DNA of 64,000 bases from Yuukianura sp. NJ FZ-2021 (Eukaryota). The stretch covers positions 3,224,001-3,288,000 of the forward strand of contig CM102287.1 in assembly GCA_046563655.1 (NCBI GenBank). The letters run 5' to 3'. Positions 1 through 64,000 of the stretch are shown here, piece by piece; positions within the stretch are counted from its first letter, which is position 1, and each line of letters opens with the position of its first letter. A model generated the notes under the pieces. The model had not been told where the DNA came from and searched no databases. It saw only the letters and a program-made list of their open reading frames with translations. Both the position numbers and the translations under genes were made by a program.

Positions 1-1696
1 GCAACAGAGAACTGATAGGCCCCATCATGTGAAGTCAAAGTGAGCGTCGTGACTCCTGTGCTCTGGCCAACGTACGTGTCACCAACTCCATAGATGTGAG
101 GTTCGTTCCTGGAGCGAGGTAGTCCAAGTCGACGAACACAAGCTTCGCTGATAAGATTGCCTTGAGCTCCAGAATCCAGAAAGACACGAACCCAGGAATC
201 AGTCCCATGCTTGTTTTTAGCCTTCACCATGGCAGTGGCCAGCAGAGGTAGAGATGAAGACAAGCCGCTTATGACTGCAGAGTTGATGGTGGCAGAAGCT
301 GAAGAGGCTTCAGGAAGGAATTCGGTGCCACCAGGAACAAATGAAGATGTGATTGGAGGTGGAGCAGTATTGTAGGACGGAGAGCCCTTTCCACCCCTCT
401 GAGTATCATGAAGAAGCGTATGATGCTTCTTCTGACACTGGCGGCATCGAGATGTAGAGTTGCATTCTTTCGTGAAGTGCCCTGGCGAAAAACAAGAGTA
501 GCAGAGACGCTTCTGGGTCACGAACTTCTGGCGATCAGCAATTGTTTGCTGATTGAAGTCCGGACACTTGTAGATGGGGTGCCTTTCCTTGCCACAACAC
601 AAACAGTTCTTAGAAGCAGGAGTCCCTTCAGTCACATGATGAACACGATGGTTGTCAGAGGGACGAGCGTTGACCTTAGAGATGGACTGAAGGCTGCGGA
701 TCCTGACCTCTAAGAAGTCCGTCAAGTCCTTGAACTTAGGCATCTTGTTGTCCGCTGGAAGAACCTTGCCCCACTCTTTTCTTGTCTCCATGTCCAGCTT
801 CTCCAAGATAAGATAGACGAGAAGGTCGTCCCAATCTTCAACCTCTCTTTTGAGGACCTTGAGTGACCTCAAAGCCTCTGTCACGGTGTCGATAAGGCGC
901 TGGAGCGACGTGGCACTGTCAGAGGTCACTGACTTGGGTTCAGTAATCCTACGAATCAAGGAAAGGACAATTCGCGAGTGTTTTCATACCTTTTGATGAC
1001 CTCTTGCCACGCCTCTTCAAACTGACCCTCAGCAACAGCGTAGTTTCGAATTTGAAGGGCAGCATCTCCTTTCAGCGATGACTTGAGATACGACATCTTG
1101 AAAACACTGCTGAGGTCATCGTTGTTGACGACAATAGCAGAGAACAAGTCACGGAAACTAACCCAGTCTTCATGTTTTCCGTCAAAGGTCGGAAGGTCAA
1201 CTTTTGGCAACTTCACAGAGGGCGTTTTTGTAGCACCAATCACTGACGAGTTCAAAACACTGGTATTCATGGATGCTGGTGGAAGTGAAGCTCTGGCGGC
1301 TGCTTCCGCTTTGGCAGCGGTGTCTTCTAACAACCCTTTTGCCGTAAACAATGCACGAAAACAAGAAGTAATTATTTCCTGACCTTTACTGATGGTGGAT
1401 TTGCAATCCGCAAGTGCTTGATCATCCTTGATGACAGACATAGCCAGAAGAACCTCCCTCTCCCAAGATGAAAACTTTGTCTTGAGGTCAGTGATCAGCA
1501 TTTCTTTTAGTGGAACATCAACTGACACTACCTTTTTCCAATCCTTGAACTCCTTGTTGTAGAGGTCCTGAATTTGGTCAAAAGTGGCTTTGAGTCCAAA
1601 CTGAGCCCACTCAAACAACACTGGTGGTTCTTGAAGGTGACCTTCAGATGACTCGTCAGATGACCCCTTACTTGTAGATTGTTTTCTTGTCGCCAT
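1..1696 (-). CDS. Bel/Pao gag-pol polyprotein (gag, 3 zinc knuckles, aspartic protease), interrupted by a 1-bp frameshift at ~962-964; runs off the window
   Basis: ORF 1696-956 ends ...RYENTRELSFP*. The adjacent frame continues LIRRITEPKSVTSDSATSLQRLIDTVTEALRSLKVL...WDDLLVYLILEKLDMETRKEW...FLEVRIRSL through the knuckles to the LDSG motif (~170-182). Adding one T to the TTT run restores ELSFSLIRR. Confidence 0.9.
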
Positions 1697-1772
1697 TTTT
1701 CTGTTGACGAACTTTCAGTTATTGTCACAAACACTTTCACACCCTTTGAAGTAGTTTCGGGAGAGTTCCCGG

Positions 1773-1784
1773 CGTTGGGCGCCA
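1773..1784 (-). other. Primer-binding site, tRNA-Lys(CUU) type
   Basis: Minus strand reads TGGCGCCCAACG, 1 nt after the LTR-terminal CA. This matches the first 12 nt of the canonical tRNA-Lys1,2 PBS (TGGCGCCCAACGTGGGGC). Confidence 0.85.
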
Positions 1785-1785
1785 A

Positions 1786-2265
1786 TGAGATGGGTGGATG
1801 ACTGTAGTGATGTACAAAAACTGAGAAGATGATTTTGAGTTCCTTTATTGTTACCACTTTCCAAGGAGGAGGGCACAATACAAGGCAAAACTTAACTTAA
1901 CTCGAGAGAGTTAGACTTGACCCCAGTGGGTCCGACTTAGAACAATAGTAGGGTCGCGTGACCACTACTGGAGAGAAACACAATTGGCTCGAGTGAGCAA
2001 GAGAAGAGAGGGAAGGTATCGCAGCGAGTGCTGGATGACAACTTAAAGTTAAAACTAAACTAACTATGGTTTGAGTGGATTTCGCCTCCACTCACCTCCT
2101 TGAGAATGGCCACGTCACCTCCGGTGAGGTTGACACTTTGTCCTCTCTCAAGGCAATAAGTGGAGTCGGAAGACCACCATGAGTACAGTGTACTTATACT
2201 AAGCTAGAGTGAAGGTCACACATAGAGGAAGGGAGATTGGTGAATCTCCACTTGATTCCTCAACA
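1786..2265 (-). repeat. 5' LTR of the Bel/Pao element (~480 bp)
   Basis: Minus strand starts TGTTGAGG at the satellite junction (2265; alternative TGAGG start at 2262) and ends ...CCATCTCA just before the PBS. It contains minus-strand AATAAA (1849-1844) and a TATA-like TATAAGTA (2198-2191). The second LTR is outside the window, so the boundaries cannot be confirmed by pairing. Confidence 0.8.
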
Positions 2266-5200
2266 GCCCATCTGAAGTGAACCAAGCTCAATTTTTGTCA
2301 AAAAATCTTTTTTTTCATTCAAAACTCCCCAAAAAGTCATTCTGAGCTTTGTGAGAACTGAAAATTGCACTCCGATATTTTGCCTCAGAAAGCTCATCTG
2401 AAGTGAACCAAGCTCAATTTTTGTCAAAAAAAATTTTTTTTTCATTCAAAACTCCCCAAAAAGTCATCCTGAGCTTTCTGAGAACTGAAAATTGCACTCC
2501 GATATTTTGCCTCAGAAAGCCCATCTGAAGTGAACCAAGCTCGATTTTTGTCAAATAATTCATTTGTTTCATTGAAAACTCCCCAAAAAGTCATTCTGAG
2601 CTTTCTGAAAACTGAAAATTGCACTCCGATATTTTGCCTCGGAAAGCCCATCTGAAGTGAACCAAGCTCAATTTTTGTCAAAAAATTCATTTTTTTCATT
2701 CAAAACTCCCCAAAAAGTCATTCTGAGCTTTCTGAGAACTGAAAATTGCACTCCGATATTTTGCCTCGGAAAGCCCATCTGAAGTGAACGAAGCTCAATT
2801 TTTGTCAAAAAATCTTTTTTTTTCATTCAAAACATCCCAAAAAGTCATTCTGAGCTTTCTGAAAACTGAAGATTGCACTCCGATATTTTGCCTCGGAAAG
2901 CCCATCTGAAGTGAACCAAGCTCAATTTTTGTCAAAAAATTCATTTTTTTCATTCAAAACTCCCGAAAAAGTCATTCTGAGCTTTGTGAGAACTGAAAAT
3001 TGCACTCCGATAGTTTGCATCGGAAAGCCCATCTCAAGTGAACCAAGCTCAATTTTTGTCAAAAAACTTTTTTTTTCATTCAAAACTTTCCAAAAACTCA
3101 ATCTGAGCTTTGTGAGAACTGAAAATTGCACTCCGATATTTTGCCTCAGAAAGCTCATCTGAAGTGAACCAAGCTCAATTTTTGTCAAAAAAAATTTTTT
3201 TTTCATTCAAAACTCCCCAAAAAGTCATCCTGAGCTTTCTGAGAACTGAAAATTGCACTCCGATATTTTGCCTCGAAAAGCCCATCTGAAGTGAACCAAG
3301 CTCAATTTTTGTCAAATAATTCATTTGTTTCATTGAAAACTCCCCAAAAAGTCATTCTGAGCTTTCTGAGAACTGAAAATTGCACTCCGATATTTTGCCT
3401 CGGAAAGCCAATCTGAAGTGAACCAAACTCAATTTTTGTCAAAAAATTCATTTTTTTTCATTCAAAACTCCCCAAAAAGTCATTCTGAGCTTTCTGAGAA
3501 CTGAAAATTGCACTCCGATATTTTGCCTCGGAAAGCCCATCTGAAGTGAACCAAGCTCAATTTTTGTCAAAAAATCTTTTTGTTTTCATTCAAAACACCC
3601 CAAAAAGTCATTCTGAGCTTTCTGAAAACTGAAAATTGCTCTCCGATATTTTGCCTCGGAAAGCCCATCTGAAGTGAACCAAGCTCAATTTTTGTCAAAA
3701 AATTCATTTTTTCATTCAAAACTCCCGAAAAAGTCATTCTGAGCTTTGTGAGAACTGAAAATTGCACTCCGATATTTTGCCTCGGAAAGCCCATCTGAAG
3801 CGAACCAAGCTCAATTTTTGTCAAAAAATTTATTTGTTTCATTGAAAACTTCCCAAAAAGTCATTCTGAGCTTTGTGAGAACTGAAAATTGCACTCCGAT
3901 ATTTTGCCTCGGAAAGCCCATCTGAAGTGAACCAAGCTCAATTTTTGTCAAAAAATCTTTTTGTTTTCATTCAAAACACCCCAAAAAGTCATTCTGAGCT
4001 TTCTGAAAACTGAAAATTGCTCTCCGATATTTTGCCTCGGAAAGCCCATCTGAAGTGAACCAAGCTCAATTTTTGTCAAAAAATTCATTTTTTTCATTCA
4101 AAACTCCCGAAAAAGTCATTCTGAGCTTTGTGAGAACTGAAAATTGCACTCCGATATTTTGCCTCGGAAAGCCCATCTGAAGCGAACCAAGCTCAATTTT
4201 TGTCAAAAAATTTATTTGTTTCATTGAAAACTTCCCAAAAAGTCATTCTGAGCTTTGTGAGAACTGAAAATTGCACTCCGATATTTTGCCTCGGAAAGCC
4301 CATCTGAAGTGAACCAAGCTCAATTTTTGTCAAAAAATTCATTTTTTTCATTCAAAACTCCCCAAAAAGTCATCCTGAGCTTTCTGAGAACTGAAAATTG
4401 CACTCCGATATTTTGCCTCGGAAAGCCCATCTGAAGTGAACCAAGCTCAATTTTTGTCAAAAAATCTTTTTTTTTTCATTCAAAACTCCCCAAAAAGTCA
4501 TTCTGAGCTTTCTGAGAACTGAAAATTGCACTCCGATATTTTGCCTCGTAAAACCCATCTGAAGTGAACGAAGCTCAATTTTTGTCAAAAAATTCATTTT
4601 TTTCATTCAAAACTCCCGAAAAAGTCATTCTGAGCTTTGTGAGAACTGAAAATTGCACTCCGATATTTTGCCTCGGAAAGCCCATCTGAAGTGAACCAAG
4701 CTCAATTTTTGTCAAATAATTCATTTGTTTCATTGAAAACTCCCCAAAAAGTCATTCTGAGCTTTCTGAGAACTGAAAATTGCACTCCGATATTTTGCCT
4801 CGGAAAGCCAATCTGAAGTGAACCAAACTCAATTTTTGTCAAAAAAAATTATTATTTTATTTAAAACTCCCCAAAAAGTCATTCTGAGCTTTCTGAGAAC
4901 TGAAAATTGCACTCCGATATTTTGCCTCGGAAAGCCCATCTGAAGTGAACCAAGCTCAATTTTTGTCAAAAAATCTTTTTGTTTTCATTCAAAACACCCC
5001 AAAAAGTCATTCTGAGCTTTCTGAAAACTGAAAATTGCTCTCCGATATTTTGCCTCGGAAAGCCCATCTGAAGTGAACCAAGCTCAATTTTTGTCAAAAA
5101 ATTCATTTTTTCATTCAAAACTCCCGAAAAAGTCATTCTGAGCTTTGTGAGAACTGAAAATTGCACTCCGATATTTTGCCTCGGAAAGCCCATCTGAAGC

Positions 5201-8200
5201 GAACCAAGCTCAATTTTTGTCAAAAAATTTATTTGTTTCATTGAAAACTTCCCAAAAAGTCATTCTGAGCTTTGTGAGAACTGAAAATTGCACTCCGATA
5301 TTTTGCCTCGGAAAGCCCATCTGAAGTGAACCAAGCTCAATTTTTGTCAAAAAATCTTTTTGTTTTCATTCAAAACACCCCAAAAAGTCATTCTGAGCTT
5401 TCTGAAAACTGAAAATTGCTCTCCGATATTTTGCCTCGGAAAGCCCATCTGAAGTGAACCAAGCTCAATTTTTGTCAAAAAATTCATTTTTTTCATTCAA
5501 AACTCCCGAAAAAGTCATTCTGAGCTTTGTGAGAACTGAAAATTGCACTCCGATATTTTGCCTCGGAAAGCCCATCTGAAGCGAACCAAGCTCAATTTTT
5601 GTCAAAAAATTTATTTGTTTCATTGAAAACTTCCCAAAAAGTCATTCTGAGCTTTGTGAGAACTGAAAATTGCACTCCGATATTTTGCCTCGGAAAGCCC
5701 ATCTGAAGTGAACCAAGCTCAATTTTTGTCAAAAAATTCATTTTTTTTTATTCAAAACTCCCCAAAAAGTCATCCTGAGCTTTCTGAGAACTGAAAATTG
5801 CACTCCGATATTTTGCCTCGGAAAGCCCATCTGAAGTGAACCAAGCTCAATTTTTGTCAAAAAATCTTTTTTTTTTCATTCAAAACTCCCCAAAAAGTCA
5901 TTCTGAGCTTTCTGAGAACTGAAAATTGCACTCCGATATTTTGCCTCGTAAAGCCCATCTGAAGTGAACGAAGCTCAATTTTTGTCAAAAAATTCATTTT
6001 TTTCATTCAAAACTCCCGAAAAAGTCATTCTGAGCTTTGTGAGAACTGAAAATTGCACTCCGATATTTTGCCTCGGAAAGCCCATCTGAAGTGAACCAAG
6101 CTCAATTTTTGTCAAAAAATTTATTTGTTTCATTGAAAACTCCCGAAAAAGTCATTCTGAGCTTTGTGAGAACTAAAAATTGCACTCCGATAGTTTGCAT
6201 CGGAAAGCCCATCTCAAGTGAACCAAGCTCAATTTTTGTCAAAAAATCTTTTTTTTTCATTCAAAACTTTCCAAAAACTCAATCTGAGCTTTGTGAGAAC
6301 TGAAAATTGCACTCCGATATTTTGCCTCAGAAAGCTCATCTGAAGTGAACCAAGCTCAATTTTTGTCAAAAAAAATTTTTTTTTCATTCAAAACTCCCCA
6401 AAAAGTCATCCTGAGCTTTCTGAGAACTGAAAATTGCACTCCGATATTTTGCCTCGAAAAGCCCATCTGAAGTGAACCAAGCTCAATTTTTGTCAAATAA
6501 TTCATTTGTTTCATTGAAAACTCCCCAAAAAGTCATTCTGAGCTTTCTGAGAACTGAAAATTGCACTCCGATATTTTGCCTCGGAAAGCCCATCTGAAGT
6601 GAACCAAGCTCAATTTTTGTCAAAAAATTCATTTTTTTCATTCAAAACTCCCCAAAAAGTCATTCTGAGCTTTCTGAGAACTGAAAATTGCACTCCGATA
6701 TTTTGCCTCGGAAAGCCCATCTGAAGTGAACCAAGCTCAATTTTTGTCAAAAAATCTTTTTGTTTTCATTCAAAACACCCCAAAAAGTCATTCTGAGCTT
6801 TCTGAAAACTGAAAATTGCTCTCCGATATTTTGCCTCGGAAAGCCCATCTGAAGTGAACCAAGCTCAATTTTTGTCAAAAAATTCATTTTTTTCATTCAA
6901 AACTCCCGAAAAAGTCATTCTGAGCTTTGTGAGAACTGAAAATTGCACTCCGATATTTTGCCTCGGAAAGCCCATCTGAAGCGAACCAAGCTCAATTTTT
7001 GTCAAAAAATTTATTTGTTTCATTGAAAACTTCCCAAAAAGTCATTCTGAGCTTTGTGAGAACTGAAAATTGCACTCCGATATTTTGCCTCGGAAAGCCC
7101 ATCTGAAGTGAACCAAGCTCAATTTTTGTCAAAAAATCTTTTTGTTTTCATTCAAAACACCCCAAAAAGTCATTCTGAGCTTTCTGAAAACTGAAAATTG
7201 CTCTCCGATATTTTGCCTCGGAAAGCCCATCTCAAGTGAACCAAGCTCAATTTTTGTCAAAAAATCTTTTTTTTTCATTCAAAACTTTCCAAAAACTCAA
7301 TCTGAGCTTTGTGAGAACTGAAAATTGCACTCCGATATTTTGCCTCAGAAAGCTCATCTGAAGTGAACCAAGCTCAATTTTTGTCAAAAAATTCAATTGT
7401 TTCATTCAAAACTCCCCAAAAAGTCATCCTGAGCTTTCTGAGAACTGAAAATTGCACTCCGATATTTTGCCTCGAAAAGCCCATCTGAAGTGAACCAAGC
7501 TCAATTTTTGTCAAATAATTCATTTGTTTCATTGAAAACTCCCCAAAAAGTCATTCTGAGCTTTCTGAGAACTGAAAATTGCACTCCGATATTTTGCCTC
7601 GGAAAGCCCATCTGAAGTGAACCAAGCTCAATTTTTGTCAAAAAATCTTTTTGTTTTCATTCAAAACACCCCAAAAAGTCATTCTGAGCTTTCTGAAAAC
7701 TGAAAATTGCTCTCCGATATTTTGCCTCGGAAAGCCCATCTGAAGTGAACCAAGCTCAATTTTTGTCAAAAAATTCATTTTTTTTTTATTCAAAACTCCC
7801 CAAAAAGTCATCCTGAGCTTTCTGAGAACTGAAAATTGCACTCCGATATTTTGCCTCGGAAAGCCCATCTGAAGTGAACCAAGCTCAATTTTTGTCAAAA
7901 AATCTTTTTGTTTTCATTCAAAACACCCCAAAAAGTCATTCTGAGCTTTCTGAGAACTGAAAATTGCACTCCGATATTTTGCCTCGGAAAGCCCATCTGA
8001 AGTGAACCAAGCTCAATTTTTGTCAAAAAATCTTTTTTTTTCATTCAAAACTTTCCAAAAACTCAATCTGAGCTTTGTGAGAACTGAAAATTGCACTCCG
8101 ATATTTTGCCTCAGAAAGCTCATCTGAAGTGAACCAAGCTCAATTTTTGTCAAAAAAAAATTTTTTTTCATTCAAAACTCCCCAAAAAGTCATCCTGAGC

Positions 8201-11200
8201 TTTCTGAGAACTGAAAATTGCACTCCGATATTTTGCCTCGAAAAGCCCATCTGAAGTGAACCAAACTCAATTTTTGTCAAATAATTCATTTGTTTCATTG
8301 AAAACTCCCCAAAAAGTCATTCTGAGCTTTCTGAGAACTGAAAATTGCACTCCGATATTTTGCCTCGGAAAGCCCATCTGAAGTGAACCAAGCTCAATTT
8401 TTGTCAAAAAATCTTTTTGTTTTCATTCAAAACACCCCAAAAAGTCATTCTGAGCTTTGTGAGAACTGAAAATTGCACTCCGATATTTTGCCTCAGAAAG
8501 CCCATCTGAAGTGAACCAAGCTCAATTTTTGTCAAAAAATTCATTTTTTTCATTCAAAACTCCCCAAAAAGTCATTCTGAGCTTTCTGAGAACTGAAAAT
8601 TGCACTCCGATATTTTGCCTCGGAAAGCCCATCTGAAGTGAACCAAGCTCAATTTTTGTCAAAAAATCTTTTTTTTTTCATTCAAAACTCCCCAAAAAGT
8701 CATTCTGAGCTTTCTGAGAACTGAAAATTGCACTCCGATATTTTGCCTCGTAAAGCCCATCTGAAGTGAACGAAGCTCAATTTTTGTCAAAAAATTCATT
8801 TTTTTCATTCAAAACTCCCGAAAAAGTCATTCTGAGCTTTGTGAGAACTGAAAATTGCACTCCGATATTTTGCCTCGGAAAGCCCATCTGAAGTGAACCA
8901 AGCTCAATTTTTGTCAAAAAATTTATTTGTTTCATTGAAAACTCCCGAAAAAGTCATTCTGAGCTTTGTGAGAACTGAAAATTGCACTCCGATATTTTGC
9001 ATCGGAAAGCCCATCTGAAGTGAACCAAGCTCAATTTTTGTCAAAAAATCTTTTTTTTTCATTCAAAACTTTCCAAAAACTCAATCTGAGCTTTGTGAGA
9101 ACTGAAAATTGCACTCCGATATTTTGCCTCAGAAAGCTCATCTGAAGTGAACCAAGCTCAATTTTTGTCAAAAAATCTTTTTTTTTCATTCAAAACTCCC
9201 CAAAAAGTCATCCTGAGCTTTCTGAGAACTGAAAATTGCACTCCGATATTTTGCCTCGAAAAGCCCATCTGAAGTGAACCAAGCTCAATTTTTGTCAAAT
9301 AATTCATTTGTTTCATTGAAAACTCCCCAAAAAGTCATTCTGAGCTTTCTGAGAACTGAAAATTGCACTCCGATATTTTGCCTCGGAAAGCCCATCTGAA
9401 GTGAACCAAGCTCAATTTTTGTCAAAAAATTCATTTTTTTCATTCAAAACTCCCCAAAAAGTCATTCTGAGCTTTCTGAGAACTGAAAATTGCACTCCGA
9501 TATTTTGCCTCGGAAAGCCCATCTGAAGTGAACCAAGCTCAATTTTTGTCAAAAAATCTTTTTTTTTCATTCAAAACTCCCCAAAAAATCATTCTGAGCT
9601 TTGTGAGAACTGAAAATTGCACTCCGATATTTTGCCTCGGAAAGCCCATCTGAAGTGAACCAAGCTCAATTTTTGTCAAAAAATTTATTTGTTTCATTGA
9701 AAACTTCCCAAAAAGTCATTCTGAGCTTTGTGAGAACTGAAAATTGCACTCCGATATTTTGCCTCGGAAAGCCCATCTGAAGTGAACCAAGCTCAATTTT
9801 TGTCAAAAAATCTTTTTGTTTTCATTCAAAACACCCCAAAAAGTCATTCTGAGCTTTCTGAAAACTGAAAATTGCTCTCCGATATTTTGCCTCGGAAAGC
9901 CCATCTGAAGTGAACCAAGCTCAATTTTTGTCAAAAAATTCATTTTTTTCATTCAAAACTCCCCAAAAAGTCATCCTGAGCTTTCTGAGGACTGAAAATT
10001 GCACTCCGATATTTTGCCTAGGAAAGCCCATCTGAAGTGAACCAAGCTCAATTTTTGTCAAAAAATCTTTTTTTTTTCATTCAAAACTCCCCAAAAAGTC
10101 ATTCTGAGCTTTCTGAGAACTGAAAATTGCACTCCGATATTTTGCCTCGTAAAGCCCATCTGAAGTGAACGAAGCTCAATTTTTGTCAAAAAATTCATTT
10201 TTTTCATTCAAAACTCCCGAAAAAGTCATTCTGAGCTTTGTGAGAACTGAAAATTGCACTCCGATATTTTGCCTCGGAAAGCCCATCTGAAGTGAACCAA
10301 GCTCAATTTTTGTCAAAAAATTTATTTGTTTCATTGAAAACTTCCCAAAAAGTCATTCTGAGCTTTGTGAGAACTGAAAATTGCACTCCGATATTTTGCC
10401 TCGGAAAGCCCATCTGAAGTGAACCAAGCTCAATTTTTGTCAAAAAATCTTTTTGTTTTCATTCAAAACACCCCAAAAAGTCATTCTGAGCTTTCTGAGA
10501 ACTGAAAATTGCACTCCGATATTTTGCCTCGGAAAGCCCATCTGAAGTGAACCAAGCTCAATTTTTGTCAAAAAATCTTTTTTTTTCATTCAAAACTCCC
10601 CAAAAAGTCATTCTGAGCTTTCTGAGAACTGAAAATTGCACTCCGATATTTTGCCTCGTAAAGCCCATCTGAAGTGAACCAAGCTCAATTTTTGTCAAAA
10701 AATTCATTTTTTTCATTCAAAACTCCCGAAAAAGTCATTCTGAGCTTTGTGAGAACTGAAAATTGCACTCCGATATTTTGCCTCGGAAAGCCCATCTGAA
10801 GTGAACCAAGCTCAATTTTTGTCAAAAAATTTATTTGTTTCATTGAAAACTCCCGAAAAAGTCATTCTGAGCTTTGTGAGAACTGAAAATTGCACTCCGA
10901 TATTTTGCCTCGGAAAGCCCATCTGAAGTGAACCAAGCTCAATTTTTGTCAAAAAATCTTTTTTTCATTCAAAACTTCCCAAAAAGTCATTCTGAGCTTT
11001 GTGAGAACTGAAAATTGCACTCCGATATTTTGCCTCGGAAAGCCCATCTGAAGTGAACCAAGCTCAATTTTTGTCAAAAAATTCATTTTTTTCATTCAAA
11101 ACTCCCCAAAAAGTCATTCTGAGCTTTCTGAGAACTGAAAATTGCACTCCGATATTTTGCCTCGGAAAGCCCATCTGAAGTGAACCAAGCTCAATTTTTG

Positions 11201-14200
11201 TCAAAAAATCTTTTTGTTTTCATTCAAAACACCCCAAAAAGTCATTCTGAGCTTTGTGAGAACTGAAAATTGCTCTCCGATATTTTGCCTCGGAAAGCCC
11301 ATCTGAAGTGAACCAAGCTCAATTTTTGTCAAAAAATTCATTTGTTTCATTCAAAACTCCCGAAAAAGTCATTCTGAGCTTTGTGAGAACTGAAAATTGC
11401 ACTCCGATATTTTGCCTCGGAAAGCCCATCTGAAGTGAACCAAGCTCAATTTTTGTCAAAAAATTTATTTGTTTCATTGAAAACTTCCCAAAAAGTCATT
11501 CTGAGCTTTGTGAGAACTGAAAATTGCACTCCGATATTTTGCCTCGGAAAGCCCATCTGAAGTGAACCAAGCTCAATTTTTGTCAAAAAATCTTTTTGTT
11601 TTCATTCAAAACTCCCCAAAAAGTCATCCTGAGCTTTCTGAGGACTGAAAATTGCACTCCGATATTTTGCCTCGGAAAGCCCATCTGAAGTGAACCAAGC
11701 TCAATTTTTGTCAAAAAATCTTTTTTTTTCATTCAAAACTCCCCAAAAAGTCATTCTGAGCTTTCTGAGAACTGAAAATTGCACTCCGATATTTTGCCTC
11801 GTAAAGCCCATCTGAAGTGAACCAAGCTCAATTTTTGTCAAAAAATTCATTTTTTTCATTCAAAACTCCCGAAAAAGTCATTCTGAGCTTTGTGAGAACT
11901 GAAAATTGCACTCCGATATTTTGCCTCGGAAAGCCCATCTGAAGTGAACCAAGCTCAATTTTTGTCAAAAAATTTATTTGTTTCATTGAAAACTCCCGAA
12001 AAAGTCATTCTGAGCTTTGTGAGAACTGAAAATTGCACTCCGATATTTTGCCTCGGAAAGCCCATCTGAAGTGAACCAAGCTCAATTTTTGTCAAAAAAT
12101 CTTTATTTTTCACTCAAAACTCCCCAAAAAGTCATTCTGAGCTTTCTGAGAACTGAAAACTGCACTCCGATATTTTGCCTCGGGTAGCACATCTGAAGTG
12201 AACCAAGCTCAATTTTTGTCAAAAAAAATTTTTTTTTCCTTGAAAACTCCCCAAAAAGTCATTCTGAGCCTTCTGAGAGCTGAAAATTGCACTCTGATAT
12301 TTTGCCTCGGAAAGCCCATCTGAAGTGAACCAAGCTCAATTTTTGTCAAAAAATTCATTTGTTTCATTGAAAACTCCCCAAAAAGTCATTCTGAGCTTTC
12401 TGAGAACTGAAAATTGCACTCCGATATTTTGCCTCGGAAAGCCCATCTGAAGTGAACCAAGCTCAATTTTTGTCAAAAAATTCATTTTTTTCATTCAAAA
12501 CTCCCCAAAAAGTCATTCTGAGCTTTCTGAGAACTGAAAATTGCACTCCGATATTTTGCCTCGGAAAGCCCATCTGAAGTGAACCAAGCTCAATTTTTGT
12601 CAAAAAATCTTTTTTTTTCATTCAAAACTCCCCAAAAAATCATTCTGAGCTTTGTGAGAACTGAAAATTGCACTCCGATATTTTGCCTCGGAAAGCCCAT
12701 CTGAAGTGAACCAAGCTCAATTTTTGTCAAAAAATTTATTTGTTTCATTGAAAACTCCCCAAAAAGTCATTCTGAGCTTTGTGAGAACTGAAAATTGCAC
12801 TCCGATATTTTGCCTCGGAAAGCCCATCTGAAGTGAACCAAGCTCAATTTTTGTCAAAAAATCTTTTTGTTTTCATTCAAAACACCCCAAAAAGTCATTC
12901 TGAGCTTTGTGAGAACTGAAAATTGCACTCCGATATTTTGCCTCGGAAAGCCCATCTGGAGTGAACCAAGCTCAATTTTTGTCAAAAAATTCATTTTTTT
13001 CATTCAAAGCTCCCCAAAAAGTCATCCTGAGCTATCTGAGAACTGAAAATTGCACTCCGATATTTTGCCTCGGAAAGCCCATCTGAAGTGAACCAAGCTC
13101 AATTTTTGTCAAAAAATCTTTTTTTTCATTCAAAACTCCCCAAAAAGTCATTCTGAGCTTTCTGAGAACTGAAAATTGCACTCCGATATTTTGCCTCGTA
13201 AAGCCCATCTGAAGTGAACCAAGCTCAATTTTTGTCAAAAAATTCATTTTTTTCATTCAAAACTCCCGAAAAAGTCATTCTGAGCTTTGTGAGAACTGAA
13301 AATTGCACTCCGATATTTTGCCTCGGAAAGCCCATCTGAAGTGAACCAAGCTCAATTTTTGTCAAAAAATTTATTTGTTTCATTGAAAACTTCCCAAAAA
13401 GTCATTCTGAGCTTTGTGAGAACTGAAAATTGCACTCCGATATTTTGCCTCGGAAAGCCCATCTGAAGTGAACCAAGCTCAATTTTTGTCAAAAAATCTT
13501 TTTTTTTCCTTGAAAACTCCCCAAAAAGTCATTCTGAGCTTTCTGAGAACTGAAAATTGCACTCCGATATTTTGCCTCGGAAAGCCCATCTGAAGTGAAC
13601 CAAGCTCAATTTTTGTCAAAAAATCTTTTTTTTCATTGAAAACTCCCCAAAAAGTCATTCTGAGCTTTCTGAGAACTGAAAATTGCACTCCGATATTTTG
13701 CCTCGTAAAGCCCATCTGAAGTGAACCAAGCTCAATTTTTGTCAAAAAATTCATTTTTTTCATTCAAAACTCCCGAAAAAGTCATTCTGAGCTTTGTGAG
13801 AACTGAAAATTGCACTCCGATATTTTGCCTCGGAAAGCCCATCTGAAGTGAACCAAGCTCAATTTTTGTCAAAAAATTTATTTGTTTCATTGAAAACTCC
13901 CCAAAAAGTCATTCTGAGCTTTGTGAGAACTGAAAATTGCACTCCGATATTTTGCCTCGGAAAGCCCATCTGAAGTGAACCAAGCTCAATTTTTGTCAAA
14001 AAATCTTTTTTTTTCATTCAAAACTTTCCAAAAACTCATTCTGAGCTTTCTGAGAACTGAAAACTGCACTCCGATATTTTGCCTCAGAAAGCCCATCTGA
14101 AGTGAACCAAGCTCAATTTTTGTCAAAAAATCTTTTTTTTTCCTTGAAAACTCCCCAAAAAGTCATTCTGAGCTTTCTGAGAACTGAAAATTGCACTCCG

Positions 14201-17200
14201 ATATTTTGCCTCGGAAAGCCCATCTGAAGTGAACCAAGCTCAATTTTTGTCAAAAAATTCATTTGTTTCATTGAAAACTCCCCAAAAAGTCATTCTGAGC
14301 TTTCTGAGAACTGAAAATTGCACTCCGATATTTTGCCTCGGAAAGCCCATCTGAAGTGAACCAAGCTCAATTTTTGTCAAAAAATTCATTTTTTTCATTC
14401 AAAACTCCCCAAAAAGTCATTCTGAGCTTTCTGAGAACTGAAAATTGCACTCCGATATTTTGCCTCGGAAAGCCCATCTGAAGTGAACCAAGCTCAATTT
14501 TTGTCAAAAAATCTTTTTGTTTTCATTCAAAACACCCCAAAAAGTCATTCTGAGCTTTCTGAGAACTGAAAATTGCACTCCGATATTTTGCCTCGGAAAG
14601 CCCATCTGAAGTGAACCAAGCTCAATTTTTGTCAAAAAATTCATTTTTTTCATTCAAAACTCCCGAAAAAGTCATTCTGAGCTTTGTGAGAACTGAAAAT
14701 TGCACTCCGATATTTTGCCTCGGAAAGCCCATCTGAAGTGAACCAAGCTCAATTTTTGTCAAAAAATTTATTTGTTTCATTGAAAACTCCCCAAAAAGTC
14801 ATTCTGAGCTTTGTGAGAACTGAAAATTGCACTCCGATATTTTGCCTCGGAAAGCCCATCTGAAGTGAACCAAGCTCAATTTTTGTCAAAAAATCTTTTT
14901 TTTTCATTGAAAACTCCCCAAAAAGTCATTCTGAGCTTTCTGAGAACTGAAAATTGCACTCCGATATTTTGCCTCGGAAAGCCCATCTGAAGTGAACCAA
15001 GCTCAATTTTTGTCAAAAAATTCATTATTGTTTCATTCAAAACTCCCCAAAAAGTCATTCTGAGCTTTGTGAGAACTGAAAATTGCACTCCGATATTTTG
15101 CCTCGGAAAGCCCATCTGAAGTGAACCAAGCTCAATTTTTGTCAAAAAATTTATTTGTTTCATTGAAAACTCCCCAAAAAGTCATTCTGAGCTTTGTGAG
15201 AACTGAAAATTGCACTCCGATATTTTGCCTCGGAAAGCCCATCTGAAGTGAACCAAGCTCAATTTTTGTCAAAAAATCTTTTTTTTTCCTTGAAAACTCC
15301 CCAAAAAGTCATTCTGAGCTTTCTGAGAACTGAAAATTGCACTCCGATATTTTGCCTTGGAAAGCCCATCTGAAGTGAACCAAGCTCAATTTTTGTCAAA
15401 AAATCTTTTTTTTTCATTCAAAACTTTCCAAAAACTCAATCTGAGCTTTGTGAGAACTGAAAATTGCACTCCGATATTTTGCCTCAGAAAGCCCATCTGA
15501 AGTGAACCAAGCTCAATTTTTGTCAAAAAAAAATTTTTTTTCATTCAAAACTCCCCAAAAAGTCATCCTGAGCTTTCTGAGAACTGAAAATTGCACTCCG
15601 ATATTTTGCCTCGAAAAGCCCATCTGAAGTGAACCAAGCTCAATTTTTGTCAAATAATTCATTTGTTTCATTGAAAACTCCCCAAAAAGTCATTCTGAGC
15701 TTTCTGAGAACTGAAAATTGCACTCCGATATTTTGCCTCGGAAAGCCCATCTGAAGTGAACCAAGCTCAATTTTTGTCAAAAAATTCATTTTTTTCATTC
15801 AAAACTCCCCAAAAAGTCATTCTGAGCTTTCTGAGAACTGAAAATTGCACTCCGATATTTTGCCTCGGAAAGCCCATCTGAAGTGAACCAAGCTCAATTT
15901 TTGTCAAAAAATCTTTTTGTTTTCATTCAAAACACCCCAAAAAGTCATTCTGAGCTTTCTGAGAACTGAAAATTGCACTCCGATATTTTGCCTCGGAAAG
16001 CCCATCTGAAGTGAACCAAGCTCAATTTTTGTCAAAAAATTCATTTTTTTCATTCAAAACTCCCGAAAAAGTCATTCTGAGCTTTGTGAGAACTGAAAAT
16101 TGCACTCCGATATTTTGCCTCGGAAAGCCCATCTGAAGTGAACCAAGCTCAATTTTTGTCAAAAAATTTATTTGTTTCATTGAAAACTCCCCAAAAAGTC
16201 ATTCTGAGCTTTCTGAGAACTGAAAATTGCACTCCGATATTTTGCCTCGGAAAGCCCATCTGAAGTGAACCAAGCTCAATTTTTGTCAAAAAATCTTTTT
16301 TTTTCCTTGAAAACTCCCCAAAAAGTCATTCTGAGCTTTCTGAGAACTGAAAATTGCACTCCGATATTTTGCCTCGGAAAGCCCATCTGAAGTGAACCAA
16401 GCTCAATTTTTGTCAAAAAATTCATTTTTTTCATTCAAAACTCCCCAAAAAGTCATTCTGAGCTTTCTGAGAACTGAAAATTGCACTCCGATATTTTGCC
16501 TCGGAAAGCCCATCTGAAGTGAACCAAGCTCAATTTTTGTCAAAAAATCTTTTTTTTTCATTGAAAACTCCCCAAAAAGTCATTCTGAGCTTTCTGAGAA
16601 CTGAAAATTGCACTCCGATATTTTGCCTCGTAAAGCCCATCTGAAGTGAACCAAGCTCAATTTTTGTCAAAAAATTCATTTTTTTCATTCAAAACTCCCG
16701 AAAAAGTCATTCTGAGCTTTGTGAGAACTGAAAATTGCACTCCGATATTTTGCCTCGGAAAGCCCATCTGAAGTGAACCAAGCTCAATTTTTGTCAAAAA
16801 ATTTATTTGTTTCATTGAAAACTCCCGAAAAAGTCATTCTGAGCTTTGTGAGATCTGAAAATTGCACTCCGATAGTTTGCATCGGAAAGCCCATCTCAAG
16901 TGAACCAAGCTCAATTTTTGTCAAAAAACTTTTTTTTTCATTCAAAACTTTCCAAAAACTCAATCTGAGCTTTGTGAGAACTGAAAATTGCACTCCGATA
17001 TTTTGCCTCAGAAAGCTCATCTGAAGTGAACCAAGCTCAATTTTTGTCAAAAAATCTTTTTTTTTCATTCAAGACTCCCCAAAAAGTCATTCTGAGCTTT
17101 CTGAGAACTGAAAATTGCACTCCGATATTTTGCCTCGGAAAGCCCATCTGAAGTGAACCAAGCTCAATTTTTGTCAAAAAATTCATTTGTTTCATTGAAA

Positions 17201-20200
17201 ACTCCCCAAAAAGTCATTCTGAGCTTTCTGAGAACTGAAAATTGCACTCCGATATTTTGCCTCGGAAAGCCCATCTGAAGTGAACCAAGCTCAATTTTTG
17301 TCAAAAAATTCATTTTTTTTCATTCAAAACTCCCCAAAAAGTCATTCTGAGCTTTCTGAGAACTGAAAATTGCACTCCGATATTTTGCCTCGGAAAGCCC
17401 ATCTGAAGTGAACCAAGCTCAATTTTTGTCAAAAAATCTTTTTTTTTCCTTGAAAACTCCCCAAAAAGTCATTCTGAGCTTTCTGAGAACTGAAAATTGC
17501 ACTCCGATATTTTGCCTCGGAAAGCCCATCTGAAGTGAACCAAGCTCAATTTTTGTCAAAAAATTTATTTGTTTCATTGAAAACTCCCCAAAAAGTCATT
17601 CTGAGCTTTGTGAGAACTGAAAATTGCACTCCGATATTTTGCCTCGGAAAGCCCATCTGAAGTGAACCAAGCTCAATTTTTGTCAAAAAATCTTTTTTTT
17701 TCATTCAAAACTTTCCAAAAACTCAATCTGAGCTTTGTGAGAACTGAAAATTGCACTCCGATATTTTGCCTCGGAAAGCCCATCTGAAGTGAACCAAGCT
17801 CAATTTTTGTCAAAAAAATAATTTTTTTCATTCAAAACTCCCCAAAAAGTCATTCTGAGCTTTCTGAGAACTGAAAATTGCACTCCGATATTTTGCCTCG
17901 GCATGCCCATCTGAAGTGAACCATGCTCAACTTTTGTCAAAAAATTCATTTTTTTCATTCAAAACTCCCCAAAAAGTCATTCTGAGCTTTCTGAGAACTG
18001 AAAATTGCACTCCGATATTTTGCCTCGGAAAGCCCATCTGAAGTGAACCAAGCTCAATTTTTGTCAAAAAATCTTTTTTTTTCATTGAAAACTCCCCAAA
18101 AAGTCATTCTGAGCTTTCTGAGAACTGAAAATTGCACTCCGATATTTTGCCTCGGAAAGCCCATCTGAAGTGAACCAAGCTCAATTTTTGTCAAAAAATT
18201 CATTTGTTTCATTGAAAACTCCCGAAAAAGTCATTCTGAGCTTTGTGAGAACTGAAAATTGCACTCCGATATTTTGCCTCGGAAAGCCCATCTGAAGTGA
18301 ACCAAGCTCAATTTTTGTCAAAAAATCTTTTTTTTTTCATTCAAAACTCCCCAAAAAGTCATTCTGAGCTTCCTGAGAACTGAAAATTGCACTCCGATAT
18401 TTTGCCTCGGAAAGCCCATCTGAAGTGAACCAAGCTCAATTTTTGTCAAAAAAATTTTTTTTTCCTTGAAAACTCCCCAAAAAGTCATTCTGAGCTTTCT
18501 GAGAGCTGAAAATTGCACTCTGATATTTTGCCTCGGAAAGCCCATCTGAAGTGAACCAAGCTCAATTTTTGTCAAAAAATTCATTTGTTTCATTGAAAAC
18601 TCCCCAAAAAGTCATTCTGAGCTTTCTGAGAACTGAAAATTGCACTCCGATATTTTGCCTCGGAAAGCCCATCTGAAGTGAACCAAGCTCAATTTTTGTC
18701 AAAAAATTCATTTTTTTCATTCAAAACTCCCCAAAAAGTCATTCTGAGCTTTCTGAGAACTGAAAATTGCACTCCGATATTTTGCCTCGGAAAGCCCATC
18801 TGAAGTGAACCAAGCTCAATTTTTGTCAAAAAATCTTTTTTTTTCATTGAAAACTCCCCAAAAAGTCATTCTGAGCTTTCTGAGAACTGAAAATTGCACT
18901 CCGATATTTTGCCTCGGAAAGCCCATCTGAAGTGAACCAAGCTCAATTTTTGTCAAAAAATTCATTTGTTTCATTGAAAACTCCCCAAAAAGTCATTCTG
19001 AGCTTTCTGAGAACTGAAAATTGCACTCCGATATTTTGCCTCGGAAAGCCCATCTGAAGTGAACCAAGCTCAATTTTTGTCAAAAAATTCATTTTTTTCA
19101 TTCAAAACTCCCCAAAAAGTCATTCTGAGCTTTCTGAGAACTGAAAATTGCACTCCGATATTTTGCCTCGGAAAGCCCATCTGAAGTGAACCAAGCTCAA
19201 TTTTTGTCAAAAAATCTTTTTTTTTCCTTGAAAACTCCCCAAAAAGTCATTCTGAGCTTTCTGAGAACTGAAAATTGCACTCCGATATTTTGCCTCGGAA
19301 AGCCCATCTGAAGTGAACCAAGCTCAATTTTTGTCAAAAAATTTATTTGTTTCATTGAAAACTCCCGAAAAAGTCATTCTGAGCTTTGTGAGATCTGAAA
19401 ATTGCACTCCGATAGTTTGCATCGGAAAGCCCATCTCAAGTGAACCAAGCTCAATTTTTGTCAAAAAACTTTTTTTTTCATTCAAAACTTTCCAAAAACT
19501 CAATCTGAGCTTTGTGAGAACTGAAAATTGCACTCCGATATTTTGCCTCGGAAAGCCCATCTGAAGTGAACCAAGCTCAATTTTTGTCAAAAAATTTTTT
19601 TTTCATTCAAAACTCCCCAAAAAGTCATTCTGAGCTTTCTGAGAACTGAAAATTGCACTCCGATATTTTGCCTCGGAAAGCCCATCTGAAGTGAACCAAG
19701 CTCAATTTTTGTCAAAAAATTCATTTTTTTTCATTCAAAACTCCCCAAAAAGTCATTCTGAGCTTTCTGAGAACTGAAAATTGCACTCCGATATTTTGCC
19801 TCGGAAAGCCCATCTGAAGTGAACCAAGCTCAATTTTTGTCAAAAAATCTTTTTTTTTCCTTGAAAACTCCCCAAAAAGTCATTCTGAGCTTTCTGAGAA
19901 CTGAAAATTGCACTCCGATATTTTGCCTCGGAAAGCCCATCTGAAGTGAACCAAGCTCAATTTTTGTCAAAAAATTTATTTGTTTCATTGAAAACTCCCC
20001 AAAAAGTCATTCTGAGCTTTGTGAGAACTGAAAATTGCACTCCGATATTTTGCCTCGGAAAGCCCATCTGAAGTGAACCAAGCTCAATTTTTGTCAAAAA
20101 AAAATTTTTTTTTCATTCAAAACTTTCCAAAAACTCAATCTGAGCTATCTGAGAACTGAAAATTGCACTCCGATATTTTGCCTCAGAAAGCACATCTGAA

Positions 20201-23200
20201 GTGAACCAAGCTCAATTTTTGTCAAAAAATGAATTTTTTTTCATTCAAAACTCCCCAAAAAGTCATTCTGAGCTTTCTGAGAACTGAAAATTGCACTCCG
20301 ATATTTTGCCTCGAAAAGCCCATCTGAAGTGAACCAAGCTCAATTTTTGTCAAAAAATTCATTTGTTTCATTGAAAACTCCCCAAAAAGTCATTCTGAGC
20401 TTTCTGAGAACTGAAAATTGCACTCCGATATTTTGCCTCGGAAAGCCCATCTGAAGTGAACCAAGCTCAATTTTTGTCAAAAAATTCATTTTTTTCATTC
20501 AAAACTCCCCAAAAAGTCATTCTGAGCTTTCTGAGAACTGAAAATTGCACTCCGATATTTTGCCTCGGAAAGCCCATCTGAAGTGAACCAAGCTCAATTT
20601 TTGTCAAAAAATCTTTTTTTTTCCTTGAAAACTCCCCAAAAAGTCATTCTGAGCTTTCTGAGAACTGAAAATTGCACTCCGATATTTTGCCTCGGAAAGC
20701 CCATCTGAAGTGAACCAAGCTCAATTTTTGTCAAAAAATTCATTTTTTTCATTCAAAACTCCCGAAAAAGTCATTCTGAGCTTTGTGAGAACTGAAAATT
20801 GCACTCCGATATTTTGCCTCGGAAAGCCCATCTGAAGTGAACCAAGCTCAATTTTTGTCAAAAAATTTATTTGTTTCATTGAAAACTCCCCAAAAAGTCA
20901 TTCTGAGCTTTGTGAGAACTGAAAATTGCACTCCGATATTTTGCCTCGGAAAGCCCATCTGAAGTGAACCAAGCTCAATTTTTGTCAAAAAATTCAATTG
21001 TTTCATTCAAAACTCCCCAAAAAGTCATTCTGAGCTTTCTGAGAACTGAAAATTGCACTCCGATATTTTGCCTCGTAAAGCCCATCTGAAGTGAACCAAG
21101 TACAATTTTTGTCAAAAAATTCATTTTTTTCATTCAAAACTCCCCAAAAAGTCATTCTGAGCTTTCTGAGAACTGAAAATTGCACTCCGATATTTTGCCT
21201 CGGAAAGCCCATCTGAAGTGAACCAAGCTCAATTTTTGTCAAAAAATCTTTTTTTTTCCTTGAAAACTCCCCAAAAAGTCATTCTGAGCTTTCTGAGAAC
21301 TGAAAATTGCACTCCGATATTTTGCCTCGGAAAGCCCATCTGAAGTGAACCAAGCTCAATTTTTGTCAAAAAATTCATGTTTTCATTCAAAACTCCCCAA
21401 AAAGTCATTCTGAGGTTTGTGAGAACTGAAAATTGCACTCCGATATTTTGCCTCGGAAAGCCCATCTGAAGTGAACCAAGCTCAATTTTTGTCAAAAAAT
21501 CTTTTTTTTTCATTCAAAACTTTCCAAAAACTCAATCTGAGCTTTGTGAGAACTGAAAATTGCACTCCGATATTTTGCCTCAGAAAGCTCATCTGAAGTG
21601 AACCAAGCTCAATTTTTGTCAAAAAATTCATTTTTTTCATTCAAAACTCCCCAAAAAGTCATTCTGAGCTTTGTGAGAACTGAAAATTGCACTCCGATAT
21701 TTTGCCTCGGAAAGCCCATCTGAAGTGAACCAAGCTCAATTTTTGTCAAAAAATTTATTTGTTTCATTCAAAACTCCCCAAAAAGTCAATCTGAGCTTTC
21801 TGAGAACTGAAAATTGCACTCCGATATTTTGCCTCGGAAAGCCCATCTGAAGTGAACCAAGCTCAATTTTTGTCAAAAAATCTTTTTTTTTCATTGAAAA
21901 CTCCCCAAAAAGTCATTCTGAGCTTTCTGAGAACTGAAAATTGCACTCCGATATTTTGCCTCGGAAAGCCCATCTGAAGTGAACCAAGCTCAATTTTTGT
22001 CAAAAAATTCATTTGTTTCATTCAAAACTCCCCAAAAAGTCATTCTGAGCTTTGTGAGAACTGAAAATTGCACTCCGATATTTTGCCTCGGAAAGCCCAT
22101 CTGAAGTGAACCAAGCTCAATTTTTGTCAAAAAATTCATTTGTTTCATTCAAAACTCCCCAAAAAGTCATTCTGAGCTTTGTGAGAACTGAAAATTGCAC
22201 TCCGATATTTTGCCTCGGAAAGCCCATCTGAAGTGAACCAAGCTCAATTTTTGTCAAAAAATTCATTTTTTTCATTCAAAACTCCCCAAAAAGTCATCCT
22301 GAGCTTTCTGAGAACTGAAAATTGCACTCCGATATTTTGCCTCGGAAAGCCCATCTGAAGTGAACCAAGCTCAATTTTTGTCAAAAAATCTTTTTTTTTT
22401 CATTCAAAACTCCCCAAAAAGTCATTCTGAGCTTTCTGAGAACTGAAAATTGCACTCCGATATTTTGCCTCGGAAAGCCCATCTGAAGTGAACCAAGCTC
22501 AATTTTTGTCAAAAAATTCATTTTTTTCATTCAAAACTCCCGAAAAAGTCATTCTGAGCTTTGTGAGAACTGAAAATTGCACTCCGATATTTTGCCTCGG
22601 AAAGCCCATCTGAAGTGAACCAAGCTCAATTTTTGTCAAAAAATTTATTTGTTTCATTGAAAACTCCCCAAAAAGTCATTCTGAGCTTTGTGAGAACTGA
22701 AAATTGCACTCCGATATTTTGCCTCGGAAAGCCCATCTGAAGTGAACCAAGCTCAATTTTTGTCAAAAAATTCATTTTTTTCATTCAAAACTCCCCAAAA
22801 AGTCATTCTGAGCTTTCTGAGAACTGAAAATTGCACTCCGATATTTTGCCTCGGAAAGCCCATCTGAAGTGAACCAAGCTCAATTTTTGTCAAAAAATCT
22901 TTTTTTTTCATTGAAAACTCCCCAAAAAGTCATTCTGAGCTTTCTGAGAACTGAAAATTGCACTCCGATATTTTGCCTCGTAAAGCCCATCTGAAGTGAA
23001 CCAAGCTCAATTTTTGTCAAAAAATTCATTTTTTTCATTCAAAACTCCCGAAAAAGTCATTCTGAGCTTTGTGAGAACTGAAAATTGCACTCCGATATTT
23101 TGCCTCGGAAAGCCCATCTGAAGTGAACCAAGCTCAATTTTTGTCAAAAAATTTATTTGTTTCATTGAAAACTCCCCAAAAAGTCATTCTGAGCTTTGTG

Positions 23201-26200
23201 AGAACTGAAAATTGCACTCCGATATTTTGCCTCGGAAAGCCCATCTGAAGTGAACCAAGCTCAATTTTTGTCAAAAAATTCATTTTTTTCATTCAAAGCT
23301 CCCCAAAAAGTCATCCTGAGCTTTCTGAGAACTGAAAATTGCACTCCGATATTTTGCCTCGGAAAGCCCATCTGAAGTGAACCAAGCTCAATTTTTGTCA
23401 AAAAATCTTTTTTTTTCATTCAAAACTCCCCAAAAAGTCATTCTGAGCTTTCTGAGAACTGAAAATTGCACTCCGATATTTTGCCTCGTAAAGCCCATCT
23501 GAAGTGAACCAAGCTCAATTTTTGTCAAAAAATTCATTTTTTTCATTCAAAACTCCCGAAAAAGTCATTCTGAGCTTTGTGAGAACTGAAAATTGCACTC
23601 CGATATTTTGCCTCGGAAAGCCCATCTGAAGTGAACCAAGCTCAATTTTTGTCAAAAAATTTATTTGTTTCATTGAAAACTCCCCAAAAAGTCATTCTGA
23701 GCTTTGTGAGAACTGAAAATTGCACTCCGATATTTTGCCTCGGAAAGCCCATCTGAAGTGAACCAAGCTCAATTTTTGTCAAAAAATCTTTTTTTTTTCA
23801 TTCTAAACTCCCCAAAAAGTCAATCTGAGCTTTCTGAGAACTGAAAATTCCACTCCGATATTTTGCCTCGGAAAGCCCATCTGAAGTGAACCAAGCTCAA
23901 TTTTTGTCAAAAAATTCATTTTTTTCATTCAAAACTCCCCAAAAAGTCAATCTGAGCTTTCTGAGAACTGAAAATTGCACTCCGATATTTTGCCTCGTAA
24001 AGCCCATCTGAAGTGAACCAAGCTCAATTTTTGTCAAAAAATTCATTTTTTTTCATTCAAAACTCCCCAAACAGTCATCCTGAGCTTTCTGAGAACTGAA
24101 AATTGCACTCCGATATTTTGCCTCGGAAAGCCCATCTGAAGTGAACCAAGCTCAATTTTTGTCAAAAAATCTTTTTTTTTCATTGAAAACTCCCCAAGAA
24201 GTCATTCTGAGCTTTCTGAGAACTGAAAATTGCACTCCGATATTTTGTCTCGGAAAGCCCATCTGAAGTGAACCAAGCTCAATTTTTGTCAAAAAATTCA
24301 TTTTTTTCATTCAAAACTCCCCAAAAAGTCATTCTGAGCTTTCTGAGAACTGAAAGTTGCACTCCGATATTTTGCCTCGTAAAGCCCATCTGAAGTGAAC
24401 CAAGCTCAATTTTTGTCAAAAAATCATTTTTTTTCATTCAAAACTCCCCAAAAAGTCAATCTGAGCTTTCTGAGAACTGAAAATTGCACTCCGATATTTT
24501 GCCTCGGAAAGCCCATCTGAAGTGAACCAAGCTCAATTTTTGTCAAAAAATCTTTTTTTTTCATTCAAAACTCCCCAAAAAGTCATTCTGAGCTTTCTGA
24601 GAACTGAAAATTGCACTCCGATATTTTGCCTCGGAAAGCCCATCTGAAGTGAACCAAGCTCAATTTTTGTCAAAAAATTCATTTGTTTCATTGAAAACTC
24701 CCCAAAAAGTCATTCTGAGCTTTCTGAGAACTGAAAATTGCACTCCGATATTTTGCCTCGGAAAGCCCATCTGAAGTGAACCAAGCTCAATTTTTGTCAA
24801 AAAATTCATTTTTTTCATTCAAAACTCCCCAAAAAGTCATTCTGAGCTTTCTGAGAACTGAAAATTGCACTCCGATATTTTGCCTCGGAAAGCCCATCTG
24901 AAGTGAACCAAGCTCAATTTTTGTCAAAAAATCTTTTTTTTTCATTGAAAACTCCCCAAGAAGTCATTCTGAGCTTTCTGAGAACTGAAAATTGCACTCC
25001 GATATTTTGTCTCGGAAAGCCCATCTGAAGTGAACCAAGCTCAATTTTTGTCAAAAAATTCATTTTTTTCATTCAAAACTCCCCAAAAAGTCATTCTGAG
25101 CTTTCTGAGAACTGAAAATTGCACTCCGATATTTTGCCTCGGAAAGCCCATCTGAAGTGAACCAAGCTCAATTTTTGTCAAAAAATCTTTTTTTTTCATT
25201 GAAAACTCCCCAAAAAGTCATTCTGAGCTTTCTGAGAACTGAAAATTGCACTCCGATATTTTGCCTCGGAAAGCCCATCTGAAGTGAACCAAGCTCAATT
25301 TTTGTCAAAAAATCTTTTTTTTTTTTATTGAAAACTCTTCAAAAAGTCATTCTGAGCTTTGTGAGAACTGAAAATTGCACTCCGATATTTTGCCTCGGAA
25401 AGCCCATCTGAAGTGAACCAAGCTCAATTTTTGTCAAAAAATCTTTTTTTTCATTCAAAACTCCCCAAAAAGTCATTCTGAGCTTTCTGAGAACTGAAAA
25501 TTGCACTCCGATATTTTGCCTCGGAAAGCCCATCTGAAGTGAACCAAGCTCAATTTTTGTCAAAAAATCTTTATTTTTCATTCAAAACTCCCCAAAAAGT
25601 CAATCTGAGCTTTCTGAGAACTGAAAATTGCACTCCGATATTTTGCCTCGGAAAGCCCATCTGAAGTGAACCAAGCTCAATTTTTGTCAAAAAATTCATT
25701 TTTTTCATTCAAAACTCCCCAAAAAGTCATTCTGAGCTTTCTGAGAACTGAAAATTGCACTCCGATATTTTGCCTCGGAAAGCCCATCTGAAGTGAACCA
25801 AGCTCAATTTTTGTCAAAAAATTCATTTGTTTCATTGAAAACTCCCCAAAAAGTCATTCTGAGCTTTCTGAGAACTGAAAATTGCACTCCGATATTTTGC
25901 CTCGGAAAGCCCATCTGAAGTGAACCAAGCTCAATTTTTGTCAAAAAATTCATTTTTTTCATTCAAAACTCCCCAAAAAGTCATTCTGAGCTTTCTGAGA
26001 ACTGAAAATTGCACTCCGATATTTTGCCTCGTAAAGCCCATCTGAAGTGAACCATGCTCAATTTTTGTCAAAAAATTCATTTTTTTCATTCAAAACTCCC
26101 CAAAAAGTCATTCTGAGCATTCTGAGAACTGAAAATTGCACTCCGATATTTTGCCTCGGAAAGCCCATCTGGAGTGAACCAAGCTCAATTTTTGTCAAAA

Positions 26201-29200
26201 AATTCATTTTTTTCATTCAAAACTCCCCAAAAAGTCATCCTGAGCTTTCTGAGAACTGAAAATTGCACTCCGATATTTTGCCTCGGAAAGCCCATCTGAA
26301 GTGAACCAAGCTCAATTTTTGTCAAAAAATCATTTTTTTTCATTCAAAACTCCCCAAAAAGTCAATCTGAGCTTTCTGAGAACTGAAAATTGCACTCCGA
26401 TATTTTGCCTCGGAAAGCCCATCTGAAGTGAACCAAGCTCAATTTTTTTCAAAAAATCATTATTTTTCATTCAAAACTCCCCAAAAAGTCAATCTGAGCT
26501 TTCCGAGAACTGAAAATTGCACTCCGATATTTTGCCTCAGAAAGCCCATCTGAAGTGAACCAAGCTCAATTTTTGTCAAAAAATTCATTTTTTTCATTCA
26601 AAACTCCCCAAAAAGTCAATCTGAGCTTTCTGAGAACTGAAAATTGCACTCCGATATTTTGCCTCGTAAAGCCCATCTGAAGTGAACCAAGCTCAATTTT
26701 TGTCAAAAAATTCATTTTTTTTCATTCAAAACTCCCCAAAAAGTCATCCTGAGCTTTCTGAGAACTGAAAATTGCACTCCGATATTTTGCCTCGGAAAGC
26801 CCATCTGAAGTGAACCAAGCTCAATTTTTGTCAAAAAATTCATTTGTTTCATTGAAAACTCCCCAAAAAGTCATTCTGAGCTTTCTGAGAACTGAAAATT
26901 GCACTCCGATATTTTGCCTCGGAAAGCCCATCTGAAGTGAACCAAGCTCAATTTTTGTCAAAAAATTCATTTTTTTCATTCAAAACTCCCCAAAAAGTCA
27001 TTCTGAGCTTTCTGAGAACTGAAAATTGCACTCCGATATTTTGCCTCGGAAAGCCCATCTGAAGTGAACCAAGCTCAATTTTTGTCAAAAAATCATTTTT
27101 TTTCATTCAAAACTCCCCAAAAAGTCAATCTGAGCTTTCTGAGAACTGAAAATTGCACTCCGATATTTTGCCTCGGAAAGCCCATCTGAAGTGAACCAAG
27201 CTCAATTTTTGTCAAAAAATCTTTTTTTTTTCATTCTAAACTCCCCAAAAAGTCAATCTGAGCTTTCTGAGAACTGAAAATTGCACTCCGATATTTTGCC
27301 TCGGAAAGCCCATCTGAAGTGAACCAAGCTCAATTTTTGTCAAAAAATTCATTTTTTTCATTCAAAACTCCCCAAAAAGTCAATCTGAGCTTTCTGAGAA
27401 CTGAAAATTGCACTCCGATATTTTGCCTCGTAAAGCCCATCTGAAGTGAACCAAGCTCAATTTTTGTCAAAAAATTCATTTTTTTCATTCAAAACTCCCC
27501 AAAAAGTCATTCTGAGCTTTCTGAGAACTGAAAATTGCACTCCGATATTTTGCCTCGGAAAGCCCATCTGAAGTGAACCAAGCTCAATTTTTGTCAAAAA
27601 ATTCATTTGTTTCATTGAAAACTCCCCAAAAAGTCATTCTGAGCTTTCTGAGAACTGAAAATTGCACTCCGATATTTTGCCTCGGAAAGCCCATCTGAAG
27701 TGAACCAAGCTCAATTTTTGTCAAAAAATTCATTTTTTTCATTCAAAACTCCCCAAAAAGTCATTCTGAGCTTTCTGAGAACTGAAAATTGCACTCCGAT
27801 ATTTTGCCTCGGAAAGCCCATCTGAAGCGAACGAAGCTCAATTTTTGTCAAAAAATCTTTTTTTTTCATTCAAAACATCCCAAAAAGTCAATCTGAGCTT
27901 TCTGAGAACTGAAAATTGCACTCCGATATTTTGCCTCGTAAAGCCCATCTGAAGTGAACCAAGCTCAATTTTTGTCAAAAAATCTTTTTTTTTCATTCAA
28001 AACTCCCCAAAAAGTCAATCTGAGCTTTCTGAGAACTGAAAATTGCACTCCGATATTTTGCCTCGGAAAGCCCATCTGAAGTGAACCAAGCTCAATTTTT
28101 GTCAAAAAAATTCATTTTATTCATTCAAAACTCCCCAAAAAGTCAATCTGAGCTTTCTGAGAACTGAAAATTGCACTCCAATATTTATCCTCGGAAAGCC
28201 CATCTGAAGTGAACCAAGGTCAATTTTTGTCAAAAAAATTCATTTTTTTCATTCAAAACTCCCCAAAAAGTCAATCTGAGCTTTCTGAGAACTGAAAATT
28301 GCACTCCGATATTTTGCCTCGCAAAGCCCATCTGAAGTGAACCAAGCTCAATTTTTGTCAAAAAATTCATTTGTTTCATTGAAAACTCCCCAAAAAGTCA
28401 TTCTGAGCTTTCTGAGAACTGAAAATTGCACTCCGATATTTTGCCTCGGAAAGCCCATCTGAAGTGAACCAAGCTCAATTTTTGTCAAAAAATTCATTTT
28501 TTTCATTCAAAACTCCCCAAAAAGTCATTCTGAGCTTTCTGAGAACTGAAAATTGCACTCCGATATTTTGCCTCGGAAAGCCCATCTGAAGTGAACCAAG
28601 CTCAATTTTTGTCAAAAAATCTTTTTTTTTCATTCAAAACATCCCAAAAAGTCATTCTGAGCTTTCTGAGAACTGAAAATTGCACTCCGATATTTTGCCT
28701 CGGAAAGCCCATCTGAAGTGAACCAAGCTCAATTTTTGTCAAAAAATTCATTTTTTTCATTCAAAACTCCCGAAAAAGTCATTCTGAGCTTTGTGAGAAC
28801 TGAAAATTGCACTCCGATATTTTGCCTCGGAAAGCCCATCTGAAGTGAACCAAGCTCAATTTTTGTCAAAAAATCTTTTTGTTTTCATTCAAAACTTTCC
28901 AAAAACTCATTCTGAGCTTTCCGAGAACTGAAAATTGCACTCCGATATTTTGCCTCAGAAAGCCCATCTGAAGTGAACCAAGCTCAATTTTTGTCAAAAA
29001 ATCTTTTTTTTTCATTCAAAACTCCCCAAAAAGTCAATCTGAGCTTTCTGAGAACTGAAAATTGCACTCCGATATTTTGCCTCGGAAAGCCCATCTGAAG
29101 TGAACCAAGCTCAATTTTTGTCAAAAAATTCATTTGTTTCATTGAAAACTCCCCAAAAAGTCATTCTGAGCTTTCTGAGAACTGAAAATTGCACTCCGAT

Positions 29201-32200
29201 ATTTTGCCTCGGAAAGCCCATCTGAAGTGAACCAAGCTCAATTTTTGTCAAAAAAATTCATTTTATTCATTCAAAACTCCCCAAAAAGTCAATCTGAGCT
29301 TTCTGAGAACTGAAAATTGCACTCCAATATTTTGCCTCGGAAAGCCCATCTGAAGTGAACCAAGCTCAATTTTTGTCAAAAAAATTCATTTTATTCATTC
29401 AAAACTCCCCAAAAAGTCAATCTGAGCTTTCTGAGAACTGAAAATTGCACTCCAATATTTTGCCTCGGAAAGCCCATCTGAAGTGAACCAAGCTCAATTT
29501 TTGTCAAAAAAATTCATTTTTTTCATTCAAAACTCCCCAAAAAGTCAATCTGAGCTTTCTGAGAACTGAAAATTGCACTCCGATATTTTGCCTCGTAAAG
29601 CCCATCTGAAGAAAACCAAGTACAATTTTTGTCAAATAATTCATTTGTTTCATTGAAAACTCCCCAAAAAGTCATTCTGAGCTTTCTGAGAACTGAAAAT
29701 TGCACTCCGATATTTTGCCTCGGAAAGCCCATCTGAAGTGAACCAAGCTCAATTTTTGTCAAAAAATCTTTTTTTTTCATTCAAAACTTTCCAAAAACTC
29801 AATCTGAGCTTTGTGAGAACTGAAAATTGCACTCCGATATTTTGCCTCAGAAAGCTCATCTGAAGTGAACCAAGCTCAATTTTTGTCAAAAAATCTTTTT
29901 TTTTCATTCAAAACTCCCCAAAAAGTCAATCTGAGCTTTCTGAGAACTGAAAATTGCACTCCGATATTTTGCCTCGGAAAGCCCATCTGAAGTGAACCAA
30001 GCTCAATTTTTGTCAAAAAATTCATTTTTTTTCATTCAAAACTCCCCAAAAAGTCATTCTGAGCTTTCTGAGAACTGAAAATTGCACTCCGATATTTTGC
30101 CTCGGAAAGCCCATCTGAAGTGAACCAAGCTCAATTTTTGTCAAATAATTCATTTGTTTCATTGAAAACTCCCCAAAAAGTCATTCTGAGCTTTCTGAGA
30201 ACTGAAAATTGCACTCCGATATTTTGCCTCGGAAAGCCCATCTGAAGTGAACCAAGCTCAATTTTTGTCAAAAAATTCATTTTTTTCATTCAAAACTCCC
30301 CAAAAAGTCAATCTGAGCTTTCTGAGAACTGAAAATTGCACTCCGATATTTTGCCTCGTAAAGCCCATCTGAAGTGAACCAAGCTCAATTTTTGTCAAAA
30401 AATCTTTTTTTTTCATTCAAAACTCCCCAAAAAGTCAATCTGAGCTTTCTGAGAACTGAAAATTGCACTCCGATATTTTGCCTCGTAAAGCCCATCTGAA
30501 GTGAACCAAGCTCAATTTTTGTCAAAAAATTCATTTGTTTCATTGAAAACTCCCCAAAAAGTCATTCTGAGCTTTCTGAGAACTGAAAATTGCACTCCGA
30601 TATTTTGCCTCGGAAAGCCCATCTGAAGTGAACCAAGCTCAATTTTTGTCAAAAAATTCAATTGTTTCATTCAAAACTCCCCAAAAAGTCATTCTGAGCT
30701 TTCTGAGAACTGAAAATTGCACTCCGATATTTTGCCTCAGAAAGCTCATCTGAAGTGAACCAAGCTCAATTTTTGTCAAAAAATCTTTTTTTTTCATTCA
30801 AAACTTTCCAAAAACTCAATCTGAGCTTTGTGAGAACTGAAAATTGCACTCCGATATTTTGCCTCGGAAAGCCCATCTGAAGTGAACCAAGCTCAATTTT
30901 TGTCAAAAAATTCATTTTTTTTCATTCAAAACTCCCCAAAAAGTCATTCTGAGCTTTCTGAGAACTGAAAATTGCACTCCGATATTTTGCCTCGGAAAGC
31001 CCATCTGAAGTGAACCAAGCTCAATTTTTGTCAAAAAATTCATTTTTTTCATTCAAAACTCCCCAAAAAGTCAATCTGAGCTTTCTGAGAACTGAAAATT
31101 GCACTCCGATATTTTGCCTCGTAAAGCCCATCTGAAGTGAACCAAGCTCAATTTTTGTCAAAAAATCATTTTTTTTCATTCAAAACTCCCCAAAAAGTCA
31201 ATCTGAGCTTTCTGAGAACTGAAAATTGCACTCCGATATTTTGCCTCGGAAAGCCCATCTGAAGTGAACCAAGCTCAATTTTTGTCAAAAAATTCATTTT
31301 TTTCATTCAAAACTCCCCAAAAAGTCAATCTGAGCTTTCTGAGAACTGAAAATTGCACTCCGATATTTTGCCTCGGAAAGCCCATCTGAAGTGAACCAAG
31401 CTCAATTTTTGTCAAAAAATTCATTTTTTTCATTCAAAACTCCCCAAAAAGTCAATCTGAGCTTTCTGAGAACTGAAAATTGCACTCCGATATTTTGCCT
31501 CGGAAAGCCCATCTGAAGTGAACCAAGCTCAATTTTTGTCAAAAAATCTTTTTTTTTCATTCAAAACTTTCCAAAAACTCATTCTGAGCTTTGTGAGAAC
31601 TGAAAATTGCACTCCGATATTTTGCCTCGGAAAGCCCATCTGAAGTGAACCAAGCTCAATTTTTGTCAAAAAATCTTTTTTTTTTTCATTCAAAACTCCC
31701 CAAAAAGTCATTCTGAGCTTTCTGAGAACTGAAAATTGCACTCCGATATTTTGCCTCGTAAAGCCCATCTGAAGTGAACCAAGCTCAATTTTTGTCAAAA
31801 AATTCATTTTTTTCATTTAAGACTCCCCAAAAAGTCATTCTGAGCTTTCTGAGAACTGAAAATTGCACTCCGATATTTTGCCTCGGAAAGCCCATCTGAA
31901 GTGAACCAAGCTCAATTTTTGTCAAAAAATCTTTTTTTTTCCTTGAAAACTCCCCAAAAAGTCATTCTGAGCTTTCTGAGAACTGAAAATTGCACTCCGA
32001 TATTTTGCCTCGGAAAGCCCATCTGAAGTGAACCAAGCTCAATTTTTGTCAAAAAATTCATTTTTTTCATTCAAAACTCCCCAAAAAGTCATTCTGAGCT
32101 TTCTGAGAACTGAAAATTGCACTCCGATATTTTGCCTCGGAAAGCCCATCTGAAGTGAACCAAGCTCAATTTTTGTCAAAAAATTTATTTGTTTCATTGA

Positions 32201-35200
32201 AAACTCCCCAAAAAGTCATTCTGAGCTTTGTGAGAACTGAAAATTGCACTCCGATATTTTGCCTCGGAAAGCCCATCTGAAGTGAACCAAGCTCAATTTT
32301 TGTCAAAAAATTCATTTTTTTCATTCAAAACTCCCCAAAAAGTCATTCTGAGCTTTCTGAGAACTGAAAATTGCACTCCGATATTTTGCCTCGGAAAGCC
32401 CATCTGAAGTGAACCAAGCTCAATTTTTGTCAAAAAATCTTTTTTTTCATTGAAAACTCCCCAAAAAGTCATTCTGAGCTTTCTGAGAACTGAAAATTGC
32501 ACTCCGATATTTTGCCTCGGAAAGCCCATCTGAAGTGAACCAAGCTCAATTTTTGTCAAAAAATTCATTTTTTTCATTCAAAACTCCCCAAAAAGTCATT
32601 CTGAGCTTTCTGAGAACTGAAAATTGCACTCCGATATTTTGCCTCGGAAAGCCCATCTGAAGTGAACCAAGCTCAATTTTTGTCAAAAAATTTATTTGTT
32701 TCATTGAAAACTCCCCAAAAAGTCATTCTGAGCTTTCTGAGAACTGAAAATTGCACTCCGATATTTTGCCTCGGAAAGCCCATCTGAAGTGAACCAAGCT
32801 CAATTTTTGTCAAAAAATTCATTTTTTTCATTCAAAACTCCCCAAAAAGTCATTCTGAGCTTTCTGAGAACTGAAAATTGCACTCCGATATTTTGCCTCG
32901 GAAAGCCCATCTGAAGTGAACCAAGCTCAATTTTTGTCAAAAAATCTTTTTTTTCATTCAAAACTCCCCAAAAAGTCATTCTGAGCTTTCTGAGAACTGA
33001 AAATTGCACTCCGATATTTTGCCTCGTAAAGCCCATCTGAAGTGAACCAAGCTCAATTTTTGTCAAAAAATTCATTTTTTTCATTCAAAACTCCCCAAAA
33101 AGTCATTCTGAGCTTTCTGAGAACTGAAAATTGCACTCCGATATTTTGCCTCGGAAAGCCCATCTGAAGTGAACCAAGCTCAATTTTTGTCAAAAAATTT
33201 ATTTGTTTCATTGAAAACTCCCCAAAAAGTCATTCTGAGCTTTCTGAGAACTGAAAATTGCACTCCGATATTTTGCCTCGGAAAGCCCATCTGAAGTGAA
33301 CCAAGCTCAATTTTTGTCAAAAAATCTTTTTTTTTCCTTGAAAACTCCCCAAAAAGTCATTCTGAGCTTTCTGAGAACTGAAAATTGCACTCCGATATTT
33401 TGCCTCGGAAAGCCCATCTGAAGTGAACCAAGCTCAATTTTTGTCAAAAAATTCATTTTTTTCATTCAAAACTCCCCAAAAAGTCATTCTGAGCTTTGTG
33501 AGAACTGAAAATTGCACTCCGATATTTTGCCTCGGAAAGCCCATCTGAAGTGAACCAAGCTCAATTTTTGTCAAAAAATTTATTTGTTTCATTCAAAACT
33601 CCCCAAAAAGTCATCCTGAGCTTTCTGAGAACTGAAAATTGCACTCCGATATTTTGCCTCGGAAAGCCCATCTGAAGTGAACCAAGCTCAATTTTTGTCA
33701 AAAAATCTTTTTGTTTTCATTCAAAACTCCCCAAAAAGTCATTCTGAGCTTTCTGAGAACTGAAAATTGCACTCCGATATTTTGCCTCGGAAAGCCCATC
33801 TGAAGTGAACCAAGCTCAATTTTTGTCAAAAAATTCATTTTTTTCATTCAAAACTCCCCAAAAAGTCATTCTGAGCTTTCTGAGAACTGAAAATTGCACT
33901 CCGATATTTTGCCTCGGAAAGCCCATCTGAAGTGAACCAAGCTCAATTTTTGTCAAAAAATTTATTTGTTTCATTCAAAACTCCCCAAAAAGTCATTCTG
34001 AGCTTTCTGAGAACTGAAAATTGCACTCCGATATTTTGCCTCGGAAAGCCCATCTGAAGTGAACCAAGCTCAATTTTTGTCAAAAAATTCATTTTTTTCA
34101 TTCAAAACTCCCCAAAAAGTCATTCTGAGCTTTCTGAGAACTGAAAATTGCACTCCGATATTTTGCCTCGGAAAGCCCATCTGAAGTGAACCAAGCTCAA
34201 TTTTTGTCAAAAAATCTTTTTTTTTCATTGAAAACTCCCCAAAAAGTCATTCTGAGCTTTCTGAGAACTGAAAATTGCACTCCGATATTTTGCCTCGGAA
34301 AGCCCATCTGAAGTGAACCAAGCTCAATTTTTGTCAAAAAATTCATTTTTTTCATTCAAAACTCCCCAAAAAGTCATTCTGAGCTTTCTGAGAACTGAAA
34401 ATTGCACTCCGATATTTTGCCTCGGAAAGCCCATCTGAAGTGAACCAAGCTCAATTTTTGTCAAAAAATTCATTTGTTTCATTGAAAACTCCCCAAAAAG
34501 TCATTCTGAGCTTTCTGAGAACTGAAAATTGCACTCCGATATTTTGCCTCGGAAAGCCCATCTGAAGTGAACCAAGCTCAATTTTTGTCAAAAAATTCAT
34601 TTTTTTCATTCAAAACTCCCCAAAAAGTCATTCTGAGCTTTGTGAGAACTGAAAATTGCACTCCGATATTTTGCCTCGGAAAGCCCATCTGAAGTGAACC
34701 AAGCTCAATTTTTGTCAAAAAATTCATTTTTTTCATTCAAAACTCCCCAAAAAGTCAATCTGAGCTTTCTGAGAACTGAAAATTGCACTCCGATATTTTG
34801 CCTCGGAAAGTCCATCTGAAGTGAACCAAGCTCAATTTTTGTCAAAAAATTCATTTTTTCATTCAAAACTCCCCAAAAAGTCATTCTGAGCTTTCTGAGA
34901 ACTGAAAATTGCACTCCGATATTTTGCCTCGGAAAGCCCATCTGAAGTGAACCAAGCTCAATTTTTGTCAAAAAATTCATTTGTTTCATTGAAAACTCCC
35001 CAAAAAGTCATTCTGAGCTTTCTGAGAACTGAAAATTGCACTCCGATATTTTGCCTCGGAAAGCCCATCTGAAGTGAACCAAGCTCAATTTTTGTCAAAA
35101 AATTCATTTTTTTCATTCAAAACTCCCCAAAAAGTCATTCTGAGCTTTCTGAGAACTGAAAATTGCACTCCGATATTTTGCCTCGGAAAGCCCATCTGAA

Positions 35201-38200
35201 GTGAACCAAGCTCAATTTTTGTCAAAAAATCTTTTTTTTTCATTGAAAACTCCCCAAAAAGTCATTCTGAGCTTTCTGAGAACTGAAAATTGCACTCCGA
35301 TATTTTGCCTCGGAAAGCCCATCTGAAGTGAACCAAGCTCAATTTTTGTCAAAAAATTCATTTTTTTCATTCAAAACTCCCCAAAAAGTCATTCTGAGCT
35401 TTCTGAGAACTGAAAATTGCACTCCGATATTTTGCCTCAAAAAGCCCATCTGAAGTGATTCAAGCTCAATTTTTGTCAAAAAATTCATTGTTTTCATTCA
35501 AAACTCCCCAAAAAGTCATTCTGAGCTTTCTGAGAACTGAAAATTGCACTCCGATATTTTGCCTCGGAAAGCCCATCTGAAGTGAACCAAGCTCAATTTT
35601 TGTCAAAAAATTCATTTTTTTCATTCAAAACTCCCCAAAAAGTCATTCTGAGCTTTCTGAGAACTGAAAATTGCACTCCGATATTTTGCCTCGGAAAGCC
35701 CATCTGAAGTGAACCAAGCTCAATTTTTGTCAAAAAATTTATTTGTTTCATTCAAAACTCCCCAAAAAGTCATTCTGAGCTTTCTGAGAACTGAAAATTG
35801 CACTCCGATATTTTGCCTCGGAAAGCCCATCTGAAGTGAACCAAGCTCAATTTTTGTCAAAAAATCTTTTTTTTTCATTCAAAACTCCCCAAAAAGTCAT
35901 TCTGAGCTTTCTGAGAACTGAAAATTGCACTCCGATATTTTGCCTCGGAAAGCCCATCTGAAGTGAACCAAGCTCAATTTTTGTCAAAAAATTCATTTGT
36001 TTCATTCAAAACTCTCCAAAAAGTCATTCTGAGCTTTCTGAGAACTGAAAATTGCACTCCGATATTTTGCCTCGGAAAGCCCATCTGAAGTGATTCAAGC
36101 TCAATTTTTGTCAAAAAATTCATTTTTTTCATTCAAAACTCCCCAAAAAGTCATTCTGAGCTTTCTGAGAACTGAAAATTGCACTCCGATATTTTGCCTC
36201 GGAAAGCCCATCTGAAGTGAACCAAGCTCAATTTTTGTCAAAAAATTCATTTTTTTCATTCAAAACTCCCCAAAAAGTCATTCTGAGCTTTCTGAGAACT
36301 GAAAATTGCACTCCGATATTTTGCCTCGGAAAGCCCATCTGAAGTGAACCAAGCTCAATTTTTGTCAAAAAATCTTTTTTTTTCATTGAAAACTCCCCAA
36401 AAAGTCATTCTGAGCTTTCTGAGAACTGAAAATTGCACTCCGATATTTTGCCTCGGAAAGCCCATCTGAAGTGAACCAAGCTCAATTTTTGTCAAAAAAT
36501 CTTTTTTTTCATTCAAAACTCCCCAAAAAGTCATTCTGAGCTTTCTGAGAACTGAAAATTGCACTCCGATATTTTGCCTCGGAAAGCCCATCTGAAGTGA
36601 ACCAAGCTCAATTTTTGTCAAAAAATTCATTTGTTTTCATTCAAAACTCCCCAAAAAGTCAATCTGAGCTTTCTGAGAACTGAAAATTGCACTCCGATAT
36701 TTTGCCTCGGAAAGCCCATCTGAAGTGAACCAAGCTCAATTTTTGTCAAAAAATTCATTTGTTTCATTGAAAACTCCCCAAAAAGTCATTCTGAGCTTTC
36801 TGAGAACTGAAAATTGCACTCCGATATTTTGCCTCGGAAAGCCCATCTGAAGTGAACCAAGCTCAATTTTTGTCAAAAAATCTTTTTTTTTCATTGAAAA
36901 CTCCCCAAAAAGTCATTCTGAGCTTTCTGAGAACTGAAAATTGCACTCCGATATTTTGCCTCGGAAAGCCCATCTGAAGTGAACCAAGCTCAATTTTTGT
37001 CAAAAAATTCATTTTTTTCATTCAAAACTCCCCAAAAAGTCATTCTGAGCTTTCTGAGAACTGAAAATTGCACTCCGATATTTTGCCTCGGAAAGCCCAT
37101 CTGAAGTGAACCAAGCTCAATTTTTGTCAAAAAATTCATTTTTTTCATTCAAAACTCCCCAAAAAGTCATTCTGAGCTTTCTGAGAACTGAAAATTGCAC
37201 TCCGATATTTTGCCTCGGAAAGCCCATCTGAAGTGAACCAAGCTCAATTTTTGTCAAAAAATCTTTTTTTTTCCTTGAAAACTCCCCAAAAAGTCATTCT
37301 GAGCTTTCTGAGAACTGAAAATTGCACTCCGATATTTTGCCTCGGAAAGCCCATCTGAAGTGAACCAAGCTCAATTTTTGTCAAAAAATTCATTTTTTTC
37401 ATTCAAAACTCCCCAAAAAGTCATTCTGAGCTTTCTGAGAACTGAAAATTGCACTCCGATATTTTGCCTCGGAAAGCCCATCTGAAGTGAACCAAGCTCA
37501 ATTTTTGTCAAAAAATTTATTTGTTTCATTCAAAACTCCCCAAAAAGTCATTCTGAGCTTTCTGAGAACTGAAAATTGCACTCCGATATTTTGCCTCGGA
37601 AAGCCCATCTGAAGTGAACCAAGCTCAATTTTTGTCAAAAAATCTTTTTTTTTCCTTGAAAACTCCCCAAAAAGTCATTCTGAGCTTTCTGAGAACTGAA
37701 AATTGCACTCCGATATTTTGCCTCGGAAAGCCCATCTGAAGTGAACCAAGCTCAATTTTTGTCAAAAAATTCATTTTTTTCATTCAAAACTCCCCAAAAA
37801 GTCATTCTGAGCTTTCTGAGAACTGAAAATTGCACTCCGATATTTTGCCTCGGAAAGCCCATCTGAAGTGAACCAAGCTCAATTTTTGTCAAAAAATTCA
37901 TTTGTTTCATTCAAAACTCTCCAAAAAGTCATTCTGAGCTTTCTGAGAACTGAAAATTGCACTCCGATATTTTGCCTCGGAAAGCCCATCTGAAGTGATT
38001 CAAGCTCACTTTTTGTCAAAAAATTCATTTTTTTCATTCAAAACTCCCCAAAAAGTCATTCTGAGCTTTCTGAGAACTGAAAATTGCACTCCGATATTTT
38101 GCCTCGGAAAGCCCATCTGAAGTGAACCAAGCTCAATTTTTGTCAAAAAATTCATTTTTTCATTCAAAACTCCCCAAAAAGTCATTCTGAGCTTTCTGAG

Positions 38201-41200
38201 AACTGAAAATTGCACTCCGATATTTTGCCTCGGAAAGCCCATCTGAAGTGAACCAAGCTCAATTTTTGTCAAAAAATTCATTTTTTTCATTCAAAACTCC
38301 CCAAAAAGTCATTCTGAGCTTTCTGAGAACTGAAAATTGCACTCCGATATTTTGCCTCGGAAAGCCCATCTGAAGTGAACCAAGCTCAATTTTTGTCAAA
38401 AAATCTTTTTTTTCATTCAAAACTCCCCAAAAAGTCATTCTGAGCTTTCTGAGAACTGAAAATTGCACTCCGATATTTTGCCTCGGAAAGCCCATCTGAA
38501 GTGAACCAAGCTCAATTTTTGTCAAAAAATTCATTTTTTTCATTCAAAACTCCCCAAAAAGTCATTCTGAGCTTTCTGAGAACTGAAAATTGCACTCCGA
38601 TATTTTGCCTCGGAAAGCCCATCTGAAGTGAACCAAGCTCAATTTTTGTCAAAAAATTCATTTTTTTCATTCAAAACTCCCCAAAAAGTCATTCTGAGCT
38701 TTCTGAGAACTGAAAATTGCACTCCGATATTTTGCCTCGGAAAGCCCATCTGAAGTGAACCAAGCTCAATTTTTGTCAAAAAATTCATTGTTTTCATTCA
38801 AAACTCCCCAAAAAGTCATTCTGAGCTTTCTGAGAACTGAAAATTGCACTCCGATATTTTGCCTCAAAAAGCCCATCTGAAGTGATTCAAGCTCAATTTT
38901 TGTCAAAAAATTCATTGTTTTCATTCAAAACTCCCCAAAAAGTCATTCTGAGCTTTCTGAGAACTGAAAATTGCACTCCGATATTTTGCCTCGGAAAGCC
39001 CATCTGAAGTGAACCAAGCTCAATTTTTGTCAAAAAATTCATTTGTTTCATTCAAAACTCTCCAAAAAGTCATTCTGAGCTTTCTGAGAACTGAAAATTG
39101 CACTCCGATATTTTGCCTCGGAAAGCCCATCTGAAGTGAACCAAGCTCAATTTTTGTCAAAAAATTCATTTGTTTCATTCAAAACTCTCCAAAAAGTCAT
39201 TCTGAGCTTTCTGAGAACTGAAAATTGCACTCCGATATTTTGCCTCGGAAAGCCCATCTGAAGTGATTCAAGCTCAATTTTTGTCAAAAAATTCATTTTT
39301 TTCATTCAAAACTCCCCAAAAAGTCATTCTGAGCTTTCTGAGAACTGAAAATTGCACTCCGATATTTTGCCTCGGAAAGCCCATCTGAAGTGAACCAATC
39401 TCAATTTTTGTCAAAAAATCATTTTTTTTCATTGAAAACTCCCCAAAAAGTCATTCTGAGCTTTCTGAGAACTGAAAATTGCACTCCGATATTTTGCCTC
39501 GGAAAGCCCATCTGAAGTGAACCAAGCTCAATTTTTGTCAAAAAATTCATTTTTTTCATTCAAAACTCCCCAAAAAGTCATTCTGAGCTTTCTGAGAACT
39601 GAAAATTGCACTCCGATATTTTGCCTCGGAAAGCCCATCTGAAGTGAACCAAGCTCAATTTTTGTCAAAAAATTTATTTGTTTCATTGAAAACTCCCCAA
39701 AAAGTCATTCTGAGCTTTCTGAGAACTGAAAATTGCACTCCGATATTTTGCCTCGGAAAGCCCATCTGAAGTGAACCAAGCTCAATTTTTGTCAAAAAAT
39801 TCATTTTTTTCATTCAAAACTCCCCAAAAAGTCATTCTGAGCTTTCTGAGAACTGAAAATTGCACTCCGATATTTTGCCTCGGAAAGCCCATCTGAAGTG
39901 AACCAAGCTCAATTTTTGTCAAAAAATCTTTTTTTTTCATTCAAAACTCCCCAAAAAGTCATTCTGAGCTTTCTGAGAACTGAAAATTGCACTCCGATAT
40001 TTTGCCTCGGAAAGCCCATCTGAAGTGAACCAAGCTCAATTTTTGTCAAAAAATTCATTTTTTTCATTCAAAACTCCCCAAAAAGTCATTCTGAGCTTTC
40101 TGAGAACTGAAAATTGCACTCCGATATTTTGCCTCGGAAAGCCCATCTGAAGTGAACCAAGCTCAATTTTTGTCAAAAAATTTATTTGTTTCATTGAAAA
40201 CTCCCCAAAAAGTCATTCTGAGCTTTCTGAGAACTGAAAATTGCACTCCGATATTTTGCCTCGGAAAGCCCATCTGAAGTGAACCAAGCTCAATTTTTGT
40301 CAAAAAATTCATTTTTTTCATTCAAAACTCCCCAAAAAGTCATTCTGAGCTTTCTGAGAACTGAAAATTGCACTCCGATATTTTGCCTCGGAAAGCCCAT
40401 CTGAAGTGAACCAAGCTCAATTTTTGTCAAAAAATTCATTTTTTTCATTCAAAACTCCCCAAAAAGTCATTCTGAGCTTTCTGAGAACTGAAAATTGCAC
40501 TCCGATATTTTGCCTCGGAAAGCCCATCTGAAGTGAACCAAGCTCAATTTTTGTCAAAAAATCTTTTTTTTTCATTCAAAACTCCCCAAAAAGTCATTCT
40601 GAGCTTTCTGAGAACTGAAAATTGCACTCCGATATTTTGCCTCGGAAAGCCCATCTGAAGTGAACCAAGCTCAATTTTTGTCAAAAAATTCATTTTTTTC
40701 ATTCAAAACTCCCCAAAAAGTCATTCTGAGCTTTCTGAGAACTGAAAATTGCACTCCGATATTTTGCCTCGGAAAGCCCATCTGAAGTGAACCAAGCTCA
40801 ATTTTTGTCAAAAAATTCATTTTTTTCATTCAAAACTCCCCAAAAAGTCATTCTGAGCTTTCTGAGAACTGAAAATTGCACTCCGATATTTTGCCTCGGA
40901 AAGCCCATCTGAAGTGAACCAAGCTCAATTTTTGTCAAAAAATTCATTTTTTTCATTCAAAACTCCCCAAAAAGTCATTCTGAGCTTTCTGAGAACTGAA
41001 AATTGCACTCCGATATTTTGCCTCGGAAAGCCCATCTGAAGTGAACCAAGCTCAATTTTTGTCAAAAAATTCATTTGTTTCATTGAAAACTCCCCAAAAA
41101 GTCATTCTGAGCTTTCTGAGAACTGAAAATTGCACTCCGATATTTTGCCTCGGAAAGCCCATCTGAAGTGAACCAAGCTCAATTTTTGTCAAAAAATTCA

Positions 41201-44200
41201 TTTTTTTTCATTCAAAACTCCCCAAAAAGTCATTCTGAGCTTTCTGAGAACTGAAAATTGCACTCCGATATTTTGCCTCGGAAAGCCCATCTGAAGTGAA
41301 CCAAGCTCAATTTTTGTCAAAAAATCTTTTTTTTTCATTGAAAACTCCCCAAAAAGTCATTCTGAGCTTTCTGAGAACTGAAAATTGCACTCCGATATTT
41401 TGCCTCGGAAAGCCCATCTGAAGTGAACCAAGCTCAATTTTTGTCAAAAAATTCATTTTTTTCATTCAAAACTCCCCAAAAAGTCATTCTGAGCTTTCTG
41501 AGAACTGAAAATTGCACTCCGATATTTTGCCTCGGAAAGCCCATCTGAAGTGAACCAAGCTCAATTTTTGTCAAAAAATTCATTTTTTTCATTCAAAACT
41601 CCCCAAAAAGTCATTCTGAGCTTTCTGAGAACTGAAAATTGCACTCCGATATTTTGCCTCGGAAAGCCCATCTGAAGTGAACCAAGCTCAATTTTTGTCA
41701 AAAAATTCATTTTTTTCATTGAAAACTCCCCAAAAAGTCATTCTGAGCTTTCTGAGAACTGAAAATTGCACTCCGATATTTTGCCTCGGAAAGCCCATCT
41801 GAAGTGAACCAAGCTCAATTTTTGTCAAAAAATCTTTTTTTTTTCATTCAAAACTCCCCAAAAAGTCATTCTGAGCTTTCTGAGAACTGAAAATTGCACT
41901 CCGATATTTTGCCTCGGAAAGCCCATCTGAAGTGAACCAAGCTCAATTTTTGTCAAAAAATTCATTTTTTTCATTCAAAACTCCCCAAAAAGTCATTCTG
42001 AGCTTTCTGAGAACTGAAAATTGCACTCCGATATTTTGCCTCGGAAAGCCCATCTGAAGTGAACCAAGCTCAATTTTTGTCAAAAAATTTATTTGTTTCA
42101 TTGAAAACTCCCCAAAAAGTCATTCTGAGCTTTCTGAGAACTGAAAATTGCACTCCGATATTTTGCCTCGGAAAGCCCATCTGAAGTGAACCAAGCTCAA
42201 TTTTTGTCAAAAAATTCATTTTTTTCATTCAAAACTCCCCAAAAAGTCATTCTGAGCTTTCTGAGAACTGAAAATTGCACTCCGATATTTTGCCTCGGAA
42301 AGCCCATCTGAAGTGAACCAAGCTCAATTTTTGTCAAAAAATTCATTTTTTTCATTCAAAACTCCCCAAAAAGTCATTCTGAGCTTTCTGAGAACTGAAA
42401 ATTGCACTCCGATATTTTGCCTCGGAAAGCCCATCTGAAGTGAACCAAGCTCAATTTTTGTCAAAAAATTCATTTTTTTCATTCAAAACTCCCCAAAAAG
42501 TCATTCTGAGCTTTCTGAGAACTGAAAATTGCACTCCGATATTTTGCCTCGGAAAGCCCATCTGAAGTGAACCAAGCTCAATTTTTGTCAAAAAATTCAT
42601 ATGTTTCATTGAAAACTCCCCAAAAAGTCATTCTGAGCTTTCTGAGAACTGAAAATTGCACTCCGATATTTTGCCTCGGAAAGCCCATCTGAAGTGAACC
42701 AAGCTCAATTTTTGTCAAAAAATTCATTTTTTTCATTCAAAACTCCCCAAAAAGTCATTCTGAGCTTTCTGAGAACTGAAAATTGCACTCCGATATTTTG
42801 CCTCGGAAAGCCCATCTGAAGTGAACCAAGCTCAATTTTTGTCAAAAAATTCATTTGTTTCATTGAAAACTCCCCAAAAAGTCATTCTGAGCTTTCTGAG
42901 AACTGAAAATTGCACTCCGATATTTTGCCTCGGAAAGCCCATCTGAAGTGAACCAAGCTCAATTTTTGTCAAAAAATTCATTTGTTTCATTCAAAACTCT
43001 CCAAAAAGTCATTCTGAGCTTTCTGAGAACTGAAAATTGCACTCCGATATTTTGCCTCGGAAAGCCCATCTGAAGTGATTCAAGCTCAATTTTTGTCAAA
43101 AAATTCATTTTTTCATTCAAAACTCCCCAAAAAGTCATTCTGAGCTTTCTGAGAACTGAAAATTGCACTCCGATATTTTGCCTCGGAAAGCCCATCTGAA
43201 GTGAACCAAGCTCAATTTTTGTCAAAAAATTCATTTTTTTCATTCAAAACTCCCCAAAAAGTCATTCTGAGCTTTCTGAGAACTGAAAATTGCACTCCGA
43301 TATTTTGCCTCGGAAAGCCCATCTGAAGTGAACCAAGCTCAATTTTTGTCAAAAAATTCATTTGTTTCATTGAAAACTCCCCAAAAAGTCATTCTGAGCT
43401 TTCTGAGAACTGAAAATTGCACTCCGATATTTTGCCTCGGAAAGCCCATCTGAAGTGAACCAAGCTCAATTTTTGTCAAAAAATTCATTTTTTTTCATTC
43501 AAAACTCCCCAAAAAGTCATTCTGAGCTTTCTGAGAACTGAAAATTGCACTCCGATATTTTGCCTCGGAAAGCCCATCTGAAGTGAACCAAGCTCAATTT
43601 TTGTCAAAAAATTCATTTTTTTCATTCAAAACTCCCCAAAAAGTCATTCTGAGCTTTCTGAGAACTGAAAATTGCACTCCGATATTTTGCCTCGGAAAGC
43701 CCATCTGAAGTGAACCAAGCTCAATTTTTGTCAAAAAATTCATTTGTTTCATTGAAAACTCCCCAAAAAGTCATTCTGAGCTTTCTGAGAACTGAAAATT
43801 GCACTCCGATATTTTGCCTCGGAAAGCCCATCTGAAGTGAACCAAGCTCAATTTTTGTCAAAAAATTCATTTTTTTCATTCAAAACTCCCCAAAAAGTCA
43901 TTCTGAGCTTTCTGAGAACTGAAAATTGCACTCCGATATTTTGCCTCGGAAAGCCCATCTGAAGTGAACCAAGCTCAATTTTTGTCAAAAAATCTTTTTT
44001 TTCATTGAAAACTCCCCAAAAAGTCATTCTGAGCTTTCTGAGAACTGAAAATTGCACTCCGATATTTTGCCTCGGAAAGCCCATCTGAAGTGAACCAAGC
44101 TCAATTTTTGTCAAAAAATTCATTTTTTTCATTCAAAACTCCCCAAAAAGTCATTCTGAGCTTTCTGAGAACTGAAAATTGCACTCCGATATTTTGCCTC

Positions 44201-45055
44201 GGAAAGCCCATCTGAAGTGAACCAAGCTCAATTTTTGTCAAAAAATTCATTTGTTTCATTCAAAACTCTCCAAAAAGTCATTCTGAGCTTTCTGAGAACT
44301 GAAAATTGCACTCCGATATTTTGCCTCGGAAAGCCCATCTGAAGTGATTCAAGCTCAATTTTTGTCAAAAAATTCATTTTTTTCATTCAAAACTCCCCAA
44401 AAAGTCATTCTGAGCTTTCTGAGAACTGAAAATTGCACTCCGATATTTTGCCTCGGAAAGCCCATCTGAAGTGAACCAAGCTCAATTTTTGTCAAAAAAT
44501 TCATTTTTTTCATTCAAAACTCCCCAAAAAGTCATTCTGAGCTTTCTGAGAACTGAAAATTGCACTCCGATATTTTGCCTCGGAAAGCCCATCTGAAGTG
44601 AACCAAGCTCAATTTTTGTCAAAAAATTCATTTTTTTCATTCAAAACTCCCCAAAAAGTCATTCTGAGCTTTCTGAGAACTGAAAATTGCACTCCGATAT
44701 TTTGCCTCGGAAAGCCCATCTGAAGTGAACCAAGCTCAATTTTTGTCAAAAAATTCATTTTTTTCATTCAAAACTCCCCAAAAAGTCATTCTGAGCTTTC
44801 TGAGAACTGAAAATTGCACTCCGATATTTTGCCTCGGAAAGCCCATCTGAAGTGAACCAAGCTCAATTTTTGTCAAAAAATTCATTTTTTTCATTCAAAA
44901 CTCCCCAAAAAGTCATTCTGAGCTTTCTGAGAACTGAAAATTGCACTCCGATATTTTGCCTCGGAAAGCCCATCTGAAGTGAACCAAGCTCAATTTTTGT
45001 CAAAAAATTCATTTTTTTCATTCAAAACTCCCCAAAAAGTCATTCTGAGCTTTCT
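2266..45055. repeat. Satellite DNA array, 127-bp monomer, ~337 head-to-tail copies
   Basis: Consensus is gcccatctgaagtgaaccaagctcaatttttgtcaaaaaattcatttttttcattcaaaactccccaaaaagtcattctgagctttctgagaactgaaaattgcactccgatattttgcctcggaaa (127 nt counted; 126-129 with T-tract indels). It is uninterrupted and in one orientation up to the N gap; 42790/127 is about 337. Confidence 0.99.
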
Positions 45056-45155
45056 NNNNNNNNNNNNNNNNNNNNNNNNNNNNNNNNNNNNNNNNNNNNN
45101 NNNNNNNNNNNNNNNNNNNNNNNNNNNNNNNNNNNNNNNNNNNNNNNNNNNNNNN
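45056..45155. other. Assembly gap (100 N, nominal size)
   Basis: Exactly 100 N, a common placeholder for a gap of unknown size. Confidence 0.99.
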
Positions 45156-47512
45156 GAGAACAAACCACATACATACTGCCTTACTACACAAAAACTGATT
45201 CAGTTGAACTAAAATTTTTAGCAAGTTCTATTCAAGTTTTAAGCAAACGGGTTTTAGAAACTTCAAAAAAAAACAGGGAAAAAATTATTTTTTTGGTTCC
45301 TTTCCATGCGATTGCCTGAAATGCGAGAATTAAATTTCACAGATTCGTGCTGCGATCAAGAAATGTTAGGCTAAGCAATTACGTTGAGATGATTTTTTTG
45401 TGTTAGGTTAGTATTAGGTTGCGTTGTTTTTGTGTTAGGTTAGTATTAGGTTAAGGGTTGATTGAAAAAGGCGTTGCTTTTTGGTTGCGAGAGTCAGTTG
45501 TGGTGGGTTTGGCACTAATGGGGATTTGATTAGTCTCCCATTACACTTCAACCTAGTCAGAAAAAAAGTTAGAGAAAGTTAGGCTAGAAAAAAGGAAAAT
45601 CGACTGAGATTTTTGGCAAAAGCGACCTTTGACATCATTCTGCACAATTCCGAGTCAAGATATGAACCGATTGTGCAAATGCGAAAACTGTTTTGTGCTA
45701 AAAAAGAAAGTTTTTGGACTTAGGGCAAAAATGGTGACGAAAAACAACAGCCGCGATAGAACTTTCTCCACAAAAAGCAAGTTTTTTTTGTCTCCTTTTG
45801 AAGTGGAGGAAGATCTTTGGCGAACTTTTTAAAAGTGCTGACATCAGTCTGTTTGGAAACAAAATGAAAAAAGAAAGTTTTCTCATCATCCCGAACTTAG
45901 CACCAAACACTTCACATCATCATTAGCAATAGCTCCACTTTCCACATTCATTACTTTCTTATTTTCAAAATTTCAAAAAAACACATTTTTCAGAAATTCT
46001 GAAATCTTAAAAAGCCGTTCGTAAAATAAAAATTTTCAGGGCCCAGACTTTCTCCATCAAAAAACGTAGAGAAAGCTTGCACAAATTAATAAACTTTTTT
46101 TTAAAGAATTTTTTTTTCTCAAACTTTTTTCGAAAATATTTTCAGCAGAGCTTCAAAATTTGAGCTAATCAAAACATTCCATTGTAAACCCTTAATTAAA
46201 AAGATTTTGAACTTTCCCGCTTATAAATTAATTAAAAATTATGCACACTACTAATCAACGCATATCACAATCAACTTCCTTTGAACTTTCTCTCAACTCT
46301 AAAAGTAAAAGTTAGCTTTTTAAGCTCAAAAACCCAAAAGTTAAAACGAAGCGAGGAACCTTTTGAAATTGAAATTTTGGCGGCGGAATTGAAATTTTTG
46401 GAATATCTTTGGTTTGACTTTGGCTCCTTTTAAGCGTATTCCATCTTCGGAGAAAGTTGATTTCGGAGAGAATGATTCTCCCTCTCAGTATTTCCCTTAA
46501 GGAACTTTCTCTTGCTCTTGAAAATGTTAGGCTAACATTTTAAAACCTAACATTTGTTGGTTAGAGTTCCAAGGCGCGTATTTCCTATTCAAAATCCCCC
46601 TTTCTCCACCCGACTTCAAATTCAGTGAGGCATGAATAGTAGATTAAGGTTCTAGTGTACAAAACCAACCTAACCTAAAAACCTAGCTTGCTTTTCCATA
46701 ATTTTGGCGAGTCAGGGATTAAGGTCGCTCGAAGTTAGGCTAGAAGTCTAAGTTAGGTTAGTAGCCTAAGTTAGGCTAGTAGCCTAACGTAGTCAGGAGA
46801 AGAAAGTCTCTGGGCGCTAGTAACGTTAGAGACACAAGACAAAGGAGATTAGGGTAGATGGGAATAGGGATTGACTATTGTTAAATTAGGAAATTAGGAT
46901 AGGAAAGTTAGGCTAACTTTAGGTTTTGGTTAGGTTTTGGTTAAAGTCAATACCCTATGGACAAACTCCGCACATTGCCAAATCCAAAGAGCTCTTGACA
47001 ATAATGAAGTTTGAGGTAAGGACAAGACTTGGGATTTGGTGGGATTAGAAGATTTGGAAAGTCTAACCTGAAGTAAAGCAAAGTTCGCTTTCACTCTATG
47101 TTGTCATGTTTTCGAAATTTTGAAAAAAGGATTCAAAAAAGTTGCAAAGAAGGCTTTCCCTAACAAACGTGACTCAATGCGAAATGTTTGATGAATCGGG
47201 CTGTAAACCGGAAAAATTCGAGTTTCGAAACGTTAGAATTTTTCTCATCCTGTAAAAATTTATAAATTCTAAAAACCTGCCATTTTTTTTATTTGAATTC
47301 TGCAGTTTAGGTTTGGAATCAGGGATTAGTCTCAACACAAAAATTTTTTAAAAAATTGCAAACTTTTAAAAACTGGAATCTTTTGGCTAAACTAATTGAG
47401 TTTTCTATGATACAGAAAACAATAGAGTTTAGTCTTCCCGCTGCCAAAAACTAATTAAGTCTCTTCCAGATTAATTTGGGTATTAGCGTTCCATGTAACT
47501 AGGATCTAGCTA

Positions 47513-47552
47513 GGATGCTGGATGCTGGATGCTGAATGCTGAATGCTGGATG
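47513..47552. repeat. 7-bp microsatellite (GGATGCT/GAATGCT), ~5.7 copies
   Basis: ggatgct ggatgct ggatgct gaatgct gaatgct ggatg read directly. Confidence 0.85.
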
Positions 47553-47749
47553 GGTTTCGAAGAATACAGACAATGGACAGTATCCAGGACATTGGAAAAC
47601 AATAGATTTCCAAATCCAGCAGTAGATAGGATTAGCGTCCATGCCCAAACGTGGTTTCTCTTCAGAATCCACAAGCAATGCTCCCCACGACCCAATTTTG
47701 AACCTCTCTGTCCAATTTTCTAAAGGAATCAATGGCTTTTCACCAGTAC

Positions 47750-47806
47750 TACTGAAAGTATATACTGGAATACTGGAATACTGGCAGTATATCCTGGAAT
47801 ACTGGG
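47750..47806. repeat. Degenerate 8-bp tandem repeat (TACTGGAA)
   Basis: tactgaaa..tactggaa tactggaa tactggca..tcctggaa tactggga. Confidence 0.7.
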
Positions 47807-50687
47807 AGTTGGAGCTTCAAATGGTTGAATTTGGATCAGTGTAAGAGTGGAAGTTGGAAGAAGTAGACAATGGATAATTTAAAGGAGAAAGTATAATGGA
47901 AGTTGGCACACTGCTGGAGCTCTGCTTTCTCCATCAACGAAAGTTGTAAGTTCCTGGAGAACTGGAGTGCTGGTTCTGAATGTTAATTAATGAGAATTAA
48001 TTCCCATGCTCCCTCTGCCTATCGGCTCCAATAAGACTAATGTAATTGACACATAATTCTAAATCCGCTTGATTAAACACTCACTCACATGCGTGTGAGA
48101 GAGAGAAAAGAGGAGAGAAAAAGAGTAGTAGCAAGCAGTATGAGAGAAAAAAAAAGAGACGGAGAGAGAAAGAACGGGAGAAAACAAAGAAAAAGAGAAA
48201 AGAAATTGATTTTTTGAAATTTTATTACTTACTGCTGCAACTCAATAAAATTTTGAGAGTTAATAAAATTAAGGTTTTGAAGTTTTCTAAAAGTTTTATT
48301 ACGGGTGTTAAAGAACTATTTATAACTGCTTTTCAAAATCGATTACTTAAGAAATTTAGAAAAGAGCAAATTGCTTTCTCCCTATCCGTTTTTTTTCAAA
48401 AAAGTGAAAATTTAGATAATTTAAAAGTCTGGGAGCGTGAGAATTTGAGTGTTCGGAAGACGGTTGGTTTGGAGTTGGAGAAAGTTGGTGAAAGTGAATT
48501 AATTGGGCATGATTGGAGTGACAGCGTTTAATTGCCCATTAAAAAACACGTTCTCAACCAAGAGGCCCTTTTTCCATAGTCAAGGGCTCCCTAGGGACAT
48601 TTTCGAAAATTAAAATTTAAAAAAATTTTAAATTACAAACTTTATTTTTTAAGTAGCAAAAGCTACTTTATGGAACGATTTTGTCTGTCTGTCTGACCGG
48701 CTGTTTCTGCGTTTTGATTTAATGTTGGATAATGCTTTTCCCATTTTGGTTAGTTTTTTTTTTCTAAAAAGTTAGGTTCTGATTAGCTATTTTTTTGGAA
48801 CATAAATTATTGTTGAAAGGACAGAACATGTTATTGTTGTCACTGTTGACGTGAGTTATGAAGGGAGTCAATAGGCTCATTCATCTTCCAGATAATTTAT
48901 TGTCCACTTTCCCACGTCCTAAGGTAAATCGAAAGATTCTTTTAGTTAGCTTAACCCAACCTTTGACCTTTTGATCTCTTTTTTTTTGAAAAACTTTTTC
49001 GAAATCAAACATTACAGCCAAAACCAAACCAAAGACGATACTTTCTACTTTAAGTAAAACTGAAAATGTTAACTTAATCTAACCGAGTTCCTTTGGGATT
49101 CTTCCACTTCAAATCCCAATCAACTTAATTAACTTCATACAACTCTCTCTTCAAAACCAAAAAACTCCGTTGTAAGAGACTCAGAGAAATTTTTAGAAAA
49201 AGTACACTTGAGTTTAGATTTTTAGAAAAAATGTTGAATTTAGGGTTTGGAAAAGAGAAAAGATTGAAGTAGAACTGAAGCGGAAGGAGGACTGCTTTAG
49301 GTTGAGTGATTTTGTTCGTACCAGCAGAGCACAGTCTCAAGATGGAGAGCTTTGGCTTAAGAGCCATTTCATTTAAAAAAAAACTCGTTTTTTAAAAAAA
49401 AAGAAAGTAAAATTGAAAAGTTTAGTCAAGTGAAATTGTATTCTGATTTAATGTGGGAGGGAGAAAGGGAGGGGTACTGGCTTATTTCTTTAAAAAAACG
49501 AAAGCCTTTCAACAAAATCGTTCCGCAAGATACTCCCTTTGTCCCTTTCAGCTTTCACTCTTAAGAATGTGTTGTTTTTTTTTTTTTTGAAAATTTTGAA
49601 AATTTTTTTTTAACTTTGCAAATGCAAATCTAGTCAAATCCTTTAAAATTTTGAGAATTTCGATAAACCTAGAAACACTAAAACAAAACAAAACAAAAAT
49701 ACGGCATCTTTGGTAGAATGAAAAAGTAGCTTTCGCTACTTTAATAAGGCCTCATTGCACTTTTAATGCAGTTAAATTTTTTTAAAATATAAAAAATCAA
49801 CATATTTGGAAAAAATGTAACGTGATACAAAAGATTAAAAGTTTTTTAATTACCAATGTCAGAGAGACTGTGATGAAAGCAGAGAAAGACTAAAATTAGA
49901 CGCAGCACAAAATCTTCCATTTTCCTCGCTTTGTTCAAGTAAACAAATTTTTGTCAAATTTTTAGAAAAATTTTAATGAAGCACTTGGAAATCTCTCAAA
50001 CATTTGAAAATTCTGTCTAAACTGTAACAAATCCGAAGTCAAAAAAGCTCACTCTCACTTTTGTAACAACTGTAAAAGTTAAATTAATCTAACGTCTGTA
50101 CAATGACAAAGGTCAAACTTTATCTATTGGAATAGCCACACTAACTTGACTAACTTTTTTAAAAAATAAGTTAGTTTTTTTTAAATCACTTGTGCAGCAA
50201 GATTTAGGTGACTTTAGTTTAGGTTTTGGTAAGATGTTGCTCCGGTGCGAGAAAGAAAGCGAATGAGGGAGAAAATCTTGTAGTGGAGAAAATATGAACG
50301 TTTTCTCCCTCCAAACTTTGAAACTTTCTCCCCTTTACACCGTTACACCTTCCTGTTTTTGCAAATTCCACAAAACAGAAAATGTTGGCATAAAACTGTA
50401 GTTTACTAAGAATTACTCAGGCAAATAAGTTGTAGAATTGAATTAAGCTAGGTAAGAGGTACTCTTGAATACTAAAGTTGCATAAATGTTTGTACAAATG
50501 TGAAAATTATCAGGAATTCTATAAGCAAAACCTATTTTGAGTGACTACGATAACTAAAAGCAGAAAAATATAGTAAAGACCTCGAAGAAGAAAGTTACAC
50601 ATAATACTTGGTGTTACATAACATACTGGAAAATACTTGACGTTATAACGAAAACTTCTGAGAAGTGAAGATACAGCGATGCTGATA

Positions 50688-51864
50688 CTATTGTCGCTGT
50701 GTACGGGCGTTCTTGCGACATTGATGTTCGTGTTCCAACAAAGTACGGAAGCACATTGCGGCTTCTTGTACTGGCATCCTGACATACGAATTGATCAGTG
50801 CCTCCATGGCTCCTTTCTTCAAGTTGCGGAAGAAGATGGATTCAATAGCTTTGGCATTGATGGTGCTAAATGACCAAAAAACAGTAAGGACAAAGTTAAC
50901 TTGTTAACGTTGTTAAAGTTAACCCAAGTATTATATTGATTACTCACCGAAGCATAGGCAAAAGCAAAAGGACATCAAGAATTCGACGACCTAATTGCTG
51001 ACGAATCATTGTCCCAATAGGATTCGGAACTCCGACAGGAATGCTGTACTTGTGCAGTTGGTCCAGAACGGCCTTATGAAAACTATTGACGATCGTAATA
51101 GTGTCCGGACCAAATTCGGCTACACGATCTGAAACATAAGAATACCGTATGTCTACTGTTGTTTCGTAATTAGAAGTTTAAGTTAACTTTTGTGGTCGTG
51201 AACGTTGGTTTACCGGAACTGGTTAGAGCCAACAGCTTCAAGGCTTCGTATTCATAGGTGTCCAGATTGAATTGTTGCAAAGTACAACAAATCATTGTGA
51301 ACTTGCTAATTAGTTCATCCAGCTTCGAACCTTTGCCTGGACCAAGAGCTTTCTCAACCTTCGAGCCGTAGCGGAATTGCGAGGAGCGCATGAGATGTTC
51401 AGCTGAGACGGAACTGTGGGAATACTCGGCAAATGAAACGATGAACAAATCACTCCAGGCGGAACCAATCAACGAAGTCTGGATGTCTGGTCTGAAAATG
51501 TCAAATCAAGTTCATGACTTTGTTTAAAAGTAATGTACGAAGTGGTAATCGATGTCCAACGTTACCTGAGTTGGCTAAGGGACGAAATGGCGCGTGTCCA
51601 GTGTACTGCGAATTGGAGGATGGTTATGCCTCCTGAGTTGACTGCTGCCATGTAGTCAGGTACGATGATAGCTACTGGCAACTGTGCCGCAACCAGTGGT
51701 GACATTGTTTCGTCCAAATCCGAACAATGTTGACCGGGACGCGGAGGCTGTGGACGAGGTGGACGAGCTTCGCTGTCATCACGATAAACTACCCGACACA
51801 TCCGTGTTTCGTTCGCTTCCACTTCTTCGACGAATTCAACTTCCGAGTCTGACTCGATCTCCAT
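50688..51864 (-). CDS. Nuclear receptor ligand-binding-domain protein, NR2C/D (TR2/TR4/Hr78)-like, ~311 aa, no DNA-binding domain; exons 51864-51566, 51491-51214, 51128-50948, 50865-50688
   Basis: Four exons joined by GT-AG introns of 74, 85 and 82 nt total 936 nt in frame to TAG. The product has LBD motifs: H3-H5 'ILQFAVHWTRAISSLSQLRPDIQTSLIGSAWSDLFIVSFAE', H7-H8 'CTLQQFNLDTYEYEALKLLALTSSD', and H10-H12 'RRILDVLLLLPMLRTINAKAIESIFFRNLKKGAMEALINSYVRM'. These resemble TR4/Hr78 as I recall them (HWARSIP.F..L...TSLVRACWNELF; IDGYEYAYLKAIVLFSPD; LLLRLPALR...EELFF). Confidence 0.88.
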
Positions 51865-52541
51865 GTTTTACTATCGTCGTTACTTAATTGTTAATTACTA
51901 ATTAATCAATTTAAACCGTAAGTTTGGTAAAAATCCGTGCCAACAGTTCTGACAAAAGTAACGGTGTCCGCAAATTACTCCAAAAAAAAAGACCACACAC
52001 GGTCTGCGTCCGTCGAAATGCAAAAATAAAAAAAATCCAAGACAAAGGAATTCGCAACTGCGCATGATTGGCGCAAAGATCGGCATCTGAACAGAAAAAA
52101 TGGTTTTTCTTTGTTTGTGGTTGACAAAAACAAAATGTAGATCCATTGTAACAGTAGGGTTTTGACGTAAACGGGCAAGCTAATTTTGAACATATCACGA
52201 GCCATCACGCTTTTGTTTTAATTTGTGTCGTTTAATTACTTTGCAACACATTAGAAATTAAATTATATGTAATGTATTTCTGTGAGATTGTACAACTTTT
52301 CAACACATTCTACATTACATTACTTTGTACATTGTACTTTCCTGTACTGCACACTACGCTATATTCTACTTGCAATAAATTGTTGCATTTGCATAATTTT
52401 TGAAAACTAAACTGACATTGGCAATAGTATCGTAAAAACATTTGTAAACACTAAACAGCAATGGGTTAGTAATAAAACGGGTTGGCTTTTTATGTGGCTA
52501 CAATAATGGAATGCCTGCCTCACTCCAACTAAATCAAAATG

Positions 52542-52626
52542 GTCACGTGTGCTGTGACGTAATAGAGCGGCAATTAACAGTTAGTAATTTATCAAGGTCA
52601 ACTTCGTCAGCTGATGAAGGTCAGTC
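52542..52626 (+). promoter_or_regulatory. Candidate promoter motif cluster (E-box/CLEAR-like, CRE-like, two AGGTCA half-sites, Inr-like TCAGTC)
   Basis: GTCACGTG at 52542-52549, TGACGTAAT at 52555-52563, AGGTCA at ~52595 and ~52618, TCAGTC at 52621-52626. It lies between the divergent NR and membrane-protein genes. Motif match only. Confidence 0.35.
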
Positions 52627-54432
52627 GTCAGTGGGGTCTGGGGTGGGACTGGGACAGCGGAAAGTATTTTTATCGTTGCGATGATCTTCGGACATTTACA
52701 ATTACAAATGGAGTCCGTCATGGCAGCTTATCTACTGAACCCTATCTACTGAACAGCAGCGGTGTCTCGACTCGAGATGTCGAGAAGGACGACTACTAAT
52801 CCAGTTCTACTTGAAGGAGTAAGCAAGTTACGGTAATTCATTCGTTTTGCAACAATAATCGATGTAACATTTGTACTCCAGGTTTCAAGAATTTGGACCC
52901 TACGCTTGGAATTGACTGATCGATCATCCCTTATGTACAACGTTCTTTATCTAATGCATTCAAATCGAGGCCAATTCCTGTTTGTATGAAATGTGATCCT
53001 GAGACAGTAAATTTTGGGTATGACGTTAATCGAATTCCCAACAGTTTGTAAAATATCGTTTTGATCTAGTCACGAGATGAACTAGAAAGATTCATTTCTA
53101 CAGAAGGGAGTGTGTGGGGGGTGTCAATAGTTTGACATGGTGCCTAAATTATAGTCTTCCTCAAATTGAAGTTCGAACAGGACCATAATACTTTTCTGTG
53201 TTTTCAGCACAATGGAGAAACGAAAGTAGTTCATATTCTGAAGATCTTCCAGTGACAGTAATTGAGCTCAAATGTCCCGGACAGCATTTCTCATGCTTGG
53301 TTCAAGTACATCTACCTTCCTAATCTTCCACAAGAACCAGTATGTTCCAAACCATTCAAGTCAATGGCTCAAAAGACCAAGAGTCCAAAATGCTCACTTG
53401 TCTCTGAATTCTTCTCAGGTTTGGGCCATCCATTTTTGTTGATGTTGTTGAAGTGATGCTTGAAAAGTGTGGAGTTACTAGGGAAGGGGAGGATGCTGGA
53501 TACGACTGGACCAAAATAATTCGAAATATGGTCATGACATTTCCGTTGTGCTCCTAAACCTGAATGGAGGGGACTTGGGAGGTAAGTGAGCCACGAAATA
53601 GGCTACACGTCCAACGACTTTCTTCAATTCAGGACTTAAAGCACAACAACATTGGGCAACGGGCCCTCTAGCCCCTGTTGTCGTCAACGTCCTCAGTTCT
53701 TGCAAAAATACTAAAGTTTTACTTTTCTGTTTTAGGAAATTCGGGAAATCTGTCGTCTTGAGGACGTTTTGGCCTAAAACCGTCCAGGATTGTCCAGAAC
53801 TCTTGAATGGTAGAACTGCTGGAGCCCTTGAAGGCTCCTTGCCCAAGTAAGTCGGAACAAGAGTTATAAAGTTATGAAGGAAAGCAAGGAATTGGAATTG
53901 TGAGGTGAAAGTTTCAGAGGAAAGTTTAATGGAATGGAATGCCTAGAAATTGAGTATCTCTCCCCCTTACCACTTTTCCTTTATACTTCCCAAAAGGAAA
54001 CCTCAACTGCTTTTTTTCTTCAAAAAGTTTGAATTATTTTCTGGTTTCAGAAATGTAACAAAATTTTCTCTTGTAAAAAGGATTCAGTTTTTCGGAAAAG
54101 TTGGTCCAGAAGTTTTTTAGTTTTCAGTTTGCGGAAGAAGTTGCGTTTAAAAAAAGTTTACTTTGCGTAGAGTAATCTTTGGGAATCAAAAATAAAGTGA
54201 CTGTCCACTACTACTACTTTCCTTCTTTCAAGTCACGAGTTACTCCAGGAAACGATAAGAAACGAAAGTGAATCCAGGAAATGGAGAAACCCAAAATGTG
54301 AATTCCTCTACTAAAACGTATTCTCACACTTTCGTAGATCTTGGATATCAAAACTGGAAATGAGTTTTCACTTCCAAGAAGTGAGCATTGGGAAATGCAA
54401 AAGTTTGAAAAGTTTGTCCTGAAAACCAAGAA

Positions 54433-54453
54433 AGGTCACGGGGTCACAGCTCA
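54433..54453 (+). promoter_or_regulatory. Compound nuclear-receptor response element (DR2+DR1)
   Basis: AGGTCA cg GGGTCA c AGCTCA. Motif match only. Confidence 0.4.
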
Positions 54454-55459
54454 TAAGTATTGTCAAGCAGTTTATAGAATTTATTGAATTTTACAAAAAT
54501 TTACAATTTTTTTGGTCATTCCTTCATTCCCATTTTGATATTTTTTTTGTTTACTTATTATAACATCTTTTTTTTTTTGCAGATTCTCTTCTCGTGACTT
54601 TAAATTGTGTTGCTCCGAATATCCAATCAGAAGTCGACGAATCTGGTGGTGGCTGGCGTTTTTGTTTCCTAAACCAAAGAAATCTGGACACATAAGCAAC
54701 ACCTACCGGGAGAGATGCATAGTCGAGCTAGCTCTGATTTACCATCACTGTAACCGCCTAACCTCCAACGACTTTTGACGACCATTTTTCCGGAAGTTTG
54801 ATCTTACCAGGCGTCTCCAATCTTACTAAAGGTCGCACCACAAGCGCACTACTGCAAAGACTTGACAAGGTTCGTTAATGTTTTAAAGTACTACACTTAC
54901 AGAAGTTTCTTGTACCTAACTTTGCATTAATTCAACCAGAAATGCTGATTCAGATTTGCGTCATCTCTACAAACACAAATCACAATTCGACTCATAACCA
55001 AAACAAGCAGTCATTTGTGTAAAAGTGCCACTGACTCTGTTGTTGCACTCCAAATACCAATACAGTAGGGGAAGAATCCACAAAGGACAAAGAGAGGACA
55101 CGGAACACAGCAGTTTCAAATCATAACACTCCACTACTCCACAAAGAAACATTGTTAATTGAAGTTTCAAGATAAGTTTCAAGCATAATAAGCCACTTTC
55201 TGGACTTGGAAGGTCGTCTCTTCACTGTGGACGTTCTCTAATGTGACCTTGGACTTTGCATTTTAAGTGCTCATTGTAGCCTACTACGCTTGTTTTGAAA
55301 TCAAAAATTGTCAGCTGATCTAAGGTAACAATCACCATTCACTCACCACTATCAATTTATACTTTTTAGAACAGAAATATATTTATTGATCAATCGATTA
55401 ATGCATGAAGTAAGCAATTGATTTACGAACTAATAGTTAATTTGTCATTTCAGTACATC

Positions 55460-57739
55460 ATGGATAACGACAGAGGTCAAGGTGGTGCCAATCCGGATAG
55501 CCCTGAACCTGATGCTGAAAACAAAGTGGATACTGCCAATACTACTGGAAGTGAGGCTGATGCTGAGAACAAAGGCGATACTGCTGATACTACTGGAAGT
55601 GAGGAAAATCCTAGCGGCAAATCGTCAACAGCTGATGAATCGAGTATCGAAGCCCTGAACTGGAGCGACTTTGAAGAAGACGAACTACAACTATCAGCCG
55701 CTGACGCTGCTTTATTGCAGAGCATTCACTCGGTTTTATCTGATGACGGTGGAAGTGGAGCTGGTGATGGGGTCAAGAACATGTCAACTTCAGTTTCTTC
55801 TGATATCACAGCAGTTCTGGCTGATGGTGTGGCAGATGATGATGAGTTTGAAGAAAACGACGTGGAAATTGAGTTCGGTAGGGTTGACAGTGCTGAATTG
55901 ATGGATACACCTCCGACGAAATCAAATATAAATTTTGGCACCAAGAGGAAACGTGAAGAGAGTCCTGTCATGTGGAACACGTTACTCGTTCCACCAAGCT
56001 TTGCAAACAATGAGCCAATCAGCGGCGATTTATCTTCAAATGCAGCAGTCCTGGATGATGGTGTAAGTCACTCAACATTCTCAAGTAATTGATTGATTAA
56101 TCGTGCTAATTTCTTTTCTTAGTTTATAAACTGTTACATATTTTTTTTATAGCCAATTTGGGCCAAAGGAAGCAAAAGATACAAATTCGAAGAGAATCGT
56201 CGTGTGAATCAAAAACTAACCTTCGGTGTTCTTCTTTCTGTCGTTCTTGCCTTGGGCCTTGGACTTGGGAATCTTGTGGCATACAATGAATGTGAAGCTG
56301 AGCATAAAGCTACAGAAGTACCCTGTCCAATGACATCTAAAGTCTCATCTCCTGGAATTATCACTCCAACACTTCCACCAATACTTCCAACTTCTGTAGA
56401 ACCGGATGCTGCCAGGCCTTTGCCAGTTCCAGCATCATCGATTCCTCCAAGTACAACTACTGCCATTCCAGAAGTTACCATTCCAGCATCAGATCCAGTA
56501 AAACCAATGGTTGATCCCAAGTATTCTCAACATGCCGAAGAGCTTTCCAAAGTCCTCAAGATGCTGGACGAGTTGTCCAGGAAGATTGACCGATTTGAGA
56601 ATACTACAAGACAGTTGAGCGGAATTGTGATGATGCGGGACGAAATTAAGATGGAAGAGGATGCTCCGCCGGTAAAGAAAACAAAGTTCACACAACTTCT
56701 GTCTGAAGTGATGACGGCCAAGAAAGTCAAGAAAGCTACAGAGGTCAATTCGGGTCAAGTTAAAACTTGGAGGGACAAGAAGGAAGAGGTGCTGGAGGAT
56801 ATTGCTGGAGCTGTGCTGGAGGCAATGCAAGCAGAGGATGAACCGGAACAAAGTACCTTGCTGGAGAGTAGTCAAGTATTTTCAGTAGATGAAGTCCATA
56901 CACCACAACTGGATGTCCAACAATTGTCACAATCTTCATCAAAATCTGAAGATTTTCTGGAAGTATCGCCAACTATTGACGAAAATAAGCTGCAGGATAC
57001 TGAAGATGAACTTGTCAGTTCAGATCCTGAAGAACTTATGTCCGAAGAGGAAGATCAGAATGCTGAAGCCGATCAGCTGATCCAGAAACCGAAGTTGAAA
57101 CGTGAGGCTGCGATTGATCTGGAAGACGAAGATTTACTGTTGCAGATGGAACCGGAACGGCAAAATCCTACAAATTTTGAGCTTCCTGAACACAAGTCCA
57201 GCAAGAAGACGAACGAGGATCGGAAAAAAGAAAAGAATTGGGAGAAAGAGAAACGGAGGCTGGAAAAAGAGCAATTTCGAAAACAGAAGGAGCAGGAAAG
57301 AGAACAATTCCGAAAACAGAAGGAGCAGGAAAGAGAGCAATTTCGAAAACAGAAAGAGCAGGAAAGAGAGCAATTTCGAAAACAGAAAGAGCAGGAAAGA
57401 GAACAATTTCGAAAACAGAAGGAACAAGAAAGAGAGCAATTTCGAAAACAGAAGGAGCAGGAAAAATTGGAACGGAAGAAGGCAAAATACGAAAATTCCA
57501 AGCACCACAAAAACCGAAACGATGAAGAGATGCTCTACAAGCAGAAGCAGAGGTCAGACAAGGTCAAAGCAAAATCAAACTCTGACTGGGTCACTGCTAG
57601 AGCACAGAATCGCGAATCGAGTCGACGAGCTTCGGAAGAATACGACCGGAAACACAAGAATTGGCAAACAGAAAGAAGCCGACTCCGCGAAGAGTTTCGA
57701 ATTGTTTCGGCTATCACTAACAACAATAGAGAGATTTAG
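55460..57739 (+). CDS. ~729-aa single-pass membrane protein (acidic N-terminus, TM helix, P/T-rich linker, coiled coil, charged repeats); possibly CCPG1/PBXIP1-like; coding exons 55460-56062 and 56153-57739
   Basis: ATG at 55460 follows a tttcag acceptor. A GTAAGT donor at 56063 and a ttttatag acceptor at 56152 join ORFs 55418-56092 and 56204-57739 in phase 0 (2190 nt). The TM segment LTFGVLLSVVLALGLGLGNLVAY is preceded by basic KRYKFEENRR. The gene structure is well supported; the family call is tentative. Confidence 0.85.
55511..55606 (+). repeat. In-frame 48-bp tandem duplication (DAENKxDTAxTTGSE x2)
   Basis: DAENKVDTANTTGSEA / DAENKGDTADTTGSEE visible in both DNA and protein. Confidence 0.85.
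57269..57466 (+). repeat. Coding minisatellite, 6 x 33 bp (EQFRKQKEQER)
   Basis: Six consecutive units ga(g/a)caatt(t/c)cgaaaacagaa(g/a)ga(g/a)ca(g/a)gaaaga, with the last unit ending aaa. Confidence 0.97.
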
Positions 57740-58616
57740 TTACACAAAAGTTTGAAAAACCTTTGACCTCGTTGACCTTTGGGTTTATTCTTCCTGGTAT
57801 CTTTGAAAATGGTAAGTTTCAAGAATTCATCTCTACATTCTTGTAATCCTTGACTTGTGTAATGTTCGAAATTTTTAAAAATCTGAAATTGTTTTCAAGT
57901 TTTCAGTGTGTAATATATCTTTGACTTCAAATTTTAGCTTAGACATTTCGAAAATGTAAATTTGGAAATTTTCGATTTTGAAATTTGAATTTGTTAAAAA
58001 TGATTTAATGTCCTCCGATGTAACTATTTAAGGCATTGTCTTTCGTGTTGTGGATTATTATTATAAATGACGTAACTAGAAAGTTACCACTTCCTAAAGT
58101 ATAATTTTAAGTGTGTCAACATAACTACTCGATGTCAATTACAATTAACACAACAAAAATGAATCTAGGGTGTTTTGCTTTTCAGTGTAAGATGTGTCAT
58201 GAATCCAGTAAGTTTGCAAAAAAATTGAATGTAGGAATATTTTACTCTTGAATTGAATCGGAATCGCTGCGCAAGAAAAACTATATTAATTATTTAAGTA
58301 ATTAAGTGTTTACAGTTAAGTTGTCAAGGCCATTTAATTATAAGGGGCAATTTAATTGGTTATTGTGTGTTAAGAGAGTGATTAGTGATTAAGATTACTA
58401 AAATATAGCGGAATTGTACCTTGTACCTAATAAATTACAACTGTGGTAATAAACATACGCAATTATAAATTATGGAATTAATCGTAGAATTTGTCTAATT
58501 AATTCTAATTAACTAATTACTGGAAGTAGGGATATCATCTTGCTGATGCCTCGGCAAAATGAAACCGTTCTATTCTCCTCCGAGACCAAGACGAAAGTGA
58601 ACGGGAATAATTTGGG

Positions 58617-58958
58617 GAGCTTCACTTTTATATGAAAAAGGAAGGAGTTACTGGTTACTCTTTTGAGGAGTAAGATCCGACGGAATCCTACTCTTTTGGA
58701 GTTAGAATGGGAACCGCCCCCTTCCAGGACCAAGATGAGATTGAACTAGAACAAGTTGGCGAGCTTTCCTTTTATATCGACAAAGAAGGAGTAACTGGTA
58801 ACTCTTTTTTGCGTTTTGTTGTTCCGCCGGAGGTCCGCACTCCTGAAGTACACCTGGCGCCATTTTTGTTCCCTTTAAATGTCCGCACTCTGAGACTACC
58901 CCCGTCTTTTTTTCAAAAAATGTCTGGTAACTCTTTTGAGGAGTAACATGTTACTCTT
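58617..58958. repeat. Internally repetitive, hairpin-rich intergenic element (possible non-autonomous transposon remnant)
   Basis: A ~48-bp block gagctt..cttttatat....aa.gaaggagt.actggt.actctttt occurs at ~58617 and ~58761. ctggt(t/a)actcttttgaggagtaa occurs at ~58650 and ~58924, and gtccgcactc occurs twice. A 16-bp palindrome GAGTAACATGTTACTC lies at 58941-58956. Confidence 0.55.
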
Positions 58959-59239
58959 CTGCAGATTTATGTGAAAAAGAAAAACGCGAAGTTTTAATGA
59001 GTTTTCTTGTCAGAATATTCAAAATTAAAATTACACGTAAAGTTCGTGACAAACATAACTTAACCTTAAATGTTAGAATAAAAACCAAACTTATTGCAAA
59101 TTTCACAAAACTTTATGACTTAGGGAGTACAATGAGTTGTAAGTGTCGAGTTAGCAGTTATTATTTACAATTCACCGAGTTGTCATCAATCACAGTTCCA
59201 ATTAACTAAAAACCTAACTTTTAGTCAGAATTGACTTAA

Positions 59240-62200
59240 CTATGGTTTAGCTGTCCGAAACTTGGCCAAGTATCCATTGATTTCCATTGGTTTCAAAACT
59301 ACTCCTTCACTGGCAGATCGTTTCCTCCTTGGTTCTGAGTTGTCCTCAACAAACGTCAGTTTTCTCTCCTCCACTTCTGATTCTATGAGATCACCCAACA
59401 ACTCCTTTGGCTTGAACTAATTGAACAAAGTCATTAGATGATCAATTACTTTCAATTAAGATTGATGTTAATTTAAAACTTACTTCTCCCAGGACTCCTC
59501 CGCTGGTGGAACATTCTGGCAGCGGAAGACTTCGGAGGAACTGTCCGTCGTACCCGAGTCTTCGGACCAGCACACCAGAGAAGTCATTGGCCTCAAAACT
59601 ATGGTCATCCAAGTGATTTTGATAGGAGGGCAGAGGGGACAGATCCACCAGTTGAACATCGCAGGGCAATGACCTTGACCCTGACGGGACGCTGTAGTCA
59701 CTCAACGCTGAAAGCGATTCGTCCGGAGCCTCAGGTTGGCCTACAAATGTTTGTAGAGGGTGAAGCAAGTCTTCTAAAAGTATTTGTGATTGGAGGCTGA
59801 GCATTGGCGGAGATTCGTCACGATTCTTGTCCTAAAAGTTAAAAGTTTTTAGAATCAGTTCAAAGTTTAGAAAATCCAACCGTGACCTTTGACCCAGTGC
59901 TTACCTGACAGTGAGGCACTTCGAAGACGATTCTAAACACATTTTCAGTTTCAAGGTTATCCTGGTCCCCTTGTCCCGCACCTCGGTTGTCATCTTGGTT
60001 CAACCTTCGGTCCATTATAACCTGAACAAATCAGTTTTAGAATTTTTTAAAACTTTTTTCAAAATTGAAAACAAGTACTTTTGGAGAAGGCTTACTTCAA
60101 ATTCCCCGGAAGCCAAACTGGAAGCTCCCAAAGGCTGGCCGCTGAGAACAGTAAACCGCAGCGTAGGTTCTTCAATGTAGGCAGCAGTTGGAAGTGGGTA
60201 GTAATTTCCTTGCAGCGGTATTTTCTCAAATCGCTTCCGTTTGATCATCTAAAAGTACAAAAACTCGTTTTTAGAAAATTTCGAAATTTCAACAAAATTG
60301 TACGTCAGCATCTCACCTGAAACCCGTTCAAGTCCGTGTAGAAGATATTTCCGGAAGCAACGTTCGTTTCAAACTTCATCATCAGCTCAAAGTTGTCCTT
60401 CTCCCGACGAATGTCCACCACGTTTTTAACTTCAATTGCATTCTTTTCATAACCTAAAAAAAGTTGTTAAGTTATTTTTTGAAAAAGTTTTAAAAATTAC
60501 TTTTTTGAAACAGTAATTCTACATTCCAACTAAACTAACTGCATTTTGAACTTAGTTAATTAACTTTTCCCTTAATTAAATCTCACCGGCATGGTTGTAC
60601 AGCGTAACACGATGTTTGATCTGCTCTAACCAAACTTCCACAAACTGCTGAAACTTCCCTTTGACTATTCGCACAAATTGTTTTCCCAGGGGAATCTTCT
60701 TGGCTGGTCCACCAGGCAAGAAGAGGTACAGACCGGAAGTTTCTCTTGTACGACGAGCACCGTAACTAGATTAATCGTAATTAGCGCAATCAATTAACAA
60801 TTACTAATTAAGTTCAAGCTAAATCTTACTGGTTCATGGATATCCGAATGGGATGTGTAGCTCCATCAACAGTGACTGACTTGGTGAATCCGTTTTTGTC
60901 AAAGTTCAATTTGAGTCTATCATTTGAAATCTCCACCTCATCTTCCTCAGTTATAATTTTAATTGGAAATTCGTCATGTCCTAAAATATTAGCTGTAGCT
61001 GGGTTCATCACCAGCAGTTCCGGACGAGTCCGATCGCTATCACATTAAAAAAAAACGAAATAAATGAAATTTTCAACATTTCATAGAAAATATTTATAAA
61101 TTAACTTCTGTGTGAACTTACTCATTCCTTTCAAATTTGAGTAAAAAGTTGGCGACATTGAGTGGGTTCAGTTCTGCAACAAAGTTCAATTCGAAAACGT
61201 TTCTCCTCACGGTCGTCCTGTCTTCAAAGACTGGCAGCACGTCTGAGTCGATTAGTTTGCCAGAGTGATCATAAACCTGAAAAATTCAACAAAATGTAGA
61301 TTTTTGAGCACGAAAATTCAAAAATTTCAAAAATTGAGGCTGCATTGCATACCTTGACGTGATAAGTTGAAACATAAAGACGAATTAGCTGCGATCTTCT
61401 TCTTCCTACCGAATTGAAGACAACAACTAAACGTTTGTTCATTTGGTCATCCAGTACAATCAAGTTGTACTGCGGAAGTGTATCTTGTGTATCTCTGGAC
61501 TCAGCAGCGTCAAAGTAAACAGCATCTGATTTGATACTGTCGATGTCAAAGCTTTTGTCGTCCAAATGTGTCAATACTTGCAGCGATTGCTGCAGTACAT
61601 GGTCGCAGGAAGCCAGCGATGAGAGTAACCTAGGTTCAAACAAAAAGATGTAAAAGGCAAACTAACAGAATTTTCAAAAACTTAAAAAATTTTTGTAGTT
61701 CATTTTGTGTTCCAAAATTTTCATACTTTTTTCCATAGTCCACCATGACATGGTCCTTAGAAGTGCCAGTGATACCGTCATGATGCTGAAAGAGGCTCAA
61801 CATTCTTCGCGCCTGAATCAAGTGGCCAAGCATTTCCTTCACAAATGGCAGCGTCAATCGATTTTCCTGCCGTCTGTAAATCTCAGCGGCCATGAGCGTA
61901 TAAGCGATGTGAGCCGATCTAGAAAATTACAAAAATCGCACAAACTTCACCATACTAAACTTAATTCGTCAAATCGTCAATGGGTAAAAATATTTGATAC
62001 TTTTTAACTTAAGTAGGTGGTCGGAAATGCTGTAAGTGGTCGGGAAAATTGCAAGTGGTCAGAGAAGATGGTCGGAAATTGTTAGGTGGTCTTACTTGTA
62101 AGTGGTCGGAAGTTGTAAGGTGGTCGGAAAAGCTGTATTTAGTTTTACCTCAAGTTACTAATAAGTTGTCTGTCCATGGCCTTGTGAAATGGTCTTGACG

Positions 62201-64000
62201 TGAAGTACCCACTCCAGTAATGATCGTCTCGATCAGCATAAGTAAAAAAGTCACCAGAGAGAGCTTTGGGTGCAAATCGTTTTTGCTCAATTTCTTTCTC
62301 CAGTGCTGCAAAGTAGTCTTCGAGCGTAGCGAATTTGATCTAAACATCGAAATTTTGAAAAAAAACAAACAAAACATTTTCAGTCAAAACTGTGTTTTGT
62401 TACCTCAACGTGGAGTTCTGGTCTAGCGTTGAGAGCGTCCATAATTCGTTTGTAATTTTCTGTTTGTGCTGCCCATTCCTTGGAGTCTTCCCACCGGAAG
62501 TCATCGCCAAGTGGAACCAACAGCACATTCGTCTGATAAAGTTCTGCTTTCTTCCGGTACTGATCCAGAAGTGGCAATGATCTACAAAAAAGCATTGTTA
62601 AGTTAAATTCTTTAGTTGGTAGCGTTATTCAAAATTTTTGTGTATCGCTGCTGATTTTGGTCTAATCGTTTTACCTCTCCAGCGTCTGTGTTCTGCCCTC
62701 GGCTGTTTTTGCATGCGTGATGGGGATTGGTTTAGGTTGTATTCCCCATGGGCAGCTCATGTGTGACACTGACGACATTCTTTTGAAGTCGTACTGACAA
62801 CAAACTTTAGGTTCTGGCCCACACTGGAACAATTTAGTCAAAATCATCAAAGCCATTTTTCACCAAAATTGGCAAAAGTTTGTGCAAAATCACAGAATTT
62901 TCAAAAAAGAATTACCGTGTGTGGAATATCGTAGCTGTAGAAAGGCATCATGTGACAGAGGATGTCGGAAGCACCTTCGCTATCTACAATTACAATTAAT
63001 TGACCTTTGACTTGTTTAATTGAATTGAAGAAGATGTTCAACTAATTTACCCCAAATTTGTCTCCACTTGAACTCCAAACCCTTGACTCTGGCCAGCTCC
63101 TTCTTTACAGCATAGTGGGTCCTCTGAATCAACATGTTTTTCACTCCAGAATGCTTTATCAAGTAGGCATTGGTCGGAGACATTCCAAACGGATCAATTG
63201 ACCAACCATTCCTTCAAACAAACAGCACAAATTACAAATTAACGAAAAATTAGTTACTAATTGTCAAAATTTCATGATTACCTTGGAATGTACTTCAAGT
63301 GATGGTAGAGCCACTGGTGCCCCTCGATCAGCTGACTCAACATGGCATAGTAGTGAGCGTTGGCTTCATCCGGCATGACCCACCCTCCAGTAACGAATTC
63401 CAGTCTTCCTTCGTTCGTTAGCCTGGAAAATTTGAGTTTTTTTTTAATTTTGAACATTTTTTGAAAGCTGTTTGAACAAAATGACTTTTACCCCTTGACC
63501 TCTGCCTTTTCAGATGAGTCCAAACCGTCCCACCAAAGACTAAAGTAAGAGATTTCTGCCCAAATGAACTTCACTTCCAGATTTTCACGCATTTCTCTCA
63601 GCATTGAATCCAGAATGTGTTTAGTCTGGTCCATAAAGTATCGTTCGAACGTCTTGATCCAACCTACAATTAATCGATCAATCAATTAATCAACTGTTGA
63701 TTAATTGATTTTGACTAAATGTTGACATCAAAAGTACCTGGATCATTATGAGAATGAGGAATGACGAAAACTTTAAGTTTGTTTTCGGCAGTGAAACGAG
63801 TCAAGTTGGCCTCAAATTCCCAACCCTGTTTCCAGGCACCGCCATCCGGATTATCGAATTGGAGCAGATCGTAGACATTGAGCATCTGAAAATGAGAAAT
63901 TGACAAACCAATTAACAAGAAACACTAATCGTTTTGAATCAATTACATTAACGTCAGATTTGGCCAGTCGAATCCCAACAGCAGAAGAACAGGGTCCTTG
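59240..64000 (-). CDS. MAN2A1: Golgi alpha-mannosidase II (glycoside hydrolase family 38, MAN2A1/alpha-Man-II ortholog); ~19 exons in window, 5' end beyond 64000
   Basis: Colinear GH38/ManII motifs across short-intron exons: [106 protein letters not shown]...[62 protein letters not shown], and C-terminal LKPMEINGY. Stop TAG is at 59242-59240. Confidence 0.97.
59883..59895 (-). promoter_or_regulatory. Perfect DR1 element in a mannosidase intron
   Basis: Plus-strand TGACCTtTGACCC equals minus-strand GGGTCAaAGGTCA. Motif match only. Confidence 0.35.
62015..62131. repeat. Intronic degenerate minisatellite with (A/G)GTGGTCGGAAA core, ~7 copies
   Basis: The tggtc core recurs about every 12-20 bp and enlarges this mannosidase intron relative to its neighbours. 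Confidence 0.8.

Follow-up and report, generated by a model that had tools for sequence, protein, structure and literature searches.

A probable TR4-like ligand-binding-domain gene, very divergent and apparently without a DNA-binding domain, in a springtail genome

A four-exon gene with a putative nuclear-receptor (NR) ligand-binding domain (LBD), referred to below as the LBD gene, lies on the minus strand of the window, the whole 64-kb stretch of springtail DNA analysed here. Exon 1 (51566..51864, 299 nt) opens with the ATG at 51864-51862 and encodes an acidic, Pro-rich N-terminus followed by presumed helices 1-3; its 3′ part carries the beginning of the LBD signature (..FAVHWTRAISSLSQL). Exon 2 (51214..51491, 278 nt) encodes the central LBD, from presumed helices 4/5 to 8. 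Exon 3 (50948..51128, 181 nt) is assigned presumed helices 9 to 10/11 on the basis of collinearity with a TR4 chain and an NR2-type motif, and terminates in ..RRILDVLLLLPMLR. Exon 4 (50688..50865, 178 nt, the last three being the TAG at 50690-50688) would supply helices 11-12 (TINAKAIESIFF..AMEALINSYV), followed by a tail of ~27 aa. Each of the three introns runs from GT to AG, so that the six splice sites are all canonical: intron 1 (51492..51565, 74 nt, GC 0.34) reads GTAAC..TTTCAG and is in phase 2, intron 2 (51129..51213, 85 nt, GC 0.34) reads GTAAA..TTTCAG and is in phase 1, and intron 3 (50866..50947, 82 nt, GC 0.29) reads GTGAGT..ATTTAG and is in phase 2. The coding sequence of 936 nt, 311 codons plus the TAG, is unbroken across the four minus-strand exons. 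Re-reading of the minus strand from 50688 to 51864 thus gave the same model as the first-pass annotation, which had described a clean 4-exon ORF of 311 aa. The gene model is real, and its predicted product is a protein of 35 kDa.

Base composition and codon usage were compared with this model. GC content is 48% in the exons versus 29-34% in the introns. Using a codon table trained on 1309 codons of the two neighbouring genes, the annotated frame scored 0.127 over the whole coding sequence, as opposed to -0.13 to -0.36 in the five other frames, and when each exon was scored singly the annotated frame was the top one of the three same-strand frames tried. Since 34 control ORFs drawn from flanking non-genic DNA reached scores of up to 0.19, a range that includes the value for the LBD gene, the support from codon usage is weak.

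Immediately 5′ of the ATG the reading frame is closed. The initiator codon is preceded by AAC and by a TAA at 51870-51868, the in-frame stop two codons upstream that had been pointed out earlier, and sequence reading together with the ORF list places this TAA in a block of five in-frame stops (TAG TAA .. TAA .. TAG TAA; 51868..51900, minus strand). With this block in place the ORF cannot be extended contiguously in the 5′ direction. Farther upstream of the ATG, the minus strand has three AG sites that are T-rich and resemble acceptors (51948..52102, with the G at 52087, 51978 and 51949). These may represent ends of a 5′-UTR intron; because of the stop block they cannot contribute coding sequence. 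The context of the start codon is AAAC-ATG-G, which looks like a good one for initiation. There is no TATA box within 1.5 kb 5′ of the gene, and no AATAAA in the 788 nt that follow the stop, where just an AGTAAA at +281 and an ATTAAA at +711 were seen. An upstream ORF (51901-52179) was tried as the remnant of a RING/ZZ domain and rejected, its sole match being CEBP_ZZ at E 0.099, with five stops between the ORF and the ATG.

Two unrelated genes fill the DNA 5′ of the LBD gene. A plus-strand gene (55409-57736, comprising 55409-56089 and 56153-57736) is located between the LBD gene and a Golgi alpha-mannosidase II gene, which was placed by homologue mapping at ~59255 to beyond 64000 on the minus strand, the same strand as the LBD gene. 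Residues 128-1162 of a springtail homologue of the mannosidase (P0007) map onto 63897-59255, and neighbouring exon matches are separated by 12 gaps of 46-227 nt; introns observed in this genome as a whole span 46-230 nt. A search with a mannosidase exon found 128 relatives, none of them identical; among the best named ones, which share 59-67% identity with it, are proteins of Allacma, Orchesella, isopods, decapods and a dragonfly; the sole named homologue of the plus-strand gene is from Orchesella dallaii. The plus-strand gene and the mannosidase gene recur in the same order and orientation on L001 and L002, two related contigs from metagenomes. The sequence of these contigs upstream of the gene pair is ~2.5 and 3.4 kb long, whereas the LBD gene begins 3.6 kb upstream of the pair in the window, so that the absence of a tblastn match to the LBD gene in them (best E 0.64) is uninformative. 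The only assembly gap in the window (45056-45155) lies 3′ of the LBD gene. A 43-kb array of a 127-bp satellite is found 5.5 kb from the gene, and a Pao/BEL retroelement is also near. Capture by a transposon was considered and rejected: the candidate inverted repeat (I2, 48965-48997 / 51972-52004) is a 73%-complementary pair of A/T-rich, low-complexity sequences, and no transposase is found nearby.

Searches for a DNA-binding domain (DBD) covered the whole window. Strict and lenient patterns for the P-box, for the two zinc fingers of NRs and for degraded forms of them yielded nothing NR-like in six frames over the 64 kb; of the three lenient matches, two were fortuitous plus-strand strings and the third was a retroelement's CCHC knuckle. 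This extends to the full window the statement of the first-pass annotation that no CxxC..CEGCKGFF-type exon occurs on the minus strand up to the next gene. PF00105 matched none of the ORFs of at least 45 aa listed for 45156-64000 (182 ORFs), the gene's own included. The canonical NR arrangement, in which a zf-C4 domain stands N-terminal to the LBD, is therefore absent within the window (to position 64000), and as far as the window reaches the architecture is that of the NR0B type, an LBD without a DBD.

We next consider the identity of the encoded protein. Homology searches took contiguous exon pieces one by one. In phmmer searches of the PDB, exon 2 (92 aa) matched, at 20.9 bits, 3p0u_A (E 0.0043) and 7xva_A (E 0.0044), both of them the human NR2C2/TR4 LBD; these two distinct entries of NR2C2 were the only PDB sequences at E<=10. 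Correction for the four exon queries that were run raises the E value of 0.0043 to ~0.02. The alignment of exon 2 residues 2-90 with residues 66-154 of the TR4 chain is ungapped, with 23 of 89 positions identical as counted from the alignment. In the ESM Atlas, where the comparison uses language-model features, 21 of the 30 clusters nearest to exon 2 were NR-LBD (PF00104) clusters, with top scores of 0.96, 0.95 and 0.95 and a recognition value of 2998; PF00104 was assigned to 32-44% of the members of the three best clusters.

The other exons gave no such matches. Exons 1, 3 and 4, searched singly, had no NR match by PDB phmmer (0, 1 and 1 unrelated rows, respectively), and exon 3 retrieved no NR cluster from the ESM Atlas, its top score being 0.79. 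In Pfam, the four exon pieces searched singly at E<=1 returned zero families, Hormone_recep among those missing, and seven pieces (the four exons and three stop-to-stop extensions) searched at E<=10 returned no NR family, the sole row being a capsid family at E 0.12. Thus neither Hormone_recep nor zf-C4, the Pfam families by which the first-pass annotation proposed to judge the protein, was matched by any single exon piece. A fold search with the predicted model of exon 2, a poor model with a pLDDT of 65, found no NR match, and a complex prediction in which the four exon pieces were entered as separate chains, an off-label use, scored 0.02.

The location of the recognisable motifs accounts for part of this pattern. 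By eye, the helix 3-5 signature straddles the exon 1/2 junction, with W-T-R at the helix-3 position in exon 1 and D-I-Q-T-S-L..W-S-D-L-F opening exon 2. Likewise, LLLLPMLR and TINAKAIESIFF together straddle the exon 3/4 junction, with AIESIFF following LLLLPMLR. We take W-T-R and D-I-Q-T-S-L..W-S-D-L-F to be typical LBD motifs and LLLLPMLR..AIESIFF to be a typical NR2 helix 10/11. As these motifs sit on exon junctions, single-exon searches miss them. When the TR4 chain of 249 residues is laid out collinearly along the 311-aa protein, the LBD equivalent extends from about residue 37 to about residue 285, which leaves space for a complete helix 1-12 domain.

Taken together, these data argue that the protein is very probably a derivative of an NR LBD, and that the gene is probably an LBD-only gene whose very divergent LBD has NR2C/D (TR2/TR4/HR78) affinity. 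With exons 1, 3 and 4 unmatched in the PDB, and exon 3 also in the Atlas, a complete, folded LBD is something that we infer rather than demonstrate. The earlier description of a TR2/TR4/Hr78-like LBD with all main motifs consequently held in part: the central portion is TR4/NR2C2-like, that being the only PDB match at E<=10, and exon 2 is recognised both through the TR4 LBD and in the Atlas, but exons 1, 3 and 4 were not recognised by the tools and helix 12 is non-canonical. Descent from NR2C/D, which is suggested by NR2C2 as the sole PDB match at E<=10, is best treated as a lead rather than a result.

Outside and within the presumed LBD, few functional motifs were seen. Residues 1-60 have a pI of 4.3, with 15 Asp and Glu residues and 7 prolines, as expected from the earlier description of an acidic, proline-rich N-terminus of ~60 aa, and the protein contains no basic cluster. 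The acidic, proline-rich part ahead of the presumed LBD would be some 40-60 aa long. Two finer readings of this region are not supported: neither canonical pattern for a SUMO-interacting motif (SIM) matches within residues 1-60, where SDSEVEFVEEV had been called SIM-like, and MCRVVYRD, which had been likened to the start of a DBD, has a single Cys and no zinc-finger spacing. The sole LxxLL motif is LDVLL at residue 243, within presumed helix 10, and none lies outside the LBD core. The C-terminal part shows no AF-2 core of the usual make-up, two hydrophobic residues, one of any kind, an acidic one and two further hydrophobic ones; LINSYV occupies the helix-12 position.

Relatives of the LBD gene were sought with exon 2. 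A word-based protein homologue search found no match at E<=0.01 among 179 candidates. When 1.84 billion representatives were searched exhaustively with HMMER, the one protein obtained was P0003, an internally repetitive translation of 1953 aa with 8 weak stretches of similarity, which was judged spurious; in a library of this size a 92-aa query needs ~45 bits, and any relative with less than about 40% identity would go undetected. A scan of metagenome contigs gave 161 pattern matches, 0 of which were confirmed, under a requirement for conserved 8-mers that makes the scan insensitive at the 40-57% identity of the neighbouring gene.

What might such a protein do? Being devoid of a zinc-finger DBD, the product would be unable to bind hormone-response elements on its own. 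It could pair through LBD-LBD contacts with the animal's own canonical receptors, or titrate their cofactors, and the output of the partner receptors would then be modulated, most likely dampened, as by SHP and DAX1. Because the helix-12 position is without the AF-2 acidic residue, classical co-activator recruitment would be disfavoured and a repressive direction probable. We therefore put forward tentatively, at somewhat under an even chance, that this is a genuine, divergent NR2C/D-like LBD-only gene that would be expressed, would fold as an LBD and would act on partner receptors as a DNA-independent, probably repressive modulator. A more elaborate version is doubtful. It would make the gene an old, fast-evolving offshoot of HR78/TR2-TR4, restricted to the springtail lineage, that shed its DBD, gained an acidic, Pro-rich N-terminal module and became specialised in restraining NR2 or ecdysone-pathway receptors without contacting DNA. 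The gene would then be the arthropod analogue of SHP/DAX1, of independent origin and with a parent subfamily unlike that of any described DBD-less receptor.

The same locus could also harbour a relic, that is, a partial duplicate of an already divergent, lineage-specific NR gene that came to rest beside satellite and retroelement DNA, is unexpressed or has a useless product, and has acquired no disabling mutations yet. Partial gene copies accumulate beside satellite arrays and gaps, and the LBD gene adjoins the 43-kb satellite array, the assembly gap and the Pao/BEL retroelement. The missing canonical poly(A) signal and TATA box, and a codon score that falls within the control range, are consistent with a relic, as is the outcome of the searches, which found neither an orthologue nor a paralogue. 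The parent might be a divergent receptor of the same species that was copied only recently. Against these points, all four exons are open, the six splice sites are canonical, the initiation context looks good, and the contrast in GC between exons and introns is sharp. In addition, no second copy or fragment of the gene is present in the window. Neutral decay would be expected to break the frame, provided that the divergence postdates the duplication. That frame and splice sites are intact despite the great distance from every known NR argues for long-term constraint, and we consider a relic unlikely.

A genuine LBD-only product might, alternatively, be a ligand-dependent sensor in the style of the spider-mite HR96-LBD proteins, binding a small molecule and switching targets through a DBD-bearing partner. 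This has a direct precedent: two Tetranychus urticae genes without a DBD, HR96-LBD-1a and HR96-LBD-1b, are reported to regulate detoxification genes in trans, the expression of which changes when the two are knocked down by RNAi (PMC10435515). The retention of a region the size of a full-length LBD would also suit a sensor. Nothing in the sequence points to a ligand pocket, however, and the AF-2 acidic residue is missing. Furthermore, the similarity is to TR4 and not to the NR1I/J group, and the gene occurs just once in the window as opposed to being a member of an expanded family. A sensor role is thus quite unlikely, and the repressive modulator outlined above is the reading that we carry forward.

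The gene model might instead be incomplete, with one or more DBD exons beyond the window, >12 kb upstream and past two genes, spliced into exon 1 to give a canonical receptor. Long introns after the DBD exons are common in NR genes of other arthropods, and exon 1 does contain one pyrimidine-rich AG that could serve as an internal acceptor (51747..51763, minus strand; first exon base 51747). This site is in phase 0 and its tract has 11 pyrimidines in 15 positions, but C predominates in it and T takes up just 3 positions, whereas the three real acceptors of the gene have 9-10 T in 15. A 12-kb intron would also be atypical in view of the 12 inter-exon gaps of the mannosidase gene, none of which exceeds 227 nt. 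The stretch 5′ of the LBD gene that is free of any DBD exon measures 12.1 kb, and the two genes that occupy it form a conserved syntenic pair in L001 and L002. A false call of a DBD-less receptor is not without example, since the apparent LBD-only model of oyster CgNR1D is reported to have been an assembly or annotation error (PMC4070562). In the present case, no zinc-finger relic occurs in the window, and five stops precede an ATG in a presumably good initiation context. In a genome where observed introns are around a hundred nt in length, a DBD exon would need to lie at a distance of >12 kb, across two conserved genes, and to be spliced into exon 1 3′ of the ATG, and a hidden distant DBD exon, and with it a canonical receptor, is accordingly improbable.

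Finally, that the product is an unrelated helical protein with a chance resemblance to TR4 in exon 2 is highly improbable, for while Pfam gave zero matches, the PDB match has an E value of just 0.004 at 20.9 bits, three of the four exons are unrecognised and the fold search with the poor exon 2 model (pLDDT 65) found no NR, two independent methods, phmmer against the PDB and the ESM Atlas, agree on an NR LBD for exon 2, the TR4 alignment is ungapped across 89 residues, and the flanking motifs W-T-R (helix 3) and LLLLPMLR..IESIFF are placed as in an LBD.

The DNA-independent modulator that we favour can be set against known receptors, beginning with the human TR4/NR2C2 LBD (3p0u, 7xva). The springtail protein shares D..TSL....W..LF and YEY..LK with it and is collinear over the length of the whole LBD. 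The similarity is nevertheless far under the level expected of orthologues and is invisible to Pfam, and both TR4 and HR78 possess a zf-C4 DBD, whereas the LBD gene has none in the window. Arthropod HR78 (NR2D) is presumed to be the counterpart of TR4 for this comparison.

NR0B receptors (DAX1/NR0B1 and SHP/NR0B2) have the same architecture, an LBD without a DBD, and would share the DNA-independent action proposed here. NR0B proteins dock on their partners through LxxLL-type motifs, whereas the LBD gene encodes no LxxLL outside helix 10. At E<=10 none of the four exons matched a DAX1 or SHP chain in the PDB, although a distant kinship may escape a search of this kind. NR0B is stated to be vertebrate-only (PMC4247118), and none was found in Daphnia (PMC2774871). 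The LBD gene would thus have an origin independent of NR0B.

Receptors reduced to the LBD have also been described in invertebrates. In T. urticae, 47 HR96-LBD genes without a DBD are reported (PMC10435515), and these are likewise arthropod LBDs lacking a DBD. They differ from the LBD gene in being derived from HR96 (NR1J), in forming a large family and in belonging to another arthropod lineage; the LBD gene is TR4-like and single in the window. No NR1-type chain was among the PDB matches of exon 2 at E<=10, which, in this comparison with PDB chains, were to NR2C2 only. Among molluscs, oyster CgNR0B is reported as LBD-only (PMC4070562), as are three genes in Lymnaea stagnalis, one of which has NR2F1 as its best hit (PMC11589774). 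The mollusc predictions are sporadic, lineage-specific and named by best hit, with one of them NR2-like; they belong to another phylum and, as here, are gene models alone.

The novelty implied by the first-pass annotation was thus overstated, as DBD-less LBD genes are on record for arthropods (PMC10435515) and molluscs (PMC4070562, PMC11589774). Searches of open-access text brought up neither an LBD-only gene derived from NR2C/D nor any description of receptors in springtails. Provided that it is real and is expressed, the gene would represent an independent case of an NR cut down to its ligand-binding half, from the TR2/TR4/HR78 lineage and in a basal hexapod; it would support the shedding of the DBD as a recurrent path to new receptor modulators and would open a way into the HR78 branch, which is poorly understood. 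Its value is comparative more than conceptual: the LBD-only principle is already established by the NR0B, mollusc and spider-mite genes, to which the springtail LBD gene adds a modest further example.

Two segments between the genes of the window are conserved in L001, one of two related metagenome contigs (L001 and L002) that carry the neighbouring plus-strand gene and mannosidase gene. The first (53516-53613) aligns with L001 740-825 at 74% identity over 98 nt and the second (53920-53960) with L001 924-964 at 93% over 41 nt; coding exons near both blocks are just 64-70% identical between the window and L001. The first block ends, on the plus strand, in a conserved GAG/GTAAGTG, and it may be a first exon, non-coding, of the gene on that strand at 55409-57736. 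If it does serve as the first exon, the interval at ~51.9-53.5 kb would be a shared divergent promoter region. An Rfam scan of the conserved-block region returned no family reaching threshold, and the lone row, MIR2606, was at chance level (E 0.09; it scored 27 bits, where the gathering score is 140).

The plus-strand gene itself (55409-57736) consists of two ORFs with 63 nt between them, probably an intron. Its product is acidic, has a single hydrophobic, transmembrane-like stretch, and contains six copies of the 11-aa repeat EQFRKQKEQER, corresponding to a 33-bp tandem repeat at 57262-57464. The gene matched no Pfam family. Eleven homologues were found; the sole named one belongs to Orchesella dallaii, a springtail, and the remainder come from metagenome or run assemblies. 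Convergent with this gene is a minus-strand gene for Golgi alpha-mannosidase II (GH38), which occupies ~59255-64000, extends past the end of the window and has at least 13 exons with short introns; the convergent arrangement is also found in L001 and L002.

Upstream of the main gene, the four-exon, minus-strand model resembling a nuclear-receptor LBD, lies a 93-aa ORF (51901-52179, minus strand) that is in the frame of the main ORF, with five stops in between. The start of this upstream ORF directly follows a sequence that looks like a strong acceptor (ttttttctgttcag/ATG at 52087), and its end is rich in Cys and His (..CGHRYFCQNCW..). Its sole match, CEBP_ZZ, had an E value of 0.099, which is at chance level. 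The upstream ORF may be a uORF, or nothing.

Much of the window (2265-45055) is occupied by a 127-bp satellite present in 336.7 copies with 95% matches and no indels, a constant GC content of 0.36 and a strong GC skew of about -0.22. The array stops at a 100-N assembly gap (45056-45155). Adjoining the satellite, at 3-1714, is the 5′ portion of a retroelement, consisting of two overlapping minus-strand ORFs (959-1714 and 3-983). They carry DUF1759, which is the gag of Pao/BEL-type LTR elements, together with a CCHC knuckle and an aspartyl protease of retroviral type.
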